In this document: piece after piece, positions 1 to 64,000 of the stretch
Position numbering within the stretch: the stretch's first letter is position 1
Layout: each line of letters begins with the position of its first letter
From: Dehalococcoidia bacterium
GTDB taxonomy: Bacteria > Chloroflexota > Dehalococcoidia > Lucifugimonadales > UBA2962
NCBI GenBank assembly: GCA_965207145.1
Contig: OZ242262.1
Span: 1,864,827-1,928,826, forward strand
Direction: 5' to 3'
DNA: 64,000 nt
Notes under the pieces: model-generated
What the model saw: only the letters and a program-made list of their open reading frames with translations
Databases searched by the model: none
What the model was told of the DNA's origin: nothing
Position numbers and translations under genes: made by a program

Positions 1-95
1 ATCAGGAGAAAGAAGATGCAGCCGCCGATCCATGCGGCGGCGGCCGCTAGGTGGAGCCACCGGACAACCAGGACGAATGCGTCAGTAGCGCTCAT
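1..95 (-). CDS. N-terminal fragment of a membrane protein that continues beyond the window start (CopD-like?)
   Basis: ATG at 95-93 gives MSATDAFVLVVRWLHLAAAAAWIGGCIFFLL..., a hydrophobic helix resembling CopD-family N-termini. Only about 31 codons are visible. It is open-ended, so it is not in the ORF track. Confidence 0.3.
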   Translation of the reverse strand, partial: MSATDAFVLVVRWLHLAAAAAWIGGCIFFLL

Positions 96-152
96 GTCGG
101 GGCGCAGATCTTTGCACAGGTGCTCGGCACCGGCAACCGGCCCCGTGCCACC

Positions 153-713
153 CTAGTTCAGAACTTCTGCGATCAGCTCGTCCAGCTTCTCAGCGTCTAG
201 GATCCCCGACCATTTGCGGACCACCTGGTGGTCCTTGTCGAGGAAGATCGTCGTCGGGAAACCGGAAACCTCGTAGTCGACAAGGATGTCGCCCTCGGCG
301 TCGGGTCCGATGGCATAGGTGATGCCGAATTCGTCTATGAACTGCTGTCCGTCCTCTACCGTGTCGAGCACCAGGCTCTGGATACCCACGAACTCGACCC
401 CGTTCGCGGCATGCTTTATTGACGCCGCCTCCAGGTCAGGCATCTCCAGTCGACACGGCGGACAGGACGGGTACCAAAAGTTGAGCACGACCGGCTTGCC
501 CTTCAAATCGGAAAGGCTCAGCGAGGAACCCTTCTCGTGGTGTTCGTTGCCAAAGAGCGTTATCTGAAAATCCGGAGCTGGCTGGGCCGCGGTAGGTGGA
601 GCCGCCTCGTTCGAGCACCCGATGCTGACGAGCACTCCCAGCATGATCGCCAAGGCGATCGCCGCCGACAGACTCAGTGCCGCGTACCGTTTCGATCTTG
701 TGGTCATATGCAT
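153..713 (-). CDS. TlpA/ResA-like thiol:disulfide oxidoreductase, probable lipoprotein
   Basis: Signal peptide with lipobox-like SIGCS. Thioredoxin-fold motif NFWYPSCPPCRLEMP (CxxC). Confidence 0.85.
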   Translation of the reverse strand: MHMTTRSKRYAALSLSAAIALAIMLGVLVSIGCSNEAAPPTAAQPAPDFQITLFGNEHHEKGSSLSLSDLKGKPVVLNFWYPSCPPCRLEMPDLEAASIKHAANGVEFVGIQSLVLDTVEDGQQFIDEFGITYAIGPDAEGDILVDYEVSGFPTTIFLDKDHQVVRKWSGILDAEKLDELIAEVLN

Positions 714-844
714 CGGTTATTCACTCTCATTCAAAGCAAGAGCACACATCTGTGCAAATCTCCCTATCTAGTGGATACGCAGGGGCGACAAGCCGGGATG
801 TATCCGACACCATCAGCGTCCAAGGGTGCTGGCCCGTCCGGTGG

Positions 845-2086
845 CTAGTGCAGCTGTTCGTCCTCCGAGATGAGTCTGGACGCGTACTCCAATAGGACCA
901 CGGCCCTATCTTCGGGTACCTCGGCCGCCCTCAGGTACAGTTCGAGCGCCTTCCTCGGATCGACGCCGGTATTGTATTCCTCTCCCAGGCGAACTCGGGA
1001 GGCCTCGTGCCTGGTATCGCGGGCAATAGAGGCAACGAAGTGGGCATCGGACAGCGCCGCACGCAGCGGCGCGTCGGAGAGGTGAGCTTCGTCCTCGGCC
1101 GAAATCGTAACCTTTAGCCGAACCACGGCTTCCCTCAGATCGTGCTTGCGGATCTCGCGCAGCACGGTGGCCGTGGGGTCGGGGTCGGCCTTTCGAACAT
1201 TCGCCGCTATCGTCAGGAGACGCCTCGCATTGACCTGGATGAACTGAAACGACGTCAACCTGTCTCCTTGGGTTCGTTCGGGATCAAGGTCTATGACGCA
1301 GAACCCCTTCCGGTCGCCTTCCTCGCCGAAATCGACCCTCTGCAGCGCGCCCGAGTAGGTCATCAGGGGATTCTCTCCCAGCACCTGATGGCGGTGGATG
1401 TGACCCAGGGCGACATAGTCAAGCTGGGGCAGGGCAAGGCTGCTCTTGAGCAGCACATAGTCCCGGCCTAGCATCATGGATTGCTCTGAGCTGGTCTCTG
1501 CCTCGCTTACCGTGAGGTGACCCGCCAGCACCGCTGGCAATGACGGATCGAGAGCCGAAACTCGCGCGTTGACGATGTCCGTCAGCCGCTGCTGGATTAG
1601 CCCGTTGACCTCCTCGGGGGACATGCCCCTAGTCTCGTCTCGGGCAAGAATGCCGCTGCGCCTTACCCATGGCACCGCCACTATCTGCAAGGGGCCGGAA
1701 GGCGTCTGGACGACGTAAATGTCAGGCCTACCGCCGACTGTGATGTTTGGCACGCTCAGGGTGCCGAAGATCTCCAGTGCCGTCGCCCGCCCAGCGATTG
1801 CCGGAATGTCGTGGTTTCCCTCCACCAGGAAGGTCGGAATGCCGGCGATTGACAACCTTGCAATACGCCTTGCGAACTCGCGCTGGTGGGTCTGTGACGG
1901 GTCGCGGCTCTTGTATGCGTCCCCGCAGAACAGGGCCAGGTCAGTCCCACTGTCGATGCAGTATTCGACTACCTCGTCGAGTGTTGCGAGAAAGTCCACG
2001 AGCCGTGAGGGCAAACCCGTTGCCGGGTCAGTACGGGAGAAATTCTCCACGCCTATGTGCACGTCGCTGAAGTGAACGATCTTCAT
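845..2086 (-). CDS. SbcD/Mre11-family metallophosphoesterase (DNA repair exonuclease-like); no adjacent sbcC
   Basis: MKIVHFSDVHIG, CGDAYKSRDPS and EGNHD calcineurin-like phosphoesterase motifs. Confidence 0.75.
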   Translation of the reverse strand: MKIVHFSDVHIGVENFSRTDPATGLPSRLVDFLATLDEVVEYCIDSGTDLALFCGDAYKSRDPSQTHQREFARRIARLSIAGIPTFLVEGNHDIPAIAGRATALEIFGTLSVPNITVGGRPDIYVVQTPSGPLQIVAVPWVRRSGILARDETRGMSPEEVNGLIQQRLTDIVNARVSALDPSLPAVLAGHLTVSEAETSSEQSMMLGRDYVLLKSSLALPQLDYVALGHIHRHQVLGENPLMTYSGALQRVDFGEEGDRKGFCVIDLDPERTQGDRLTSFQFIQVNARRLLTIAANVRKADPDPTATVLREIRKHDLREAVVRLKVTISAEDEAHLSDAPLRAALSDAHFVASIARDTRHEASRVRLGEEYNTGVDPRKALELYLRAAEVPEDRAVVLLEYASRLISEDEQLH

Positions 2087-2242
2087 GGCTACCGCTGCCG
2101 GATGCTATGCGCCCCCCGGTAGCAAGGGACGGGCAGGCTAACGGTCACTGGACCAGCCCCACCGTCTGGCTGCCCGTGGCGACATGGCCGCCCTCCTCCG
2201 CCGCGCCCGTGATCTACGTGGCCCCGGGTGCATTGCGGCGAG

Positions 2243-3583
2243 CTACCTACTCAGGCGAGCCGCTAATTCTTGGTCCAGACCCGCTATGGGCACCCGGGTC
2301 TGATCCATTGAATCCCGATCCCGGATGGTCACCGCCTCGTCTTCGAGCGAGTTGAAGTCGACCGTCACGCAAAGCGGCGTACCGACCTCGTCCTGGCGCC
2401 GATATCTGCGGCCAATGCTTTGCGTGTCGTCGTACTGCACGACTCCCTCTACCGATCTGGAGGAGCGGACCGAGTCGAACACCTCGCGGGCCAGGCTGGA
2501 AACCGGCTCCTTCTTGGACAGCGGTAGCACGGCCACCTTTACGGGTGCCACCGATGGATGCAGCTTGAGCATTACGCGGGTCTCGGGCCTTCCCTTGGCG
2601 TCTGGAGCCTCGTCCTCGGTGTAGGCGTCAACCAGGATGGCCATCACCGCCCGGTCGATGCCGAAGGACGGCTCTATGACGTAGGGAACTATGTGCTGTT
2701 TCTCCCGATCGTCAAAGTAGGAAAGCTCCCGCCCGGTCGCCTCTGTGTGTGCCCTGAGGTCGTAGTCGGTACGGTTGGCTATACCCGCCAGTTCGCCCCA
2801 TCCCCAGGGGAACTCATACTCGACGTCGTGCGTGGCCTTTGAATAGTGGGACAGTTCACCGGCCTCATGCTCTCGGATCCTAAGTGAAGATCTGGTGAGC
2901 CCCATGTCCACGTACCAGCTCAGGGCCTCTTCGACCCAGCGTTCATGCCAGCCACGGTCGGTGCCCGGCGGGACGAAGAACTCGATCTCCATCATCTCGA
3001 ACTCCCGGGTCCTGAAGATGAAGTTCCCCGTGGTTATCTCGTTGCGGAACGCCTTGCCCACCTGAGCGATGCCGAACGGCGGCCGGCGGCGTGTCGCGGT
3101 CTGGACGTTCTCGAAGTTGACGAAGATGCCCTGGGCCGTCTCCGGTCGCAGATAAGCCTCCGAAGCGGTGTCTTCCACGGGGCCCAGAAACGTCTTGAAC
3201 ATCAGGTTGAACTGGCGTGCCTCCGACAGAGCACCGCCACAATCCGGACACGACTGGCCGGTTAGCTGGTCGGCGCGGAATCGGTGATGGCACTCCCTGC
3301 ACTCTGCGAGGGGGTCTGTGAAGCTGGTGACGTGTCCGCTCGCCTCCCATACTCGTGGATGCATCAACACGGCCGAATCAAGGCCGACCATGTCGTCGCG
3401 GTCCAGCACGAACCGCCGCCACCAAAGCTCCTTTACGTTGCGCTTGAGCTCAACGCCGAGAGGCCCGTAGTCCCACGTTGAGCCAAGACCGCCGTAGATC
3501 TCGCTGCTCTGGAAGACAAAACCGCGCCGCTTGGCCAGCGATGCGAGCTCATCTATGCTTACTTTGTGTTTAGTTTTGGTCAA
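2243..3583 (-). CDS. glyQS: glycine--tRNA ligase (dimeric class II GlyRS)
   Basis: N-terminus LAKRRGFVFQSSEIYGGLGSTWDYGPLGVELKRNV is typical of GlyQS. Full length is 446 aa. TTG start. Confidence 0.95.
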   Translation of the reverse strand: MTKTKHKVSIDELASLAKRRGFVFQSSEIYGGLGSTWDYGPLGVELKRNVKELWWRRFVLDRDDMVGLDSAVLMHPRVWEASGHVTSFTDPLAECRECHHRFRADQLTGQSCPDCGGALSEARQFNLMFKTFLGPVEDTASEAYLRPETAQGIFVNFENVQTATRRRPPFGIAQVGKAFRNEITTGNFIFRTREFEMMEIEFFVPPGTDRGWHERWVEEALSWYVDMGLTRSSLRIREHEAGELSHYSKATHDVEYEFPWGWGELAGIANRTDYDLRAHTEATGRELSYFDDREKQHIVPYVIEPSFGIDRAVMAILVDAYTEDEAPDAKGRPETRVMLKLHPSVAPVKVAVLPLSKKEPVSSLAREVFDSVRSSRSVEGVVQYDDTQSIGRRYRRQDEVGTPLCVTVDFNSLEDEAVTIRDRDSMDQTRVPIAGLDQELAARLSR

Positions 3584-3805
3584 GCTACTGACGCTCTCAC
3601 CGTCATTCTATCGCCCCTCAGACTGATCCAACCGAGCGGTCCCGGTGCGGGGCCACCGGTACGTTGGATGCCGACTTTGGCGCCCCAGTTGGGCTCCTGC
3701 CGGCTACCCACGTCGAAGAGCAGGGTGCCGCCTACGGGTGAGTGTCCGTGGCGGCAGTCGGCCCCTGGCCCTGCCAGGTTTACCGCTTGAGTGGAGTTCG
3801 TTCCG

Positions 3806-5854
3806 TTAGAGAAATAGCGGTCCGAAGACGAGGGCCACGACCGACATGAGCTTAATCAGGATGTTGAGCGAAGGCCCTGACGTATCCTTGAACGGGTCTC
3901 CGACCGTGTCCCCGACGACTGCGGCGTCATGATCGGAGGAGCCCTTTCCTCCCAGGTTACCCGCCTCTATGAATTTCTTGGCGTTGTCCCAGGCACCGCC
4001 GGCGTTGGCCATCATCACAGCAAACAGGAAACCGGCGGCTATCGCTCCCATCAGCATCCCGCCCAGTGCCTCGGCCCCCAGCACCGAGCCTATGACGATC
4101 GGGGCCACCACAGCCAGAAGGCCGGGAACAATCATCTCGCGCATCGCGCCCGTCGTGCTGATGTCAACGGCGCGGGCGTAGTCGGCCTCTGCCGTGCCTT
4201 CGATAAGGCCCTTGATCTCGCGGAACTGGCGCCGAACCTCCTGCACCATCGCGTTGGCGGCACGTCCCACGGCCTGCATCGTCAAGGCCGCGAACAGGAA
4301 CGGAAGCATGGCACCGATGATCACACCCATCAGCACGTCGGTGTCGAGCAGGTTGAACAGGTCTACGCCGGTTACCACGGAATAGGCAGCCATCAGTGCC
4401 AGCGCGGTGAGGACCGCAGAGCCTATGGCGAACCCCTTGCCCGTGGCGGCCGTGGTGTTGCCGAGCGAATCGAGTGCGTCGGTGCGCTCGCGGACCTTGG
4501 GATCAAGGCGGGCCTGCTCGGCTATCCCGCCGGCGTTGTCCGCCACAGGTCCGTAGGCGTCCGTTGCCAGGGTGATTCCGAGCGTTGACAGCATGCCTAC
4601 CGCCGCCAGGGCAACGCCGTACGTGCCGGCCAGCCAGTTTGCAAGCCACATAGCAGTGACGACCACCACTCCCGGTATGAGCGTGCTGAGCATCCCCAGC
4701 CCCAGTCCGCCGATGATGATCGTCGCGGGGCCGGTCTCGGCCTGCTTTGCAAGGTCGCGGGTGGGCTTGAATTCATAGGAGGTGTAGTACTCGGACGAGG
4801 TTCCGATGATCTGCCCGGCCAGCAGTCCTACCACTACCACCCAGAACAGCTTAAAGCTCAGATCCATGACGCCGACCGCCACTCCCGTTGCCACCAGCAC
4901 CAGTGCGCCCGCACCGAATATCCCGTACCGGAGCGACCACAGCAGGCTGCTCATGGATGCGCCCTCCTTGGTGCGGACCAGGAAGGTACCTATGATCGAT
5001 GCGAAGATGCCCGAGGTTGCGACAAGCAGCGGCAGCATGAACAGGTCTGCGTCGAAGTTGGCCCTGGTATCCGAGATGTCTGCCATGCCCAGCGCTGCCG
5101 CACCGGCCGCGGCCAGGGCTATCGTCGCGATGATCGAGCCCACGTACGACTCGAACAGGTCGGCCCCCATGCCGGCCACGTCCCCAACGTTGTCCCCAAC
5201 GTTGTCGGCGATCGTTGCGGGATTGCGCGGGTCGTCCTCGGGTATTCCCTGCTCGATCTTCCCAACCAGGTCCGCCCCGACATCCGCCGCCTTGGTGTAA
5301 ATGCCACCGCCCACCCTCGCAAAGAGCGCTATCGAGGAGGCGCCGAAGCCAAAGCCGGCGACGATGTTGAAGTCCTTGAAGATCCAGTAGAGGATCGTTA
5401 CGCCGAGCAACCCTATGCCGACCACCGAAATGCCCATCACAGCACCGGAGCTGAACGCGATTCTGAGCGCCGGGTTGAGCCCCTGCTGAGCCTTCACGGT
5501 AGTTCGCGTGTTTGCCCTGACGGCGATGCTCATGCCGATGAAGCCGGCCATCGCCGAGCCGATCGCCCCGACGAGATAGGAGATAGCCGTCGACGGTACG
5601 CTGCGATCCCAGTCGAGCTTGCCGATGACGTCGTAGTCGATGAAGAGCAGCAGGATGATGAACATCGCCACCACAAACAGAGACAGGAAGGTATATTCGC
5701 GCGAGAGGAAGGCCATCGCGCCCTCTCTAATGGCCCGTCCGATGAACCGGACGGTCTCGTCGCCCTCATCCTGCCGCAGCAGGTTGAGGGTGAGAATCCC
5801 GCCGAAGCCGAGCGCGACGACACCGGCGATAATGGCCAATACGATGATCTCCAT
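3806..5854 (-). CDS. hppA: membrane-bound H+/Na+-translocating pyrophosphatase
   Basis: 682-aa polytopic protein with [18 protein letters not shown] and [22 protein letters not shown] signatures. Confidence 0.95.
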
Positions 5855-5940
5855 GCGACCTCCAAGAAAAAGCTCCCCCTAGGGACGATGCCCGAGGGGA
5901 AGCTTTGCCGATTGCATCTGGCGAAGATACCGACCGAAAC

Positions 5941-6687
5941 CTAACACAGGCTCCAAACCGCGTACAACCCGCCACCGGACCGAACGAATCGCACCATGCA
6001 CGGCTCTAGACAGCGGTCCTGCGTCTCGCTGCCCACGCGGGCGCCAGGACTTGACCGGCGCGTTCGGGGACCTGGAGTCGGTGATGAGAATCGAGTCTGC
6101 GAACGCCCGAGACGATAGCCGGGGTACGGGATGTTTACTATCCACCGCGGGTCGCTCGATCCGTCACCGAGCTTGCGTCGCAGGTTTCGTACCATCGAGT
6201 GCAGCAGTTGCACGTCCCCGAAATAGTTGGCCCCCAAGATGAGCCCGAGTAGCTGCATGTGGGTGGCGGGCCTTCCCGTCTTGTCTCTGGCTATGCTGAT
6301 CGTCGCCTCGTTTCACACCGCTGAGCCGTTCTCGTGGATCCACCTGATCGGCAGCCGGTCCGGATACTCCCTCGGAGATTCGAACGGGCTCTCGAGGGTA
6401 GGGCGGTCGTCCGGATGCACGTAGGTGAGCGGCAACCGGGGATCGTGGTATTGCGCCCGTGCCGTGTAGCCCACCAGGGTCTCAGCCGACGGACTGATGT
6501 GGTCGCAGAGCCGCTCCGGCCAGAGGCTGAAGGAGAAAGCGGCATCGTTCGCGGTCTCCGCCAGATGGACCAGCCAGTCACATGCGGGAGTCGATAGGGT
6601 TTCCGCCCTCTCGGGCCGAAGGGATTGATCTATTCCGCAGGCCGGCTCGTCTTGATCAGCCATCCGATAGGGCCATCGGCGGATCAA
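5941..6687 (-). pseudogene. degraded regulator: PAS domain interrupted by an in-frame TGA (6313-6315), then only the C-terminal half of an OmpR-type winged helix
   Basis: ORFs 6313..6687 and 5941..6258 are in the same frame. The PAS-like sequence continues across the stop (RWIHENGSAV*NEATISIARDKTGRP). The downstream part, GDVQLLHSMVRNLRRKLGD...PGYRL, matches only the last part of Trans_reg_C. Confidence 0.4.
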
Positions 6688-6935
6688 TCAGCACTCCCGG
6701 GGGATTACGACAGCCAAGCCTGTTTGGGGCCAACGGCGTCCAGGGATTTGGTTCTCGGCAGACCGGTGCGCCCGGCGAGCCTGCAATCTGCGTCCGGGAG
6801 TGGTCTTCGGGGGCCGCCCAGCCCTTGGTAGACCGTGAACGTGTAGCGGCACCATTACTCGAAGGGCATTACGTTATCAGTCTGCTGAAGGGGAATGTGA
6901 AGTGAATCACATTATCAGGTTGCCCTTGGACGTAA

Positions 6936-6982
6936 GTGATTGGAATCACATAGTTGACAGCCCCCCCATCCCATGCTAGAAG
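6936..6982 (+). promoter_or_regulatory. candidate operator palindrome plus sigma70-like promoter upstream of the SBP gene
   Basis: Perfect palindrome GTGATTGGAATCAC (6936-6949). An extra AATCAC half-site lies at 6905-6910. TTGACA (6954-6959), 17-nt spacer, TAGAAG (6977-6982). Confidence 0.3.
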
Positions 6983-7170
6983 GACGCATCGCCGCTCGAT
7001 GCCAGGGGAGTTCGAGGCTCAACGCAATCGATGGGTTGTCTGCCGCCCGGGGCCCCGACTCCTGCCTTAGTGGCCAACGGTCAAGAGAGGACCTCCGACC
7101 GTTTAGGGATGCCGGGCGGTGCTTTACGGAGCCGATTTGTGAAGCTGTTTTGTTTCGGAAGGGGTGAAAC

Positions 7171-9024
7171 GTGAAACGTTTAGCGGTCCTGTTTACGCTA
7201 GCTGGCCTCGTCGGGCTGGTCGCCGCCGCCTGCGCGGGCGAACCCGAGGTCGTGGTCGAGAAGGAGATCGTCGAGATCGAAAGGGTCGTCGAGGTCCCGG
7301 TCGAGACCGAGAAGGTGGTGGAGGTGGTCAGGGAGGTTGAGGTCCCGGTCGAAACCGAGGTTGAGAGGATCGTCGAGACCGAGGTTGAGAAGATCGTCGA
7401 GGTGGAGGTTGAAAAGGTCGTTGAGGTGGAGGTTGAAAAGGTCGTTGAGGTGGAGACCGAGAGGATCGTGATCAGCACGCCCACTCCACCCCCGCCCGGA
7501 GCCCCGCGCTTTGGAGGGACGCTGAGGGTGATCAGCCACGGAAGCGTCAGCAGCGTGGATCCGGTCTTCTCCCTGTTTGCCGTGGTCAACTACATCTCAA
7601 AGCAGTTCTATGAGCAGCTGTTTGCCTGGGATGGCGATCTGAACGCCCAGCCACAGCTCGTGGACACATGGTCCGTTAGCGATGATGGCCTGGAGTACAC
7701 CTTCACCTTACGCTCGTCCAATTTCCACGATGGGGACACATTCTCTGCTGCGGATGCCGTGGCCTCGATCAACAGGTGGCGCGATGCCGGGACGCCGGCG
7801 GCTGGCATCATTCGCAGGTTCACCGATGACGACGCCTTCGAGATCGTTGATAGGCAGACATTCAAGTGGAGTTTCAATGAGCCGCTTGGATCCACCATCT
7901 TCATACTCGGCATCCCGCACGGCGCCATGCCGATGATGAGGGAGGAGGATGCCGCCACCCCGTTTACGACCGCTGTCGAGGAGAGAATCGGCACGGGGCC
8001 ATACAGGTACGTGCGCTGGGATCAGGGCAACCGGGTAGTGGTGGAACGGTTCGATGAATACTCGCCACGGTCCGAGCCATTCCAGCCTGGCGGGTATATC
8101 GGACACACGGTTGCCTACATCGACAAGATAGAGTTCCTTGAGATCCCCGACGAAGAGACCAAGATGGCGGGGCTGGAGACCGGTGAGTGGGATGTCATCG
8201 AGTTCGCCGGGCTGGACTTTTTCAACCGGCTGAACGACAACCCCGACATCAACGTCACGACCTACGCGCCAGGCCTGAGATCAAACGTCTACCTCAACCC
8301 GCAGATTCCGCCGTTCAGCTATAAGCTGGCGCGACAGGCTCTGCAGACCGGTGTGCGGATAGAGGACTTCATGTTCGCCCTCGGGGACCCGCAGCTGTGG
8401 CAGGTGTGCGATGCCGTCTACTGGTGTGGCACCCCGCTTGAGACACACGTGGGATCGACCTTCGATGTGGAGTTGAGCGACGGTACCCATACCATCGGAT
8501 ACAACGTCTACGATGTCCCGACCGCCCAGCAGATGCTTGCCGAGTCGGACTACGCGGGTGAGACGACCATAATCCTGAACCCCACGGACCTGGCCGTCCT
8601 GACACCGCTTGGTCCGGTGCTCAAGCCGTTCATGGAGGAGATCGGCTTTAACGTGGAGATGCCGGCACTGGACTGGTCCACCATCACGAGCATGTTTGGC
8701 AATACGGACTCCTACAGCCTGGCCACCGACGCCTTCGAGCACTACTGCTGCGGCAGTCCCATACAGGATCACCTGATCTCCGGTACTCTGGACTTCATCA
8801 TCAGGGACTCCGACCTGATCAACCTGCAGCTTGAGTTCGCCCGCGAGACCGACCCGGCAAGGCGCGCCGAGATCATCGACGAGATCCAGGCCGCGCGCTG
8901 GGAGAAGGTGACCTCGCTGCTCCTGGGCCAGTTCTTCCCGATGCACCCCAGCAGCGTCGACCTGAGGAACTGGGAGGTCAAGGCGGTCCCGTACTACGCG
9001 GGCACCTGGCTGGAAAGGCGCTGA
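7171..9024 (+). CDS. ABC transporter substrate-binding lipoprotein, family 5 (peptide/nickel type) with E/V-rich repeat linker
   Basis: GTG start after GGAAGGGG. Signal plus lipobox AAACAG. Body has SBP_bac_5-like features (RFGGTLRV..., GTGPYRYVRWDQGNRVVVERFDEY). Confidence 0.85.
   Translation: MKRLAVLFTLAGLVGLVAAACAGEPEVVVEKEIVEIERVVEVPVETEKVVEVVREVEVPVETEVERIVETEVEKIVEVEVEKVVEVEVEKVVEVETERIVISTPTPPPPGAPRFGGTLRVISHGSVSSVDPVFSLFAVVNYISKQFYEQLFAWDGDLNAQPQLVDTWSVSDDGLEYTFTLRSSNFHDGDTFSAADAVASINRWRDAGTPAAGIIRRFTDDDAFEIVDRQTFKWSFNEPLGSTIFILGIPHGAMPMMREEDAATPFTTAVEERIGTGPYRYVRWDQGNRVVVERFDEYSPRSEPFQPGGYIGHTVAYIDKIEFLEIPDEETKMAGLETGEWDVIEFAGLDFFNRLNDNPDINVTTYAPGLRSNVYLNPQIPPFSYKLARQALQTGVRIEDFMFALGDPQLWQVCDAVYWCGTPLETHVGSTFDVELSDGTHTIGYNVYDVPTAQQMLAESDYAGETTIILNPTDLAVLTPLGPVLKPFMEEIGFNVEMPALDWSTITSMFGNTDSYSLATDAFEHYCCGSPIQDHLISGTLDFIIRDSDLINLQLEFARETDPARRAEIIDEIQAARWEKVTSLLLGQFFPMHPSSVDLRNWEVKAVPYYAGTWLERR
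7399..7446 (+). repeat. perfect 24-bp tandem duplication inside the E/V linker coding region
   Basis: GAGGTGGAGGTTGAAAAGGTCGTT occurs at 7399-7422 and again at 7423-7446. Diverged copies flank it. Confidence 0.9.
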
Positions 9025-9065
9025 TCGCAGTTCCGTCAGGGTAGGGGACGCCGAGTTGCCTATCT

Positions 9066-9107
9066 GTCCCGCGGGGTCTTCTGCAGGCCCCGCGGGACAT
9101 CTTTTTT
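9066..9107 (+). terminator. Rho-independent terminator after the SBP gene
   Basis: 11-bp perfect stem GTCCCGCGGGG/CCCCGCGGGAC with an 11-nt loop, followed by a TTTTTT run at 9102-9107. Confidence 0.7.
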
Positions 9108-9135
9108 CGCTAGTCTATGGACAAGGAGGATGTAG

Positions 9136-10848
9136 ATGACCCAGTCCACACACCTGTTCAAGCCGGCTAATTTCCAGGCGCGTTACGACGTTAAAGTGCC
9201 GATGCGAGACGGGGTTGAGCTGTCGGCCGATGTTTACCTGCCGCACGATAGAACTGGCCCGGTACCGGCGATCCTTGCCCGCACTCCCTACGACAATGGC
9301 GATTTTGCAGGTCTGACCAAGGTCGTTGATCAGGCCATCTACTTCGTTCAGCACGGCTACGCGTTCGTCGTGCAGGACGTCAGGGGCAGGTTCGACTCGG
9401 AGGGCGAGTTTAATCCCTGGGTAAACGAGTACGACGACGGCCACGACACCGTCGAATGGGTCGGCGAGCAGGAGTGGTGTGACGGCAACGTAGGGATGAT
9501 GGGGTTCTCGTACGTGGGCGGGGTGCAGTGGCAGGCCGCGATGACCGCTCCCGGCCACCTCAAGTGCATCGCGCCGGGCGTGATAGGAGATGATCATCAC
9601 GGCCAGACCCACTTTCAGGGCGGGGCGATGCAGCTGGCTCTGGACATGACCTGGACCTTCGCGACGGACGCTCGTACCTGGCACCCGATCGACAACTACG
9701 ACTGGAAGCGGGTGCTCTCGCACCTGCCCCTGTCGGAGATGGCCGTGGCGGCGGGAAGCTCGGCTGCCAGATTGGCCGACTGGATTGACCACCCGGACTA
9801 CGATGAGTACTGGAAGCGGATCGCCTACAAGGAGCGTTACGAAGACGTGGTGGTGCCCGTACTTCAGATCGGCGGCTGGTACGACACGTTTACGGTGGGC
9901 ACCATGAACAACTTCGTCGGCATGCGCGCCCGGGGAGGCAGCGATCTGGCGCGCGCCAACCAGAAGGTGATCGTGGGGCCCTGGGTTCATCAGGCCAGCG
10001 AGCATACCCATGCAGGGGACAGGGACTTCGGCAAGGACTCGGTGCTAGACCTCAACGCAGAGCACCTGCGGTGGTTCGACCGCTGGCTCAAGGGTGTCGA
10101 AAACGGGGTAGAGGATGAGGCGCCGATCAAGCTGTTTGTCATGGGTGCCGACGAGTGGCGCGACGAGCATGAGTGGCCCCTTGCGAGAACGCGCTTTACG
10201 CCTTTCCACCTCCACAGCGGGGGCGAGGCCAACTCCCTGAGGGGAGACGGCACCCTGAGCGTCGAGGCTCCCGGGGACGAGCCTGCCGACGAGTACGATT
10301 ACAATCCGGCTTTTCCCGTCCCCTCAAACGGCGGCAACAACTGCTGTTTCCCTGAGATCGTCGCCTGGGGCGGCTATGATCAAGACCAGATCGAGCAGCG
10401 CGAGGACGTGCTCGTGTATACCTCCGATGAACTGGAGGAGGATCTGGAGGTCACCGGTCCTGTGATCGCAAAGATATACGCGTCGTCCTCGGCTCCCGAC
10501 ACCGACTTCACCGCAAAGCTGGTCGACGTGCATCCCGATGGTTACGCACTCAATCTGTGCGACGGGATAATCCGCGCTCGCTACCGGGACACGCCCGAGC
10601 GCCAGGTCTTGATGGAACCCGGAAAGGTCTATGAATTCACTATCGACCTTTTCCCCACGTCGAACTTGTTCAGGGCGGGACACCGCATCCGGCTGGAGAT
10701 CTCCAGCAGCAACTTTCCCAGGTTCGACCGCAACCTGAACACGGGCGGCAGGTTTGGCCACGAGACGGACATGCGCGTGGCACACCAGACCGTATATCAC
10801 GACGCCGAAAGGCCCTCGCACGTGCTGCTGCCTGTGATACCGGGCTGA
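9136..10848 (+). CDS. CocE/NonD family hydrolase (X-Pro dipeptidyl-peptidase S15-like)
   Basis: AAGGAGGA RBS. ARTPYD N-terminal motif, nucleophile elbow GFSYVGG, and a C-terminal PepX_C-like beta domain (HRIRLEISSSNFPRFDRN). Confidence 0.85.
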   Translation: MTQSTHLFKPANFQARYDVKVPMRDGVELSADVYLPHDRTGPVPAILARTPYDNGDFAGLTKVVDQAIYFVQHGYAFVVQDVRGRFDSEGEFNPWVNEYDDGHDTVEWVGEQEWCDGNVGMMGFSYVGGVQWQAAMTAPGHLKCIAPGVIGDDHHGQTHFQGGAMQLALDMTWTFATDARTWHPIDNYDWKRVLSHLPLSEMAVAAGSSAARLADWIDHPDYDEYWKRIAYKERYEDVVVPVLQIGGWYDTFTVGTMNNFVGMRARGGSDLARANQKVIVGPWVHQASEHTHAGDRDFGKDSVLDLNAEHLRWFDRWLKGVENGVEDEAPIKLFVMGADEWRDEHEWPLARTRFTPFHLHSGGEANSLRGDGTLSVEAPGDEPADEYDYNPAFPVPSNGGNNCCFPEIVAWGGYDQDQIEQREDVLVYTSDELEEDLEVTGPVIAKIYASSSAPDTDFTAKLVDVHPDGYALNLCDGIIRARYRDTPERQVLMEPGKVYEFTIDLFPTSNLFRAGHRIRLEISSSNFPRFDRNLNTGGRFGHETDMRVAHQTVYHDAERPSHVLLPVIPG

Positions 10849-10860
10849 TGCGGGAAACGG

Positions 10861-11538
10861 CTAACCTTTAGTCGACTCCCTGATGGCGTCCTCCAAGGAG
10901 GTCATCCTGCGCTCGAGCCGCCTCTGCCTGCTGGCGACCGTCAGGTCGCCCCGCGTGCGCTCCAGGACCGCCCTGAGTGCGTCGGTCTTGTGGCGCAGTC
11001 CACGCGTAAGCCCGTCCGGATAGTCCATGGTCACAAGGACCGAATAGACCTCTTCCATCAGGTCCAGGAGATCCTCGCACCCCTTGACCTCGTCTCGTCT
11101 GAGCAGGTCGAGTATGCGGCGTCGCATCTCGCTTGCGGCCTCGGCCAGCCCGCCCAGATATGCAGCCGGTCCTACCCCTAGATCATCGGAGGTGGGCAGG
11201 GGGCCGCCCCGCACGAACGCAAGCACCGCCGCGGCCTCTACGTACTCTTTGAGCCCATCCTCGGCGAAGCCCGCATACATCACCGCCGGGAAGTCCTTGA
11301 GGGCGCCGGTCATCTCGTCGGCAAGATCACGGGCCTCGGCGATCAGACTCTCGGCTCGGTCAAGCTCTCCCCTGTGTACGGCTCTGATCGACTCTGAAGA
11401 TCTTCGGATCAGGTCTCGCGAAAGCCTGAGGCCTGTCTCGCGGGCCCGGTGTGAGCGCGCGAGCCTGTCTCGCGCCAGATCGGCCTCTCGGCCTAGCCCG
11501 GCGATCGATTCGTCCCGGTGGCCAGACGGCTCGGCCAA
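10861..11538 (-). CDS. translin-family (COG2178-like) protein
   Basis: Helical protein with AYLGGLAEAASEMRRRILD, resembling the translin YLxGLxDxxGExxR motif. Confidence 0.5.
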   Translation of the reverse strand: MAEPSGHRDESIAGLGREADLARDRLARSHRARETGLRLSRDLIRRSSESIRAVHRGELDRAESLIAEARDLADEMTGALKDFPAVMYAGFAEDGLKEYVEAAAVLAFVRGGPLPTSDDLGVGPAAYLGGLAEAASEMRRRILDLLRRDEVKGCEDLLDLMEEVYSVLVTMDYPDGLTRGLRHKTDALRAVLERTRGDLTVASRQRRLERRMTSLEDAIRESTKG

Positions 11539-11541
11539 AGC

Positions 11542-12636
11542 CTATTCGGACCTCGCCGCCGCTTCCACAATCGCCCGGCAGGCCGTCTCGGGGTCAGCGG
11601 CCAGGGTGACCGCGCTGGCGACGCAGACGGCGTCTGCTCCCGATGCGAACACCTCGGAGCAATTGGCCGTATTGATGCCTCCGATCGCGACCACCGGAGG
11701 GCGTACCCGTTCCTTTACCGCTCTCACCGTCTCGGTGCCTACGGGTGGCTTGCCGCCCTTGCCCATGGTGTCCGTGGGGAACACCGGCCCGATTGCTATG
11801 TAGTCAACACCCTCGGCCTGTGCCCTCAGGGCCTGATCAAGATTCGTGGTGGAGAGACCGATGAGTCGATCTGGCGAAACCAATCGTCGGGCAACGGACG
11901 TGGGCAGATCGGTCTGCCCCACGTGCAGTCCAGTCGCTCCGCTGAGAGCAGCAACGTCGGCGTGGTCGTTGACGATCAACGGGGCTCCGTGCGTGTCGCA
12001 TGCCTTCGCAAGTTCCACTGCCCTTTCCAGAACGGCGCCCATATCGGACCTCTTGTCCCGCAGCTGTATGGCGGATGCCCCTCCCTTGAGCGCCGCTGCG
12101 GCGACGGCCGCCGTCGAACGACCTGCGGTAACCTCCGGGTCGACGATTACGTAGACTCCCGATAGTAGTTTGGCCGTCGCCGCCCGGGAGTCTCCCGCCA
12201 CCTTGTCGGTCGCCCTGCCCAGGACTCGCCGGGCCCTCTGGACCCACTCGGCAGATAGCGGGGAGCCCGCCGACTCGCCAAGCATGGCAAGCGTGTCCAG
12301 GGCACTGACGGCCGAGTCCACGGTGGCCAGAGCGAGGCCCGCGGCATCCTGCGTCGCACTGGATATCGCGGTGCGACGCTCGCGCAGGGCGTCCCTGTCG
12401 AGATCTTCGACCCCGGGCAGGGGCATCGACTCGCGCAGCATCTTGATGTCCGAGTAGAGGCCCAGGGGCCCGGTGACGAGGATCTCGAGGAGGCGCAGAT
12501 CCTCAACGAGCGCGTCTAGTTGCGATTTGACGATCGGGAGCATGTGTTCCGGGTCCTCAAGATATGAATCCAGCCGCTCCGGGGAAGAGCGGGCGGACCT
12601 GCAGGGCAACCCCGTGGCCGGCGCAAATCTTAACAC
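11542..12636 (-). CDS. thiE: thiamine-phosphate synthase with an N-terminal extension of about 150 aa
   Basis: C-terminal TMP-TENI domain: VYVIVDP, IQLRDK, GLHVGQTDL, DYIAIGPVFPT, VVAIGGI. Confidence 0.85.
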   Translation of the reverse strand: MLRFAPATGLPCRSARSSPERLDSYLEDPEHMLPIVKSQLDALVEDLRLLEILVTGPLGLYSDIKMLRESMPLPGVEDLDRDALRERRTAISSATQDAAGLALATVDSAVSALDTLAMLGESAGSPLSAEWVQRARRVLGRATDKVAGDSRAATAKLLSGVYVIVDPEVTAGRSTAAVAAAALKGGASAIQLRDKRSDMGAVLERAVELAKACDTHGAPLIVNDHADVAALSGATGLHVGQTDLPTSVARRLVSPDRLIGLSTTNLDQALRAQAEGVDYIAIGPVFPTDTMGKGGKPPVGTETVRAVKERVRPPVVAIGGINTANCSEVFASGADAVCVASAVTLAADPETACRAIVEAAARSE

Positions 12637-12796
12637 GGGCTGAAGTACCGGCTGCCGACGAGGGTTTAAGGGCAGTTCTTACCGGGCCGCCGGCGAACCG
12701 CGACATGCTAGCGCGACCCTCCGCCAGCCGGGAATGGCCTTAACGAGCCCGTCCGGCGGGCGCTATAGGATGGCCACGCCATCTTCGGCGCCTCCC

Positions 12797-13483
12797 CTAA
12801 GCCGAGAGTCTGGACCGCAGCCTGTCGGAGAAGATGCCCTCGGCCTTGGCCCGGTCCCTGACCGGCGCGAAGGTAATTCTATGTACCTCGCTGGGGCCCA
12901 AACTCTCGAGCGCCACAACGTGGGCAGGAGTACAGTAGCCCTTGTGCCGGGCAAAGCCGTAGCCCGGGTACTCGTGATCTAGCTCGCACATGACGCGGTC
13001 ACGTTCGACCTTGGCCGCTATCGATGCGGCGGCAATCGAAGTGCATAGAGCGTCGCCCTTTACGATGGCCTTCTGCGGGATATCCGAATCAGGAAGGGGA
13101 AACGCATCGAGCAGCAGGAAATCCGGGGCTATGGACAGGTTGTCCAAGGCCCTGACCATGGCGAGCTGCACGGCAGGCGCAATGCCGAGGCGGTCGATCT
13201 CTTCGGCCGATGCAGAGCCGGTTGAGAGGGCCGCGGCGGCCTCGACGAGCCTGGGCAGGACGGTCTCTCGCTGGGAAGCTGTGAGCTTCTTGGAGTCCCG
13301 AACAAGTCCCGTCCATGGCCCTGTGATGGCTCCCGAGAAGACGGCGGCGCCAGCTACCACGGGGCCGGCGATCGGCCCTCTGCCAGCCTCGTCGATACCT
13401 GCGACAGCCGAGTAACCCTCGCTCCACAGGCGCTCCTCTTCCTGCATCGAGGGCAGGGGAGATGCGGAGCTTCCCAGTCTCAA
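12797..13483 (-). CDS. rnhB: ribonuclease HII
   Basis: AGIDEAGRGPIAGPVVAGA catalytic motif, and KDSKKL-like DSKKLT. Confidence 0.9.
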   Translation of the reverse strand: MRLGSSASPLPSMQEEERLWSEGYSAVAGIDEAGRGPIAGPVVAGAAVFSGAITGPWTGLVRDSKKLTASQRETVLPRLVEAAAALSTGSASAEEIDRLGIAPAVQLAMVRALDNLSIAPDFLLLDAFPLPDSDIPQKAIVKGDALCTSIAAASIAAKVERDRVMCELDHEYPGYGFARHKGYCTPAHVVALESLGPSEVHRITFAPVRDRAKAEGIFSDRLRSRLSA

Positions 13484-13514
13484 CTGGCCTTCGCGCGACT
13501 CTGAGCCGGACCGG

Positions 13515-14048
13515 CTAACCGTTCATTCCTCGCTGCAGGCCCCGCAGGTAGGAGACCTGGCCAACATGCTGGCTCTCCTCGACCAGCAGGTGGCTCCACA
13601 TGCGGCCGATCGAGTAGTCGGGCCTTGCCGAATCCGGACAGCGGTCCAGGTCAAGTTCGTTGATCGACTCAAGGTATTCGACGGTGTCGCTCCGAACCGC
13701 GTCCAGGTAGTCCCACAGGTCGCTTGGCTCGAACTCGGGCATGTTACTCACCTGCTCGCCAGACCATCCCCAGCCAGATTCGGGGCCGAAACCTCGTATC
13801 TCCCTGACCGGCAAATTGAGCTTCATCGGCCAGCCTCCCCGGTTCCACACCTGGTCCTCGGCCTGCTTGGCGAATCGGTTGATCCACGCGTCCTCGACCC
13901 GAGCAATGTGCCAGACGGCGAAGTCGATGTGATGCGAGTCGGGCCCGGGCATAAAGCGGCGCTCCTGGTACGTAAGGCCATCTACGGCCTGCTTGAGTTC
14001 ATCGTAGTATTCCTGCAGCCCCATGTTGATGACATCGTGGAACCTCAT
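13515..14048 (-). CDS. DinB-family (four-helix bundle, metal-binding) protein
   Basis: DinB_2-like pattern of His-bearing helices (HHIDFAVWHIARVED ... WSHLLVEESQHVGQ). Confidence 0.7.
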   Translation of the reverse strand: MRFHDVINMGLQEYYDELKQAVDGLTYQERRFMPGPDSHHIDFAVWHIARVEDAWINRFAKQAEDQVWNRGGWPMKLNLPVREIRGFGPESGWGWSGEQVSNMPEFEPSDLWDYLDAVRSDTVEYLESINELDLDRCPDSARPDYSIGRMWSHLLVEESQHVGQVSYLRGLQRGMNG

Positions 14049-14093
14049 GCCATTGCCTTTCGCGGCGCCGCACTGGGCGGCGCCCTTTGTGGT

Positions 14094-15239
14094 TCAGGTA
14101 ACCTGTGCAGGGATGACGGGCTCGGCCTTGGCGCAGTCGCCTCTGCGCGAGCCGGGGGCGTTACCGACCTCTATGTAGCCGCCCCCAAGGACCTCGTCGC
14201 CCACGTAGAAGACTACTGGCTGTCCTGGCGTCACCGCCCTCTGGGGCTCCCTGAACGAAACGGAGGCCCAACCGTCGTGTGGTGTCACCGTGGCCCTCGC
14301 CTCAGGCGCCTTGTACCTGATCTTCGCGGTGACCTGGATAGGATGGGCCGGCTTCTCGCCCCGCACCCAGTTGACGCGAGACGCCCAGAGATCGGCACGG
14401 TAAAGGTCCTGCAGCCGGCCGAGCACCACCAGATCGGCCTCGGAGTCGATCCCGACTACGTAGAGTGGATCTCCGGTGTTTCCGGGCAGACCCAGCTTTC
14501 GTCTCTGTCCCACGGTGAAGAATTGAACGCCGGGGTGTTCGCCTAGGACTTCTCCCCGCGGGTCAACGAATCGACCCGGTCTGGGTTTTAGGCTCTTGCT
14601 GATGAAATCCCGGTAGTCATTGTTTGGTATGAAACAGATCTCCTGGCTGTCCGGCTTTTCCGCCACTGGCAGTCCGGCCCCTGCGGCAAGACGGCGAACG
14701 TCCGCCTTGGGCATCTCTCCAATAGGCAACAGGAGACGGGCGAGCTCAGCCTGGCCAAGCGTAAACAGGACGTACGATTGGTCCTTGCCGTCAATTCCTC
14801 TCAACAGGCGGGCACCTTCGTCGTCCCTGAGAACGCGGGCATAGTGGCCGGTGGCGATGTACTGCGCATCTAGGAACATTGCCCTGCGCAGCAGGAAGTC
14901 AAACTTGATCCTGTCGTTGCACGCCAGGCACGGATGCGGGGTGCGGCCCCGATCGTACTCTTTGACGAAGTAGTCGATGACGTGTTCCCTGAACTCCCGC
15001 TCGAAATTCTGTACGTAGTGTGGGATGCCAATTGTCTGGCAGACTCTCCGCGCGTCTTCCACGTCGTCGACAGAGCAGCACCGCTTGGAGTGCGAATATG
15101 CCGACTCGTCGGGCTGAGACCACAGCCGCATGGTGACACCCACGACCTCGTAACCGGCTCGATGCAGTAGGAGCGCGGCCACCGAGGAATCGACGCCCCC
15201 GCTCATTGCAACGACCACGCGCTGAATCCGACTGGTCAT
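14094..15239 (-). CDS. mnmA: tRNA 2-thiouridine(34) synthase
   Basis: VVVAMSGGVDSSVAA PP-loop. The start is taken at the internal ATG (15239, MTSRIQRVVV), because the upstream 71 codons of the tracked ORF look like a non-coding extension. Confidence 0.9.
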   Translation of the reverse strand: MTSRIQRVVVAMSGGVDSSVAALLLHRAGYEVVGVTMRLWSQPDESAYSHSKRCCSVDDVEDARRVCQTIGIPHYVQNFEREFREHVIDYFVKEYDRGRTPHPCLACNDRIKFDFLLRRAMFLDAQYIATGHYARVLRDDEGARLLRGIDGKDQSYVLFTLGQAELARLLLPIGEMPKADVRRLAAGAGLPVAEKPDSQEICFIPNNDYRDFISKSLKPRPGRFVDPRGEVLGEHPGVQFFTVGQRRKLGLPGNTGDPLYVVGIDSEADLVVLGRLQDLYRADLWASRVNWVRGEKPAHPIQVTAKIRYKAPEARATVTPHDGWASVSFREPQRAVTPGQPVVFYVGDEVLGGGYIEVGNAPGSRRGDCAKAEPVIPAQVT

Positions 15240-15478
15240 GAGCGAAAGGCTAGCATAAGCCCCGTTGCGGCACCCCCCCTCCAACGGGTCCCACATAGCC
15301 GCCAGCTCTGGGAGGGGCCGAACCGTGCTGCGACCGGGGGTACCCGCACTTGGCATGCAGGGGGCCTTGGCGTGCACGAACAAGTCTCGACATCTGTGAG
15401 TGCACTTGCGGCCATGCCGGGCACGCGATCGACCGGCCCGGTGTCGGAGCAATCTTCGCCTCGCCTATAATCTGGTCA

Positions 15479-15856
15479 ATGGCCGCCTACATCGAGAACG
15501 ACCCGGACCCGCTGTCGCCGGAGTCCCTGGCTCGGTTCGCCGTGGACGTGGCCTCGGACAAGCTGGCCTTTGATATCCAGATGCTGGATATCAGCCGGGT
15601 CAGCACCTTCGCCGATTTCTTCGTCATCGCAAGTGTCGATTCCGCGCGCCAGATGAACGCGCTCGTGGAGGACATCGAGATGGCCCTGGAGGCGACCGGA
15701 GCCGTTAGGCTGAGACGTGAGGGCAGCCCGGATAGCGGATGGGTCGTGATCGATTTTGGAGACCTGGTCGTCCACATCTTCGGCGTCGAGGAGCGTGAGT
15801 ACTACGCTCTTGCCGACGCCTGGCCGGGGGCGTCCGAAGTCGTCAGGATTCAATGA
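15479..15856 (+). CDS. rsfS: ribosome silencing factor RsfS (iojap family)
   Basis: FADFFVIASVDSARQ ... WVVIDFGDLVVHIFGVEEREYYALADAW. The start is taken at ATG 15479, 7 nt after a TATAAT. Confidence 0.85.
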   Translation: MAAYIENDPDPLSPESLARFAVDVASDKLAFDIQMLDISRVSTFADFFVIASVDSARQMNALVEDIEMALEATGAVRLRREGSPDSGWVVIDFGDLVVHIFGVEEREYYALADAWPGASEVVRIQ

Positions 15857-16325
15857 TCCAGCGGTCGATATCTCGCTCGTATTCGAACAGTTCGTCTTCT
15901 CCGAAAAACAGGTCGAGCTCCCTTGCGGCGGCCTGTTCGGAATCGGACCCGTGAATCAGATTCGGCCCGACCGTTAGCGCGAGGTCGCCCCTTATGGATC
16001 CCGGCGTCGCTTCTTTGGGGTTGGTGGCGCCCATCACGAGCCTCGTGATGTCGATCGCATCCGGGCCCGCAACAGCGAGCGCGATTATGGGACTTGACGT
16101 GATGAACTCCAGGAGGCTGGGGAAGAAGGGCCTATCAAGGTGGGCCTCGTAGTGGCGGCGTGCAAGCTCCTCGCTGACCAGAACCATTTTCGCCCCCACG
16201 ATCTTGAGGCCCTTGCGCTCGATTCGAGATATCACCTCGCCCGCCAGCCCCCGCTGAATCGCGTCGGGCTTGATCAACACCAGCGTTCGCTGCATCTGAG
16301 TATTTCCTTTTTCAGGGTCTGCCAA
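15843..16325 (-). CDS. ndk: nucleoside-diphosphate kinase
   Basis: QRTLVLIKPDA, NLIHGSDS (active-site His). The true start may be the internal ATG at 16295. Confidence 0.9.
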   Translation of the reverse strand: MADPEKGNTQMQRTLVLIKPDAIQRGLAGEVISRIERKGLKIVGAKMVLVSEELARRHYEAHLDRPFFPSLLEFITSSPIIALAVAGPDAIDITRLVMGATNPKEATPGSIRGDLALTVGPNLIHGSDSEQAAARELDLFFGEDELFEYERDIDRWIIES

Positions 16326-16328
16326 TGG

Positions 16329-17036
16329 TTACCCCAGGTGCGTCCTGGCCGCAACCGAATACTGAGCACTTCGCATGTAGAGTGGTTCAAGCGTGTCCGG
16401 GTGGTCCGTCTGCCCCGTCGCCAGTCTGGACCAGGCTAGTTGGGCGAGCGTGCCGGCCCGCCTCGTAGGAGGCTCATGGTCAGCCATCGTGGCCAGGTCC
16501 CCCAGTAGCTCCTTCAGCGTTGGAGCGCTCTCATGGGCCGCCTCACCGCAGAACATGGTCAACTCCTTTGTGCGCTCCGCCAGCTCCGGGACCGTGACCA
16601 CCGTTAGAGCCTCGGCTGGTCTATCGGACCAACCCGCATAGACGCGACCGCCACCGGCCTCTACGATGGCGCAAACCGGCACATCCGATGGCAGGTGGGG
16701 AGACAGCTCGATATCAAGAGTTCCTATACCCACCAGGGGCACCCCGAGCCCCATCGCTAGGGACTTGGCCATCGACATTCCGACCCTGAGCGAACTGAAT
16801 CCACCGGGGCCTTTAGCAACGAATACCGCCGACAGGTCCGACGGACCAGCCGAGGCCTGCCACATTATGCTTCTGATGGCCGGTGCCAGCTCTACCGAGT
16901 GATTTCGCTCCGCTCTCCACGTCCGTTCCTCGATGACTGTGCCCTGGTTGGAGACCGCGACCGAGGCGAAGCGGGTAGAAGAGTCTATGGAAAGTTCCAA
17001 CTTGCCCTCTAGCTTCCCGACACGCTGAGGCCTCAT
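16329..17036 (-). CDS. tsaB: tRNA t6A biosynthesis protein TsaB (YeaZ)
   Basis: LSIDSSTRFASVAV, KGPGGFSSLRVG. It has a 4-nt overlap with upstream tsaE. Confidence 0.85.
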   Translation of the reverse strand: MRPQRVGKLEGKLELSIDSSTRFASVAVSNQGTVIEERTWRAERNHSVELAPAIRSIMWQASAGPSDLSAVFVAKGPGGFSSLRVGMSMAKSLAMGLGVPLVGIGTLDIELSPHLPSDVPVCAIVEAGGGRVYAGWSDRPAEALTVVTVPELAERTKELTMFCGEAAHESAPTLKELLGDLATMADHEPPTRRAGTLAQLAWSRLATGQTDHPDTLEPLYMRSAQYSVAARTHLG

Positions 17037-17566
17037 TCAACCTGCGCGGCGAACGGCCGGGGATCGAGCACGCCCAATACGCCTTCGAGCAGGTCCATGT
17101 GCCTGCGGCCGGCCGCAGTCAATGTCAGCTTTCGTTCGTCTTCGCGGTCTTCGACCCTCTCGATGCGGATGTCTAGGCGGTCCGGAGGGAAGGCATGGGG
17201 CGCCCTGTCTGCCCATTCCACCAGGCAAAGGCCCTGACCTCGAACATATTCGTCCAGGCCGAGGGTGTCCAGGTCAGAGTCACGCTCGAGCCTATACAGG
17301 TCTACGTGGTACATAGGAATCCTGGCGGAGTGCTCCATGATCAGCACGAATGTCGGGCTACGCACATGGTCCCTTGAATCCAGCCCGCTCAGTGCCCCTT
17401 GTGCCAGGCGCGTCTTGCCCGCACCGAGCTCACCGGTTAGCAACACCAGGTCACCCGGGCGGGCGAGGCTGCCAATCGCGTGGCCGATCTGTTCTGTCCG
17501 GGCGGGTCGCTCCGACCGGAGCTCCCTCTTGGACAGGTGCGGTGGGTCAACTGTTTCTCGGTCCAT
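17033..17566 (-). CDS. tsaE: tRNA t6A biosynthesis ATPase TsaE (YjeE)
   Basis: Walker A GELGAGKT, SPTFVLIMEH, YHVDLYRL. Confidence 0.85.
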   Translation of the reverse strand: MDRETVDPPHLSKRELRSERPARTEQIGHAIGSLARPGDLVLLTGELGAGKTRLAQGALSGLDSRDHVRSPTFVLIMEHSARIPMYHVDLYRLERDSDLDTLGLDEYVRGQGLCLVEWADRAPHAFPPDRLDIRIERVEDREDERKLTLTAAGRRHMDLLEGVLGVLDPRPFAAQVE

Positions 17567-17746
17567 CGGCAGGTGCCGGTCGGTCAGTGAGATACGCGAA
17601 TGGCGCGTCTGGCCAGTGGCATGGGCGTGTATTATATTCGGGACCCGGCCAGCTCAGAAAGACGCTTCAACCGTGGCTTCTGCTCTGCCGCCAGAGGGGG
17701 AGGCTCCGGACCACGCCCCCTTCTCGATCCCTGCATCGGAGCCCAT

Positions 17747-18481
17747 TTGAGAGTTCTCATAGTCTCTGACGTACACGCCAATCTGGAAGCGCTTAGAGCC
17801 GTAATCGCAGACTGCGAGCGGAGAGGTGGATTCGACCAGATCTGGTCACTCGGCGATCTGATCGGTTACGGTCCCGACCCGGGACCCTGTGTAGACCTGA
17901 TACGCAGTCATGAAGCGATATCTGTGGCTGGCAACCACGATCTGGCCTCTATCGGCCGCCTGAGCCTAGAGGCGTTTAACGAGCATGCAGCCGCGGCCAA
18001 CCGCTGGACTTCTTCGCAGATAACCGCGGAACAAGCCGAATACCTAAGGGGATTGCCTCTCAGGGTTGAGCAGGGACTGTTCACGATGGTGCACGGGAGC
18101 CCCAGGGATCCAATCTGGGAATACGTTATTTCGGTCCCTGCTGCAGTCATCAGCTTTCTTCACTTCGACACGGGATGCTGTCTGGTCGGACACTCTCACG
18201 TGCCGTTCCTGTGTAGGCCGATGGCGGAGAAAGGGGCCGCCTTCGTAGAGTTCCCGCTTGACACTCCTATCGGCCTTGGCGGCGACCGGATGATCGTAAA
18301 TCCGGGAGGCGTGGGCCAGCCGCGGGACGGGGATCCGCGGGCTAGCTACGCCGTATACGACGAGCAGGGGGGCGTCATAGTCCATCACCGGGTGGAGTAC
18401 GACGTCCAGGCCACGCAGGCCAAGATGGAGGAGGAGGGCCTACCCCAATATCTGATCGACAGGCTGACCCATGGACGTTAG
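17747..18481 (+). CDS. metallophosphoesterase family protein (YfcE/MJ0936-like)
   Basis: LRVLIVSDVHANLEAL, GDLIGYGP, GNHD, GHSH. The proposed TTG start at 17747 is preceded by GGAG. The tracked ORF starts at 17600. Confidence 0.75.
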   Translation: MRVLIVSDVHANLEALRAVIADCERRGGFDQIWSLGDLIGYGPDPGPCVDLIRSHEAISVAGNHDLASIGRLSLEAFNEHAAAANRWTSSQITAEQAEYLRGLPLRVEQGLFTMVHGSPRDPIWEYVISVPAAVISFLHFDTGCCLVGHSHVPFLCRPMAEKGAAFVEFPLDTPIGLGGDRMIVNPGGVGQPRDGDPRASYAVYDEQGGVIVHHRVEYDVQATQAKMEEEGLPQYLIDRLTHGR

Positions 18482-18488
18482 GGATCGG

Positions 18489-19463
18489 CTAGTCCCTGTC
18501 GAGACTCTCGGGATCCGCCCCTGGCACCAACGTCGATGCGTGTGGGACACCTTTATCTAGCCCATCATTCGAGTGCAAATCGTAGTCATCGGCATCGCTC
18601 GCCGGACCTACCTGGGGTATTAGGGCGATCCTGTCGTCATGTGCGAGCCTGGGCTCAGGCAATTCCCGGATCGCATCGGACAGCTGTTTCAGACCTTCGG
18701 CATCGGTCGTCGGTAGGGCGAGGGCCGACACGCCGCTGCCTCTCATAGCCTCCAGATCTCCGGAGGACAGGATCCCGGGATGGAAGTCGCCTAGGACGAT
18801 TGCATGGGCGCCGGACGTAATGGCCCTGTGAAGCCTCAATATCGACTCGATGCTGAGAGGGATCGTATCGGCGTCGATCGCAATTGCCACGCCATCTATC
18901 GGCAGCGTCTGAACCGCTCGAGAGGTCTCATCGTCAATATCGGCTGCAACGGTCAGGAACTTTCCCAGATCCTCGTCGGTCAACACCGAGCCAGGGGTTC
19001 CGGCTGCGTCGAAGACCACAAAGTCCGCCCCTGCGGCCTTTAGTTGCTCGACCTTACCGCCCGGCAATGCTCCGGTGCGAACCCCCCACGGCAGACCGCT
19101 GAGAGCCGTTGAGGCTGACTGAAGCAGGTCCTCGGACAGATCTACCTCCTCCAGGAGCAAGGCGTCGACGGGGGCCCCGGATGCATCGAGCGCCGACAGT
19201 TGCTCGGGGTCAATCCGGCCCACCATGAGGATGTCAGGTACCTTGTCGGTGCGTCTTGCAGCCCGACCAAATCCCATGGGCTCGCTGTCTCGCCTGCCCG
19301 CCCTACCGAGCAGATCGGTGAATCTCGTCATCGTGCCTGCCAAACCTTTCGTATCCTCCGTTCGCTCCCTGCCGCCCCCGGCCATCAGGCGGCTTCGTCC
19401 CGGTGACCCGAGTGTATCGGTTGGTGTGGATTCTGGACCAGCCGGTCCTTCCAGAAACTGCAA
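18489..19463 (-). CDS. hypothetical protein
   Basis: 324-aa ORF with ordinary composition. No motif recognised. Start uncertain. Confidence 0.4.
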   Translation of the reverse strand: MQFLEGPAGPESTPTDTLGSPGRSRLMAGGGRERTEDTKGLAGTMTRFTDLLGRAGRRDSEPMGFGRAARRTDKVPDILMVGRIDPEQLSALDASGAPVDALLLEEVDLSEDLLQSASTALSGLPWGVRTGALPGGKVEQLKAAGADFVVFDAAGTPGSVLTDEDLGKFLTVAADIDDETSRAVQTLPIDGVAIAIDADTIPLSIESILRLHRAITSGAHAIVLGDFHPGILSSGDLEAMRGSGVSALALPTTDAEGLKQLSDAIRELPEPRLAHDDRIALIPQVGPASDADDYDLHSNDGLDKGVPHASTLVPGADPESLDRD

Positions 19464-19542
19464 GGAGGGCCCAAAGTTCGCTTGAACTGGCGGCTCGTAT
19501 TGCAGGACGATTCCCGGTGGACTGCAATCGAGGTCGAGGCAA

Positions 19543-20232
19543 GTGAAGTATATCCAGCACGAAGGCGACTACCTGAAGTTTGTCGCGGTCGAGCCCAACG
19601 GCTACGACCGGAGCGGCTCATATCCGATGATCGTACTCTTGCACGGCTTTGGGGCCCACATGGGCGATCTGGCTGGACTGGCCCCGGCGATTGACTCCCG
19701 GGGCTACGTCTACGTGTTTCCCAACGCCCCCATAGCTATGGATATGGGCATGAAGGGCGAGAACTACGCTTGGGCACCTCTTGGAGGCGACGGCACTGAT
19801 GAGGCGCTGGCTTATGCGGACAGGCTGATTGCCGGCTTCCTGGATGAGGTAGTGAGCATGTATGGACCGCCCGAGGGGCAGGTGGTGCTGGGCGGCTTCT
19901 CACAGGGAGGTATGATGGCCTACCGCAACGCGCTTTCGTACCCGGAGAGGTTCGCGGGGATCGCCGCCCTGAGCTCCATGCTCGGCAGTGGGCGTGATAT
20001 CGAGGGAGTGATGCCTGCCACCAGAGACCAGGCCATATTCGCCTCGCATGGTACTGCCGACACGATGATCCCTGTCGCGGTAGCCCGCAAGAACATCGAA
20101 TTCCTACGATCTCATGGCTACGTCCCTGACTACCGGGAATACTCCATGGCACACGAAGTGTCGCTGCAGGTTGTCTCCGACCTGACGGTCTGGCTCCACA
20201 AAGTCGTCGACCCCTTCATCCCGGCCTCCTAG
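19543..20232 (+). CDS. phospholipase/carboxylesterase-family alpha/beta hydrolase
   Basis: VLLHGFGA and nucleophile elbow GGFSQGG. Confidence 0.8.
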   Translation: MKYIQHEGDYLKFVAVEPNGYDRSGSYPMIVLLHGFGAHMGDLAGLAPAIDSRGYVYVFPNAPIAMDMGMKGENYAWAPLGGDGTDEALAYADRLIAGFLDEVVSMYGPPEGQVVLGGFSQGGMMAYRNALSYPERFAGIAALSSMLGSGRDIEGVMPATRDQAIFASHGTADTMIPVAVARKNIEFLRSHGYVPDYREYSMAHEVSLQVVSDLTVWLHKVVDPFIPAS

Positions 20233-20329
20233 CACCAGAAAGTCCCACCAGGCTCGAAGGGCGGTTCCGCTTGGAAGCGGCCTTGTCGGGGCCGCCGTCT
20301 CCACGTACCATCTGCGCCGGGGAGTAGAC

Positions 20330-21064
20330 TTGGCCAGACGCAACGCGATCCTGGAGAGGGCGGAGAGGGGCGAGAGGTCGCTCGGATGCTGGCTGACCTT
20401 TCCTTCGGTACAGGTGGTCGAACTAATCGCGCTCGCTGGCTTTCACTTCATTCAGATCGACGGTGAGCATGGTCCATTCGCGCCGCAGGACGTCGAGAGC
20501 ACCTGCCTGGCGGCGCAGGCGGTCGGTCTGACGGTCACTGCCAGAATTCCGAGTCTGGACGCCGGCACTGTCAATTCCTACCTTGACAGGGGCATACAGG
20601 GCATCATGGGCCCCCACGTGGAGAGCTCCCTAGAGGCCGCTGCACTGGTCTCCGCCTGTCGATTTGCGCCGGAGGGAGAGCGCAGCTGGGGTGGTGGAAG
20701 GGCCCTGCATTTCAATGATCCGGGCTCCGTGCAGGACGATGACGGAAGTCGGGCTGACGTAATGGCTCGCGCCAACGCCGAGATGATCGTAACGGCCCAA
20801 TTGGAGTCCAAGGCCGCTCTTGATGCCATCGATGATCTGCTCGCCGTTCCCGGGATCGACTACTTCGCGTTCGGCCCAAACGACCTGGCCCAGTCGATGG
20901 GTCTTCCAGGCCGCCCCGAAGACCCTGCTGTCAAGGCTGCCATGGCGCAGACAGTGCAGCGGGTCCACGCCGCCGGCCGCAAGATGACCACGGATGACAT
21001 GTCGATGACGTACGTCCAGAGCCTGCTGCTTGATGCGGGCCGCGCGTTCGTCGAATCCAACTGA
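20330..21064 (+). CDS. HpcH/HpaI-family aldolase
   Basis: GCWLTFPSVQVVELIALAGFHFIQIDGEHGPF is typical of class II 2-keto-3-deoxy-acid aldolases. Confidence 0.8.
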   Translation: MARRNAILERAERGERSLGCWLTFPSVQVVELIALAGFHFIQIDGEHGPFAPQDVESTCLAAQAVGLTVTARIPSLDAGTVNSYLDRGIQGIMGPHVESSLEAAALVSACRFAPEGERSWGGGRALHFNDPGSVQDDDGSRADVMARANAEMIVTAQLESKAALDAIDDLLAVPGIDYFAFGPNDLAQSMGLPGRPEDPAVKAAMAQTVQRVHAAGRKMTTDDMSMTYVQSLLLDAGRAFVESN

Positions 21065-21077
21065 AGGAGTCCCATCA

Positions 21078-22124
21078 ATGCGAACTATGAGGGCGGCCCT
21101 TTACCAAGGTTCCAGGAAGCTCCTGGTGCAGGACGTGCCGGTCCCCGACGTTGGACCCGGCGAAGTGCTCGCTCGCGTGCGAGCCGAAGGGGTCTGCGGC
21201 TCGGACCTGCTCATCTGGTGGGACAAAACCGAGCCGGATCAGATACCGGCCGGCCATGAGGTGGCCGGTGAGATTGTCGAGGTCGGCGAGGGAGTCGATC
21301 CGGCCCGGGTGGGGGAGAGGGTCGCCATAGACATCCTGGGATTCGGCGTCAACTGCAGTTCTTGCTTCTACTGTCGGCAGGGCCAGCCCATCCAGTGCCT
21401 CGATAAGAAACCCGATACGGGCGGAGGCTATGCACAGTACATCAAGCGCAACGCCGCCGGCTGCTTCCCAATCCGCGAGAGGATGACTTGGGAGGAGGCG
21501 GCTCTGGTTGAGCCTCTTGCCGTCTCGGTGCACGGCTGTCGCCGCGGCAGACTTGAGGGCGGAGAGACGGTGCTGGTCTTGGGTGCGGGCAACATCGGCC
21601 AGACCGCGGTCGCAGCGGCACGGGCGATGGGCGCAGGCAGGGTACTGGTCACCGCCAGGCACGCCCACCAGGGCGAGTTGGCAAAATCCCTGGGTGCAGA
21701 CGTCATTCTTCCGGACCACGGCGATGAGCTTGCCGAGGCCGTCGCCGACGAAACCGCCGGCCGCGGTGCCGACCTGACGCTGGAATCGGTCGGTGGCCGG
21801 ACGGATGCAACGATCCAGCAGTCGATTCAATTCACGCGGCCACAGGGGCGCATCGTCATATTGGGGGGCTTCTGGGTGCCGATAGAGATCGACTGGATGA
21901 AGCCTCTCTTCAAGGAACAGTCGGTGATTTTCTCGTCCTGTTACTCGGTGCTCGACGGTCGGGACGACTTCGAGGTAGCAATCGACATGATGGGGTCGGG
22001 CAGGGTGGACCTGAAACCGATGGTGACACACAAGTATGCCTTGGAGGACATCCAGGAGGCCATCGACACCGCCTTTGACAAGTCCACCGGCTCCATAAAG
22101 GTCCAGATCCACCAACAGGGTTAG
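21078..22124 (+). CDS. zinc-dependent alcohol/polyol dehydrogenase (MDR family)
   Basis: GAAGGAG RBS before ATG 21078. GVCGSDL, GHEVAGEIVEVG, structural-Zn Cys cluster CSSCFYCRQGQPIQC, and GAGNIG Rossmann motif. Confidence 0.85.
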   Translation: MRTMRAALYQGSRKLLVQDVPVPDVGPGEVLARVRAEGVCGSDLLIWWDKTEPDQIPAGHEVAGEIVEVGEGVDPARVGERVAIDILGFGVNCSSCFYCRQGQPIQCLDKKPDTGGGYAQYIKRNAAGCFPIRERMTWEEAALVEPLAVSVHGCRRGRLEGGETVLVLGAGNIGQTAVAAARAMGAGRVLVTARHAHQGELAKSLGADVILPDHGDELAEAVADETAGRGADLTLESVGGRTDATIQQSIQFTRPQGRIVILGGFWVPIEIDWMKPLFKEQSVIFSSCYSVLDGRDDFEVAIDMMGSGRVDLKPMVTHKYALEDIQEAIDTAFDKSTGSIKVQIHQQG

Positions 22125-22215
22125 GATCTCCCCTCCACGCTCACCGTGGTGGGAGGAACCGGCCGGATTCGGAGAACGGGAATCGAGAGAGTACGGGTCT
22201 AGGGAGATTGACCAG

Positions 22216-23262
22216 ATGGCTGCGAAGATGAAGGCGGCGCTATGGAATGGGAAAGGCGCGATGGAGTTGGCGGAGGTCGACCGGCCTCCGGTAGAGCCCG
22301 ACGGGGCCCTCGTGCTCGTAAGGGCGGAGGGCATCTGCGGTTCGGACCTCCTGCTCTATGCGGCCAAGACCGATCGGGAGACGCAACCTGCAGGCCACGA
22401 GATAGCCGGCGAGATCGTCGAGGTCGGCGAGAGCGTTGATCCGGCCCGCATAGGAGAGCGTGTGGCCATCGAGGGAATAGGTGTTGGGCGTGCTTGCCAT
22501 ACATGCTTCTATTGCAGGGAGGGCCAGTATTTCCTCTGCGAGAACCTTTCGCCCGACACGGGCGGCGGATACGCTGAATTCGTCTCGCGCAAGGCTGCCG
22601 GCCTCTACGAATTGGCCGAGAGCATGACCTGGGAGGAGGGAGCACTTGTCGAGCCTTTCGCGGTCGGACTGCACGCCATGCGACGCGGCGAGCTGAGCGG
22701 CGGTGAGACGGTGGCTGTGCTGGGCTCGGGGACCATCGGCCTGTGCACCACCGCGGCCGCGCGCGCCATGGGCGCCGGCACAATAGTTGCGACCGCCCGT
22801 TACCCTCAGCAGGCTGAGATGGCCAGGCGCGTGGGAGCCGACATAGTCGTAGGCTCAGACGGCAGTGAGCTCAAGGAAGCGCTTGGCGAAATCACTGGCG
22901 GGCTTGGAGCCGACCTGACAGTTGAGACCGTCGGTGGGCGCACCGACGTGGCCTTGAACCAGTCTGTTGACGTCACCCGCATGCAAGGCCGGGTCGTTAC
23001 GACCGGGAACTTCTATGGCCCGATGAGAATCGACTGGATGGAGGCCCTCCTCAAAGAGATATCTATCATCTGGTCGGCCATCTACGCGACCAGCCGTGGC
23101 CGAAATGAGTTTGACATCGCCATAGAAATGATGGGATCAGAAAGGGTGGATCTACGGCCGTTGGTGACCCACAGGGTCTCTCTTACAAACATTCAGGCCG
23201 GATTCGACACGGCCGTTGATAAGAGCAGCGGCGCCATAAAGGTCCAGGTTCACACGGTCTAG
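22216..23262 (+). CDS. zinc-dependent alcohol/polyol dehydrogenase (tandem paralogue)
   Basis: GICGSDL, GHEIAGEIVEVG, CHTCFYCREGQYFLC, GSGTIG. Confidence 0.85.
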   Translation: MAAKMKAALWNGKGAMELAEVDRPPVEPDGALVLVRAEGICGSDLLLYAAKTDRETQPAGHEIAGEIVEVGESVDPARIGERVAIEGIGVGRACHTCFYCREGQYFLCENLSPDTGGGYAEFVSRKAAGLYELAESMTWEEGALVEPFAVGLHAMRRGELSGGETVAVLGSGTIGLCTTAAARAMGAGTIVATARYPQQAEMARRVGADIVVGSDGSELKEALGEITGGLGADLTVETVGGRTDVALNQSVDVTRMQGRVVTTGNFYGPMRIDWMEALLKEISIIWSAIYATSRGRNEFDIAIEMMGSERVDLRPLVTHRVSLTNIQAGFDTAVDKSSGAIKVQVHTV

Positions 23263-23819
23263 ACCCCGGGCCGCGCGGAGTAGCCGGAGCGTGCATCGCG
23301 GCCGGAAGTCCATGTCGGTGGCCCAGGCTGCGTGTCCCTCGCGGTCAGGCTGAACAGCTCACCTCTGCACAGAGTACAGAGGGGTCCGATTGCGAAATGC
23401 CGTGGTCAGACAGGGGACGACGTCCCGTACCTGGGTAAGCCGTAAACAGCATCTTCGGAGGTCAGGGCTGGTTTATCCTGCTTGCCAGTAAACAGGGGAA
23501 AGCCAAACATCTGGCTCCAATGGGAAAGCCTTCATTCAACATGCCTACTCGAGTACGTGAGGCCTGCTGGCAAGCAAAGTTGAGACACTTGAGGCAGGCG
23601 AACCTCGGCGGAAATGAATGCGCGCTCGATGTGGGGGCCACGGAGTCAAGTTGAACTGTCGGCGGCCCGGTTGCGCCGGTATTAGGTAGAAGTGACGGAG
23701 TGACTCCTTGGCCAGTGCGGGAGTACCTGAAGTGGGAGGAGATGCGATTCTAGTCCGGAGCGTATCCCGCCCAGCGACAGGTCGAAATTGCGAGTCTTAA
23801 CCAAACTCGGGAGAAATTC

Positions 23820-24578
23820 ATGCCTGGGAAACTGGACAGTAAGGTAAGCATCATCACCGGAGCCAGCTCAGGCATAGGGCGGTGTACTGCCCTCCTCTTT
23901 GCAGGGGAAGGTGCGAAGGTCATCGTCGCCGACGTCAACGAGCGAGGCGGCGAGGAGACTGTCGCGCTCATAGACGAGTCCGGAGGAGACGCTCTTTTCG
24001 TCCAGACCGATGTCTCCCAGCCCTCTCAGGTCCAGGAAATGGTCCAGCGCGCGATAGATTGCTACGGCAAGGTGGACCTGCTAATCAATGTTGCCGGCAG
24101 GCAGGTACAGACTCCTCCCCTGGTCGACGTTACAGAAGAGGAGTGGGACTTGGTGATGGATATCAACGTCAAGGGTATTTTCCTTTGCTGCAAGTACGCG
24201 ATTCCCCGCATGCTCGAAGCGGGAGGAGGAGCCATCGTAAACGTGGCCTCCATAAATGCGCTGCGAGGCTCGACGTTTTCGGCTCCCTATTCCGTGAGCA
24301 AGGCTGGCGTGGTGCAGTTGACAAGGACCGCCAGCAGCCAGTATGCGACGGATGGAATCCGTTCCAACTGCGTACTCCCGGGCCTCATCGACACCCCCGG
24401 CTCTCAGGCCGTGGAAGGCGCAGCCGGCATATTCGATGAGTACGTGTCAGGGATTCCTCTAGGACGGGCCGGCCAGCCCGAGGATGTCGCCAAGCTCATC
24501 CTCTATCTCGCCTCTGATGATGCAGCCTTCGTAACCGGCTCCGCATACGTTATCGATGGTGGAGACGACGTTCGATGA
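23820..24578 (+). CDS. SDR-family oxidoreductase
   Basis: ITGASSGIGR, NVAG, YSVSKAG catalytic YxxxK. Confidence 0.9.
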   Translation: MPGKLDSKVSIITGASSGIGRCTALLFAGEGAKVIVADVNERGGEETVALIDESGGDALFVQTDVSQPSQVQEMVQRAIDCYGKVDLLINVAGRQVQTPPLVDVTEEEWDLVMDINVKGIFLCCKYAIPRMLEAGGGAIVNVASINALRGSTFSAPYSVSKAGVVQLTRTASSQYATDGIRSNCVLPGLIDTPGSQAVEGAAGIFDEYVSGIPLGRAGQPEDVAKLILYLASDDAAFVTGSAYVIDGGDDVR

Positions 24579-24596
24579 ACTGACACACTTTCGGAC

Positions 24597-25412
24597 TCAA
24601 TAGGGGTACTCAGGGTGACCCTTACCCTGCGTACCCTCACCGGCCTCGGGCGCGGAGGCCACTGTAGCTTCCCCAGCCGCTTCGACCGCTGTTGCGCTCT
24701 GTTGCTCTGAAGGTCCGGTGCTGGATTCGCCAGCGTCGTCCGAGTCCTGATCCCGGCTTGACTCGAGTCCGGAATCTCCGCCTCCGCTCACTTCTGACAC
24801 CACCCGTCGCATCTGCTCTTCCGCCCACCGCTTAATCTCGTCCAGCGAGGGGGGTGATATGTAGAACACCTGTATGTCGCCGGGAAACTGCACCCGGTGG
24901 TCTTCGCTGAGGATACACAGTCCCGCCTCATCATCCCCTAGGGTCTTGTCTATTGCGGTGGCCATGTGTGAATACCTGGCCTTCATGGCGTCGTCGAGGG
25001 AGTCTCTGGCTATCCTGGCGACCCTCTCGCTGGCCAGTCCCATCGACAGGCATAGTCTCCAATCGGAGGCCTCAAGGAACGCCTCCTGGTGGTCGGTTGG
25101 CTCAAGTGTCGCGGTAGACTGGCACAGGACATTTACGAAGGCGTGCCCGTGGGGGTTGAGGCTTTCCACCGTACGCAGCCCCTCCTCACCCGGCTTGAAC
25201 ACGGACTCGTGGTATACGTGCGTTACCTTGCTAAGGGTTCGTTCAAGACTCTCCACCTGCTGACGCACCTCGTCCCAGTAGCGGTTGAGCATCTGCACAA
25301 GGTCGTCTGGAATACCAGGGCCCGCCAGCAACGTGGGTACCAGGTAAATCTTGCGGCCGGACCTAAAGTTCTCTGCTTTCGGTCTCGGAATTTCCGTGAT
25401 TCGCTGGGTCAT
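24597..25412 (-). CDS. hypothetical protein with acidic low-complexity tail, translationally close to fdhA
   Basis: 271-aa ORF starting 6 nt downstream of the fdhA stop. No motif recognised. It is not FdhD-like, as it has no Cys-loop. Confidence 0.5.
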   Translation of the reverse strand: MTQRITEIPRPKAENFRSGRKIYLVPTLLAGPGIPDDLVQMLNRYWDEVRQQVESLERTLSKVTHVYHESVFKPGEEGLRTVESLNPHGHAFVNVLCQSTATLEPTDHQEAFLEASDWRLCLSMGLASERVARIARDSLDDAMKARYSHMATAIDKTLGDDEAGLCILSEDHRVQFPGDIQVFYISPPSLDEIKRWAEEQMRRVVSEVSGGGDSGLESSRDQDSDDAGESSTGPSEQQSATAVEAAGEATVASAPEAGEGTQGKGHPEYPY

Positions 25413-25418
25413 TTCGTG

Positions 25419-28166
25419 TCAGCCGTCCGCAATCTCCACCCTGACGGCGCAGACCTTGAACTCCGGTATTTTGGAATCCGGGTCCAGAGCTGAGTTGGTG
25501 AGGAAGTTGGCGGCCGACTCCTTCAGCTTCGTAAAGGGCACGAATACCTGTCCCTCCTCCATCTTTTCGTCAAATATCACACGCGCCTCTAAAGATCCTC
25601 TACGCGATTTCAACCGTGCCCAGACACCCTCCTCCAGGCCGTAGCGTTCCCCGTCCCGTTCGTTCATCGAAACGGTCACCTCGGGCGCGCGGGCCATGAG
25701 GGCGGATGCCCTACGCGTGATGGTACCGCCGTGCCAGTGGTACAGGATGCGGCCGGTGTTAAGGATCAGGGGGAAGCGTTTCGTGGGCATTTCCTCCGCC
25801 GCTGGACCCTGGTCGAAGGCGACGAACCTCGCTGGCTCGCCGTGCGGAAACTCATCCGCGTAAAGGTAGCGGGTGCCGGGGTGTTCGGGGGTAGTGCAGG
25901 GCCATTGCACCCCTCCCTCGCGCTCCAGTCGGTCGTAGTCGATGCCGCTGAACATCGGGACCAACGCGGCCATCTCATCCCATATCTGCGAGGGGTGTGA
26001 AAAAGAAAACTGGCCATCGAGTTCAAGCCCCCGTCGCTTGGCTACGCGCTTTGCAAGATCGCATACGATCTCCCAATCCGGCCTGCTGTCACCAACCGGC
26101 TTTACCGCCTTGCGAACCCGCTGTACCCGGCGCTCGCTGTTGGTGAACGTTCCGTCCTTTTCGGCAAAGGAGGTGGCCGGTAGCACCACGTCGGCTATCT
26201 CAGCGGTCTCGTTCATGAAGATGTCCTGCACGACCAAGAACTCGAGGCTCTCAAAGGCCCTCTGGGCATGGGTCAGGTCGGGTTCCGACAACAGGGGATT
26301 CTCCCCGGTCACGTACATGGCCTTTATTCCGCCGGTAACCATCTCGCCGGTCATCTCGGTGATCACGAGACCGCCTTTCTCAGGCAAGGGGTGTCCGCCC
26401 CACGCCTGTTGGAAGCGGGCGAATTGGTCCGACTCTACTTTCTGGTAACCCGGGAATGAATCGGGAAGGCAGCCGGAGTCTCCGCAGCCCTGTACGTTGT
26501 TCTGGCCCCTAAGGGGCGAGACGCCTGAACCCGGTCTACCCAGCTGTCCCGTTACCAGGGCGAGGTTGAGCAGGCTGTGCACATTGGGGGTGCCGTTCGT
26601 GTGCTGAGTGATGCCCATACCCCAGATGAGGCAGGAACCAGAGAACGGCGGCGAAGCGTATGTGCGCGCCGCTTCGGCCACATCTTCGGCTGGCACCCCG
26701 GTGATTCTCTCGGCAAACGATGCGCTGTAGCGCCCGATAACGGCGCGCCACTCCTCGAAGCCCTCGGTCCTGGCACGGATGAATTCCTCATTGGCCAGGC
26801 CCTCCTCCAATATCACGTTGGCCATGGCGTTGAACAGCGCCACGTCGGTACCCGGTCTCGGCCTGAGCCACAGGTCGGCGTAGTCGCACATTCCAATGCG
26901 CCTGGGATTGATTACGATCAGCTTGGCGCCGCGTTCGACCACAGCCCGCCGCATGCGAGCTGCGGCAACCGGATGGTTGGAGTCGGCGTCCGAGCCGGCG
27001 ATCATCAGGCAGCCGGCCTCCTCGTAGTCGACGTATGAATTGGACGTGGCCCCGCTGCCCAGCGCGATCTGCATCGCCGCCACTGAGGGCGCATGACACA
27101 GGCGAGTGCAATGGTCAATGTTATTGGACTTCATCACGAGCCGGGCGAACTTCTGCTGGACGTAGCCGTCCTCGTTAGTGGCCTTGGCAGAGCAAAGGGT
27201 GCCGAACTCCTCACCGCTGTAGCGAGCCAGCCTGTCGGAGACGGTGTCCAGTGCCTCGTCCCAGCTCACCGGCCGAAGCACGCCGTCCTTTCGAACCAGC
27301 GGCTCGGTCAGGCGACTCTTGTCGTGTACGAACGTGTACCCGAACCGTCCCTTGACGCAGAGCATACCCAGGCTTGACCGGTTGTCCGGGTCATCCAACA
27401 TCTCAACTATGCTGCCTTCGCCATTAATCCTGGCTTTAATGCCGCAGCCGACCCCGCAGTAGGGGCAGGTGGTGTTGATGGTTCTGGCGACATTGGAGAC
27501 CGCCTGTTTGGTGCGGATGGCTCCGGTAGGGCAAACGGAAAGACACTGGCCGCAAGTTGTGCATACCGAGTCCGCAAGGTTACGGTCCATGAAAGTGCCG
27601 ATTCGGCTGGATGCGGCGCCGGTTCCAAGGAAGTCGATGGCGCCTATGAACTGATGGCTGTCCTGGCAGGCACGGGTGCAGCGTCCGCAGAGGATGCAGT
27701 CCTGCATAGCTATGTCGAATACCGGGTTGGATGTATCCGCCATATCCCTTGGACGGCCCGACCATCGCGAGGAAGCGATGCCATGGTGCTCGGCGGCGAC
27801 GGTCAACTCGCGGTGGTCGACCATATCCGGCGCGCCGTTCTCCGAAGGGGACTGCGGGACGCAGACCGTGTCCGACTCCGGAAACATGGCCATGGTCAGC
27901 TCTATCACGCCGGAGCGGATGCGACGCAGGCCCGGTGTATCCGTTCGAATCCTCATCCCGTTGGCTGCCGGAAGGGAGCAGGAGGCCGGATAGCCGCCCA
28001 CACCATCCACCTGCACCAGGCAGGTGCGGCAGGCCCCGATCGGCTTCATGTCAGGATCTTTACACAACTGGGACAGATAGGTGCCGGAGAGATTGACGGC
28101 ATCCAGTACCGAGGCCCCGTGGCCCACGACGACCTTCCGTCCGTCTATCGACACTTCCATGCTCAT
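25419..28166 (-). CDS. fdhA: formate dehydrogenase alpha subunit, NAD-linked FdsA/FdhA type, Cys active site
   Basis: N-terminal 2Fe-2S and 4Fe-4S Cys clusters plus a molybdopterin oxidoreductase body. NIDHCTRLCHAPSVAAM aligns to the FdhF CARVUHGPSVAG site with Cys in place of Sec. Confidence 0.9.
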   Translation of the reverse strand: MSMEVSIDGRKVVVGHGASVLDAVNLSGTYLSQLCKDPDMKPIGACRTCLVQVDGVGGYPASCSLPAANGMRIRTDTPGLRRIRSGVIELTMAMFPESDTVCVPQSPSENGAPDMVDHRELTVAAEHHGIASSRWSGRPRDMADTSNPVFDIAMQDCILCGRCTRACQDSHQFIGAIDFLGTGAASSRIGTFMDRNLADSVCTTCGQCLSVCPTGAIRTKQAVSNVARTINTTCPYCGVGCGIKARINGEGSIVEMLDDPDNRSSLGMLCVKGRFGYTFVHDKSRLTEPLVRKDGVLRPVSWDEALDTVSDRLARYSGEEFGTLCSAKATNEDGYVQQKFARLVMKSNNIDHCTRLCHAPSVAAMQIALGSGATSNSYVDYEEAGCLMIAGSDADSNHPVAAARMRRAVVERGAKLIVINPRRIGMCDYADLWLRPRPGTDVALFNAMANVILEEGLANEEFIRARTEGFEEWRAVIGRYSASFAERITGVPAEDVAEAARTYASPPFSGSCLIWGMGITQHTNGTPNVHSLLNLALVTGQLGRPGSGVSPLRGQNNVQGCGDSGCLPDSFPGYQKVESDQFARFQQAWGGHPLPEKGGLVITEMTGEMVTGGIKAMYVTGENPLLSEPDLTHAQRAFESLEFLVVQDIFMNETAEIADVVLPATSFAEKDGTFTNSERRVQRVRKAVKPVGDSRPDWEIVCDLAKRVAKRRGLELDGQFSFSHPSQIWDEMAALVPMFSGIDYDRLEREGGVQWPCTTPEHPGTRYLYADEFPHGEPARFVAFDQGPAAEEMPTKRFPLILNTGRILYHWHGGTITRRASALMARAPEVTVSMNERDGERYGLEEGVWARLKSRRGSLEARVIFDEKMEEGQVFVPFTKLKESAANFLTNSALDPDSKIPEFKVCAVRVEIADG

Positions 28167-28181
28167 CTCTGCGCGTCCGGG

Positions 28182-28409
28182 CTACCCACTGGACGGTCTA
28201 TCCTCACTACGGCGTCCGGTGCCCTTGCCGACGCGACGTCTCGGTCTGGTCGGCTGCGACCAGGCGACGCCCAGCGCGGCTCCAATTCCTACCCCTGTTG
28301 CCACACCAATGGCCACCGAGTCGAGGAAAGCGCCGGTTGCAACACCTGCGGCGATGCCGATGGCCACTCCTGCGCACAGCCGGCTGTTGCTACCGATGTT
28401 CATGTTCAC
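28182..28409 (-). CDS. small glycine-zipper membrane protein (hypothetical)
   Basis: 75 aa with GxxxG-rich sequence GVAIGIAAGVATGAF...AIGVATGVGIGAALG and a basic tail. It sits between the NuoF-like gene and fdhA. Confidence 0.4.
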   Translation of the reverse strand: MNMNIGSNSRLCAGVAIGIAAGVATGAFLDSVAIGVATGVGIGAALGVAWSQPTRPRRRVGKGTGRRSEDRPSSG

Positions 28410-28478
28410 AGTCCATGCACTAGTCGCATAAATCCGGGAGCGCGATCAGGCCGTCTCACCAATCCTATAACACGAACA

Positions 28479-30074
28479 TCACTTCTCTTGAGGGATGCCT
28501 AACTCCCTCCCAAAGAAGTGAAGCGTGCTGGTTACGGGACCGCCTGCGGCCTGTCCTAGGCCGCACAGGGAGGCAGAGCCGACCACTTCGGCCAGATACG
28601 TCAACTCCTCTACATCTGCCTTGGAGGCACCGCGGCGGGCCAGCCGGTCTATCACCTCGACAATTCGGGGCGTACCCTCGCGGCAAGGGGTGCACTTGCC
28701 GCAAGATTCGTCGGCGTTGTAGGCGGCGAGCGCTCGCATCGCGTCCAGAATTCCTACGGATTCGTCGATGGCGACTAGCCCGCCGGCGCCTAGGATGACT
28801 CCTGACTCGTGCAGCATACCTGGCATGATCTTGATATCAAGTGAAACTGGCGACAGCAGCCCACTCGACGGCCCACCGACGCCAAGCGCGGTCAGCACAC
28901 TTTCGTCTCGCATGCCTCCTCCAATGCCCTCGACCACAGTAGAGAGGGGAGTCCCGAAAGGAGTCTCCACCAGGCCGGGCCGGGCCACCGCGCCCGACAG
29001 GCTAAGTACCTTGGTTCCGGTGGCGTTCTCAGCGCCGAGTGCGCTGAACGCAGCTGGCCCCGCGGTCAGGATGAAGGGCAGGTTCGAAAGGGTCTCTGCG
29101 TTGTTGATCACGGTGGGTCGGGCGTTCAGGCCCGCCTCGGTGGGGAAGGGAGGACGCAGCCTGGGCTCGCGGCGTCGGCCTTCCATGGTGTTCAGCAGCG
29201 TCGTCTCTTCACCGCACACGTAGCCTCCGGCCCCGCGCCGTATCGTAGCCCGTACTGACCAGCCCGAGCCAAGTACATCCTCTCCTATCAGGCCAAGTGC
29301 CTCGGCGTCGGCGAGCGCCCTTTCGATTCGACGGGCTGAAAGATCGGCTTCTGCGTTGATGTACAGGTATATGACACTGGCCTGGGTCGCGTAGGCGGCA
29401 ATCAGTGCTCCCTCGACGATACGGTGGGGGACCCCTTCCATCAGGTGTCGGTCCTTGAACAGCCCTGGCTCACCCTCTTCTGAGTTAACGACCAGGTAGC
29501 GAGATCCCTCCGCCGCCGCCCGCGCGGCCTCCCACTTGAGAGCCGCCGGGTAATACGCGCCGCCGCGGCCCCGGAGGCCAGACTCCTTAACGGTCGCAAT
29601 TGTTGCTTCCGGCGAATCCGACAATGCGGCGGCCAAGCCGCGGTAGCCGCCAGACTGCAGGTACTCGTCGATGCCCTCCGCATCGATGTCGCCGCACCCG
29701 TTCAGGACCACGCGGACCTGGCCTTCGATGAAATCTGAGACGTCATCCGCATAGCGCAGAGGCGTGCCGCCTCCCTCGATGATCGTGGATACGCGGATGG
29801 CCATGTCCACGTCGACCCTGGGCAAGAGTACGGTCTTCCCATCCGGAGCGGTGATGATCACTTGGGGGCCGGCGTAGCAGGCGCCATCGCATCCGGTAGC
29901 AACGAGTCTGGCGTTGTCGAGCAGATCCTCCTCGAAGGCCCTCAGGACATCCTCCGCCCCCAGTGCAATCGAGCAGTGGCCCGCCCGCACCGCGACACGG
30001 ATCTTTCCGGCACTACTCTCCAGTCTTGTGTTCGCCCCCTCGCGCAGGCGCTCGTACGCTGGTAGGGCAGTCAC
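28479..30074 (-). CDS. NuoF-like NAD(H)/FMN/4Fe-4S flavoprotein (FdsB-type FDH beta subunit)
   Basis: GRGGAYYPAALKW, NSEEGEPGLFKDR, ESCGKCTPCREG. The proposed GTG start at 30074 overlaps the NuoE-like TGA (GTGA). Confidence 0.9.
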   Translation of the reverse strand: MTALPAYERLREGANTRLESSAGKIRVAVRAGHCSIALGAEDVLRAFEEDLLDNARLVATGCDGACYAGPQVIITAPDGKTVLLPRVDVDMAIRVSTIIEGGGTPLRYADDVSDFIEGQVRVVLNGCGDIDAEGIDEYLQSGGYRGLAAALSDSPEATIATVKESGLRGRGGAYYPAALKWEAARAAAEGSRYLVVNSEEGEPGLFKDRHLMEGVPHRIVEGALIAAYATQASVIYLYINAEADLSARRIERALADAEALGLIGEDVLGSGWSVRATIRRGAGGYVCGEETTLLNTMEGRRREPRLRPPFPTEAGLNARPTVINNAETLSNLPFILTAGPAAFSALGAENATGTKVLSLSGAVARPGLVETPFGTPLSTVVEGIGGGMRDESVLTALGVGGPSSGLLSPVSLDIKIMPGMLHESGVILGAGGLVAIDESVGILDAMRALAAYNADESCGKCTPCREGTPRIVEVIDRLARRGASKADVEELTYLAEVVGSASLCGLGQAAGGPVTSTLHFFGRELGIPQEK

Positions 30075-30574
30075 GCCGTCACCTTCTCGCCTAGGCGATC
30101 CACGACTTTGGCAGCCCGCTCCGGGGTCGCTCGACCGAGCCATCGTCCGTCCAGCTGCAGGGCCGGCGCTACACCGCACAGGAATCCGCAGGCTGTGGTC
30201 TCAAGGGTCACCGTCTTAACCGGGCCAACCTCCGCCGTTTCTCCCGGCTCGACGCCCAATCGGGCCTTAACGGCGTTCAGTATCGAGTCCGCCCCCGAAA
30301 TCCGGCAGCTAAGGCCCGTGCAGACCCGGATCATGTGCGAGCCGGGTTTGTCGATGCGCAACTCCGAGTAGCTGGTAGCAGCACCGTATACCTCGCTGGC
30401 AGGTATCCCAAGATGCCAGGACACGACTTCCATCGCCCAATCGGGCAAGTAGCCGAAGCGATGCTGAAGATAATGCAGTGCAGGCAGCAGCATCCCGCGC
30501 TCCCTGGGGAATCGATCCCGCAGATCGGCGCGTAGTCCCTTGCGCTCTCCGTCCCTTTGCCTGTCTCGTGCCAC
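30071..30574 (-). CDS. NuoE-like 2Fe-2S thioredoxin-like subunit (FdsG-type FDH gamma subunit)
   Basis: LLPALHYLQHRFGYLP, VCTGLSC ... TACGFLCGVAPA cluster ligands. Confidence 0.9.
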   Translation of the reverse strand: MARDRQRDGERKGLRADLRDRFPRERGMLLPALHYLQHRFGYLPDWAMEVVSWHLGIPASEVYGAATSYSELRIDKPGSHMIRVCTGLSCRISGADSILNAVKARLGVEPGETAEVGPVKTVTLETTACGFLCGVAPALQLDGRWLGRATPERAAKVVDRLGEKVTA

Positions 30575-30582
30575 CCGGGGTG

Positions 30583-32493
30583 CTATGCCTTGGCGACCGG
30601 CAGTCCCAGCTTCAGCAGGCCCAGGTCGGCCAGTTTGGAATCAGGGATGGTGCCGTCAGGCTCCCAGCCCCTAGCCTGGTAGTAGGCAGCTATCATCCGA
30701 TCGAGGTCCCGCCTCGAGAGCCTGACGCCCTTGACAGGTCCGTCGCTGAGTTCCTCCTCTAGGATTCTTCGGGGAAGGGAATCGTCCGCACGGGACCAGC
30801 CCTCTCGGAGGTTGAACAGCTTTTTCAGGTTGTTGATGCGCTCGCCGGCAATGCGAAGCTCTTCTGCCGTAACGTCCCATCCAGTCACGCACGACATCAC
30901 GTCTGCCGACTCGGCGTAGAAGTCCGCGAAGGCGCGGCGCAGGAATTTGCACCAAACAAGTGAATCCATCACCGCCGATCGGTCCTCACCTTCGGCGACG
31001 ATGTGGCCCATCTGAGAATCTGCATTCAGCCGGTCCACCCGGGACGAGAAGTCAGCCTCGTAGGCCGAGGATCGGTTGTGGCACGCGCCCCTGGTGCTGA
31101 CCGCCAATGCCAATGCCATGGTCTTGAGGGAACGGGGTTCGTACCCGGGCATCTCAAGTCCCTTTACATGCATTGCCCACGCTTCCGAGCCTCTACCGAT
31201 CTGATTCGCCGCCCTGCGACTGCCATCCGCCAGCAGGTCGCCTAGGCCCCGCCGGTGCGCAATGTCCTGCAGGATCGTCGGCAATGCCCCTTCGTCTCCG
31301 AACCGCAGGGCCGCTCCGTTTTTGGCCCTTGTGCCATCCAACAGGCCTCTCGATGCGGCTTCGGCGGCCCAGGCTATGGTCGCGCCGGCACTTATGGTGT
31401 CCATGCCCAGCTCGTCGCAGAGAACGGACGCGCGTAGAACTGCGTTAGGATCTGAGATGCCCATCAAGGAGCCCAGGGCGAAAGCCGATTCGTATTCCAT
31501 TCGGCCTTCTACCTTGGTTCCCTGGTCCCTCGTGGTCATCACATGTTCACAGCCTATGGTGCAGTTGGCACAGTGGGCGGTTCGAACTAGATGATCGGTC
31601 TTGAATCGCTCCCCCCCGATCTTCGCTGCGCCCTCAAAGGTTGAGGCCTGGAAGTTTCGGGTGGGCAGGACGCCCAAACGGCTGAATACCTCGACATTCG
31701 CCATGGTGCCTAGGGTCCTGTACTTTTCCGTCGCCTGTCCCAGGCTACGGCGGCTTAATTCAACTCCAATGCGGTTTAGAGCGACCGGATGCGCGACCTT
31801 GACTTTCGCCGATCCCTTTACCGCTATGGCCTTGAGGCCTTTGGACCCCATGACAGCACCGACACCGGTCCGGCCCGCCTGCCTGCCTCCTTCACTACTT
31901 ATGCTGGCGAACCTGACAAGCGACTCGCCGGCAGGTCCTATGCAGGCCACGCGAAAGCCCCTTCCCAGGCGCTCCTTCACCAGTCGCTGCGTATCCGTAG
32001 TCGTCCTTCCGGCAAGGTCGTGGGCGTCAAGGAGGTCTACTTTTCCGTCCTCGATTCGCAGAAGGGTAGGGCGCTCGCGGGCGCCCCTTATGACCAGAGC
32101 GTCAAAGGCGCAGCGCTTGAGTTCGGTGGCCATAAAGCTCGACGACAGCGAGTCGCCTATTAGGCCCGTGAGCGGCGACTTCGCCAGGACCGCGAACTTG
32201 CTCGAGGTCGTCAGCCGGGTTCCCACCAGGGGGCTGGTCACGAAGATCAGGGGGTTCAGGGAGCCCAGGGGCTCCGCCTTCTCGGGGCAGTGCCGGTACA
32301 GCAGCCAAGCACCAAGTCCCGTTCCGCCGATGAAAGCCCGCAAGATCTCATCGGGAATGAGCTCGTACGTCGCCTCTCCCGTATCGAGGTCCACCAGGAG
32401 AGAGCGGCCGTGATAGCCGTAAACCTCTTCGTCTTTGATCAGACCGGTTCCCCTTAAGCCAAGGTCATTCATACCGCGCCGTGCCGTTCGCAA
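30583..32493 (-). CDS. aor: aldehyde:ferredoxin oxidoreductase family (tungstopterin AOR)
   Basis: GYHGRSLLVDLDTGE N-terminus, GGTGLGAWLLY, and CANCTIGC 4Fe-4S motif. 636 aa. Confidence 0.9.
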   Translation of the reverse strand: MRTARRGMNDLGLRGTGLIKDEEVYGYHGRSLLVDLDTGEATYELIPDEILRAFIGGTGLGAWLLYRHCPEKAEPLGSLNPLIFVTSPLVGTRLTTSSKFAVLAKSPLTGLIGDSLSSSFMATELKRCAFDALVIRGARERPTLLRIEDGKVDLLDAHDLAGRTTTDTQRLVKERLGRGFRVACIGPAGESLVRFASISSEGGRQAGRTGVGAVMGSKGLKAIAVKGSAKVKVAHPVALNRIGVELSRRSLGQATEKYRTLGTMANVEVFSRLGVLPTRNFQASTFEGAAKIGGERFKTDHLVRTAHCANCTIGCEHVMTTRDQGTKVEGRMEYESAFALGSLMGISDPNAVLRASVLCDELGMDTISAGATIAWAAEAASRGLLDGTRAKNGAALRFGDEGALPTILQDIAHRRGLGDLLADGSRRAANQIGRGSEAWAMHVKGLEMPGYEPRSLKTMALALAVSTRGACHNRSSAYEADFSSRVDRLNADSQMGHIVAEGEDRSAVMDSLVWCKFLRRAFADFYAESADVMSCVTGWDVTAEELRIAGERINNLKKLFNLREGWSRADDSLPRRILEEELSDGPVKGVRLSRRDLDRMIAAYYQARGWEPDGTIPDSKLADLGLLKLGLPVAKA

Positions 32494-32506
32494 GGCGATT
32501 CCAACT

Positions 32507-32851
32507 CTAGCCGCCTGCCTGGCTGGAAAACAGGAGAATACGGTCTCCAGACATTACCTGCCTGGTCTCGGAGGACATGAAGCAGGTGCCGTTGAGGTTC
32601 AATACGTAGCTTGAGAGTAGTCCTCCATTTGGGTCTATCACCTCGCCCAAGAGCGCCGGTTCTACTTTGGACAACCGCTCGGCAACTTCGGCGGCTGAAG
32701 CCTTGCCTGGCACGCTCAAGTCCACACTGCTTCGGCCGGCCAGCAGCCTGGCGTTACCGAACAGTTCAATTGTCACCCTTCTCTCAGGATCGCCCACTGA
32801 TCTCCAACTCGTCCCCGAAGTCTCTCCCCGCGCGACGCTCACGCTGTCCAT
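32507..32851 (-). CDS. MoaD/ThiS-family ubiquitin-like sulfur carrier (C-terminal GG)
   Basis: Small beta-grasp-like ORF ending ...LLFSSQAGG, 13 nt upstream of aor. The start may be internal. Confidence 0.65.
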   Translation of the reverse strand: MDSVSVARGETSGTSWRSVGDPERRVTIELFGNARLLAGRSSVDLSVPGKASAAEVAERLSKVEPALLGEVIDPNGGLLSSYVLNLNGTCFMSSETRQVMSGDRILLFSSQAGG

Positions 32852-32943
32852 TCAGTGGCGCCGGTTCAACGTGCGCTGTTCGCGCTATCGGCGAACGGAG
32901 CCTGATAGGCCGATAGTGCCGATGTTTTGTGTTTTGTATAGCT

Positions 32944-33612
32944 CTATCCTAAGGGATCGCTCGCCGTCTCTGCCGCGCGTGCCATCGCGATCTCAAGGTC
33001 TGCCGGAGTGTTGACGTTGAAGAAACTCCAAAGCCCCGGATCGAGTGCCTCAACCTTGAGCTGCGGCAGGTACTTTACCCTGACCATTTCGAAGAACGCC
33101 GAGATCTTTAGCTCTCCGGCGTCTACATTCTTCCTGATAGGTCCTATGCAATCCTTGGAGTAGAGGGCGTGGATAGGTTCAGGTCTCCCGTCCAGTAGGG
33201 GGACGACGGCATCATAACTGCTCCTCGCAGATGCCATTTTGGCGAGTAACGCCTGGTTCAGGAAGGGCATGTCGCAGGCGACGACGAGCGCCCAGGCGCG
33301 CGATGCGGCGGTAAGTCCCGTAAGGATTCCCCCGAGCGATCCGGAGTTGGGGTACAGGTCACTGACGACTCTCGCCTGTGTCGGAAGTGGAAGCGCGCGG
33401 GCCTGTTCCTCCTCGGCGACGACTACGACAGTTTCCGAGGATATCGGCTCGATGGCGGAGATGACTCGGGCTATAAGCGGCACGCCGCCGACGAGCTCGA
33501 GAGCCTTGTTTCGCCCCAGGCGGCGGCTGCGCCCGCCGGCAAGGACGACGGCGGTGATTGACCGGAAGTCAATGGAGCAGTTCGCCGCGGTGCCACCGGC
33601 CTCCAGTACCAT
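32944..33612 (-). CDS. mobA: molybdenum cofactor guanylyltransferase
   Basis: AVVLAGGRSRRLGRNKALE motif and NTP_transf_3-like body. Confidence 0.85.
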   Translation of the reverse strand: MVLEAGGTAANCSIDFRSITAVVLAGGRSRRLGRNKALELVGGVPLIARVISAIEPISSETVVVVAEEEQARALPLPTQARVVSDLYPNSGSLGGILTGLTAASRAWALVVACDMPFLNQALLAKMASARSSYDAVVPLLDGRPEPIHALYSKDCIGPIRKNVDAGELKISAFFEMVRVKYLPQLKVEALDPGLWSFFNVNTPADLEIAMARAAETASDPLG

Positions 33613-33815
33613 TGACCAAGATTACCACGCGGCTCACGTTCGGGCATCGTCTGGTCTCAGTGAAGGGGGCAGAGCCCCCGCTCGGTCAGTTGTGGGAGGT
33701 TGCAGGCAGGATTGCTACCGGTCCCACACTGGATGTCGAGAGTGCGGGGAAGGGCGGCCATCAGCGTAATGACACTCAGGCAAGGCCACCTGATGGGATT
33801 GGCAGTGACCGCCTG

Positions 33816-35795
33816 TCAATTGCTCTTCGACACTTGGGCGACCACTTTCCCGGTTTCCCGGGTATCGTAGCCGTCGAGTTCGTCTACACGTTCCTTGAAC
33901 GCGCGTGATCGGATAGCTGCTAGGGCAGTTTTCACCGGCTCTGCATCGAGCAACGCCGATGGCGTCACGAGATCGTAGCGTTCCCTGACCAGGGGCACGA
34001 AGTCGAGATCGAAAGCACGGGCGGCAGACTGTATGCCAAGCCCAACGTCTGCTCGCCCGCTATTTACTGCGGCCGCGACGGCTAGGTGAGTGTATTCCTC
34101 GCGCCCGTATCCTTCTATTGATTGGGGTGAGAGACGCGCCGTCAGGAGTTGATGGTCCAGCAGAACGCGGGTTCCGGAGCCCCGCTGTCGGTTTACGAAC
34201 GTAGCCCGCCGATTTGCTATGTCGGACAGGGAGGCTATGCCGAGTGGGTTACCCCGGGCAACGATCAGCCCCTGGATCCTGTGCACCAGAGTGACAACCG
34301 TCACGTCCCTTGAGACGTGGCGTCGAACATAGCTGAGATTGTATTCCCCGGTGTCGGGGTCGAGCAGGTGTGTGCCGACCATGTGGGCCTCGCCTCGCTC
34401 AAGGGCCACCAGACCACCGAGGGAGCCAACATTCGCCGACGCCAGACGTGAGCCGCCGGTTTCACCGAGCAAGTTGGCCAGGACGTCCAGAGTCAGATCG
34501 TGGCTTCCGGTAACAACGATCGTGTCTTCAATCTCGTTCAGAGACCGAAGCAACTCCACCCTTACTTTCGAACCGGCCTCCAACCCCTCGGAAAAACGTG
34601 GAATCAGGGCGATGCCGTCGGCCTCGACCAGCGACATTATTACCCCCGCTCCCCGCCGTATGGGTGTGGCCACCAGACTGCCGTCAACACGCCCCAGGCG
34701 GACTCTCAAGAACTCGTCCTCGCCTGCAGGGGAGAAGATCTTCCTGGTAACCACGGCCTCCGCCGTCGGGCCCCGGGTCAGGGCAGTCAGCTCATGGAAA
34801 TGAGAAGCTCTTGTTGAGATGCCGAGGCATCGCTCTATGGTCGATTTCAAAAAGAGTTCGGATGTAACTAGCGCAGAGACCGGATAGCCGGGAATACCCA
34901 GCACCGGCCGTCCCTTCACGACCCCGAGCACGACCGGGTGCCCGGGACGAATTGCGACTCCGTGGACGGCCAGGTCACCCAGAGCTTGGACGGCGGGGGC
35001 TGTGTAGTCCTCCGAGCCGGCCGAAGAGCCCGCGTTGATGACAACAATTTCGTTCTCGTCGGCAGCCTTAAGGATCGATTCTTCGATCAGGCTGGGCTGG
35101 TCTTTGACTGGATCCATACGGATCGGAATTCCGCCCCATTCAAGCACCTGGGCAGCCAGCATGATCGAGTTGAACTCCACCACCTGTCCTGGCTCGGCGT
35201 TGACGCCGGGCTCAACCAGTTCCGTGCCAGTGGGGATGATCGCGACTGATGGCCTTTTGCGCACCTTGATTGTCGCCACTCCGGCCGATGCGCAGGCCCC
35301 TAGGTCTTGCGGCCTCATTCGGTGTCCTTCCGGCAGTACCAATTCGGTCGCTGCGATGTCCTCGCCAATTGGTCGGACGTGCTGGTAGGGTGCCACCGGC
35401 TCCCGAATCTCGATGTGCATACCGCCGAGGTCCTGCACGTGTTCGATCATCACGACGGCGTCAAAGCCATCGGGCATTGGGTCGCCAGTATCCAGCCAGG
35501 CGGCCTGTTCCCCGATCCTCAGTTGCAGCGGCGATGTCTCCGTTGCGCCGACCGTTTCGGCCGATCGCACGGCGACCCCGTCCATCGCGGCGGCATCGTA
35601 ATGGGGAGAAGATTTCAGAGCCCAAATGGGTTCGGCTGTAACTCGGCCCGCAGCCTCCTCCAGGGCCACGGTCTCCGGTCCAGTGATCAGGTGTGCGCCG
35701 GACCTGTAGAGCGCTTGATCGAAGCGCCGCAATGCCTCATCCAGAGGCACGTCCTGCAGGTAATAGCGGCGGCCGACCCTTCTGCCGTGGTTCAT
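33816..35795 (-). CDS. moeA: MoeA molybdopterin molybdo/tungsto-transferase fused to a C-terminal PBP-like (molybdate/tungstate-binding-like) domain
   Basis: MoeA N/central/C regions, then TGSHDLTLDVLANLL...GGLVALERGEAHMVGTHLLD...FVNRQRGSGTR, typical of the PBP_like fusion. The start is taken at ATG 35795, 1 nt after the upstream TGA. Confidence 0.85.
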   Translation of the reverse strand: MNHGRRVGRRYYLQDVPLDEALRRFDQALYRSGAHLITGPETVALEEAAGRVTAEPIWALKSSPHYDAAAMDGVAVRSAETVGATETSPLQLRIGEQAAWLDTGDPMPDGFDAVVMIEHVQDLGGMHIEIREPVAPYQHVRPIGEDIAATELVLPEGHRMRPQDLGACASAGVATIKVRKRPSVAIIPTGTELVEPGVNAEPGQVVEFNSIMLAAQVLEWGGIPIRMDPVKDQPSLIEESILKAADENEIVVINAGSSAGSEDYTAPAVQALGDLAVHGVAIRPGHPVVLGVVKGRPVLGIPGYPVSALVTSELFLKSTIERCLGISTRASHFHELTALTRGPTAEAVVTRKIFSPAGEDEFLRVRLGRVDGSLVATPIRRGAGVIMSLVEADGIALIPRFSEGLEAGSKVRVELLRSLNEIEDTIVVTGSHDLTLDVLANLLGETGGSRLASANVGSLGGLVALERGEAHMVGTHLLDPDTGEYNLSYVRRHVSRDVTVVTLVHRIQGLIVARGNPLGIASLSDIANRRATFVNRQRGSGTRVLLDHQLLTARLSPQSIEGYGREEYTHLAVAAAVNSGRADVGLGIQSAARAFDLDFVPLVRERYDLVTPSALLDAEPVKTALAAIRSRAFKERVDELDGYDTRETGKVVAQVSKSN

Positions 35796-35796
35796 C

Positions 35797-37071
35797 TCAA
35801 AATGTGGTGACGTGTACCGTGTCGCCCGCGTACAGACCGCCGGAGTCAAGCGATACCGATGCCAGTCCATCGGCACGCACAAGAGTGAAAATCAGATTAG
35901 ACTTGCCGAAGATTGGCTCGGCCACCAGACCGCCAGGGCCTGTCTCCAACCTTACTGGGAAGAAATCCTGGCGGCCGGGCGCGGACGGGACGTTTGAAGC
36001 CAGGGTTGCCGGGACGCCCCGGCTAGTCGCAGGTTCGCTTGCGCCCATGAGGGAGCGGATGACCGGGCGGACGATGAGGTTGAAGACTACCATCGCAGAC
36101 ACTGGGTTGCCGGGCAGGCCGAAGACGGGCGTGTCGCCTACCAGACCGGCTATCGTAGGCTTGCCGGGCTTAATCGATATGCCATGGACCAGCACTCCCG
36201 GCCCGCCGAGTTCGGCCAGCACCCTCGCGGTCATGTCCCGGCTTCCGACTGAGCTACCCGCCGAGAACACCACGATGTCTCCGCAGTCCACCGCCTCGCG
36301 TGCGGCCCCCCTCTGAGCTTCCAGGTCGTCGGGGAAGATCCCAAGAGGCACCGGCGCGCCCCCGGCGCGCTCCACCAGGGCCGCCACCGTGTGCGTGTTG
36401 ATGTCGCGCACCTGCCCGGGGCCGGGCTCGTCGGCCGGTTCCACCAGCTCATCGCCGGTGGACACTATTGCGACCCTAGGCCTGCGGGCAACCTCGACGC
36501 TGGTCACTCCGACCGCAAGCAGAGCACCCAGATCTTGGGGTCGCATGGTATGGCCTTCCGGCACCACGTCCTGACCGGCCCGGACGTCCTCGTCGGACTG
36601 GACGACGTTCTCCCCGGGAGCAACCGAGCGAACGACCTCTATGGTGGCCTCGCCCACAGAGTGAGTGTGCTCGATCATTACGACCGCGTCGGCTGCTCCG
36701 GCAAGCATTCCGCCGGTGTATGCCACCGCGACCTGTCCCGGGCCCAAGGTGATCTGCGGTGCCCTCCCCATGGGAACCTCGCCGACAACTTCAAGATATG
36801 CGGGCATGCTGTCACTTGCCCCGAATGTGTCGGCAGCCCGGACCGAGTATCCGTCCATTGCGGACCTCGCGAATGCCGGCAACCCGGCAGGGGACACGCA
36901 ACGCTTCGTGGTAACCCGGTCGAGCGCGCTTGAGACGAGGACCGTCTCTGAGCCTGTCCGTACACCACCGATGCGCTCTAGAAGGACAGCGATCGCCTCA
37001 TCCGGGGGCAGAAGGTTGAACAGTTCGGGCATGGGGATTGTCAAATAGCCGTAGCTTAGTCTTCTCCGCAT
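35797..37071 (-). CDS. moeA: MoeA molybdopterin molybdotransferase (stand-alone copy)
   Basis: SAMDGYSVRAADT, IVSTGDELVEP, VVFSAGSSVGSRD, KPGKPT. Confidence 0.9.
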   Translation of the reverse strand: MRRRLSYGYLTIPMPELFNLLPPDEAIAVLLERIGGVRTGSETVLVSSALDRVTTKRCVSPAGLPAFARSAMDGYSVRAADTFGASDSMPAYLEVVGEVPMGRAPQITLGPGQVAVAYTGGMLAGAADAVVMIEHTHSVGEATIEVVRSVAPGENVVQSDEDVRAGQDVVPEGHTMRPQDLGALLAVGVTSVEVARRPRVAIVSTGDELVEPADEPGPGQVRDINTHTVAALVERAGGAPVPLGIFPDDLEAQRGAAREAVDCGDIVVFSAGSSVGSRDMTARVLAELGGPGVLVHGISIKPGKPTIAGLVGDTPVFGLPGNPVSAMVVFNLIVRPVIRSLMGASEPATSRGVPATLASNVPSAPGRQDFFPVRLETGPGGLVAEPIFGKSNLIFTLVRADGLASVSLDSGGLYAGDTVHVTTF

Positions 37072-37158
37072 CCGCTAGCGGGAAAGGGCTACGTTAACCT
37101 TGTCCCTTACTAGGACGCCAGCCCACTGTCATATCGGCCGCCATGGGCCGATCGAATA

Positions 37159-38862
37159 CTAGAGGCCTACGATGGCCCCGTCCTCGTCGACGTCCAGGGA
37201 GCGCGGTCTAGTCGGCAATCCAGGCATCGTGACTATGTTCCCCGCGATCGGGTATATGAACCCTGCGCCCACGGACGCCCGTACGTCGCTGACCTCAAAG
37301 GTGTAGCCAGAGGGACGGCCCTTGAGCGCCGCCCTGTGGCTGATCGAAAGATGCGTCTTGGCCATGCATACGGGCAAGTCTTCCCATCCCAGCTCGCGGA
37401 AGCGCCGCAGTTGCCTTCGTGCCGCCAGGCTCCAGGTTGCGTCAGCGGCGTTGTAGACCCTGCGAGCCAATGCAAGGACCTTGTCCTCCAGCGAGTCCGA
37501 CAGTTCGTATGCGTAGTCGATCACCGGGTCGCCCGTTGGTGAGGAGTCGTCGGTCGCAGCGATCAGCGCCTCTGCCAGGTCCCTGCACCCCGAACCCCCT
37601 TCGGTGTAGGGGCTGCTCTCGACAGTCGCGGCTGCGCCGGCGCGCTCGCTGCCCCGCTCGGCGATACGCAGCTCCTCGGGCGTGTCCGTGGGAAAGCGGT
37701 TCAGGGCGACAACCACGGGCAGTCCGAAAGAACGTATGACCCCGATAAGGTGGGTCAAGTTGTCTAAGCCCGCCTCAACTGCCGACGGATTGGGAGGATC
37801 CAGATCCCTGGCCTTTACCCCGCCGTGGTACTTTAGCGCCTTTATTGTGGCCACGATCACCGCACCCTGCGGATGCAGGCCTGAGGTGCGTGCCTTGATG
37901 TGCATGAACTTCTCGAATCCCAGGTCAGCGCCAAAGCCGGCCTCAGTGAGCACGTAGTCCGCATAGGAAAGCGCAAGACGGTCGCCGACCACAGAGCTGC
38001 ACCCATGGGCGATGTTGCCGAACGGACCCGTATGGACGATGACCGGCTGACCTTCCGTAGTCTGGACGAGATTGGGCAAGAGGGCGTGGCGAAGTAGCGA
38101 CATCATCGAGCCAACCGCGCCAACGTCGGCTGCGGTTACCGCCCGGCCGTCGTCGGCGAAACCGATCACGATCCGGCTAAGCCTTGCCCGGAGATCCTCA
38201 AGATCCGTGCTTAGTGCGAGTATCGCCATCACCTCGGAGGCGGTGACAATGTCGAAGCCCGTCTCCCTGACCGGAGCGTTGTTTACGCCACCAAGCCCCG
38301 TGGCAATTTGCCGTAGCGATCGCTCCTCCATGTCGGACACGCGTCGAAGGGTTATCCCTGCGGGCGACATGTCTGCCACCTGCCCTCGCTGTACGGCGTT
38401 GTCTGTAAGTGCGGCTAGCAGGTTGTGGGCTGAACCGACTGCATGAGCGTCACCGGTAAAGTGGACGTTCACTTCGTCTTCGGGCTCGATTCGAGACTTA
38501 CCGCCCCCGGTGCCACCACCCTTGATGCCGAAGATTGGTCCGAGGGAAGGCTCGCGCAGCGTGGTGACGACGTTGACACCCAGCTGCCCCATGCCCTGCG
38601 CAAGGCCCACGGCGGTGGTGGTCTTGCCTTCCCCGGCGGGCGTTGGAGTCATGCCGGTTATTACGATCAATTTGCCGCGTCGGCCGCCCTGTCCTATGGC
38701 GTCCAAGGGGATCTTTGCCTTGTGGTGGCCGTAGGGGATTAGAAGCTTGGGATCGACCCCCAGGGCCTTGGCGATCTCGGTTATTGGTCGCACGTTGGAA
38801 TTAACCCCTATATGTCGCGTGCCATCCGTCTTTAGCGTCGAAACGCGGCACGATTCTAGCAT
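37159..38862 (-). CDS. fhs: formate--tetrahydrofolate ligase
   Basis: TPTPAGEGKTTTAVGL P-loop and full-length FTHFS architecture. The start codon is possibly internal. Confidence 0.95.
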   Translation of the reverse strand: MLESCRVSTLKTDGTRHIGVNSNVRPITEIAKALGVDPKLLIPYGHHKAKIPLDAIGQGGRRGKLIVITGMTPTPAGEGKTTTAVGLAQGMGQLGVNVVTTLREPSLGPIFGIKGGGTGGGKSRIEPEDEVNVHFTGDAHAVGSAHNLLAALTDNAVQRGQVADMSPAGITLRRVSDMEERSLRQIATGLGGVNNAPVRETGFDIVTASEVMAILALSTDLEDLRARLSRIVIGFADDGRAVTAADVGAVGSMMSLLRHALLPNLVQTTEGQPVIVHTGPFGNIAHGCSSVVGDRLALSYADYVLTEAGFGADLGFEKFMHIKARTSGLHPQGAVIVATIKALKYHGGVKARDLDPPNPSAVEAGLDNLTHLIGVIRSFGLPVVVALNRFPTDTPEELRIAERGSERAGAAATVESSPYTEGGSGCRDLAEALIAATDDSSPTGDPVIDYAYELSDSLEDKVLALARRVYNAADATWSLAARRQLRRFRELGWEDLPVCMAKTHLSISHRAALKGRPSGYTFEVSDVRASVGAGFIYPIAGNIVTMPGLPTRPRSLDVDEDGAIVGL

Positions 38863-38904
38863 AGGGACCGCAGGGTTACTCTCCCTGGCTAACGAGGTCG
38901 TCGG

Positions 38905-39894
38905 TCAGGTTCTACAAGCCTGTTCCCCTGAGATTTCCGCCTCCTGCCTTCGCAGTTCAAGGAGCACTGGCTGAGTGCGACGTATCACGTCCGGACCCGA
39001 CATGGTCTTTCCCTGGCCCCGCGCCGCAGATATGAAGGCCCGAAAGCTCTCGCGCATTCCTACGAAACCCGCCTCCGGTCTTGTGCAGTCGGCCATCCCC
39101 GAATTCCAGTCGCCGCCTTGACGCCGCCACGCGTATTCTCCCGTAGTCAGGTCGGCCGTGGCCTCTCCTACGGCCCCGGTCAGCGTGAGTTTGAGGCCAA
39201 GAACGCTCGGGCCCTCAAAACTGAACGTCCAGGACGATCTGGCACCGGACTGATATGCAATTTCGGCTCGGCCGGTTACGACCAGGCCGTCTCCTCGGAT
39301 CTTGGAGGGAAGCATCTCTATGCGTTTGGCCGGACTCTCGACGAGGCTGTCCAGAAGGTCCACGTACCATGGCCCTAGGCCGGATATCATGCTTGACCTC
39401 TGATAATCGCTGGCCAGGAGCATTTCGTGCTGCAGGTGGCACGAGTGCAGCATGCCCAGCTCTGCTTCCTCACCGAACAGTCGGCGCAGAGCCTGAACTG
39501 CGGGCAGGTACCTGGGCTCCACGTCAACATGCAGGACGGCTGATCCAGACTCTGCGAGGGACAGCATCCTTTCGGTGTCCTCATCGCGGGCAAAGGGAGG
39601 TTCCACGAAGGTGTGCAGGCCTGCTCTTAGTGCCTCTGCGGCGGCCGCGGCATTGAGTTCAGATGTCAGGGCTATCAATACTGCGTCCACATCGCCTGCC
39701 TCGATCAGCTCTGAGTAGCCTGCAAAGAGCTTCACTTCCTCGCCCAACTGCTCTCGAGCGGCCGTCCGGGACCCTTCTGTTCGTGCGGCGACGCTCACGA
39801 CTTTTGCGTCCGTTATCTCGTCTATCAGTGGGAGGTAAGAGACGCGGGCCCAGTAGCCGAACCCCACCAGCCCGATCCGCATTGCATTGCTCAA
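38905..39894 (-). CDS. Gfo/Idh/MocA-family oxidoreductase
   Basis: MRIGLVGFGYWA Rossmann N-terminus and EPPFA motif. Confidence 0.8.
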   Translation of the reverse strand: MSNAMRIGLVGFGYWARVSYLPLIDEITDAKVVSVAARTEGSRTAAREQLGEEVKLFAGYSELIEAGDVDAVLIALTSELNAAAAAEALRAGLHTFVEPPFARDEDTERMLSLAESGSAVLHVDVEPRYLPAVQALRRLFGEEAELGMLHSCHLQHEMLLASDYQRSSMISGLGPWYVDLLDSLVESPAKRIEMLPSKIRGDGLVVTGRAEIAYQSGARSSWTFSFEGPSVLGLKLTLTGAVGEATADLTTGEYAWRRQGGDWNSGMADCTRPEAGFVGMRESFRAFISAARGQGKTMSGPDVIRRTQPVLLELRRQEAEISGEQACRT

Positions 39895-39898
39895 TGTC

Positions 39899-41245
39899 TC
39901 ACCTCAGCCCTCGCAAGTCTCTTTGGGTAAGAAGCATGGCAGCTGACGCCACCAATAGTAGGACCGCCATGGCACCGATCACCACCTGGCCGTCAAACTG
40001 CTCAATCGCGACTCCCACCGGCATAACGACTAGGGGTACCACGCCGAAGCTCATGAGATAGAGGCTCATCGTCCTGCCCCGGAATTCAGGATCCCCATGC
40101 TCCATCATCAGCGAGTGGGTTAGCGTGCGGCGCCCTGAATCCGCCACACCCAGGATCGCCATTAGCACCGCGGCGACCGCATAAATGGGTACCGCGGCCA
40201 CGGCAAGCAGCGCGGCTCCCGATGCCACGCTGGCCAGGATCAAGGCCATTCCTCGCCTCAGACCCCGCACCGCTGCCAGCGCGAGCGCCCCCACCAGCGA
40301 TCCGGCACCCATGATGCTTACCAGAATGCCCAGAGCCTCTGGCCCCCGCTCGTATACATCGACAACGAACACCGGCAAAACGAAGCGGAATGGGATCGCG
40401 AGCGAGGCGGTCACCAGAGTCAGGAGTAACAACAAGCGGATCAGGGGCGAGCGGCCGACATACTGTAGGCCTTCACCAATCTCCAGGAGAACCGAGCGAG
40501 CCTTGCGCCTGACTGGCTTCAGAGAGGGCAGTGCGCCGGTGAGAATCACGGAGATGCAGCCCAGACCCGCAATAACGAAAAAGACGACCTCAGGTCCGCT
40601 GAGGGCATAGAGCGCGCCTCCGATGCCCGGGGCTATCAAGAAGGTTGCACTTAGAAGCGCGCCGTTCAGTGCCACCGCATTGCCGAGTTGACGCCGGTCG
40701 ACCAGTTCCGGCACGCACGCCTGCCTTGCAGGCATGGTGAACGCGAAGACCGTGCCATAGGTAAAGCCCATCAGGATGAGATGGGACCAGTGGATGTGTC
40801 CGCTCCAGATCGCCAGTGCGACCAGCAGCGCGATAGCACCGGCGGTGATCTGTCCAATCTGCATGGCCCGCTTTCGATCGAATCGATCGGCGACGAACCC
40901 TCCGAAAGGTGACAGGACCAGCATCGGAACGGCCTGGGCTCCGTGCACGAAACCGAGCAGAGATGCCGAGCCCGTCAGGTCATACGCGAGGTAACCCATT
41001 GCTACAAAGGACATCTGCACGCCGCTCATGAAAGCGAGCATTCCAAGCCACATGTAGCGAAAATTCCTTTGCGACAGGGAAGAGAAGGTATGCCTCCACC
41101 ACGCCGGTGGACGTCGGCGACGCGGCCTCGCAGGCGCCGTGGGCGAGGCTCGGCCCGCCTTCAAGGAGAACTTCGATGCTGCGCTGGCTATCTGAGAGCG
41201 GTTGTCAGAGGGGGATCTAGGGGAGGCCGGTAAGTCCGAGTCCAT
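39899..41245 (-). CDS. MFS transporter
   Basis: About 12 predicted hydrophobic helices. GGFVADRFDRKR loop motif typical of MFS. The N-terminal 50 aa are possibly over-extended. Confidence 0.8.
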   Translation of the reverse strand: MDSDLPASPRSPSDNRSQIASAASKFSLKAGRASPTAPARPRRRRPPAWWRHTFSSLSQRNFRYMWLGMLAFMSGVQMSFVAMGYLAYDLTGSASLLGFVHGAQAVPMLVLSPFGGFVADRFDRKRAMQIGQITAGAIALLVALAIWSGHIHWSHLILMGFTYGTVFAFTMPARQACVPELVDRRQLGNAVALNGALLSATFLIAPGIGGALYALSGPEVVFFVIAGLGCISVILTGALPSLKPVRRKARSVLLEIGEGLQYVGRSPLIRLLLLLTLVTASLAIPFRFVLPVFVVDVYERGPEALGILVSIMGAGSLVGALALAAVRGLRRGMALILASVASGAALLAVAAVPIYAVAAVLMAILGVADSGRRTLTHSLMMEHGDPEFRGRTMSLYLMSFGVVPLVVMPVGVAIEQFDGQVVIGAMAVLLLVASAAMLLTQRDLRGLR

Positions 41246-41607
41246 TCATGCCAATATAGGCTCGGCCTACAACGTCGGGCAAGGAAGGATTGGGGCCCCC
41301 TTTAAGAGCCTTTCAGATTCTGCATTCGGAGCATGTAGGCTCCCGAATACTTGGGAAGGCCGACTGACGAACGCTCCATGCTGCCCAAGAGTTCGTCTTA
41401 GAGGCGCTGTTCACGAGAGGGAAACAGAGTCTGGTCCACGCGAAATCGGCCGCCAGAAGAATAGGGGTCCGGGCCACGAGGTGCGCTCACCCCACCTGGG
41501 CTTGGCCCAGGCAGGTAGGCCCTCGCGGGTGTTCGGCCCGGACCCGCTCCGCTAACTCTGCACCGCACTGCCAAGGCGCCGCGGTGCCCTGATGGTACCA
41601 TAGCGCG

Positions 41608-42684
41608 ATGGGCAGCACTTTCGGGAACATCTTTCGCTCAACCACGTGGGGAGAGTCTCATGGCGGTGCCGTTGGTGTGGTCGTCGATGGCTGTCCCCCC
41701 AACCTGGAACTGGATGTCTCGGATGTTCAGGCGGAGCTGGACCGTCGACGCCCAGGGCAGAGCGAAATTACCACCCAACGTCGAGAAGATGACCGCGCCG
41801 AGATACTTTCCGGTCTGTTTGAGGGCCGCACCCTTGGCACTCCGATTCTGATCGTGGTGCGAAACAAAGACGCGAGGGCCAAGGACTACGAGCACATCAG
41901 GTCGGTCTTCCGGCCATCGCACGCAGACTATACCTATCATGCCAAGTACGGCATCCGAAACTGGCAGGGAGGTGGGCGAGCGAGCGCCAGGGAGACGGTC
42001 GGCCGTGTTGCTGCAGGGGCTATCGCGTCAAAGATACTGGCCGAAGCGGGGATGGAGGTTATCGCCTACGTTAAGAAGGTCTGGACCATGGAGGTAGATG
42101 TAGATCCCGACACCGTCCAGCGTCGAGAGGTCGAGGCCAACGTGGCGCGAGTGCCTGACCCGGACATGGCCGAGAAGATCATTGGACGCATAAAGCAGGC
42201 CCGCAAGGAAGGGGACTCTTTGGGGGGCGTCGTCGAGGCCGTGGCACGTGGCGTCCCACCCGGTCTCGGGGAGCCCGTCTTCGACAAGCTAGAAGCCGAC
42301 CTTGCGCGGGGCCTTCTGTCATTGCCGGCATGTAAGGGATTCGAGATAGGCTCGGGGTTTGCCGGCACCGAGATGACAGGATCTGCGCACAATGATCCCT
42401 TCTACAGCGAAGGTGGCCGGATACGCACGCGCACCAACCGGTCAGGTGGGGTTCAGGGCGGAATCTCCACCGGGGAAAACATCGTGGTGCGTGCGGGCTT
42501 TAAGCCTACAGCCACCATAGCCGTGGAGCAGGACACCGTTGACGAGCATGGCAACGCCGTCACGATTTCCGGCCGGGGTCGCCACGACCCTTGCGTGCTT
42601 CCCAGGGCGGTTCCGATGGTCGAGGCGATGGTAGCGCTCGTGCTATGCGACCACCTGTTGATGCAAAGGGCGGTCCGACCCTAA
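41608..42684 (+). CDS. aroC: chorismate synthase
   Basis: [44 protein letters not shown]. Confidence 0.95.
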
Positions 42685-42779
42685 AACACCCCAGGACCCG
42701 CCCGAACGCGCCGATGAGAGTGTAATCCCGCCGCTGGATGGCCCTGTAGAAACGGGCCTTTGGTGGCGGGAAGGTGCAT

Positions 42780-43562
42780 CTACACGACCGGTGACATTCC
42801 TCCGTCGATGTTCACGGCCGTGCCGGTTATGTAGGCTGCTCGGTCGGATGCCAAGAACGCTATGAGATCGGCCGCCTCGGTCGCTTCTCCGACCCTGCCA
42901 AGCGGCACGCCAGAACCCAGTTCTTCGTACCACTCGTCCAGGGTCAACTGCCTGCCGGAGTCCCGCCACCAGCGCTCATGCTGAGCGCTCTTGATCAGCC
43001 CGATGCAGACCGTGTTTACGGTGATCCGGTCGGCAGCATAGTCGAGGGACATAGCCTTGGTCAGTGCGATGCCCGCGGCGCGGCTCACGGAGGTCGGGAC
43101 ACTTCCGCCTCTAGGCGCCTTGCCGGCTGGCGTGGTGATGTTGATTATCCGTCCGCCGCCCTGCCTACGCATGTGAGCTGCGGCTGCTCGTGCACCTAGG
43201 ACTGCGCCCATCAGCTTTAGGTCGAGATCCTCCCTCCACACTCCGTCGCTGACGGCGTCGACGTGACCAGCCGCGGACTTTCCCGCATTGCTGACGAGTA
43301 TGTCCAGGCGGCCGAAGGCGGCCGCCGCCTCGTCGACGGCCGACTTGATCTGATCGGGCTCTGTCACGTCTCCTGGCAGGGCGAGCACCTCCCTGCCGGT
43401 CGAAGCCGCTATCTCACGGGCTGCTGACCGCAGGTGATCGGATCGACGGGCGGTGATGCCAACTGATGCCCCCTCGACCGCTAGCCGGTGGGCTGTAGCC
43501 TTACCTATCCCGTCGCTGCCGCCGGTCACCAGGGCGGCTCTTCCACTTAGACCTAAGTTCAT
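42780..43562 (-). CDS. SDR-family oxidoreductase
   Basis: ALVTGGSDGIGKA. The start is taken at ATG 43562 (MNLGLSGR). The tracked ORF extends to 43643. Confidence 0.85.
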   Translation of the reverse strand: MNLGLSGRAALVTGGSDGIGKATAHRLAVEGASVGITARRSDHLRSAAREIAASTGREVLALPGDVTEPDQIKSAVDEAAAAFGRLDILVSNAGKSAAGHVDAVSDGVWREDLDLKLMGAVLGARAAAAHMRRQGGGRIINITTPAGKAPRGGSVPTSVSRAAGIALTKAMSLDYAADRITVNTVCIGLIKSAQHERWWRDSGRQLTLDEWYEELGSGVPLGRVGEATEAADLIAFLASDRAAYITGTAVNIDGGMSPVV

Positions 43563-45003
43563 GTCTCTCTCCCTCCCAGCCCGAATCGCCGTCGTGTGAC
43601 TTTCTGGTGGGTCGTACCTTAACGCCAGCCATCCTCTCTGCAAGGTACGCCTCGTCGAGTAGATCGGTAACGTACCTGACCTCGATCCGGGCGTTGTCGC
43701 GTTCGCTCCCGTACTGGAGCTGCATCATGCAGCCCGGGTTACCCGTAGCCACGACGGTGGCACCGGTGCCTTCAATCGATGCCATCTTGTCGTCCAGGAG
43801 CCGGAGGGACATGTCCCTCTGGGTGATCGTGTATGTCCCGCCGGCGCCGCAACAGCGAGTCGAGTCAGTCATTTCGACCAGGCGAATTCCCGGGATCGAT
43901 TCAATAAGGGCACGAGGCTGTCCTCGCACTCCCTGGGTGTGGGACAGATGGCAGGCGTCCTGATAGGTGACCGTGTAGTCGAGAGTGCCCTTTGGAGGCT
44001 CGATTGGCAGGTCGCTAAGAAACTCGTGAACGTCGAGTACCTTCTCGGAAAGATCTCTCGCCTTCTGGGCGTACATCTGGTCATCACAGAGGAGTTCAAC
44101 GTATTCCTTCATCCTGGTTCCGCAACCTGCTGAAGCGGTGACGACGGCGTCGACGGGTAGCGCCAGGAATGCGTCCACATTGCGGCGGGCCAGATCGCGC
44201 GCTCGTTCGATGTCGCCGACGTGCGTGTGAATTGCCCCGCAGCATACCTGCGACTCGGGTACGATCACCTCCACGCCGTTGCGGTTCAGGACCCTCACAA
44301 CCCCGCGCATCTGCGGGCCGTGTATCAGCGGCATCACACATCCCGAAAGCAGTGCCACCGATGCGCGCGGCTGGCCTTGAGCTTGGTATGTCTGGCCTTC
44401 GGCGCCGAAGAAAGTGTCCGGTGTGTCAGGCAGGGAACGCTCCAGCTCGGCGATTTTGCCGGGGATCAGCTCCAGGAGCCTTGACAGCCGGAGGACGCGC
44501 TGTATTCCAGATCGCTGATACAACCTTAGAGTTCCCACCACGCCGGTCAGGGCGCTCTGGTCGGGGAGGATTTTCCCGATCACCAGCCAAGATAAGAAAC
44601 GGCCCAGAAGGGAGACCCTTCTCCTTCTCTCCACCTGCACCATGGTCTTTTCGATGAGTCGTCCGTAGGGCACTCCCGATGGGCAGACATCCTCGCAGGC
44701 TCGGCACTGGATGCACATGTCCCAGTGGCTGTAGACGTCTTGTCCGATCCCCAACCGTCCTTCGTTGACCGCCTTCATAAGCGCTATTCGGCCCCTGGGA
44801 GATTCGGTCTCCAGGCCGGTCTGTAGGTAGGTGGGGCAGGCCTGAAGGCAAAAGCCGCAGTGGACGCACTTGTAGAGATCCTCCTCTGCGGGCGCGTCGT
44901 GCGCGTCGAAACCGGGGGCAGGCGTAACAGGGCTCAGGGAATGAGAGGGGTGAGAATTGACCTCGGTCACGGGCCCCGCCGATGTTCGTTCATCAGATCC
45001 CAC
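43501..45003 (-). CDS. glcF: glycolate oxidase iron-sulfur subunit (CCG-domain Fe-S protein)
   Basis: CVHCGFCLQACPTY and CIQCRACEDVCPSG ferredoxin motifs plus two CCG-type Cys-rich domains. Confidence 0.85.
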   Translation of the reverse strand: MGSDERTSAGPVTEVNSHPSHSLSPVTPAPGFDAHDAPAEEDLYKCVHCGFCLQACPTYLQTGLETESPRGRIALMKAVNEGRLGIGQDVYSHWDMCIQCRACEDVCPSGVPYGRLIEKTMVQVERRRRVSLLGRFLSWLVIGKILPDQSALTGVVGTLRLYQRSGIQRVLRLSRLLELIPGKIAELERSLPDTPDTFFGAEGQTYQAQGQPRASVALLSGCVMPLIHGPQMRGVVRVLNRNGVEVIVPESQVCCGAIHTHVGDIERARDLARRNVDAFLALPVDAVVTASAGCGTRMKEYVELLCDDQMYAQKARDLSEKVLDVHEFLSDLPIEPPKGTLDYTVTYQDACHLSHTQGVRGQPRALIESIPGIRLVEMTDSTRCCGAGGTYTITQRDMSLRLLDDKMASIEGTGATVVATGNPGCMMQLQYGSERDNARIEVRYVTDLLDEAYLAERMAGVKVRPTRKSHDGDSGWEGERHELRSKWKSRPGDRRQRRDR

Positions 45004-46354
45004 CGACGAACCGTCCGGGGTTGAGCGTGCAATTCGGGTCGTACAGATCCTTGAGCCGTCTCATTATCGCCATCGCCTCGCCCCCTCCGTCCCATACGTC
45101 GATACTTTGCTTGGCCTTGACGGGAGCCTGTTCTAGCACAGCGGTACCCCGGCGCTGCCTGGTGAGCTTGCGAGCATCGGCGATAACCTGGGCCAAGGCC
45201 CCTAGGTTGATTGACTCCCCAGGGCAGTAAAGGTGGACCAGCACGGTGCCGGAGGGAACGTGCGTCACTAGGGCGGGCATAAGGCCGCGCGCTGCGGCAG
45301 CGCTCTCAAGCGATGCGAGCACTTCGCCAGCGATGGCCGGCGGAAGGGAGATCCTGACTGAGGCGGCTGGCCTTGTCGATTCGTCCCATCCAAAATCGGC
45401 CACCGCGCGCCATATTCGCTCGTGCTCGGCGCCGTCGAGGCGATCCAATTCCAGGGTATCGTGGTGTCCGCAGGCAGCTGTGGCCTCGTCGATCATGCGC
45501 TCTAGCGTGCGAGGCCGCCCGTGCAACCTAACCGCCAGGTGGTGGCTCCCCTTTCGGATCAGGTTGAGCCTTTGCGCTGCGACCGGGCTCAGCAGAGTCA
45601 TGGCTAGGGGCGAACTCCGACCGTGGAACACCGACATTCCGGCCTCGAAGGCATCGCCCGGTCTTCGGAAGGAAGCAAGGATAGTGGCCTGCCCGGCCGG
45701 CAGGGGAGTTAGTTTGAACGATACCTCGGCGACGATCCCAAGCGTACCAAGCCCGCCGATGTGGAGTCGGGACATGTCATAGCCGCTTACGTTCTTTACG
45801 ACCTGTCCTCCGCTCTTCGTCAGGTCGCCATTTGGCGAGGCCACCTTCATGCCGATCACGATGTCGCGGAGCCCCCAACCTTGCCATCTCAGTGGCCCGG
45901 AGTTTCCTATTGCCAATGTTCCTCCGACGGTCGCCTGATCGGGTAGGGGAGGGTCGATAGCTACAAACTGGCCGTGCTCGGCAAGAGACTCCTGCAGCGA
46001 CGAAACGGTAATCCCGGCCTCAACTGTGGCCGTGAGGTCGGCCTGGTTGTGAGAGATCGGGCTCCTGAGGCGGCTAGTACTAATGGCGACGTCGTAACGG
46101 GCCGGAATCTTGCCGATCTTGGTCCGCGTGAGACCCCCGACGGGCGAGACGGACAGGCGCTCGCCGTTGCAGGTCGCCAGTGCTGCGCATAGGGCTTCAA
46201 TGGTATCGGGGGCGAAGACCGCTTCCGGCGTCAGTCCGTCAATCTCGTGGTCAGATAGGGGCTCGGTGACAGACCCATCGGCAAGTCCCTGCAAGATCGT
46301 TTGAGGTCTTGCGCCGCCGGCGGAGTTTGATTCCGACTCAGCCACGTCCGTCAT
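44993..46354 (-). CDS. glcE: glycolate oxidase FAD-binding subunit
   Basis: PCMH-type FAD-binding domain. It lies between and overlaps glcD and glcF. Confidence 0.8.
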   Translation of the reverse strand: MTDVAESESNSAGGARPQTILQGLADGSVTEPLSDHEIDGLTPEAVFAPDTIEALCAALATCNGERLSVSPVGGLTRTKIGKIPARYDVAISTSRLRSPISHNQADLTATVEAGITVSSLQESLAEHGQFVAIDPPLPDQATVGGTLAIGNSGPLRWQGWGLRDIVIGMKVASPNGDLTKSGGQVVKNVSGYDMSRLHIGGLGTLGIVAEVSFKLTPLPAGQATILASFRRPGDAFEAGMSVFHGRSSPLAMTLLSPVAAQRLNLIRKGSHHLAVRLHGRPRTLERMIDEATAACGHHDTLELDRLDGAEHERIWRAVADFGWDESTRPAASVRISLPPAIAGEVLASLESAAAARGLMPALVTHVPSGTVLVHLYCPGESINLGALAQVIADARKLTRQRRGTAVLEQAPVKAKQSIDVWDGGGEAMAIMRRLKDLYDPNCTLNPGRFVGGI

Positions 46355-47805
46355 ATGTAGGCTCCGGTGCCCGCCCGGGCAACAGGCCCGACCTGAGTCA
46401 ACTCATTTGCTGCCGATCCCTGGGGGAAGATCTTGCCCGGGTTGAGAGCATCCCGGGTGTCGAACGCCGGCTTTAGCTTTGCCATCGTCCGCATGTCCTC
46501 GTCGCTAAACATGTACGGCATGTACTCCCTCTTCTCAATGCCTATACCGTGCTCTCCGGACAGAACGCCTCCCTCATCGACGCACAGTTTCAATATCTGT
46601 CCGCCTATCTCAAGTACCCGTTTCGTCTCGCCGGGCTTGCGCTCGTCGAAAAGGATCGACGGATGCAGGTTGCCATCGCCCGCATGCAGTACATTGGCAA
46701 TTGGAAATCCGGATTCCGCCGAGATTTCCTTGATTCGCGCCATCACTTCCACCAGTCTCGTGGGAGGTATCGTGCCGTCAATGAGGTAGTAATTGGGTGC
46801 AAGTCTGCCTAAAGCCCCCAATGCCCCCTTGCGGCCTGCCCACAACCGTTGGCGCTCATCCGCGTCCCTGGCGGTTCTGATCTCCATCGGCGAATGCCGC
46901 TCCATGACAGACTCGATTAACTCCGACTCCTCTTCCACGGACTCGGCCAAACCGTCCACTTCGACCAGCAGCACCGCGCCCGCTTCGGCAGGGTATCCAG
47001 CATTGACTGCAGGTTCGACCGCTGCAATGGCCAGATCGTCCATCATCTCCATGGCTGCCGGCACGATGCCCGACCCGATGACGTCTGACACCGCGGAGCT
47101 GGCATCGTCTAGTTCCCTGTAGACAGCCAACATCGTCTTGACCGCCTCGGGGCGCCCTAGCAACCTCACAATGACCTTAGTCACCAGGGCCAGCGTGCCT
47201 TCCGATCCGATCAAGATACCTCGGAGGTCGTAGCCGGGAGTCTCGGACGACCGGCCGCCTAGCCAGACCACCGTGCCGTCCGCGAGCACAGCCTCCAACC
47301 CCAGCACGTGGTTGGTGGTGACTCCGTAAGCAAGGCAGTGGGGTCCGCCCGAGTTTTCCGCGACGTTGCCGCCGATCGTACACGCCTGTTGGCTTGAAGG
47401 ATCTGGCGCATAGTAGAGGTCGTGTTCCGCGGCGGCCAGCGTTAGGTCCAAGTTGACGACACCCGGATCTACGACGGCGAGCCGGTTGGCCGGGTCAATC
47501 TCCACGATCCGGTTCATCCTGGTTAGAGGAACCACCAGACTGCCTTGCTCGGGAACAGAACCGCCGCTTAGTCCGGTGCCGGCGCCGCGAGCGACTATCG
47601 TCGCGCCGTGGTCTCTGGCGGCCTTCATAACCTGCGACACTTCCGCCGTGCATGCCGGCAGCACCACCGCCGAGGGTAGCGCCCGGTCTACGGAACCGTC
47701 GTACTCAAAGGCGATGAGGCCAGCCGGATCATCCACGACGTAGGCGTCGCCGACGATGCGCCTGAGTTGGTCAATCAGAGATTTGTCGCTCATGGTTTTC
47801 GGCAC
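46351..47805 (-). CDS. glcD: glycolate oxidase / FAD-linked oxidase subunit
   Basis: ARGAGTGLSGG, plus the FAD_binding_4 and FAD-oxidase_C architecture. Confidence 0.9.
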   Translation of the reverse strand: MPKTMSDKSLIDQLRRIVGDAYVVDDPAGLIAFEYDGSVDRALPSAVVLPACTAEVSQVMKAARDHGATIVARGAGTGLSGGSVPEQGSLVVPLTRMNRIVEIDPANRLAVVDPGVVNLDLTLAAAEHDLYYAPDPSSQQACTIGGNVAENSGGPHCLAYGVTTNHVLGLEAVLADGTVVWLGGRSSETPGYDLRGILIGSEGTLALVTKVIVRLLGRPEAVKTMLAVYRELDDASSAVSDVIGSGIVPAAMEMMDDLAIAAVEPAVNAGYPAEAGAVLLVEVDGLAESVEEESELIESVMERHSPMEIRTARDADERQRLWAGRKGALGALGRLAPNYYLIDGTIPPTRLVEVMARIKEISAESGFPIANVLHAGDGNLHPSILFDERKPGETKRVLEIGGQILKLCVDEGGVLSGEHGIGIEKREYMPYMFSDEDMRTMAKLKPAFDTRDALNPGKIFPQGSAANELTQVGPVARAGTGAYI

Positions 47806-48124
47806 TACGAGAGGCCACGATCATGATATTTGCAGCCTCCACGAGGTCGCAATCGCGAGAGCGAGGATGGGTCGTCTTGTCGCAGCTCCGACTCAGCTAG
47901 CTCGACCAGACGAGAGTCGTGGGGCCACACTTGGCTGCATGCCCTGAGCGCAACCTGTGGACACCCACTCAGGCTCCCGAAGTAGGCGAACCTTCGATGA
48001 GGTTGTCCATGTGCCAGTCAAGCTGCGTCCGCCGCCATCTAGTGATGGTGGTTGCGTGTCGCGCCGATGCTCAAGCGGTTGACCGGTTCAGCCAAGGCAT
48101 ACCCCGAACTAGGCAGGTCATCAA

Positions 48125-50218
48125 CTAGGGCGCTCGGCCGCCGGCCAACTGCTGTGCCATCACACTCGGGTCGGTGGTAGGCATTTGGCAGGCGTAGTTT
48201 TCGCAAACGTACGCGGTAGCTACCCCTCCTAGTCTTTCCCGTTCCCTTGCAAGGGGCAGGTTGGCGATGGATCCTCTATCCCCAACCCCCATAACTACCT
48301 TGTTGGGCAAATAGTGTCTGTAGATCTCGGCCAGCAATGCCCGGGTGGCATCGTCGCTTGGGTCGCCAGCTATCGCGATCTCCTTTGGAGCACTGAGGCA
48401 AAAGTCCAGTCCGCCAAGCCAGTGACCGGCTCCAGCTGGCACCCGCAGCATCAGCTCCCGGGCCGAGCGGATGCCCTCGACAGCCATGTCTCTCATGCCG
48501 GACTCGCCGGTGTATATGGCGAGCTTTAGCAGGACAGAGCAGGCCGCCGAGCTACCCGATGGAGTCGCATTGTCCGAGACATCGCGGGGCCGGACGATGA
48601 GGTCTTCGTGATCCGAGCCGGTGTCATAGAACTGGCCAGTGCCGCGGTCCCAGAACAGTTCGACCATCGATTGCCCCAAACTGATCGCCTCGGAGAGCCA
48701 ACGTGCCTCGAGGGTAGCCTCATGCAGCGCCAGAAGACCGTCGATGGTAAAGGCGTAGTCCTCCAAGTAGCCGTTGAGTTTGGCCGCCCCGTCCTTGTAG
48801 GTTCGCAACAGACGGCCATCGCGCCGGAGCGCCGTCAGAAGGAAATCGGAGCATTTTGCGGCCGCGGCCGCGTATTCTTGGTTCTCTAGCACCGCCGACG
48901 CCTCTGCCAGGGCCGCGATCATCAATCCGTTCCAAGCGGTCAAGATCTTGTCATCAGTACTGGGAGGCACTCGGCGAGAGCGGGCCTCGTAAAGCTTCTT
49001 TTTGGCGCCGGCGATGAATTGCAGGACCTGCGCTTCATCCCGCGATAGGGAAGCGCGAAGCTCTTCCGTGAAATTGAGGATCGATGAGCCCTCGAAATTG
49101 CCCGCGTCAGACACATCAAAGTAGGCGGCCATGCGCTGACCCGCGGCTGTGCCCAAGACTTCGCAGAGCTCCCCGGGTCTCCACACAAAGAACTTGCCTT
49201 CCACTCCTTCACTGTCTGCGTCTTGCGCCGAGTAGAAGGCACCCTCAGGGGCCATCATCTCCCTCAGGACATAGCGAAGAGTCTCATCGACTAGGCGACG
49301 GTATGCGGGGTTTCCCGTTATCTGAAAGGCGTGAAGATACAGCCGGACTAGCAGGGCATTGTCGTAGAGCATCTTCTCGAAGTGAGGAACCAGCCATCGC
49401 GCGTCCGTAGAGTAACGGTGGAAGCCGCCCCCAACCTGGTCATATATCCCTCCCTGCGCCATTGCGTCCAGTGTCCTGGTCACCATTTCCAGTGCATCAC
49501 CGTCTCCAGTTCGCAGGTAATAGCGGAGCAGAAACTCGTAAATCATCGGCTGCGGGAATTTTGGCGCGCCACTCAAGCCACCCATTTCCCGGTCGGCTTG
49601 CGCCGAAAGGTTTGCGTAGGCCGAGGAAAGGTTAGCCTCCGCAAGTAGTTCGCGAGACCTGCCGGCAAGGGTTGTCTGACGGATCCGGGCCACGAACTGT
49701 TCTGAGGATAGCTCGAGGTCGCCCTTCTTGTGCCGATAGGCATGGGAGACGGCATCGAGAATCCTTGGAAACCCGGGCATGCCGCCGCGATCCGACGGAG
49801 GGAAGTAGGTGCCCCCATAAAAGGGTCTGCCGTCCGGCATCAAGAAGACGGTCAGAGGCCACCCCCCGTGACCGGCCAGAGCTTGCACGGCCGTCATGTA
49901 GATGGAATCGATGTCGGGGCGTTCCTCTCGGTCCACCTTGATGGATATAAAGTTGCGATTCATTTGGGCCGCGATGTCGTCGTCTTCGAACGATTCGCGC
50001 TCCATTACGTGACACCAGTGGCAGGCGGAGTATCCGATACTCAACAGGATCGGCTTATCCTGTCTCCGGGCCTCTTCAAGCGCTTCTTTACCCCAGGGGA
50101 ACCAGTCCACGGGGTTATCTTTGTGCTGGAGAAGATAGGGGCTGCTCTCGGCAGCGAGTCTGTTGGGCAATCGGACCAGCCTAGGGCATAAGCGCAAGCG
50201 TTGAAACTGAGCCGCCAA
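48125..50218 (-). CDS. thioredoxin-domain protein of the YyaL/SSP411 (DUF255 + six-hairpin glycosidase-like) family
   Basis: [25 protein letters not shown] ... [18 protein letters not shown]. The true start is probably the internal TTG at 50170, which would remove the overlap with the upstream gene. Confidence 0.9.
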
Positions 50219-51659
50219 CGATGTCTGCCACGCGTATGACGTGGTTGTTTGTGTCGGCGATGAAGATCAGGTCTCCGGCCACAGAAAGACCTCCTGGCTC
50301 GTGGAACCCTGCCCCTTTACCGTATCCATCCTCCAGGCCTGGCTGTCCCGTCCCGAAGAGAGTAGTGACCTCGCCGGTGACCAGTTCGATCCTCTTGATC
50401 CTGTTATTGTAAGTGTCCGTCAGGTACAAGAATCCCCCTGCGAGGTCCACGCCTATAGGGTGCTGCAACCTTGCGCTCTTCCCGGGGCCGTCTAGGTCAC
50501 CGAACGAGAACAGGTCCTCGCCGACAATTGTTGACACGAAGCCTGCTTCGTCCACGTCGGCCGTACGTATGGCGCTCGTCTCGCTGTCCGCAAAATAGAG
50601 CTTGGAGCCATCGCTCACTATGCCGCTCGGCTGGGCCAACTGGGCCGAGAGCAGGGGACCGTCCACGATATTCTCCCGACCGGAGCCGGCATGCGGCGCC
50701 ATGAATCCCGACGCTAGGTCGAGTCGCCATATTTGGTGGAAACCGGCCATCGCAATGTAGAGGTTGGCATCGCAGAGAGCGACATCCCATGGCGATTTGA
50801 TCGGGGTCGACCTGGCTGGACCTCCGCGATTGAATCTGGGGGCCGGTTGTCCGGTGCCCGCGAGCGTCACGACACTGCCCTCGGAAAGATTGACCCGGCG
50901 GATCGCGTGGTTCTTCGTGTCTGCAACGTAGATCTGGTCCCCGGAGAGGGCTAAACCTTGCGGATCCCGGAATCGGGCAGAGGCGAAATCCCCATCCGTA
51001 AGTCCGGCTGCACCAGACCCAACTATTGCGCGGACTCGTCCATCAAGCCCGGCCACTACTAGGCGGTTGTGATTGGAGTCGGCGACCACGAGTGTGTCTG
51101 ATTCTCTCTCGGCCACAACCTTGCCCGGGAAGGAGAGCGGCCCATCCGACATCTTGTCGCGTTCCAACGTGAATTGAATTGGAGTGCGGTCGATCAGCCC
51201 CCTTGCATCGAAATCGCCTATCAATCCTGCAATTGCCCTGTCCAAAGCGTCTTTGTCGAACTCTCCCTCGTGCTTGCCGAGGACGGTGCCTTCCGGACCG
51301 ATAAACATGAAGGTCGGCCAGGCGCGCACACCCCACCTGCGCCACACCTCGAAGCCGGAGTCGTTGGCCACCGGGTGATTGATGTCGTAACGCAGCACTG
51401 CCTGGCGCACGTTGTCCAACGACTTCTCCTGCGTGAATTTGGCGGAGTGCACACCGATTACGACCATTTCGTCTCGATACTTTGCTTCTAGTTCCGCCAA
51501 CTGCGGAATTGCGTGCATGCAGTTAATTCAGCAATACGTCCAAAAGTCGAGAATTATCAGCTTTCCCCTCAAGCCCTCGATCGTGACTGGATGCTCGGAA
51601 TTGAGCCATTCCAACCCTCCGGGGAACTCTGGCGCGCGAACTTGCTTTCTCTCCGTCAT
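50181..51659 (-). CDS. thioredoxin-like + NHL-repeat protein (NHLRC2/YbbN-like) with in-frame TGA at the CxxC position: selenoprotein candidate or pseudogene
   Basis: The tracked ORF (50181..51518) starts just after the redox motif. The same frame upstream reads [56 protein letters not shown] from ATG 51659. The TGA is at 51528-51530. The NHL beta-propeller repeats lie downstream. Confidence 0.7.
51499..51524 (-). promoter_or_regulatory. candidate bacterial SECIS-like hairpin immediately 3' of the in-frame UGA
   Basis: mRNA reads UGA AUU AACUGC AUGCACGCAAUUCC GCAGUU GG. It has a 6-bp stem (extendable by 2 G-U pairs) and a 14-nt loop. An alternative GAAUU/AAUUC pairing is also possible. Confidence 0.3.
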
Positions 51660-52672
51660 TGGCTATTCTCCTGGGCGGGCTTGCGCACAACAGCAAAGCT
51701 AGGTCTCTAGTTCTACTCTATTCCGAATCACCTGGAATAGTTAGGGCTTGCTTGGCATCTGAGATACTCGACTTGGACTCTGCCGCGCAGCTAGGGCTTG
51801 GCATTAATCCTCCGAGGTGGGCCCTAAATGCGTCTACCTCGGGGGCGGTACGTCAGTCGCTCCGCCCAAAAGACCTCTAGCGTGGGCCGAAGTGTACGGC
51901 AACTCTACGTCGTTGCCGCTTAGGGCCGATCCATCCTTCATGCCGGACTTGGCAAGATTCGTTGAGCCTACAACTTCGCCTCTAGCCGAGCCAGCCCCGT
52001 GTCGTCGCCAGATTCGGTGAAGGACGAAGCATTCACCGAAATCACTGCGGCGAGCCGATTTGCCACTCTGGCCTGAAGCCTCGCTGAGTCGGTATGTAAC
52101 TGGCACTCCGGCTACCGGATTAGGTAACCGAGTGGAACGTTCTTGAGTCCATGAATGGACAACTGGAAACGCTGGCTAGGGAGAGCAAACATTAGCCAAA
52201 AATGTTCGGATTTCACGAATATCGATACATAGACTTATCTGCACAGAGATAGATAGTTAATGCGACTGTGGATATATGCCATATATCTCCCGTCGATTGA
52301 AACGGATAGTGATCAGAAATCGAGAGCGGGAAGGGTGTATATAACTCTATCAGTGCTTAGCACTATCGGCCAAACGATACCGGGTCTGTTGTACAAGCGC
52401 GTGTGATGCAGATTGCAGGCGAGAACTGCGTCGTTGCGGCTGTCATTCCACTGGCTTAGTCGACATCGCGGATGATGCTGCCTCTCCGTTTTGGTATGGT
52501 GCTGCGGAATATGTGCGGCACCACCGCTTCTTTCGCCTTTGAGGGCAACATGGAGGCAGGGAACGGCAATGCTGCAGCTGATTAGTGCGCCGGGCACTTG
52601 CCCTCCGAACGGACGTGCTTCGTGCAGATGTAGAGCGTTACTCTGTGACTATTGAACGGAAGTGGAGACGGT

Positions 52673-54508
52673 ATGCGCTTTCTTCTTGACCCGTGGCGCC
52701 GCATAGGTGCCCGACTATACCTCGCCCTGGGATTTGCGGTGCTCCTTACCCTGGGTTCTAGCGCCGTGGCAGTGTATTACTTCGAGCGGAGCGGAGACCT
52801 TAATCACCGGGTCCAGACCGAGGCGGAACCAGCTCTGGATGCATCTTGGGCAGCTGCTCGGGAAGCAGAGCGACTCTTGTCGTTAGGCCTCAGGCTCATG
52901 GTCCAGAACGCGGCAGGGGTCTCTACAGACACAGCGACGGCCTCGCTGGAGCGGTTGGAAAGTTACCTGACCGCTGCCAGCGTTGTCCCTGCCTTGCTGC
53001 CGGCAGCGAACGAGGTGCATGAAGGAGCATATGCACTGGTCGGAGTCATCGATCAGTTGGCAGTCTACCAAGCTGCGGTTCAAGACAACGACGTAGCTGC
53101 GACTGAACTTGGAGGCGCCATAGAAGGGTTGTCGGTCGATGGTGAGTCCCGTGCGTCGCTGAGGCGAGCTCTATTGGCTTCTGACCAGGCTGAGCTTGAC
53201 CGCCTCTGGGACCAAATCGCAGTACTACCGTTGGGTGAACAGGTGTATGCGGTCCGTGGTCAGCAACTAGCGCTGCGGGCTCAAGCAAATGGATTCGCTG
53301 CCACTCTCGATGAGCGAAGTGTGGCTCTGGAGGACTCGGTCACTGGTCTATTGGCGACCGCGCGCGCAGAGTCGCAGGTAATACTTGAGTCGTCGGTCCG
53401 CAGTTTTGACGAGGGTCGCATCATCCTGGCGGTGATCAGTATTGCAAGCGTCCTCGCGGCTACCCTGAGCGCCTGGCTTTGGGTGGGGCAGGGGGTGGTG
53501 CGTCGTCTATCTAGGCTGTCTGAGCGCATGCGCGGCATGGCGTCCGGTGACCTCGAAACTCCGATACCCGAGGTAAGCCGGGACGAAATAGGCGAACTGG
53601 CCGGCGCTCTTGAAGTGTGGCGCCAGCAGGCGCTTGAAGTGCAGCGGCTGAATCTGGTTGAACGCCTCTACGGAGAGCTGCGTGAGGTGAACGAGGAGTT
53701 GCAGCGGATGCAGGCCAGGCTAGTGGCACAAGAGAAGCTGGCCGCCTTGGGGGAGCTGGTATCCGGTGTAGCGCACGAGATCAGTAATCCGCTGAACTTC
53801 GTCAAGAACTTTACCGAGGGATCCTTAGAGCTTCAGCGTGAACTGATGGGAATGCTGACAAGTTACCGCGGTCAAATGACGGAGGATGATGCCGGTCTCC
53901 TTGATGACATCAGCGAGGAGTTGGCAACCAGTCTGGAGCGCGTGCAGTCCAACGGCGGTCGCGCTCTAGCAATTGTCGAGCGAATGCGGGGTCTGGGAGT
54001 AGTCGGAGGGGATCCGGAGCCCACAGACTTGAACGGTGCGTTGCGATCCGCCGTGCGGCTGGCTTGCGAGGCCTTTCACGCGGAATGGAGGGATTTTAGC
54101 GTGGAGCCTGACTTTGACCTGGACCGCTCGGTGGGCGATGTGTCGCTTGTAGCCAATGACTTTAGCGAAGCCGTCGTAGGCCTTGTTTCGAACGCCTGCT
54201 ATGCACTGAGACAAAAGAGGGATGCGCAAGACGGCGAGTATGAACCGGGCCTGTCTGTGTCCAGCCGCCTTTCGGACGGTTTAGTGGAGGTGCGTGTCCG
54301 TGACAATGGGCCGGGAATCCCCGATGAAGTTGTGGGGCAGATATTTGACCCCTTCTTTTCGACCCGTGAAGGTGTAGTCGGAGCCGGACTGGGACTTCCC
54401 ATCGCCGCTGATGTAATGAGGCGCCTCGGAGGAGATCTCGTCGTTGACACGGTCCACGGCGAATACACGGAGTTCACCATGACGCTGCCGGCAGGCTCCA
54501 CGCCCTAG
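52673..54508 (+). CDS. sensor histidine kinase (TM sensor region, HAMP, HisKA, HATPase_c); no cognate response regulator nearby
   Basis: HAMP SGDLETPIPEVSRDEIGELAGAL, H-box SGVAHEISNPLN, G-boxes DNGPGIP and GAGLGLPIA. ATG 52673 follows GGAGACGG. The tracked ORF begins at TTG 52652. Confidence 0.85.
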   Translation: MRFLLDPWRRIGARLYLALGFAVLLTLGSSAVAVYYFERSGDLNHRVQTEAEPALDASWAAAREAERLLSLGLRLMVQNAAGVSTDTATASLERLESYLTAASVVPALLPAANEVHEGAYALVGVIDQLAVYQAAVQDNDVAATELGGAIEGLSVDGESRASLRRALLASDQAELDRLWDQIAVLPLGEQVYAVRGQQLALRAQANGFAATLDERSVALEDSVTGLLATARAESQVILESSVRSFDEGRIILAVISIASVLAATLSAWLWVGQGVVRRLSRLSERMRGMASGDLETPIPEVSRDEIGELAGALEVWRQQALEVQRLNLVERLYGELREVNEELQRMQARLVAQEKLAALGELVSGVAHEISNPLNFVKNFTEGSLELQRELMGMLTSYRGQMTEDDAGLLDDISEELATSLERVQSNGGRALAIVERMRGLGVVGGDPEPTDLNGALRSAVRLACEAFHAEWRDFSVEPDFDLDRSVGDVSLVANDFSEAVVGLVSNACYALRQKRDAQDGEYEPGLSVSSRLSDGLVEVRVRDNGPGIPDEVVGQIFDPFFSTREGVVGAGLGLPIAADVMRRLGGDLVVDTVHGEYTEFTMTLPAGSTP

Positions 54509-54649
54509 GCCGGGCGGCCCGTGTCGGTAATCGGAAGCCCGCTTCCGATCAGGTCAGTAAGCTCGACAATCGCGGGACCATCACTTGAGTGGACAGCTAG
54601 TCTCCGGAGACTTAGAGGAGGCTTGCACCTGCCACCACGACCGGTGGGA

Positions 54650-55462
54650 CTACAACTCGATAATGCCAAAGCCGACTGCGTAGTCGCATCCGGCTAATTC
54701 ACCGATGGCAGCGGCTCCCCAGTGAAGGAATTCATCGGGGTCAAAGGATTGGGGCAGGTTGTCGATGTAGACGCGGTGTTCTCTGAGCGATTGGACACCC
54801 TTATCGATGAATCCGGTCACGTCAACGTAGTGGGTGATACTCGGGGCTGACGCTATGAAGACACACTTGGTGCCGCGCCAGGGCTCATAGCCTTCGTCAA
54901 GGAGTTCGGGGAATATCCATCGGTTGTCGGCGTCCCTGGCGGCGTCGAGCACTGCAATTCCTACGGCACGGTGGTCGGCCATATTGAGTTTGTCGCCAGC
55001 CCAGGTGAGTTCATGGTTGCCGCTGATCAGAACATCGGGTCGGAATTTTCGAATGGCTCGGGAGATGTCGCGCCGAAGAGGTAGACCGTACTCTACGACT
55101 CCGTCCCTGTAATCGAGAAACTCCACGGAATCAACGCCAACAACACGTGCGCTGCTAATCTCCTCGTGCATCCGGAGCCTTGCGGTCTCTTCGGGATGCA
55201 TGGAATCTATTCCTGCCTCGCCCTTGGTTATCATCAGGTAGCCGATCTTCTTTCCCTGCGAGGTCCAGCGCGCGATGGCACTGGCGGCGCCGTATTCCAG
55301 ATCGTCAGGATGGGCAGCAATTGCAAGGGCCCGGGACCAGTCCTCTGGCAGGGGCGAGAGCTTGGCGGATTGATCAGGTACAGCTATGGCACAGGCTCCC
55401 GTGGCAATTGATAGTCGCAGAGCATGCCCCCAGCATGGCAGGGAACGCTGATTTGGATGCAA
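54650..55462 (-). CDS. PIG-L/LmbE-family N-acetylglucosaminyl deacetylase
   Basis: AIAAHPDDLEYGAASAIA (AHPDDxE) and a downstream HxxH-type region. Confidence 0.8.
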   Translation of the reverse strand: MHPNQRSLPCWGHALRLSIATGACAIAVPDQSAKLSPLPEDWSRALAIAAHPDDLEYGAASAIARWTSQGKKIGYLMITKGEAGIDSMHPEETARLRMHEEISSARVVGVDSVEFLDYRDGVVEYGLPLRRDISRAIRKFRPDVLISGNHELTWAGDKLNMADHRAVGIAVLDAARDADNRWIFPELLDEGYEPWRGTKCVFIASAPSITHYVDVTGFIDKGVQSLREHRVYIDNLPQSFDPDEFLHWGAAAIGELAGCDYAVGFGIIEL

Positions 55463-55726
55463 CAGTCTAGCAGAGCAGATCAGAGAGACACGCTGAGGCC
55501 TTAAGCTACATTCGCAGTCGATTGAGCCTCATGTGCCGCAAACACTCGGCACAATAGTCGACAGGCAATTCACCAATCGCGAGCTTCGCATCTACCCGGG
55601 TCGACTGGACTCCTGCCCAGACCTACGCGGACGGTCGCACATCGTTAGCCGTTTGCGGGCCAGTTGAGGCCTTCTGCCTCGCCCAAGGCATGGGGAGGTA
55701 GCCTCAAAAGGTGTGTAAACGATCAG

Positions 55727-55788
55727 GCGGTGTAACCTCTCTCTGATCACAGACGGGCTTTTTATGCCCGAGAGAGGAGTACACCGCC
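55727..55788 (+). promoter_or_regulatory. stem-loop sequestering the transposase RBS
   Basis: GGCGGTGTAACCTCTCTC (55727-55744) pairs with GAGAGAGGAGTACACCGCC (55770-55788), which contains the GAGGAG SD. There is an inner CGGGC/GCCCG stem. Confidence 0.4.
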
Positions 55789-55789
55789 C

Positions 55790-57034
55790 ATGGTCAAGGA
55801 GAGCATTGAAACAGGACCTGAGTCAAGGCCGGGATTCGAGCACCTGGAGGACTGGTTGCGAGGTCAGATGCAGGGTCTGATCCAGGACATGCTGGAGGAG
55901 GAGGTCACCGAGTTCCTGGGCAGGGCCAGGTCGGTGCGCCGGTCGGGATCCGATAGGGACTCTGGGTACCGAAACGGTCACGGAAGCCCCCGGAGGCTGA
56001 CGCTGAGCTCGGGGACGATCCAGGTGAGGCGGCCGAGGGTACGTGATACCGAGGAGCGGTTCGAGAGCAGGCTTCTTCCCCTGTTCGCCAACAGGAGCCG
56101 GCAGGTCGACGTCCTGCTTCCGGAACTGTACCTGCACGGTCTGTCGGAGGGGGACTTCGACCTGGCGCTGCGAGGTCTGCTGGGCGAGGCCGCTCCGATA
56201 TCGGCCAGCACGATCGCGCGTCTGAAGGACAGGTGGAACGCAGAGCTCGCCGAGTGGCGGGGAAGGTCCCTTTCCGAGCTAGAGGTAGTCTACATGTGGG
56301 TGGACGGGGTGTACGTGAAGGCGGGCCTGGAGCGTGAGAAGGCCGCGATCCTGGTGGTTGTGGCGGCGCTGAGCGACGGGAGCAAGGTGGTCCTGAGCGC
56401 GGTGCCCGGGTACCGGGAGTCCACACGGAGCTGGTCGGATGTGCTCAGGGACCTGAGGGACCGCGGTCTCAGCTGCCCGCGGCTGGTGGTCGGAGACGGT
56501 CATCTGGGGATCTGGGGGGCGCTTGGCAACGTGTACCCGGAGGCGGGAGAGCAGCGCTGCTGGAACCACAAGATCCTCAACGTGCTCGACAAGCTTCCCA
56601 AACGTCAGCATGACCAGGCAAAGCTGATGCTGCGCAGCATGCCGTACGCTCCCACCCGGGCCGAGGCAGAGCGGCTCAGGCGGGTCTTCACGCGGTGGTG
56701 CGGCGAGCACTCCTACGAAGCAGCCCGTGAGGCTATCGAGCGTGACTGGGACAGGATGGTGGCCTTCTACGACTACCCCAAACAGCACTGGCGTCACCTG
56801 AGAACGACCAACCCGGTCGAGTCGCCCTTCGCTGCGCTGCGCATCCGGACGGATGCGGCCAGGCGCTATAAGAAGGTGGACCGGGCGATCGCAGTCATAT
56901 GGAAGATGCTGATGGTGGCCGAGAACAGGTTCCGGCGCCTGCAGGCGCCGGAGCTGATGGCTGACGTCTACCTCGGTGCCAGGTACAAGGACGGGGTCGC
57001 CATCGAGCAACAGGAAGAGAGGATCGCCGCCTGA
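55790..57034 (+). CDS. IS256-family (Mutator-type) transposase
   Basis: YMWVDGVYVKAG ... VVGDGHLGIWGAL ... QRCWNHKILNVLDKLPK signature (DDE with the CWxHK motif). Confidence 0.9.
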   Translation: MVKESIETGPESRPGFEHLEDWLRGQMQGLIQDMLEEEVTEFLGRARSVRRSGSDRDSGYRNGHGSPRRLTLSSGTIQVRRPRVRDTEERFESRLLPLFANRSRQVDVLLPELYLHGLSEGDFDLALRGLLGEAAPISASTIARLKDRWNAELAEWRGRSLSELEVVYMWVDGVYVKAGLEREKAAILVVVAALSDGSKVVLSAVPGYRESTRSWSDVLRDLRDRGLSCPRLVVGDGHLGIWGALGNVYPEAGEQRCWNHKILNVLDKLPKRQHDQAKLMLRSMPYAPTRAEAERLRRVFTRWCGEHSYEAAREAIERDWDRMVAFYDYPKQHWRHLRTTNPVESPFAALRIRTDAARRYKKVDRAIAVIWKMLMVAENRFRRLQAPELMADVYLGARYKDGVAIEQQEERIAA

Positions 57035-57803
57035 TCGCTTTTACACACCCTTTGACGCAACCTCCCGGGCGGTGGAGTAACTACAGTGCATTGCGAACTG
57101 TTCGGCGTGCGGCGGCAGGATAGAATTCCGGTTAAATTACCCCTGCCGTCTGAGCCTACTCCCTTCCAACTTCCTTGGCAGCAGGTAAGATCAACCGGTT
57201 GTGTCGCAGTTTGAGCCACGCGTAGGGCGGCACCGCAGGCGAACGGTTCCCTGAGAGAGTCTCAGTCTGAGAGTGGAGTCAGTTTAGCCTCGGCTACCGC
57301 AGTTGACGTACAGGACGGCCGATCCGAAGGCGGACGCGGCAAGGATCGGTGTCATCCACTTAGCAAACTCGATGATGGTCCGAGAGTTATGTCCTCTAGG
57401 AGGTCCTCCTGCCACTGTTCACCTTGCAGCTTGGACATTCAGGGGGCGTTGTTCTTCGATGTGCCTGATGTGTTTTTTTCAAGGCATTCCGCAGGCGGAC
57501 TGCACCGTCATACGAAAAGAGGTGACAGTTCTCTTCAATTTGCAACTCCAGGCTCGCAAGGCCATCAGGCCAGTCCTCGACCTACACCACTATGTGAGCC
57601 AAGTTAGGCTTCCTCTTCCTTCCAAACCTCGCAAGGTTTCCTATGTCTAGGCCATTTCACTTCGGGCCTTCCTACGATCCGGTTCCGCCGCTTTCCGTAA
57701 CCGGATTGCAGCACTTACCCGAGTCCGGCGTCGGATACCCGAAGGCGAAGGGCGAGGGCGACGGGGTCAAGGTACCGTAGAGCCGACGAGAGGAGTCGTG
57801 AAT

Positions 57804-58745
57804 ATGCCTATCTGGTCCTTCAGCGATCTTGGAGAGCTGTTTTCAAACCAGTCGATTGGCCTCTGGGAGCGTTTGAGCTACGTCAGGGAGTCCATCAAGA
57901 GCCGCGGCGTCCTTGGGCCGGTGAGGTTCGGGGAGGAGACGATCACTGACCTGCTGATGATGGACCTCTACGTCCAGGGGTCGACGCTGGCCCTCTTCCA
58001 GCAGACCTCCAAGCCCGAGGAGGCCATGTGGGGGACCGACTTCGAGCTGTGGCTGGGGTCGGACCCGCTTGGGTGGTTTCGATTCGCCATCCAGGCCAAG
58101 AAGCTCGACCTGAGGAGCGGCAGGTACGCTTCCCTCACGCAGAGCAACGTCAACGGAAAGCAGATTGACCTCCTCGAACGATACGCCGGGCGCAAGCGTG
58201 CCGCGCCGCTGTACTGCCTCTACAACCACACCGACGATGCGAACGAGCTGAACCACTGGCATTGCTGCACCGGCCCCGCCAACCTGAAGGACCTCGGGTG
58301 CTCCGTCACCCCGTCGTCGAACATCCGCAAGGCCATCGGCCAGTGGAAGGGCAAGAACTTCAAGAGCATTCACCAGAGGAAGAACACGCTGCCCTGGAAG
58401 TGCCTGGTCTCCTGCCCATCGGTGTGGTACCTGCTCCAGGTCAAGTCGGGGAAGGGCACCGGGAGCCCTATAATCCGGGAGACGCCCCTGTTTGATGCCG
58501 ACTCCTGTTACCACGATACATTGCCTCTGGCGCTTCGGATGCAGGATCAGCCAGCCGTCGTACGGCGAAGCGAGCGTGGGGGTTCGCTGATATCGATACC
58601 GCTGGATGCGGAGAGGGACATCGATCAGGCTGCCGACGCGTTCGGGCGGGAGGTCCGTCGCGACTTCAGGGAATGGTATGACCCGGAAACCGGATCGCCC
58701 AAAGCGGCTGCCGTCATAGAAGTGCAAGGTCCTGCTCTGAGATGA
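57804..58745 (+). CDS. hypothetical protein with PD-(D/E)xK-like nuclease-fold motifs
   Basis: AGGAG lies 8 nt before ATG 57804. Pattern: EETITDLLMMDL helix, GTDFELWLG strand, RFAIQAKKL strand (E...D-x-E...QxK). The opposite-strand 294-aa ORF is R/P/G/L-rich shadow. Confidence 0.55.
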   Translation: MPIWSFSDLGELFSNQSIGLWERLSYVRESIKSRGVLGPVRFGEETITDLLMMDLYVQGSTLALFQQTSKPEEAMWGTDFELWLGSDPLGWFRFAIQAKKLDLRSGRYASLTQSNVNGKQIDLLERYAGRKRAAPLYCLYNHTDDANELNHWHCCTGPANLKDLGCSVTPSSNIRKAIGQWKGKNFKSIHQRKNTLPWKCLVSCPSVWYLLQVKSGKGTGSPIIRETPLFDADSCYHDTLPLALRMQDQPAVVRRSERGGSLISIPLDAERDIDQAADAFGREVRRDFREWYDPETGSPKAAAVIEVQGPALR

Positions 58746-58817
58746 CTATTGCGGCCTGTAGTAACCCGCTAGAAACGTTTACCCGTTTCCAACCTCACGC
58801 GTTGGGGAAGAAAAGAA

Positions 58818-59663
58818 ATGTCGATCCCTGAATCGACGCTCTCCAGATGGAGCCACCATCGGGCTGCGACGGCCTTCACGCAGGCGCACCTTCCCATCCG
58901 GGCCGCCTTGGACAACTACAGTTGGCCCTCGGACATCACGTACGAGGTTTTCCTTCAGGGCTCCTACAAGAACGACACGAACCTCGGCGGGGACAGTGAT
59001 GTCGACGTGGTGGTGCGGTTGAACCATCGGCTCAGGCCGCGAGTGGCCGAGCTCACGGGCCGGCAGTTGCGGGGTGACGCTTCCCGCCAAGGGGCATACC
59101 AGCGGTGGAAGTCCTTCAGGGACCATGCGCTCAAGGCGATGAGAGCTAGGTTCGGGAATGCCGCCAAGAGCGGCCGGAAGACCGTGAAGGTGCCGAAAGG
59201 CAAGATCCCGGCGGACGCCGACCTCGTCGTCACGCTGCGCTACAGGGAAGGCATAGCGTTCTACCTACCGGATGAAGGACGCTGGGTCTTCAGCTTTCCG
59301 CAGCAGCACCACGCTCAGGGTCAGAAGAAGGAAGAGGCAACCAACCGGCGGTTCAAGCGGACCATCCGTATGTTCAAAGCGGCACGGAACCGGCTGGTCG
59401 AGACGGAGGCGCTCACCAAAAGTGATGTCCCCTCCTACTTCATCGAATGCCTGCTCTACAACGTCCCCGACGACCTGTTCAAACCGAAGCTGGTGCCGAG
59501 GTATACGGTCATCGTCGATTGGCTGAAGACAGCGAGGCTCGGTGATCTCAAATGCCAGAACGGCCAAGTGGAACTGTTCGGCTCGGGCAAGGAGCAGTGG
59601 TCCGTGAAGAAGGCGCGGGCGTTCGTCAGGGCGTTGGAGAAGCTGTGGGAGGCGGGGGCATGA
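58818..59663 (+). CDS. nucleotidyltransferase, CD-NTase/SMODS-like (Pol-beta fold with helical C-domain)
   Basis: LQGSYKNDTNLGGDSDVDVVVRL (GS...DxD) at 58959-59006. A later ADADLVVTL carries the third acidic residue. C-terminal region FKRTIRMFKAARN...PSYFIECLLYNVP is typical of cGAS/DncV-like enzymes. Confidence 0.65.
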   Translation: MSIPESTLSRWSHHRAATAFTQAHLPIRAALDNYSWPSDITYEVFLQGSYKNDTNLGGDSDVDVVVRLNHRLRPRVAELTGRQLRGDASRQGAYQRWKSFRDHALKAMRARFGNAAKSGRKTVKVPKGKIPADADLVVTLRYREGIAFYLPDEGRWVFSFPQQHHAQGQKKEEATNRRFKRTIRMFKAARNRLVETEALTKSDVPSYFIECLLYNVPDDLFKPKLVPRYTVIVDWLKTARLGDLKCQNGQVELFGSGKEQWSVKKARAFVRALEKLWEAGA

Positions 59664-59875
59664 AGGATGGCCATCCGCCCACAATCAGGTATCCCGCGGG
59701 ACAAAGTTAAGGATAGTCGTGCCCGTCCAGATTCTCACGGGCCAAGAGCTGTCCCTGAGAGCATGGGAATCTCGGTTGTCAGCAGGTGACCGATCCCTAG
59801 GCACGAAGGTCAGACCACCTCCCTACGGAAGAGCCCTCGATAGTCGCTGGGAGATTTGGCGACGGCCGGGGTCAG

Positions 59876-59905
59876 TTGATCGTAAGAAAAGGGAGATTCT
59901 ATACT
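59876..59905 (+). promoter_or_regulatory. sigma70-like promoter for the HTH/DruA-like/large-ORF operon
   Basis: TTGATC (59876-59881), 18-nt spacer, TATACT (59900-59905). It lies about 45 nt upstream of ATG 59950. Confidence 0.4.
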
Positions 59906-59949
59906 TTCGCCGACTTTCATGGCCATTGATATGTAAGGGCGGTACTGAC

Positions 59950-60171
59950 ATGAGTCTCACGGAGAGCTGGGTGAACATTGCGGAAGTGGCAGCGCACCTA
60001 CAAGTTACGAAGGATTCGATATATCGCTGGGTCGATTCGAAGGGTTTTCCGGCTCACCGCGCCGGGCGACTATTGAGATTCAAGCTATCAGAAGTAGACA
60101 CATGGGTGCGGTCAGGTAGTGATGAGCACACTCCTTTAGAGGGTCATAACAGAAGCGCAGATGACAACTAA
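59950..60171 (+). CDS. small excisionase/MerR-type HTH DNA-binding protein (HTH_17-like)
   Basis: VNIAEVAAHLQVTKDSIYRWVDSKGFPAHRAGRLLRFKLSEVDTWV. The start is taken at the internal ATG 59950. It overlaps the next gene by 11 nt. Confidence 0.75.
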   Translation: MSLTESWVNIAEVAAHLQVTKDSIYRWVDSKGFPAHRAGRLLRFKLSEVDTWVRSGSDEHTPLEGHNRSADDN

Positions 60172-61405
60172 ATCAACTGGCCCGGATTCGGCCGTATTTC
60201 AGGAGGGGCATCTCTCGGCGGGAGCCAATGGTTCTTCGCTGTCTAGTGACCGCGCTGACGGAGCGTCCTTGAAGAGCGCAATACACGAGCACCTGTTGAA
60301 TCTAGGCTTCTCTCGGAATGGCAGTGGCTATTTCGTCGATGGAGTTTTGACGAAGCAGAAGATCCGGAATCTTCATGCCGCCCAACGGGTCGACATCCTG
60401 GAGCGGCATAGGAGCTTTGTTGAAACGCATGGCACCGAATTGGCGAGGCATTTTGCGAGCGGTAGTCAGGTTGACACCGGGTCGATTAGTCCAAGGCTAG
60501 TCCCGGTTCTTCCGGGCTCCCTTGAGTCTCGATTGTTCAGATTTGCTTCGCTGCTGTGGTCTGTGCCAGTGTCGCAGGGCTTTGGGCGTCGACTGCGTTT
60601 CCTCGTCAAGGACAGACAGAACGATTGTTTGATCGGCCTCTTCGCTCTGGGAGACCCCGTCTTCAATCTTTCCGCTCGGGACAATTGGATCGGCTGGACA
60701 CACGAGGACCGCCGGGATCGACTCGTCCATGTAATGGATGCCTATGTTGTTGGCGCCGTTCCTCCATACTCTCAATTGATTGGTGGGAAACTCGTGGCCG
60801 CACTCATGGGTAGCAAGGAGGTGCGACGAGCCTACGAACGGAAGTACCTGGCCCGGCAATCAGTGATTCGCCAGAGGACACATCGGGCGCGTCTGGTGCT
60901 TTTGACGACAACATCGGCTCTGGGTCGTTCATCGATCTACAACCGTCTGACCATACCGGACGGTCCTCGCTTCCTCAGGATTGGTACGACCAAGGGTTTC
61001 GGTCACTTTCATCTTTACGGCGAAGTGTTCGATTCGCTCAGGGATCATCTGGAGGAGACTGGGCACCCCTATGCTTCCGGCCACAGGTTCGGCATGGGGC
61101 CAAACTGGAAGCTGCGCGTCGCAAGAGCCGCACTTGAGGACATTGGCATTGACGGAAACTCAGTCTTGAAGCACGGCATCGAGCGTGAAGTGTACGCCAT
61201 CCCACTGGCTGAGAATTGGAAGAAGGTCATATCGGGTGAGCATCAGAGAGTCCGCTCCCTTGCCAAGCCGGCCGCCGAAATCTCGAAGTACTGCTTGGAC
61301 CGTTGGATCGTGCCTCGATCGGAGCGGGACACGAGTTTTCGTAGCTTTGACAAGGACATCATCATACCTACTTTGTTGAACGGAGGCCCTGGGGCAACGT
61401 GGTAA
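60161..61405 (+). CDS. DruA-like protein (DUF4338-like core)
   Basis: GRRLRFLVKDRQNDCLIGLFALGDPVFNLSARDNWIGWTHEDRRDRL (60584-60697) resembles, from memory, the DUF4338 signature (RLRYLV...RDxWIGW) of Druantia DruA. Size is 414 aa. Confidence 0.55.
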   Translation: MTTKSTGPDSAVFQEGHLSAGANGSSLSSDRADGASLKSAIHEHLLNLGFSRNGSGYFVDGVLTKQKIRNLHAAQRVDILERHRSFVETHGTELARHFASGSQVDTGSISPRLVPVLPGSLESRLFRFASLLWSVPVSQGFGRRLRFLVKDRQNDCLIGLFALGDPVFNLSARDNWIGWTHEDRRDRLVHVMDAYVVGAVPPYSQLIGGKLVAALMGSKEVRRAYERKYLARQSVIRQRTHRARLVLLTTTSALGRSSIYNRLTIPDGPRFLRIGTTKGFGHFHLYGEVFDSLRDHLEETGHPYASGHRFGMGPNWKLRVARAALEDIGIDGNSVLKHGIEREVYAIPLAENWKKVISGEHQRVRSLAKPAAEISKYCLDRWIVPRSERDTSFRSFDKDIIIPTLLNGGPGATW

Positions 61406-64000
61406 TGATCTCTGAACTAGAGGCATGGCAGACGCGCCTGTCACTTCACTTTGCGACTCTCAGGGACAGTCAGCGCGCAAGTGGAACAGGGGAGTCCCTC
61501 TTTGCTCTTGAACACGGTCTGACAGAGTCGGAGGTATCAGCTCTTGAGGGGGCGGTGCGAGCTCACATCGCGTCCCGTGCGCCATCACGCGACCATTGGC
61601 TGGTATGGGTCGTGTACTCTGCCGAACTGGGCTATCGGTACGCCGGTGACGAGTACTGGCAGACGTTCGAACAAGAGACCCCGGGATGGATCGTCAACGG
61701 AGACCGCTACAGGATTCGCGATTTCTACAGACGGTTCGAAAGGGAATTCGGCGGCGCAGTACCTTCGGGTCCTTGGGCTGCGCAATTCTCCATCATATGT
61801 TGGCCCATCACGCATGCCATCCTTCCAAAGGACTTGCAGGTGCAACTTGCCCGGACGCTCTATGAGTGCAGGTTCCTGTTCTCAGAGGATGTTCTCGGGT
61901 CGCCAGAGCGGTTGGGTGGCCTCCTCGCCGCACGGAGTTGGAACGCGTCGTCCCGCTTCAGAAACCTAGCGGAAGACACACGCCTCTTGGGGCAGATCGC
62001 TGCGGCTCTTCTCACCCAGGGACGGCCTGCGTCCGGTGAGCTCATATACCCGGCGACATTACAGAGGATCAGCGAGGACCTTGACCGAGAGCGACAAGCA
62101 CGAGAGTGGATTAGGAAAGCACGTAGTTCCGCAGATGAACGCGTGCAGGTCCGCGGTCTCGGCCCCGTCAGCAGCCGGGCAATTCCGTCCAGCATTAGTC
62201 AAATAGGCGAGGCAAGGGCGGCTGTCGCGCAACTAGGAATCGAGCCACGTCTCGTTCTTCGACCAAGAGACGCATCCGAGAGATTGTGGGACATACTGCT
62301 AGAGGTCCCTAGCCTGGCTCATTTGTTGCTGCGATTCCCTCAGACTCGGGAGATACTCACCGGCTCGCGCTGCGTTGTTGCGGGATCGCAAGGACGCCGC
62401 TTAGCGCGAGGTCGCCTCGTTTATGGCGCTCAGCGCATAAGGCTGGTCAGGTGGCCGAAATCCGACGAAGTGCTGCTGCAATTCGAGAAGAAGGACCCGC
62501 AACTTGACTTCCTCCTTCGTACGGAGTGTCTGCTCCGGCCTGGTTACACTTGGCTCTTGAGGATCGCTTCCGATGGTCTGGCCTATGAGCTCAGGGGCTT
62601 GAGAGTTAGGCCAGATGAGCGCTATGTCATCCTTAGCATGGATGGACCGGTCGACGGAGGCGGGCACGTTACCCCGATTGAGGTAGGGTGCGAGGGAGTC
62701 AACGCCGCGATCCTTGACCTGCCCAAGTCTCTCGACGAAGACTGGCAACAGTCGATTCAGAATCTAGGCCTTGGGCAGGCAAGGGGCATCGAGGTTTGGC
62801 CCGCCGGTTTGTCCGCAGTGGCTTGGGACGGCGAAGGGAATGGCGAGTGGCTGGCCTCCGAGCGACCATGCCTTGCCATTCTTGCGGACTATCCCCTGGA
62901 ATCCCTCAGGGTCTCTATTGATTCAAGCCCCCTTCACGTCTTCGAGTTGGCAACTCTGGAAGCAGGGGAACTCTTGTTTCTCGAACTTCCTCTGCTTCCT
63001 ATAGGGATGCATAAGCTGAGATTCTCAGCAAGTAGCAATCTGGCAGGTGAGATTGAAGCGCTCGCCGATCAAGAAGCCACGATACGCATTCTTGAAGACA
63101 GGCCGCAACCTTCAACGATTGACTTTCGGGGACCGCTGTCAGTGCAGGTCGACCCCCCACACCCCACCATGGAGCAACTCTGGGATGGTGAGGTTGAGGT
63201 CCTGCTTCAAGGTCCTCAGCACCGTGAGGTTTCTTGTCGCGTCTCCCTACTTGCGAGAAATGAAGGGGGTACGATTCTTGCGAAAGACCTGCCGCCGGTC
63301 AGATTGCCTTTATCTCCCAATGATTGGAGGGATCACTTCGAACAACGTTTTCGAAAAAGTGAAGACGTACAAGAGGCATACGACCGGGCCAACGCCTGCG
63401 TACTGGAGTTCGGTGTTGGTGAACTCGGAAGTTTCGTGCTCCGATGCGAGCGCACCTTCACTCCACTCAGGTGGACGTTACGACGGGAGGGTAACGCATA
63501 TGTGACGCGGCTCTATGATGACAGCGGTCACACGGGGCGACCCACAATCAGTCATGTTGCTTTCGAGGCTCCTTCTAGCGAACAAGAGTTGCCGTTCGAT
63601 GAAGAAATCCATGTTGCAGATGACGGTGGGATGTATATCGCACGAACACAGGCTCATACGGTGGCAATCATTGCTCCGCCCGTGCTCCACCACGGCTTCG
63701 GACTCGCCGCGTTAGGCCTCAAACCAGAAATAGAGCGCCTGAGGCGTTCCACTGACTCCGTCATAAGGGTGACGGAGATTGCGGCTCTTTGGAGCCGGGC
63801 GAGGCTGCCCGGCGGTCTCATGGCCGTAGTCCGACGGCAGCAGGTAATGATGGCATTGACCCGCGAACTCTCTCGCCTTGTGGGTGGAGACAATTGGGCG
63901 AGAGCAGAAGAGGAGGCTGACATTAGTGGCAGAGGCACCTGGACCTTAGAAGCCTTGTCCCAAGCGATATCCAAGAACCCTACAGAGGCCGGAGTTGGCC
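61405..64000 (+). CDS. large protein of unknown function, 5' part only (at least 865 codons, open at window end)
   Basis: The ATG overlaps the DruA-like stop (TAATG). By manual translation, frame 1 has no stop to position 64000 (MISELEAWQTRLSLHFATLRD...). It is absent from the ORF track, presumably because it has no stop. No Walker A or DEAD/DEAH motif was seen. Confidence 0.75.
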   Translation, partial: MISELEAWQTRLSLHFATLRDSQRASGTGESLFALEHGLTESEVSALEGAVRAHIASRAPSRDHWLVWVVYSAELGYRYAGDEYWQTFEQETPGWIVNGDRYRIRDFYRRFEREFGGAVPSGPWAAQFSIICWPITHAILPKDLQVQLARTLYECRFLFSEDVLGSPERLGGLLAARSWNASSRFRNLAEDTRLLGQIAAALLTQGRPASGELIYPATLQRISEDLDRERQAREWIRKARSSADERVQVRGLGPVSSRAIPSSISQIGEARAAVAQLGIEPRLVLRPRDASERLWDILLEVPSLAHLLLRFPQTREILTGSRCVVAGSQGRRLARGRLVYGAQRIRLVRWPKSDEVLLQFEKKDPQLDFLLRTECLLRPGYTWLLRIASDGLAYELRGLRVRPDERYVILSMDGPVDGGGHVTPIEVGCEGVNAAILDLPKSLDEDWQQSIQNLGLGQARGIEVWPAGLSAVAWDGEGNGEWLASERPCLAILADYPLESLRVSIDSSPLHVFELATLEAGELLFLELPLLPIGMHKLRFSASSNLAGEIEALADQEATIRILEDRPQPSTIDFRGPLSVQVDPPHPTMEQLWDGEVEVLLQGPQHREVSCRVSLLARNEGGTILAKDLPPVRLPLSPNDWRDHFEQRFRKSEDVQEAYDRANACVLEFGVGELGSFVLRCERTFTPLRWTLRREGNAYVTRLYDDSGHTGRPTISHVAFEAPSSEQELPFDEEIHVADDGGMYIARTQAHTVAIIAPPVLHHGFGLAALGLKPEIERLRRSTDSVIRVTEIAALWSRARLPGGLMAVVRRQQVMMALTRELSRLVGGDNWARAEEEADISGRGTWTLEALSQAISKNPTEAGVG

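What the first reader, a model, noticed from the sequence alone, without database searches (positions are those of the whole stretch)
61405..64000. Open-ended ORF of at least 865 codons missing from the supplied ORF track
Manual translation of frame 1 from ATG 61405 gives an uninterrupted reading frame to the last base of the window. Its composition is protein-like (W, Y, F, K, N present, not the R/P/G/A shadow type). The track lists only short ORFs in other frames here, and no frame-1 ORF at all between 61405 and 64000, which fits one long stopless ORF. I recognise no catalytic motif: no P-loop, DEAD, HNH or PD-ExK. This is the largest unexplained coding capacity in the window.
Basis: seen in the sequence. 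Interest (0 to 1): 0.7.

Follow-up and report, generated by a model that had tools for sequence, protein, structure and literature searches.

The report
Unnamed large subunit of four-gene Druantia
The open-ended reading frame is real: it is the first 865 of 986 codons of a widespread but unnamed protein that replaces DruB and DruC in a four-gene version of the Druantia type I anti-phage system and looks most like DruH, the sensor protein of Druantia type III.

Summary
Frame 1 is open from ATG 61405 to the window end (865 codons; chance about 3e-12). A database protein (P0001, 986 aa) is 100% identical over all 865 residues, so 121 codons lie beyond the window.

The gene overlaps the stop codon of a strong DruA gene (60161-61405) by one base. 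In 51 of 80 DruA loci from many phyla, the operon is DruA, this ~950-1000-aa protein ("X"), DruD, then DruE. X therefore sits where canonical type I Druantia has DruB and DruC.

X shows no similarity to DruB or DruC by BLASTP or profile comparison. It matches no Pfam, PADLOC or NCBIfam model, and RefSeq calls it hypothetical.

An AlphaFold2 model (pLDDT 80.5) shows an N-terminal helical domain, about five or six Ig/Fn3-like sandwiches, and a C-terminal helical domain. No catalytic fold was found. This is the layout published in 2026 for DruH.

Profile comparison gives a weak, collinear N-terminal match to DruH (E 3e-4 to 7e-4; score 38.9 against a shuffled mean of 18.1, sd 2.7).

The best reading is a DruH-like, non-catalytic sensor or scaffold partner of the DruE helicase. 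This is a new variant of a known kind and is untested experimentally.

The parts
61405..64000 (+). Gene X: first 865 of 986 codons of the unnamed large Druantia subunit, cut by the window end
   Evidence: Open frame. 100% identical to P0001, 986 aa. Conserved position between DruA and DruD in 51 of 80 DruA loci.
61405..62154 (+). X N-terminal all-helical domain (aa 1-250), the most conserved part. Residues conserved in at least 97% of 86 family members include E36, H37, W68, Y71, E74, E83, E89, W133-P134, Q145 and R184
   Evidence: AF2 model. Conservation analysis. 923 clusters at 50% identity carry this domain. Weak collinear profile match to the DruH N-terminus. No PDB fold match.
62200..63729 (+). 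X central beta-rich region (aa 266-775): about five or six Ig/Fn3-like sandwiches with a helical insert at aa 638-661
   Evidence: DSSP of the AF2 model. Foldseek hits only to tandem Ig/Fn3/macroglobulin arrays: C3, gp130/IL-6 receptor, fibronectin, phage tail proteins.
63730..64000 (+). Start of the X C-terminal helical domain (aa 776-986; basic, pI 8.8); only aa 776-865 lie in the window
   Evidence: AF2 model. Charge calculation. Remainder known from P0001.
60161..61405 (+). druA (414 aa, DUF4338). Its TAA stop shares one base with the ATG of X (TAATG)
   Evidence: PF14236 E=8e-86. PADLOC DruA1 PDLC00002 E=1e-139. Junction read.
59719..60171 (+). Small HTH_17 gene overlapping the druA start by 11 bases. 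The true start is probably near 59950, since the L002 homologue is 73 aa. Likely operon regulator or excisionase-like protein
   Evidence: PF12728 E=5.5e-13 at aa 84-133. Same gene and same 11-base overlap in L002. Present upstream of druA in 10 of 80 loci.

Best explanation
The ORF encodes the large second subunit (here called X, 986 aa) of a four-gene anti-phage operon related to Druantia type I: (HTH)-DruA-X-DruD-DruE. X takes the place of DruB plus DruC. It has no recognisable enzyme domain. It is a three-part protein: a conserved N-terminal helical domain, a chain of about five or six Ig/Fn3-like domains, and a basic C-terminal helical domain. This is the design of DruH, the partner of the DruE helicase in Druantia type III. 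The most likely mechanism, by analogy with DruH, is that X is the non-catalytic sensor or scaffold of the system. It would recognise an infection cue, either exposed phage ssDNA or a phage structural protein bound by the Ig-like array, and couple that cue to the YprA-family helicase DruE. DruA (GNAT-like fold) and DruD would supply type-I-specific functions. Shown here: the gene is real, conserved and translationally coupled to druA; the operon composition in relatives; the lack of similarity to DruB and DruC; the domain layout in a confident model. Inferred: that DruD and DruE follow in this genome beyond the window; homology to DruH; DNA or protein sensing; the anti-phage function of this four-gene variant. 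My confidence that X is a Druantia operon component is about 0.95. My confidence that it works like DruH is about 0.5. The overall figure of 0.55 is for the whole statement.
For: Operon membership. A DruA gene lies directly upstream with a one-base overlap. In relatives at 81%, 69% and 32% identity the order is DruA-X-DruD-DruE with 4-base X/DruD overlaps. The partners are confirmed as DruD1 (PDLC00010, 1e-111 to 1e-147) and DruE1 (PDLC00013, E=0, 1922-1948 bits). 51 of 80 DruA loci from GTDB species representatives, spanning at least 10 phyla, have this layout. One metagenomic protein (P0315, 1347 aa) is an X-DruD fusion.

DruH-likeness. The AF2 model has pLDDT 80.5 with N-helical, multi-Ig and C-helical parts. 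Its fold neighbours are Fn3/Ig arrays including gp130/IL-6 receptor. [quoted passage not shown] Profile-profile comparison of the X N-domain with a 41-sequence DruH profile gives E 3e-4 to 7e-4 and probability 26-41%. The alignment starts within the first few residues of both proteins and covers 62 to 143 columns depending on the X alignment used. The score is 38.9 against 60 block-shuffled controls (mean 18.1, sd 2.7, max 29.5) and 22.6 for the reversed profile. Controls against DruB and DruC profiles give E 0.25-0.28. X is acidic overall (pI 5.6) with a basic C-terminal domain, and DruH is reported as largely negatively charged, binding ssDNA at the Ig5/C-terminal domain interface.
Confidence: 0.55

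Rival explanations
1. X carries a new enzymatic activity in its highly conserved N-terminal domain, for example a novel nuclease or a DNA- or nucleotide-modifying enzyme. It could be linked to the unexplained m6A signature reported for type I Druantia. On this reading X is an effector or modifier rather than a passive sensor.
For: The N-domain is the most conserved part. It has many conserved polar residues, including E36-H37, E74, E83, E89, Q145, R184 and R221 in at least 97% of 86 members. It recurs as a module in other large proteins beside DISARM-like helicase systems. Type I Druantia was reported to add an m6A signature although no methylase domain is known in it (10.1101/2024.04.14.589459). 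Deletion of the DruH N-domain abolishes defence.
Against: There is no match to any enzyme family by sequence or by fold. The domain is all-helical with no nucleotide-binding motif. The conserved aromatic and Gly/Pro residues fit a packing or interface role equally well. No catalytic activity was found for DruH.
Confidence: 0.2
2. X is a very divergent fusion of DruB and DruC and does whatever those two proteins do in canonical type I Druantia.
For: X occupies the same position between DruA and DruD. Its size (986 aa) is not far from DruB plus DruC (558 + 625 aa in P. putida pKF715A).
Against: BLASTP finds nothing. Profile-profile probability is below 1% against both DruB and DruC profiles. No PADLOC DruB or DruC model is hit, even at E<=10. 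DruB has a CoiA_N-like N-terminus and DruC a long coiled coil with SMC/JetC-like hits; the X model has neither. The DruD and DruE proteins of the two operon types also form separate subfamilies: PDLC00010/12 against PDLC00009, and DruE only 34% identical.
Confidence: 0.1
3. X is an unrelated Ig-repeat protein, such as a surface adhesin, that merely lies next to druA. Alternatively, the ORF is a chance or shadow frame.
For: Ig/Fn3 arrays are typical of surface proteins, and the fold hits are to such proteins.
Against: The N-terminus (MISELEAWQTRLSLHF...) has no hydrophobic signal sequence (read). X overlaps druA by one base. Synteny with DruA/DruD/DruE is conserved down to 30% identity across phyla and on plasmids. 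The chance probability of the open frame is 3e-12, and more than 1000 homologous clusters exist.
Confidence: 0.02

Closest known systems
DruH of Druantia type III (STY4851/ECs_5259 family; Pfam PF27205 + PF27201)
   Same: Both are large (about 1000-1100 aa), acidic proteins with no known domains, encoded with a DruE (YprA-family) helicase. Both have a globular helical N-domain, a chain of Ig/Fn3-like domains and a helical C-terminal domain. The N-termini show a weak, collinear profile match that is well above shuffled controls.
   Different: X does not reach the thresholds of the DruH family models. It is about 130 aa shorter. In the operon it is flanked by DruA and DruD rather than lying directly upstream of DruE. 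Its DruE partner is the type I kind, which is reported to carry an inactivated Vsr-like C-terminus rather than PLD domains (10.1101/2025.09.15.676423). Conservation of the DruH ssDNA/ATP pocket residues could not be assessed.
Canonical Druantia type I (DruA-DruB-DruC-DruD-DruE), e.g. P. putida pKF715A (L004)
   Same: DruA is about 47% identical. DruD and DruE1 homologues are present. The gene order and tight coupling are the same.
   Different: One gene (X) replaces DruB and DruC and is unrelated to either at sequence or profile level. DruD belongs to another subfamily (PDLC00010/12 rather than 00009). DruE is only about 34% identical to the five-gene kind.
Unnamed large proteins beside DISARM-like/YprA helicase clusters (Leisingera sp. 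S132 plasmid, L007 11188-14226; Azospirillum ramasamyi plasmid, L008 11206-14985)
   Same: They share the X N-terminal domain (hmmsearch domain E 5e-32 and 2e-30) and short stretches further on. They sit next to SNF2/DpdE-like, DrmA/DrmB, NERD-helicase and, in Leisingera, DUF4338 and DruD-like genes.
   Different: The remainder of these proteins is different, as are their operon partners. They too are unannotated.

Membership tests
Druantia type I system (DruABCDE) | DruA (DUF4338) gene at the head of the operon | tested here: met
   Window 60161-61405: PF14236 E=8e-86; PADLOC DruA1 E=1e-139.
Druantia type I system (DruABCDE) | DruB homologue after DruA | tested here: not met
   X has no PADLOC DruB hit at E<=10. 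BLASTP and hhalign against DruB (PDLC00005-positive reference and a 5-sequence profile) are negative.
Druantia type I system (DruABCDE) | DruC homologue (coiled-coil protein) | tested here: not met
   There is no DruC hit, and no separate gene lies between X and DruD in relatives. The X model has no long coiled coil.
Druantia type I system (DruABCDE) | DruD and DruE1 (YprA-family helicase with MZB/DUF1998) downstream | tested here: inconclusive
   Met in every complete homologous locus examined (L001, L002, L003 and most of L009-L088). The window ends inside X, so this genome's own DruD and DruE are not visible.
DruH family (Druantia type III partner) | Match to the family's sequence models (PF27205/PF27201; STY4851/ECs_5259) | tested here: not met
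   The precomputed Pfam column is '-' for all 120 X homologues, while both families are listed for all full-length DruH hits. hmmsearch of the DruH profile against X sequences, and the reverse, gives E>0.4. The local Pfam copy lacks these two models.
DruH family (Druantia type III partner) | Remote homology detectable by profile-profile comparison | tested here: inconclusive
   For the N-terminal region, E is 3e-4 to 7e-4 and probability 26-41%. The score of 38.9 compares with a shuffled mean of 18.1 (sd 2.7, max 29.5). The middle and C-terminal parts are negative.
DruH family (Druantia type III partner) | Architecture: globular N-domain, six Ig-like subdomains, C-terminal domain contacting the N-domain | tested here: inconclusive
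   The AF2 model shows an N-helical domain, about 5-6 beta-sandwiches and a C-helical domain, with Fn3/Ig fold neighbours. pTM is 0.43, so the ring closure and the exact domain count are not established. No superposition on DruH was possible.
DruH family (Druantia type III partner) | ssDNA binding at the Ig5/C-terminal domain pocket, competed by ATP | not testable with these tools
   This is a biochemical property. No reliable residue alignment of the C-terminal parts was obtained.
DruH family (Druantia type III partner) | Two-gene druH-druE operon | tested here: not met
   The operon is DruA-X-DruD-DruE.

The most novel reading that the evidence does not exclude
X and DruH are true homologues. 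Their shared N-terminal helical domain defines a previously unrecognised superfamily of sensor or adaptor modules for YprA-helicase immune systems: four-gene Druantia, Druantia III, and the DISARM-like clusters in Leisingera and Azospirillum. DruE would then not be the only component shared between Druantia types. The four-gene DruA-X-DruD-DruE system would be an evolutionary bridge between type I and type III, and would be the commonest DruA-linked architecture outside Proteobacteria.
Probability: 0.45. Interest if true: 0.65.

Novelty: new variant of a known kind. Interest (0 to 1): 0.55.

Why it matters
The mechanism of Druantia type I is still unknown. [quoted passage not shown] Here, a large and very widespread protein family turns out to be the second subunit of the commonest DruA-linked operon in the sampled genomes. 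The family has about 900 clusters at 50% identity, no model in Pfam, PADLOC or NCBIfam, and a RefSeq name of 'hypothetical'. It looks like DruH rather than DruB or DruC.

If this holds, three things follow. Annotation pipelines need a model for this protein, because they currently leave a 3-kb hole in these systems. The 2026 DruH results on ssDNA/ATP binding and phage-protein sensing can be transferred as testable hypotheses to type-I-like systems. The same N-domain beside DISARM-like clusters hints at a common sensing module for YprA-helicase defences.

Cultured carriers make experiments feasible: Nitrosococcus watsonii plasmid pNWAT01, Consotaella salsifontis, Mucilaginibacter sp. and Sinorhizobium medicae plasmids.

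Tried and rejected
- Exact look-up of the window's DruA and of P0001 in the contig index found nothing on record, so I used close homologues instead.
- PADLOC, Pfam and NCBIfam scans of X found nothing, even at E<=1 to 10.
- A PDB sequence search with the family profile returned only a chance coiled-coil hit at E=0.5.
- The fused DruB-DruC hypothesis was rejected by BLASTP and hhalign.
- DruH against DruB and DruC was also negative.
- A domain-only AF2 model of the N-domain had lower confidence (pLDDT 69) and no PDB neighbour (best E=0.49).
- The BFVD search gave only generic Fn3/Ig phage proteins and did not reproduce the baseplate-J similarity reported for DruH.
- The exhaustive representative search with the N-domain profile was saturated by family members, so it could not show distant relatives such as DruH. 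It did give the family size.
- I asked whether the neighbouring CD-NTase/DUF6615 pair belongs to the system. It accompanies druA only in the nearest relatives (2-5 of 80 loci), so I treat it as a separate neighbour.
- tblastn of X against phage genomes found no match.
- There are no tRNA genes or Rfam families in the window, and promoter and terminator scans were at chance level.
Full report
**Observation.** Translation of window 61405-64000 (+) gives 865 codons without a stop. The frame is open from 61351. The in-frame starts are GTG 61399 and ATG 61405, and homologues begin at the ATG. With a stop frequency of 0.030 per codon at the window's composition, the chance of 865 open codons is about 3e-12. 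GC by codon position (0.66/0.48/0.60) is coding-like. The ORF is missing from ORF lists only because ORFs that run off the end of the source are not listed. It is not the longest open frame in the window: 920 codons are open on the minus strand at 25422-28181.

**Identity of the protein.** A search of 5.8 billion protein clusters found 1054 clusters at E<=1e-3. The best, P0001, is 986 aa and 100% identical over the whole query, so 121 codons lie beyond the window. Apart from a few truncated entries, the 120 listed homologues are 961-1016 aa. None has a precomputed Pfam domain or an informative name (cluster look-up). Pfam, PADLOC and NCBIfam scans of the fragment and of the full-length protein are empty, even at E<=1 to 10. 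A family profile finds nothing real among PDB sequences.

**Context in the window.**
- The gene immediately upstream (60161-61405) is DruA: PF14236 at 8e-86 and PADLOC DruA1 at 1e-139. Its TAA stop shares one base with the ATG of the ORF (TAATG), which suggests translational coupling.
- A small HTH_17 gene overlaps the druA start by 11 bases, as it does in L002.
- Further upstream lie a CD-NTase (58818-59663; PADLOC cyclase at 3e-78), a DUF6615 protein (57798-58745) and an IS256/Mutator transposase (55790-57034).
- The window has no tRNA or Rfam hit, and promoter and terminator scans are at chance level.

**What lies beyond the window, by homology.** Contigs carrying homologues at 81% (L001) and 69% (L002) identity, both from Dehalococcoidia metagenome-assembled genomes, show DruA, then X (986-988 aa), then a 358-aa protein, then a 1845-aa DEAD/MZB helicase, with 4-base X/next-gene overlaps. 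PADLOC identifies the last two as DruD1 (PDLC00010, 1e-111 to 1e-115) and DruE1 (PDLC00013, E=0, over 1900 bits). The same four genes occur on Nitrosococcus watsonii plasmid pNWAT01, where X is only 32% identical and RefSeq calls it 'hypothetical protein'.

A scan of one genome per GTDB species with a DruA alignment returned 237 DruA loci. I surveyed the best 80:
- 51 have X next to DruA, nearly always followed by DruD and DruE. They come from Chloroflexota, Acidobacteriota, Planctomycetota, Gemmatimonadota, Desulfobacterota, Actinomycetota, Spirochaetota, Bacteroidota, Alpha- and Gammaproteobacteria and others.
- 4 have the canonical DruB and DruC genes.
- 11 have a DruE-like gene upstream of DruA.
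- The remaining 14 are short contigs or further variants.

The 80 loci were chosen by similarity to the query DruA, so the proportions are biased toward the X type.

**X is not DruB or DruC.** A canonical five-gene system on P. putida pKF715A (L004) supplied DruB (PDLC00005, 6e-230), DruC (PDLC00006, 6e-272) and DruD (PDLC00009). X shows no BLASTP similarity to DruB or DruC. hhalign of an X profile against 5-sequence DruB and 4-sequence DruC profiles gives probabilities below 1%. DruB has a CoiA_N-like N-terminus, and DruC has a long coiled coil with SMC/JetC-like hits. X has neither feature. The DruD and DruE proteins of the two operon types are also different subfamilies: PDLC00010/12 against PDLC00009, and DruE about 34% identical across types against 48-55% between the two X-type clades. 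The four-gene operon is therefore a distinct subtype, not a mis-called five-gene one. PADLOC's 'type IV' is DruE+DruF+DruL and is unrelated to this. I found no paper that describes the four-gene variant.

**Structure.** An AlphaFold2 model built from a 114-sequence alignment has mean pLDDT 80.5 and pTM 0.43, so the domains are confident but their mutual arrangement is not. It shows:
- an all-helical N-domain (aa 1-250);
- a disordered linker (aa 247-261);
- a beta-rich region (aa ~280-760) of about five or six sandwiches, with a helical insert at aa 638-661;
- an all-helical C-domain (aa ~780-970).

Across 86 diverse family members the N-domain is the most conserved part and the C-domain the least. 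The conserved positions include many polar ones: E36, H37, E74, E83, E89, Q145, R184 and R221. The protein is acidic overall (pI 5.6) with a basic C-domain (pI 8.8).

**The DruH lead.** Three 2026 preprints describe DruH, the ~1100-aa partner of DruE in type III Druantia.
[quoted passage not shown] It binds ssDNA at the Ig5/C-terminal domain interface in competition with ATP (10.64898/2026.05.12.722862).
- It has Fn3-like domains resembling the IL-6 receptor and no catalytic domain (10.64898/2026.05.13.724758).

This is the layout of the X model. I took an E. coli DruH from a Zorya II/Druantia III/ARMADA II island (L089 4387-7725) and collected its family. The search returned 44 hits, and all the full-length ones carry Pfam PF27205 and PF27201.

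Direct tests of the relationship:
- BLASTP is not significant, although one weak segment aligns the two N-termini in register.
- Reciprocal hmmsearch is negative.
- Full-length profile-profile comparison gives E=0.002-0.006.
- The X N-domain profile against the DruH profile gives E 3e-4 to 7e-4 and probability 26-41%. The aligned stretch is 62 to 143 columns depending on the X alignment used, and it starts within the first few residues of both proteins.
- Against 60 block-shuffled DruH profiles the score is 38.9, compared with a mean of 18.1 (sd 2.7, max 29.5). The reversed profile scores 22.6.
- DruB and DruC controls score about 18.
- The middle and C-terminal regions give nothing.

I read this as probable but unproven remote homology of the N-terminal domains, together with a shared overall design.

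**A wider module.** The X N-domain (hmmsearch domain E 5e-32 and 2e-30) also heads or sits inside large unannotated proteins on a Leisingera and an Azospirillum plasmid. These lie next to SNF2/DpdE-like, DrmA/DrmB, NERD-helicase and, in Leisingera, DUF4338, DruD-like and DruE-like genes. An exhaustive HMMER search of 1.84 billion representatives with the N-domain profile finds 923 clusters at E<=1e-3 and 523 at E<=1e-30. The best 150 are all X-like in length, apart from fragments.

**Mechanism.**
- Shown: X is a conserved, translationally coupled member of a DruA-X-DruD-DruE operon and has no recognisable enzyme domain.
- Inferred: like DruH, it is the sensor or scaffold that recognises an infection cue (ssDNA or a phage protein) through its Ig array and C-terminal domain, and couples that cue to the DruE helicase. 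DruA, described as GNAT-like (PMC10853773), and DruD would provide type-I-specific functions.
- Main rival (about 0.2): the conserved N-domain is a new enzyme. This would be relevant to the unexplained m6A signature reported for E. coli type I Druantia.
- Other rivals: a divergent DruB-DruC fusion (about 0.1) and an unrelated Ig-repeat protein (about 0.02) are disfavoured by the tests above.

**Verdict.** The ORF is the N-terminal 88% of an unnamed, widespread Druantia subunit. It is a new variant of a known kind of system, of moderate interest. Its value lies in closing an annotation gap and in linking type I-like and type III Druantia through a DruH-like protein. That link still needs structural and experimental confirmation.

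Noticed in passing
window 57798-59663 (+): A DUF6615 protein (57798-58745) and a CD-NTase-type cyclase (58818-59663; PADLOC PDLC00788 at 3e-78; NCBIfam 'DS2_2 anti-phage nucleotidyltransferase' at 212 bits, below its cutoff of 350) form a two-gene pair just upstream of the Druantia operon. The pair recurs next to druA only in the nearest relatives (CD-NTase in 5 of 80 loci, DUF6615 in 2 of 80). It is probably a separate CBASS-like neighbour in the same defence island.
   Followed up: partly
window 55790-57034 (+): An IS256/Mutator-family transposase (PF00872, 6e-57) lies between housekeeping-type genes (histidine kinase 52652-54508; PIG-L deacetylase 54650-55462, minus strand) and the defence genes. 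In the relative L001 the island starts directly after a two-component system, without the transposase.
   Followed up: no
P0315 (ENA metagenome contig, 10,020 bp; member of the P0005 cluster): A 1347-aa protein consists of X (aa 3-942) joined to DruD (aa 990-1346) through about 45 frameshifted residues. It is either a natural X-DruD fusion or an assembly or frameshift error at the 4-base gene overlap.
   Followed up: partly
L046, L048, L049, L052, L056, L060, L080, L081, L084, L088; also L006 (Meiothermus plasmid): A third DruA context: a DruE-like helicase (~1810 aa, about 31% identical to DruE1) lies immediately upstream of DruA on the same strand, with no X, DruB, DruC or DruD detected downstream. 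The exception is a DruB-like ORF in L084.
   Followed up: partly
L044, L050, L072, L073: A fourth DruA context: DruA is followed by proteins of ~388 aa and ~690 aa that match none of the X, DruB, DruC or DruH profiles.
   Followed up: no
L007 (Leisingera sp. S132 plasmid), whole locus: An X-N-domain protein (1012 aa) plus an SNF2/DpdE-like gene lie convergent with a DruD-like (weak match), a NERD-helicase and a large DEAD-box helicase gene. A DUF4338 gene lies just beyond. This looks like a hybrid Druantia/DISARM-like cluster that current models do not name.
   Followed up: partly
L002 12958-14037 (DruD of the four-gene type): This DruD gives a weak hit to a PADLOC type II methyltransferase model (E=0.002, aa 61-188). 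That may bear on the m6A signature reported for type I Druantia, which has no known methylase.
   Followed up: no
window 25422-28181 (-): This is the longest open frame in the window (920 codons), on the minus strand. I did not examine it.
   Followed up: no
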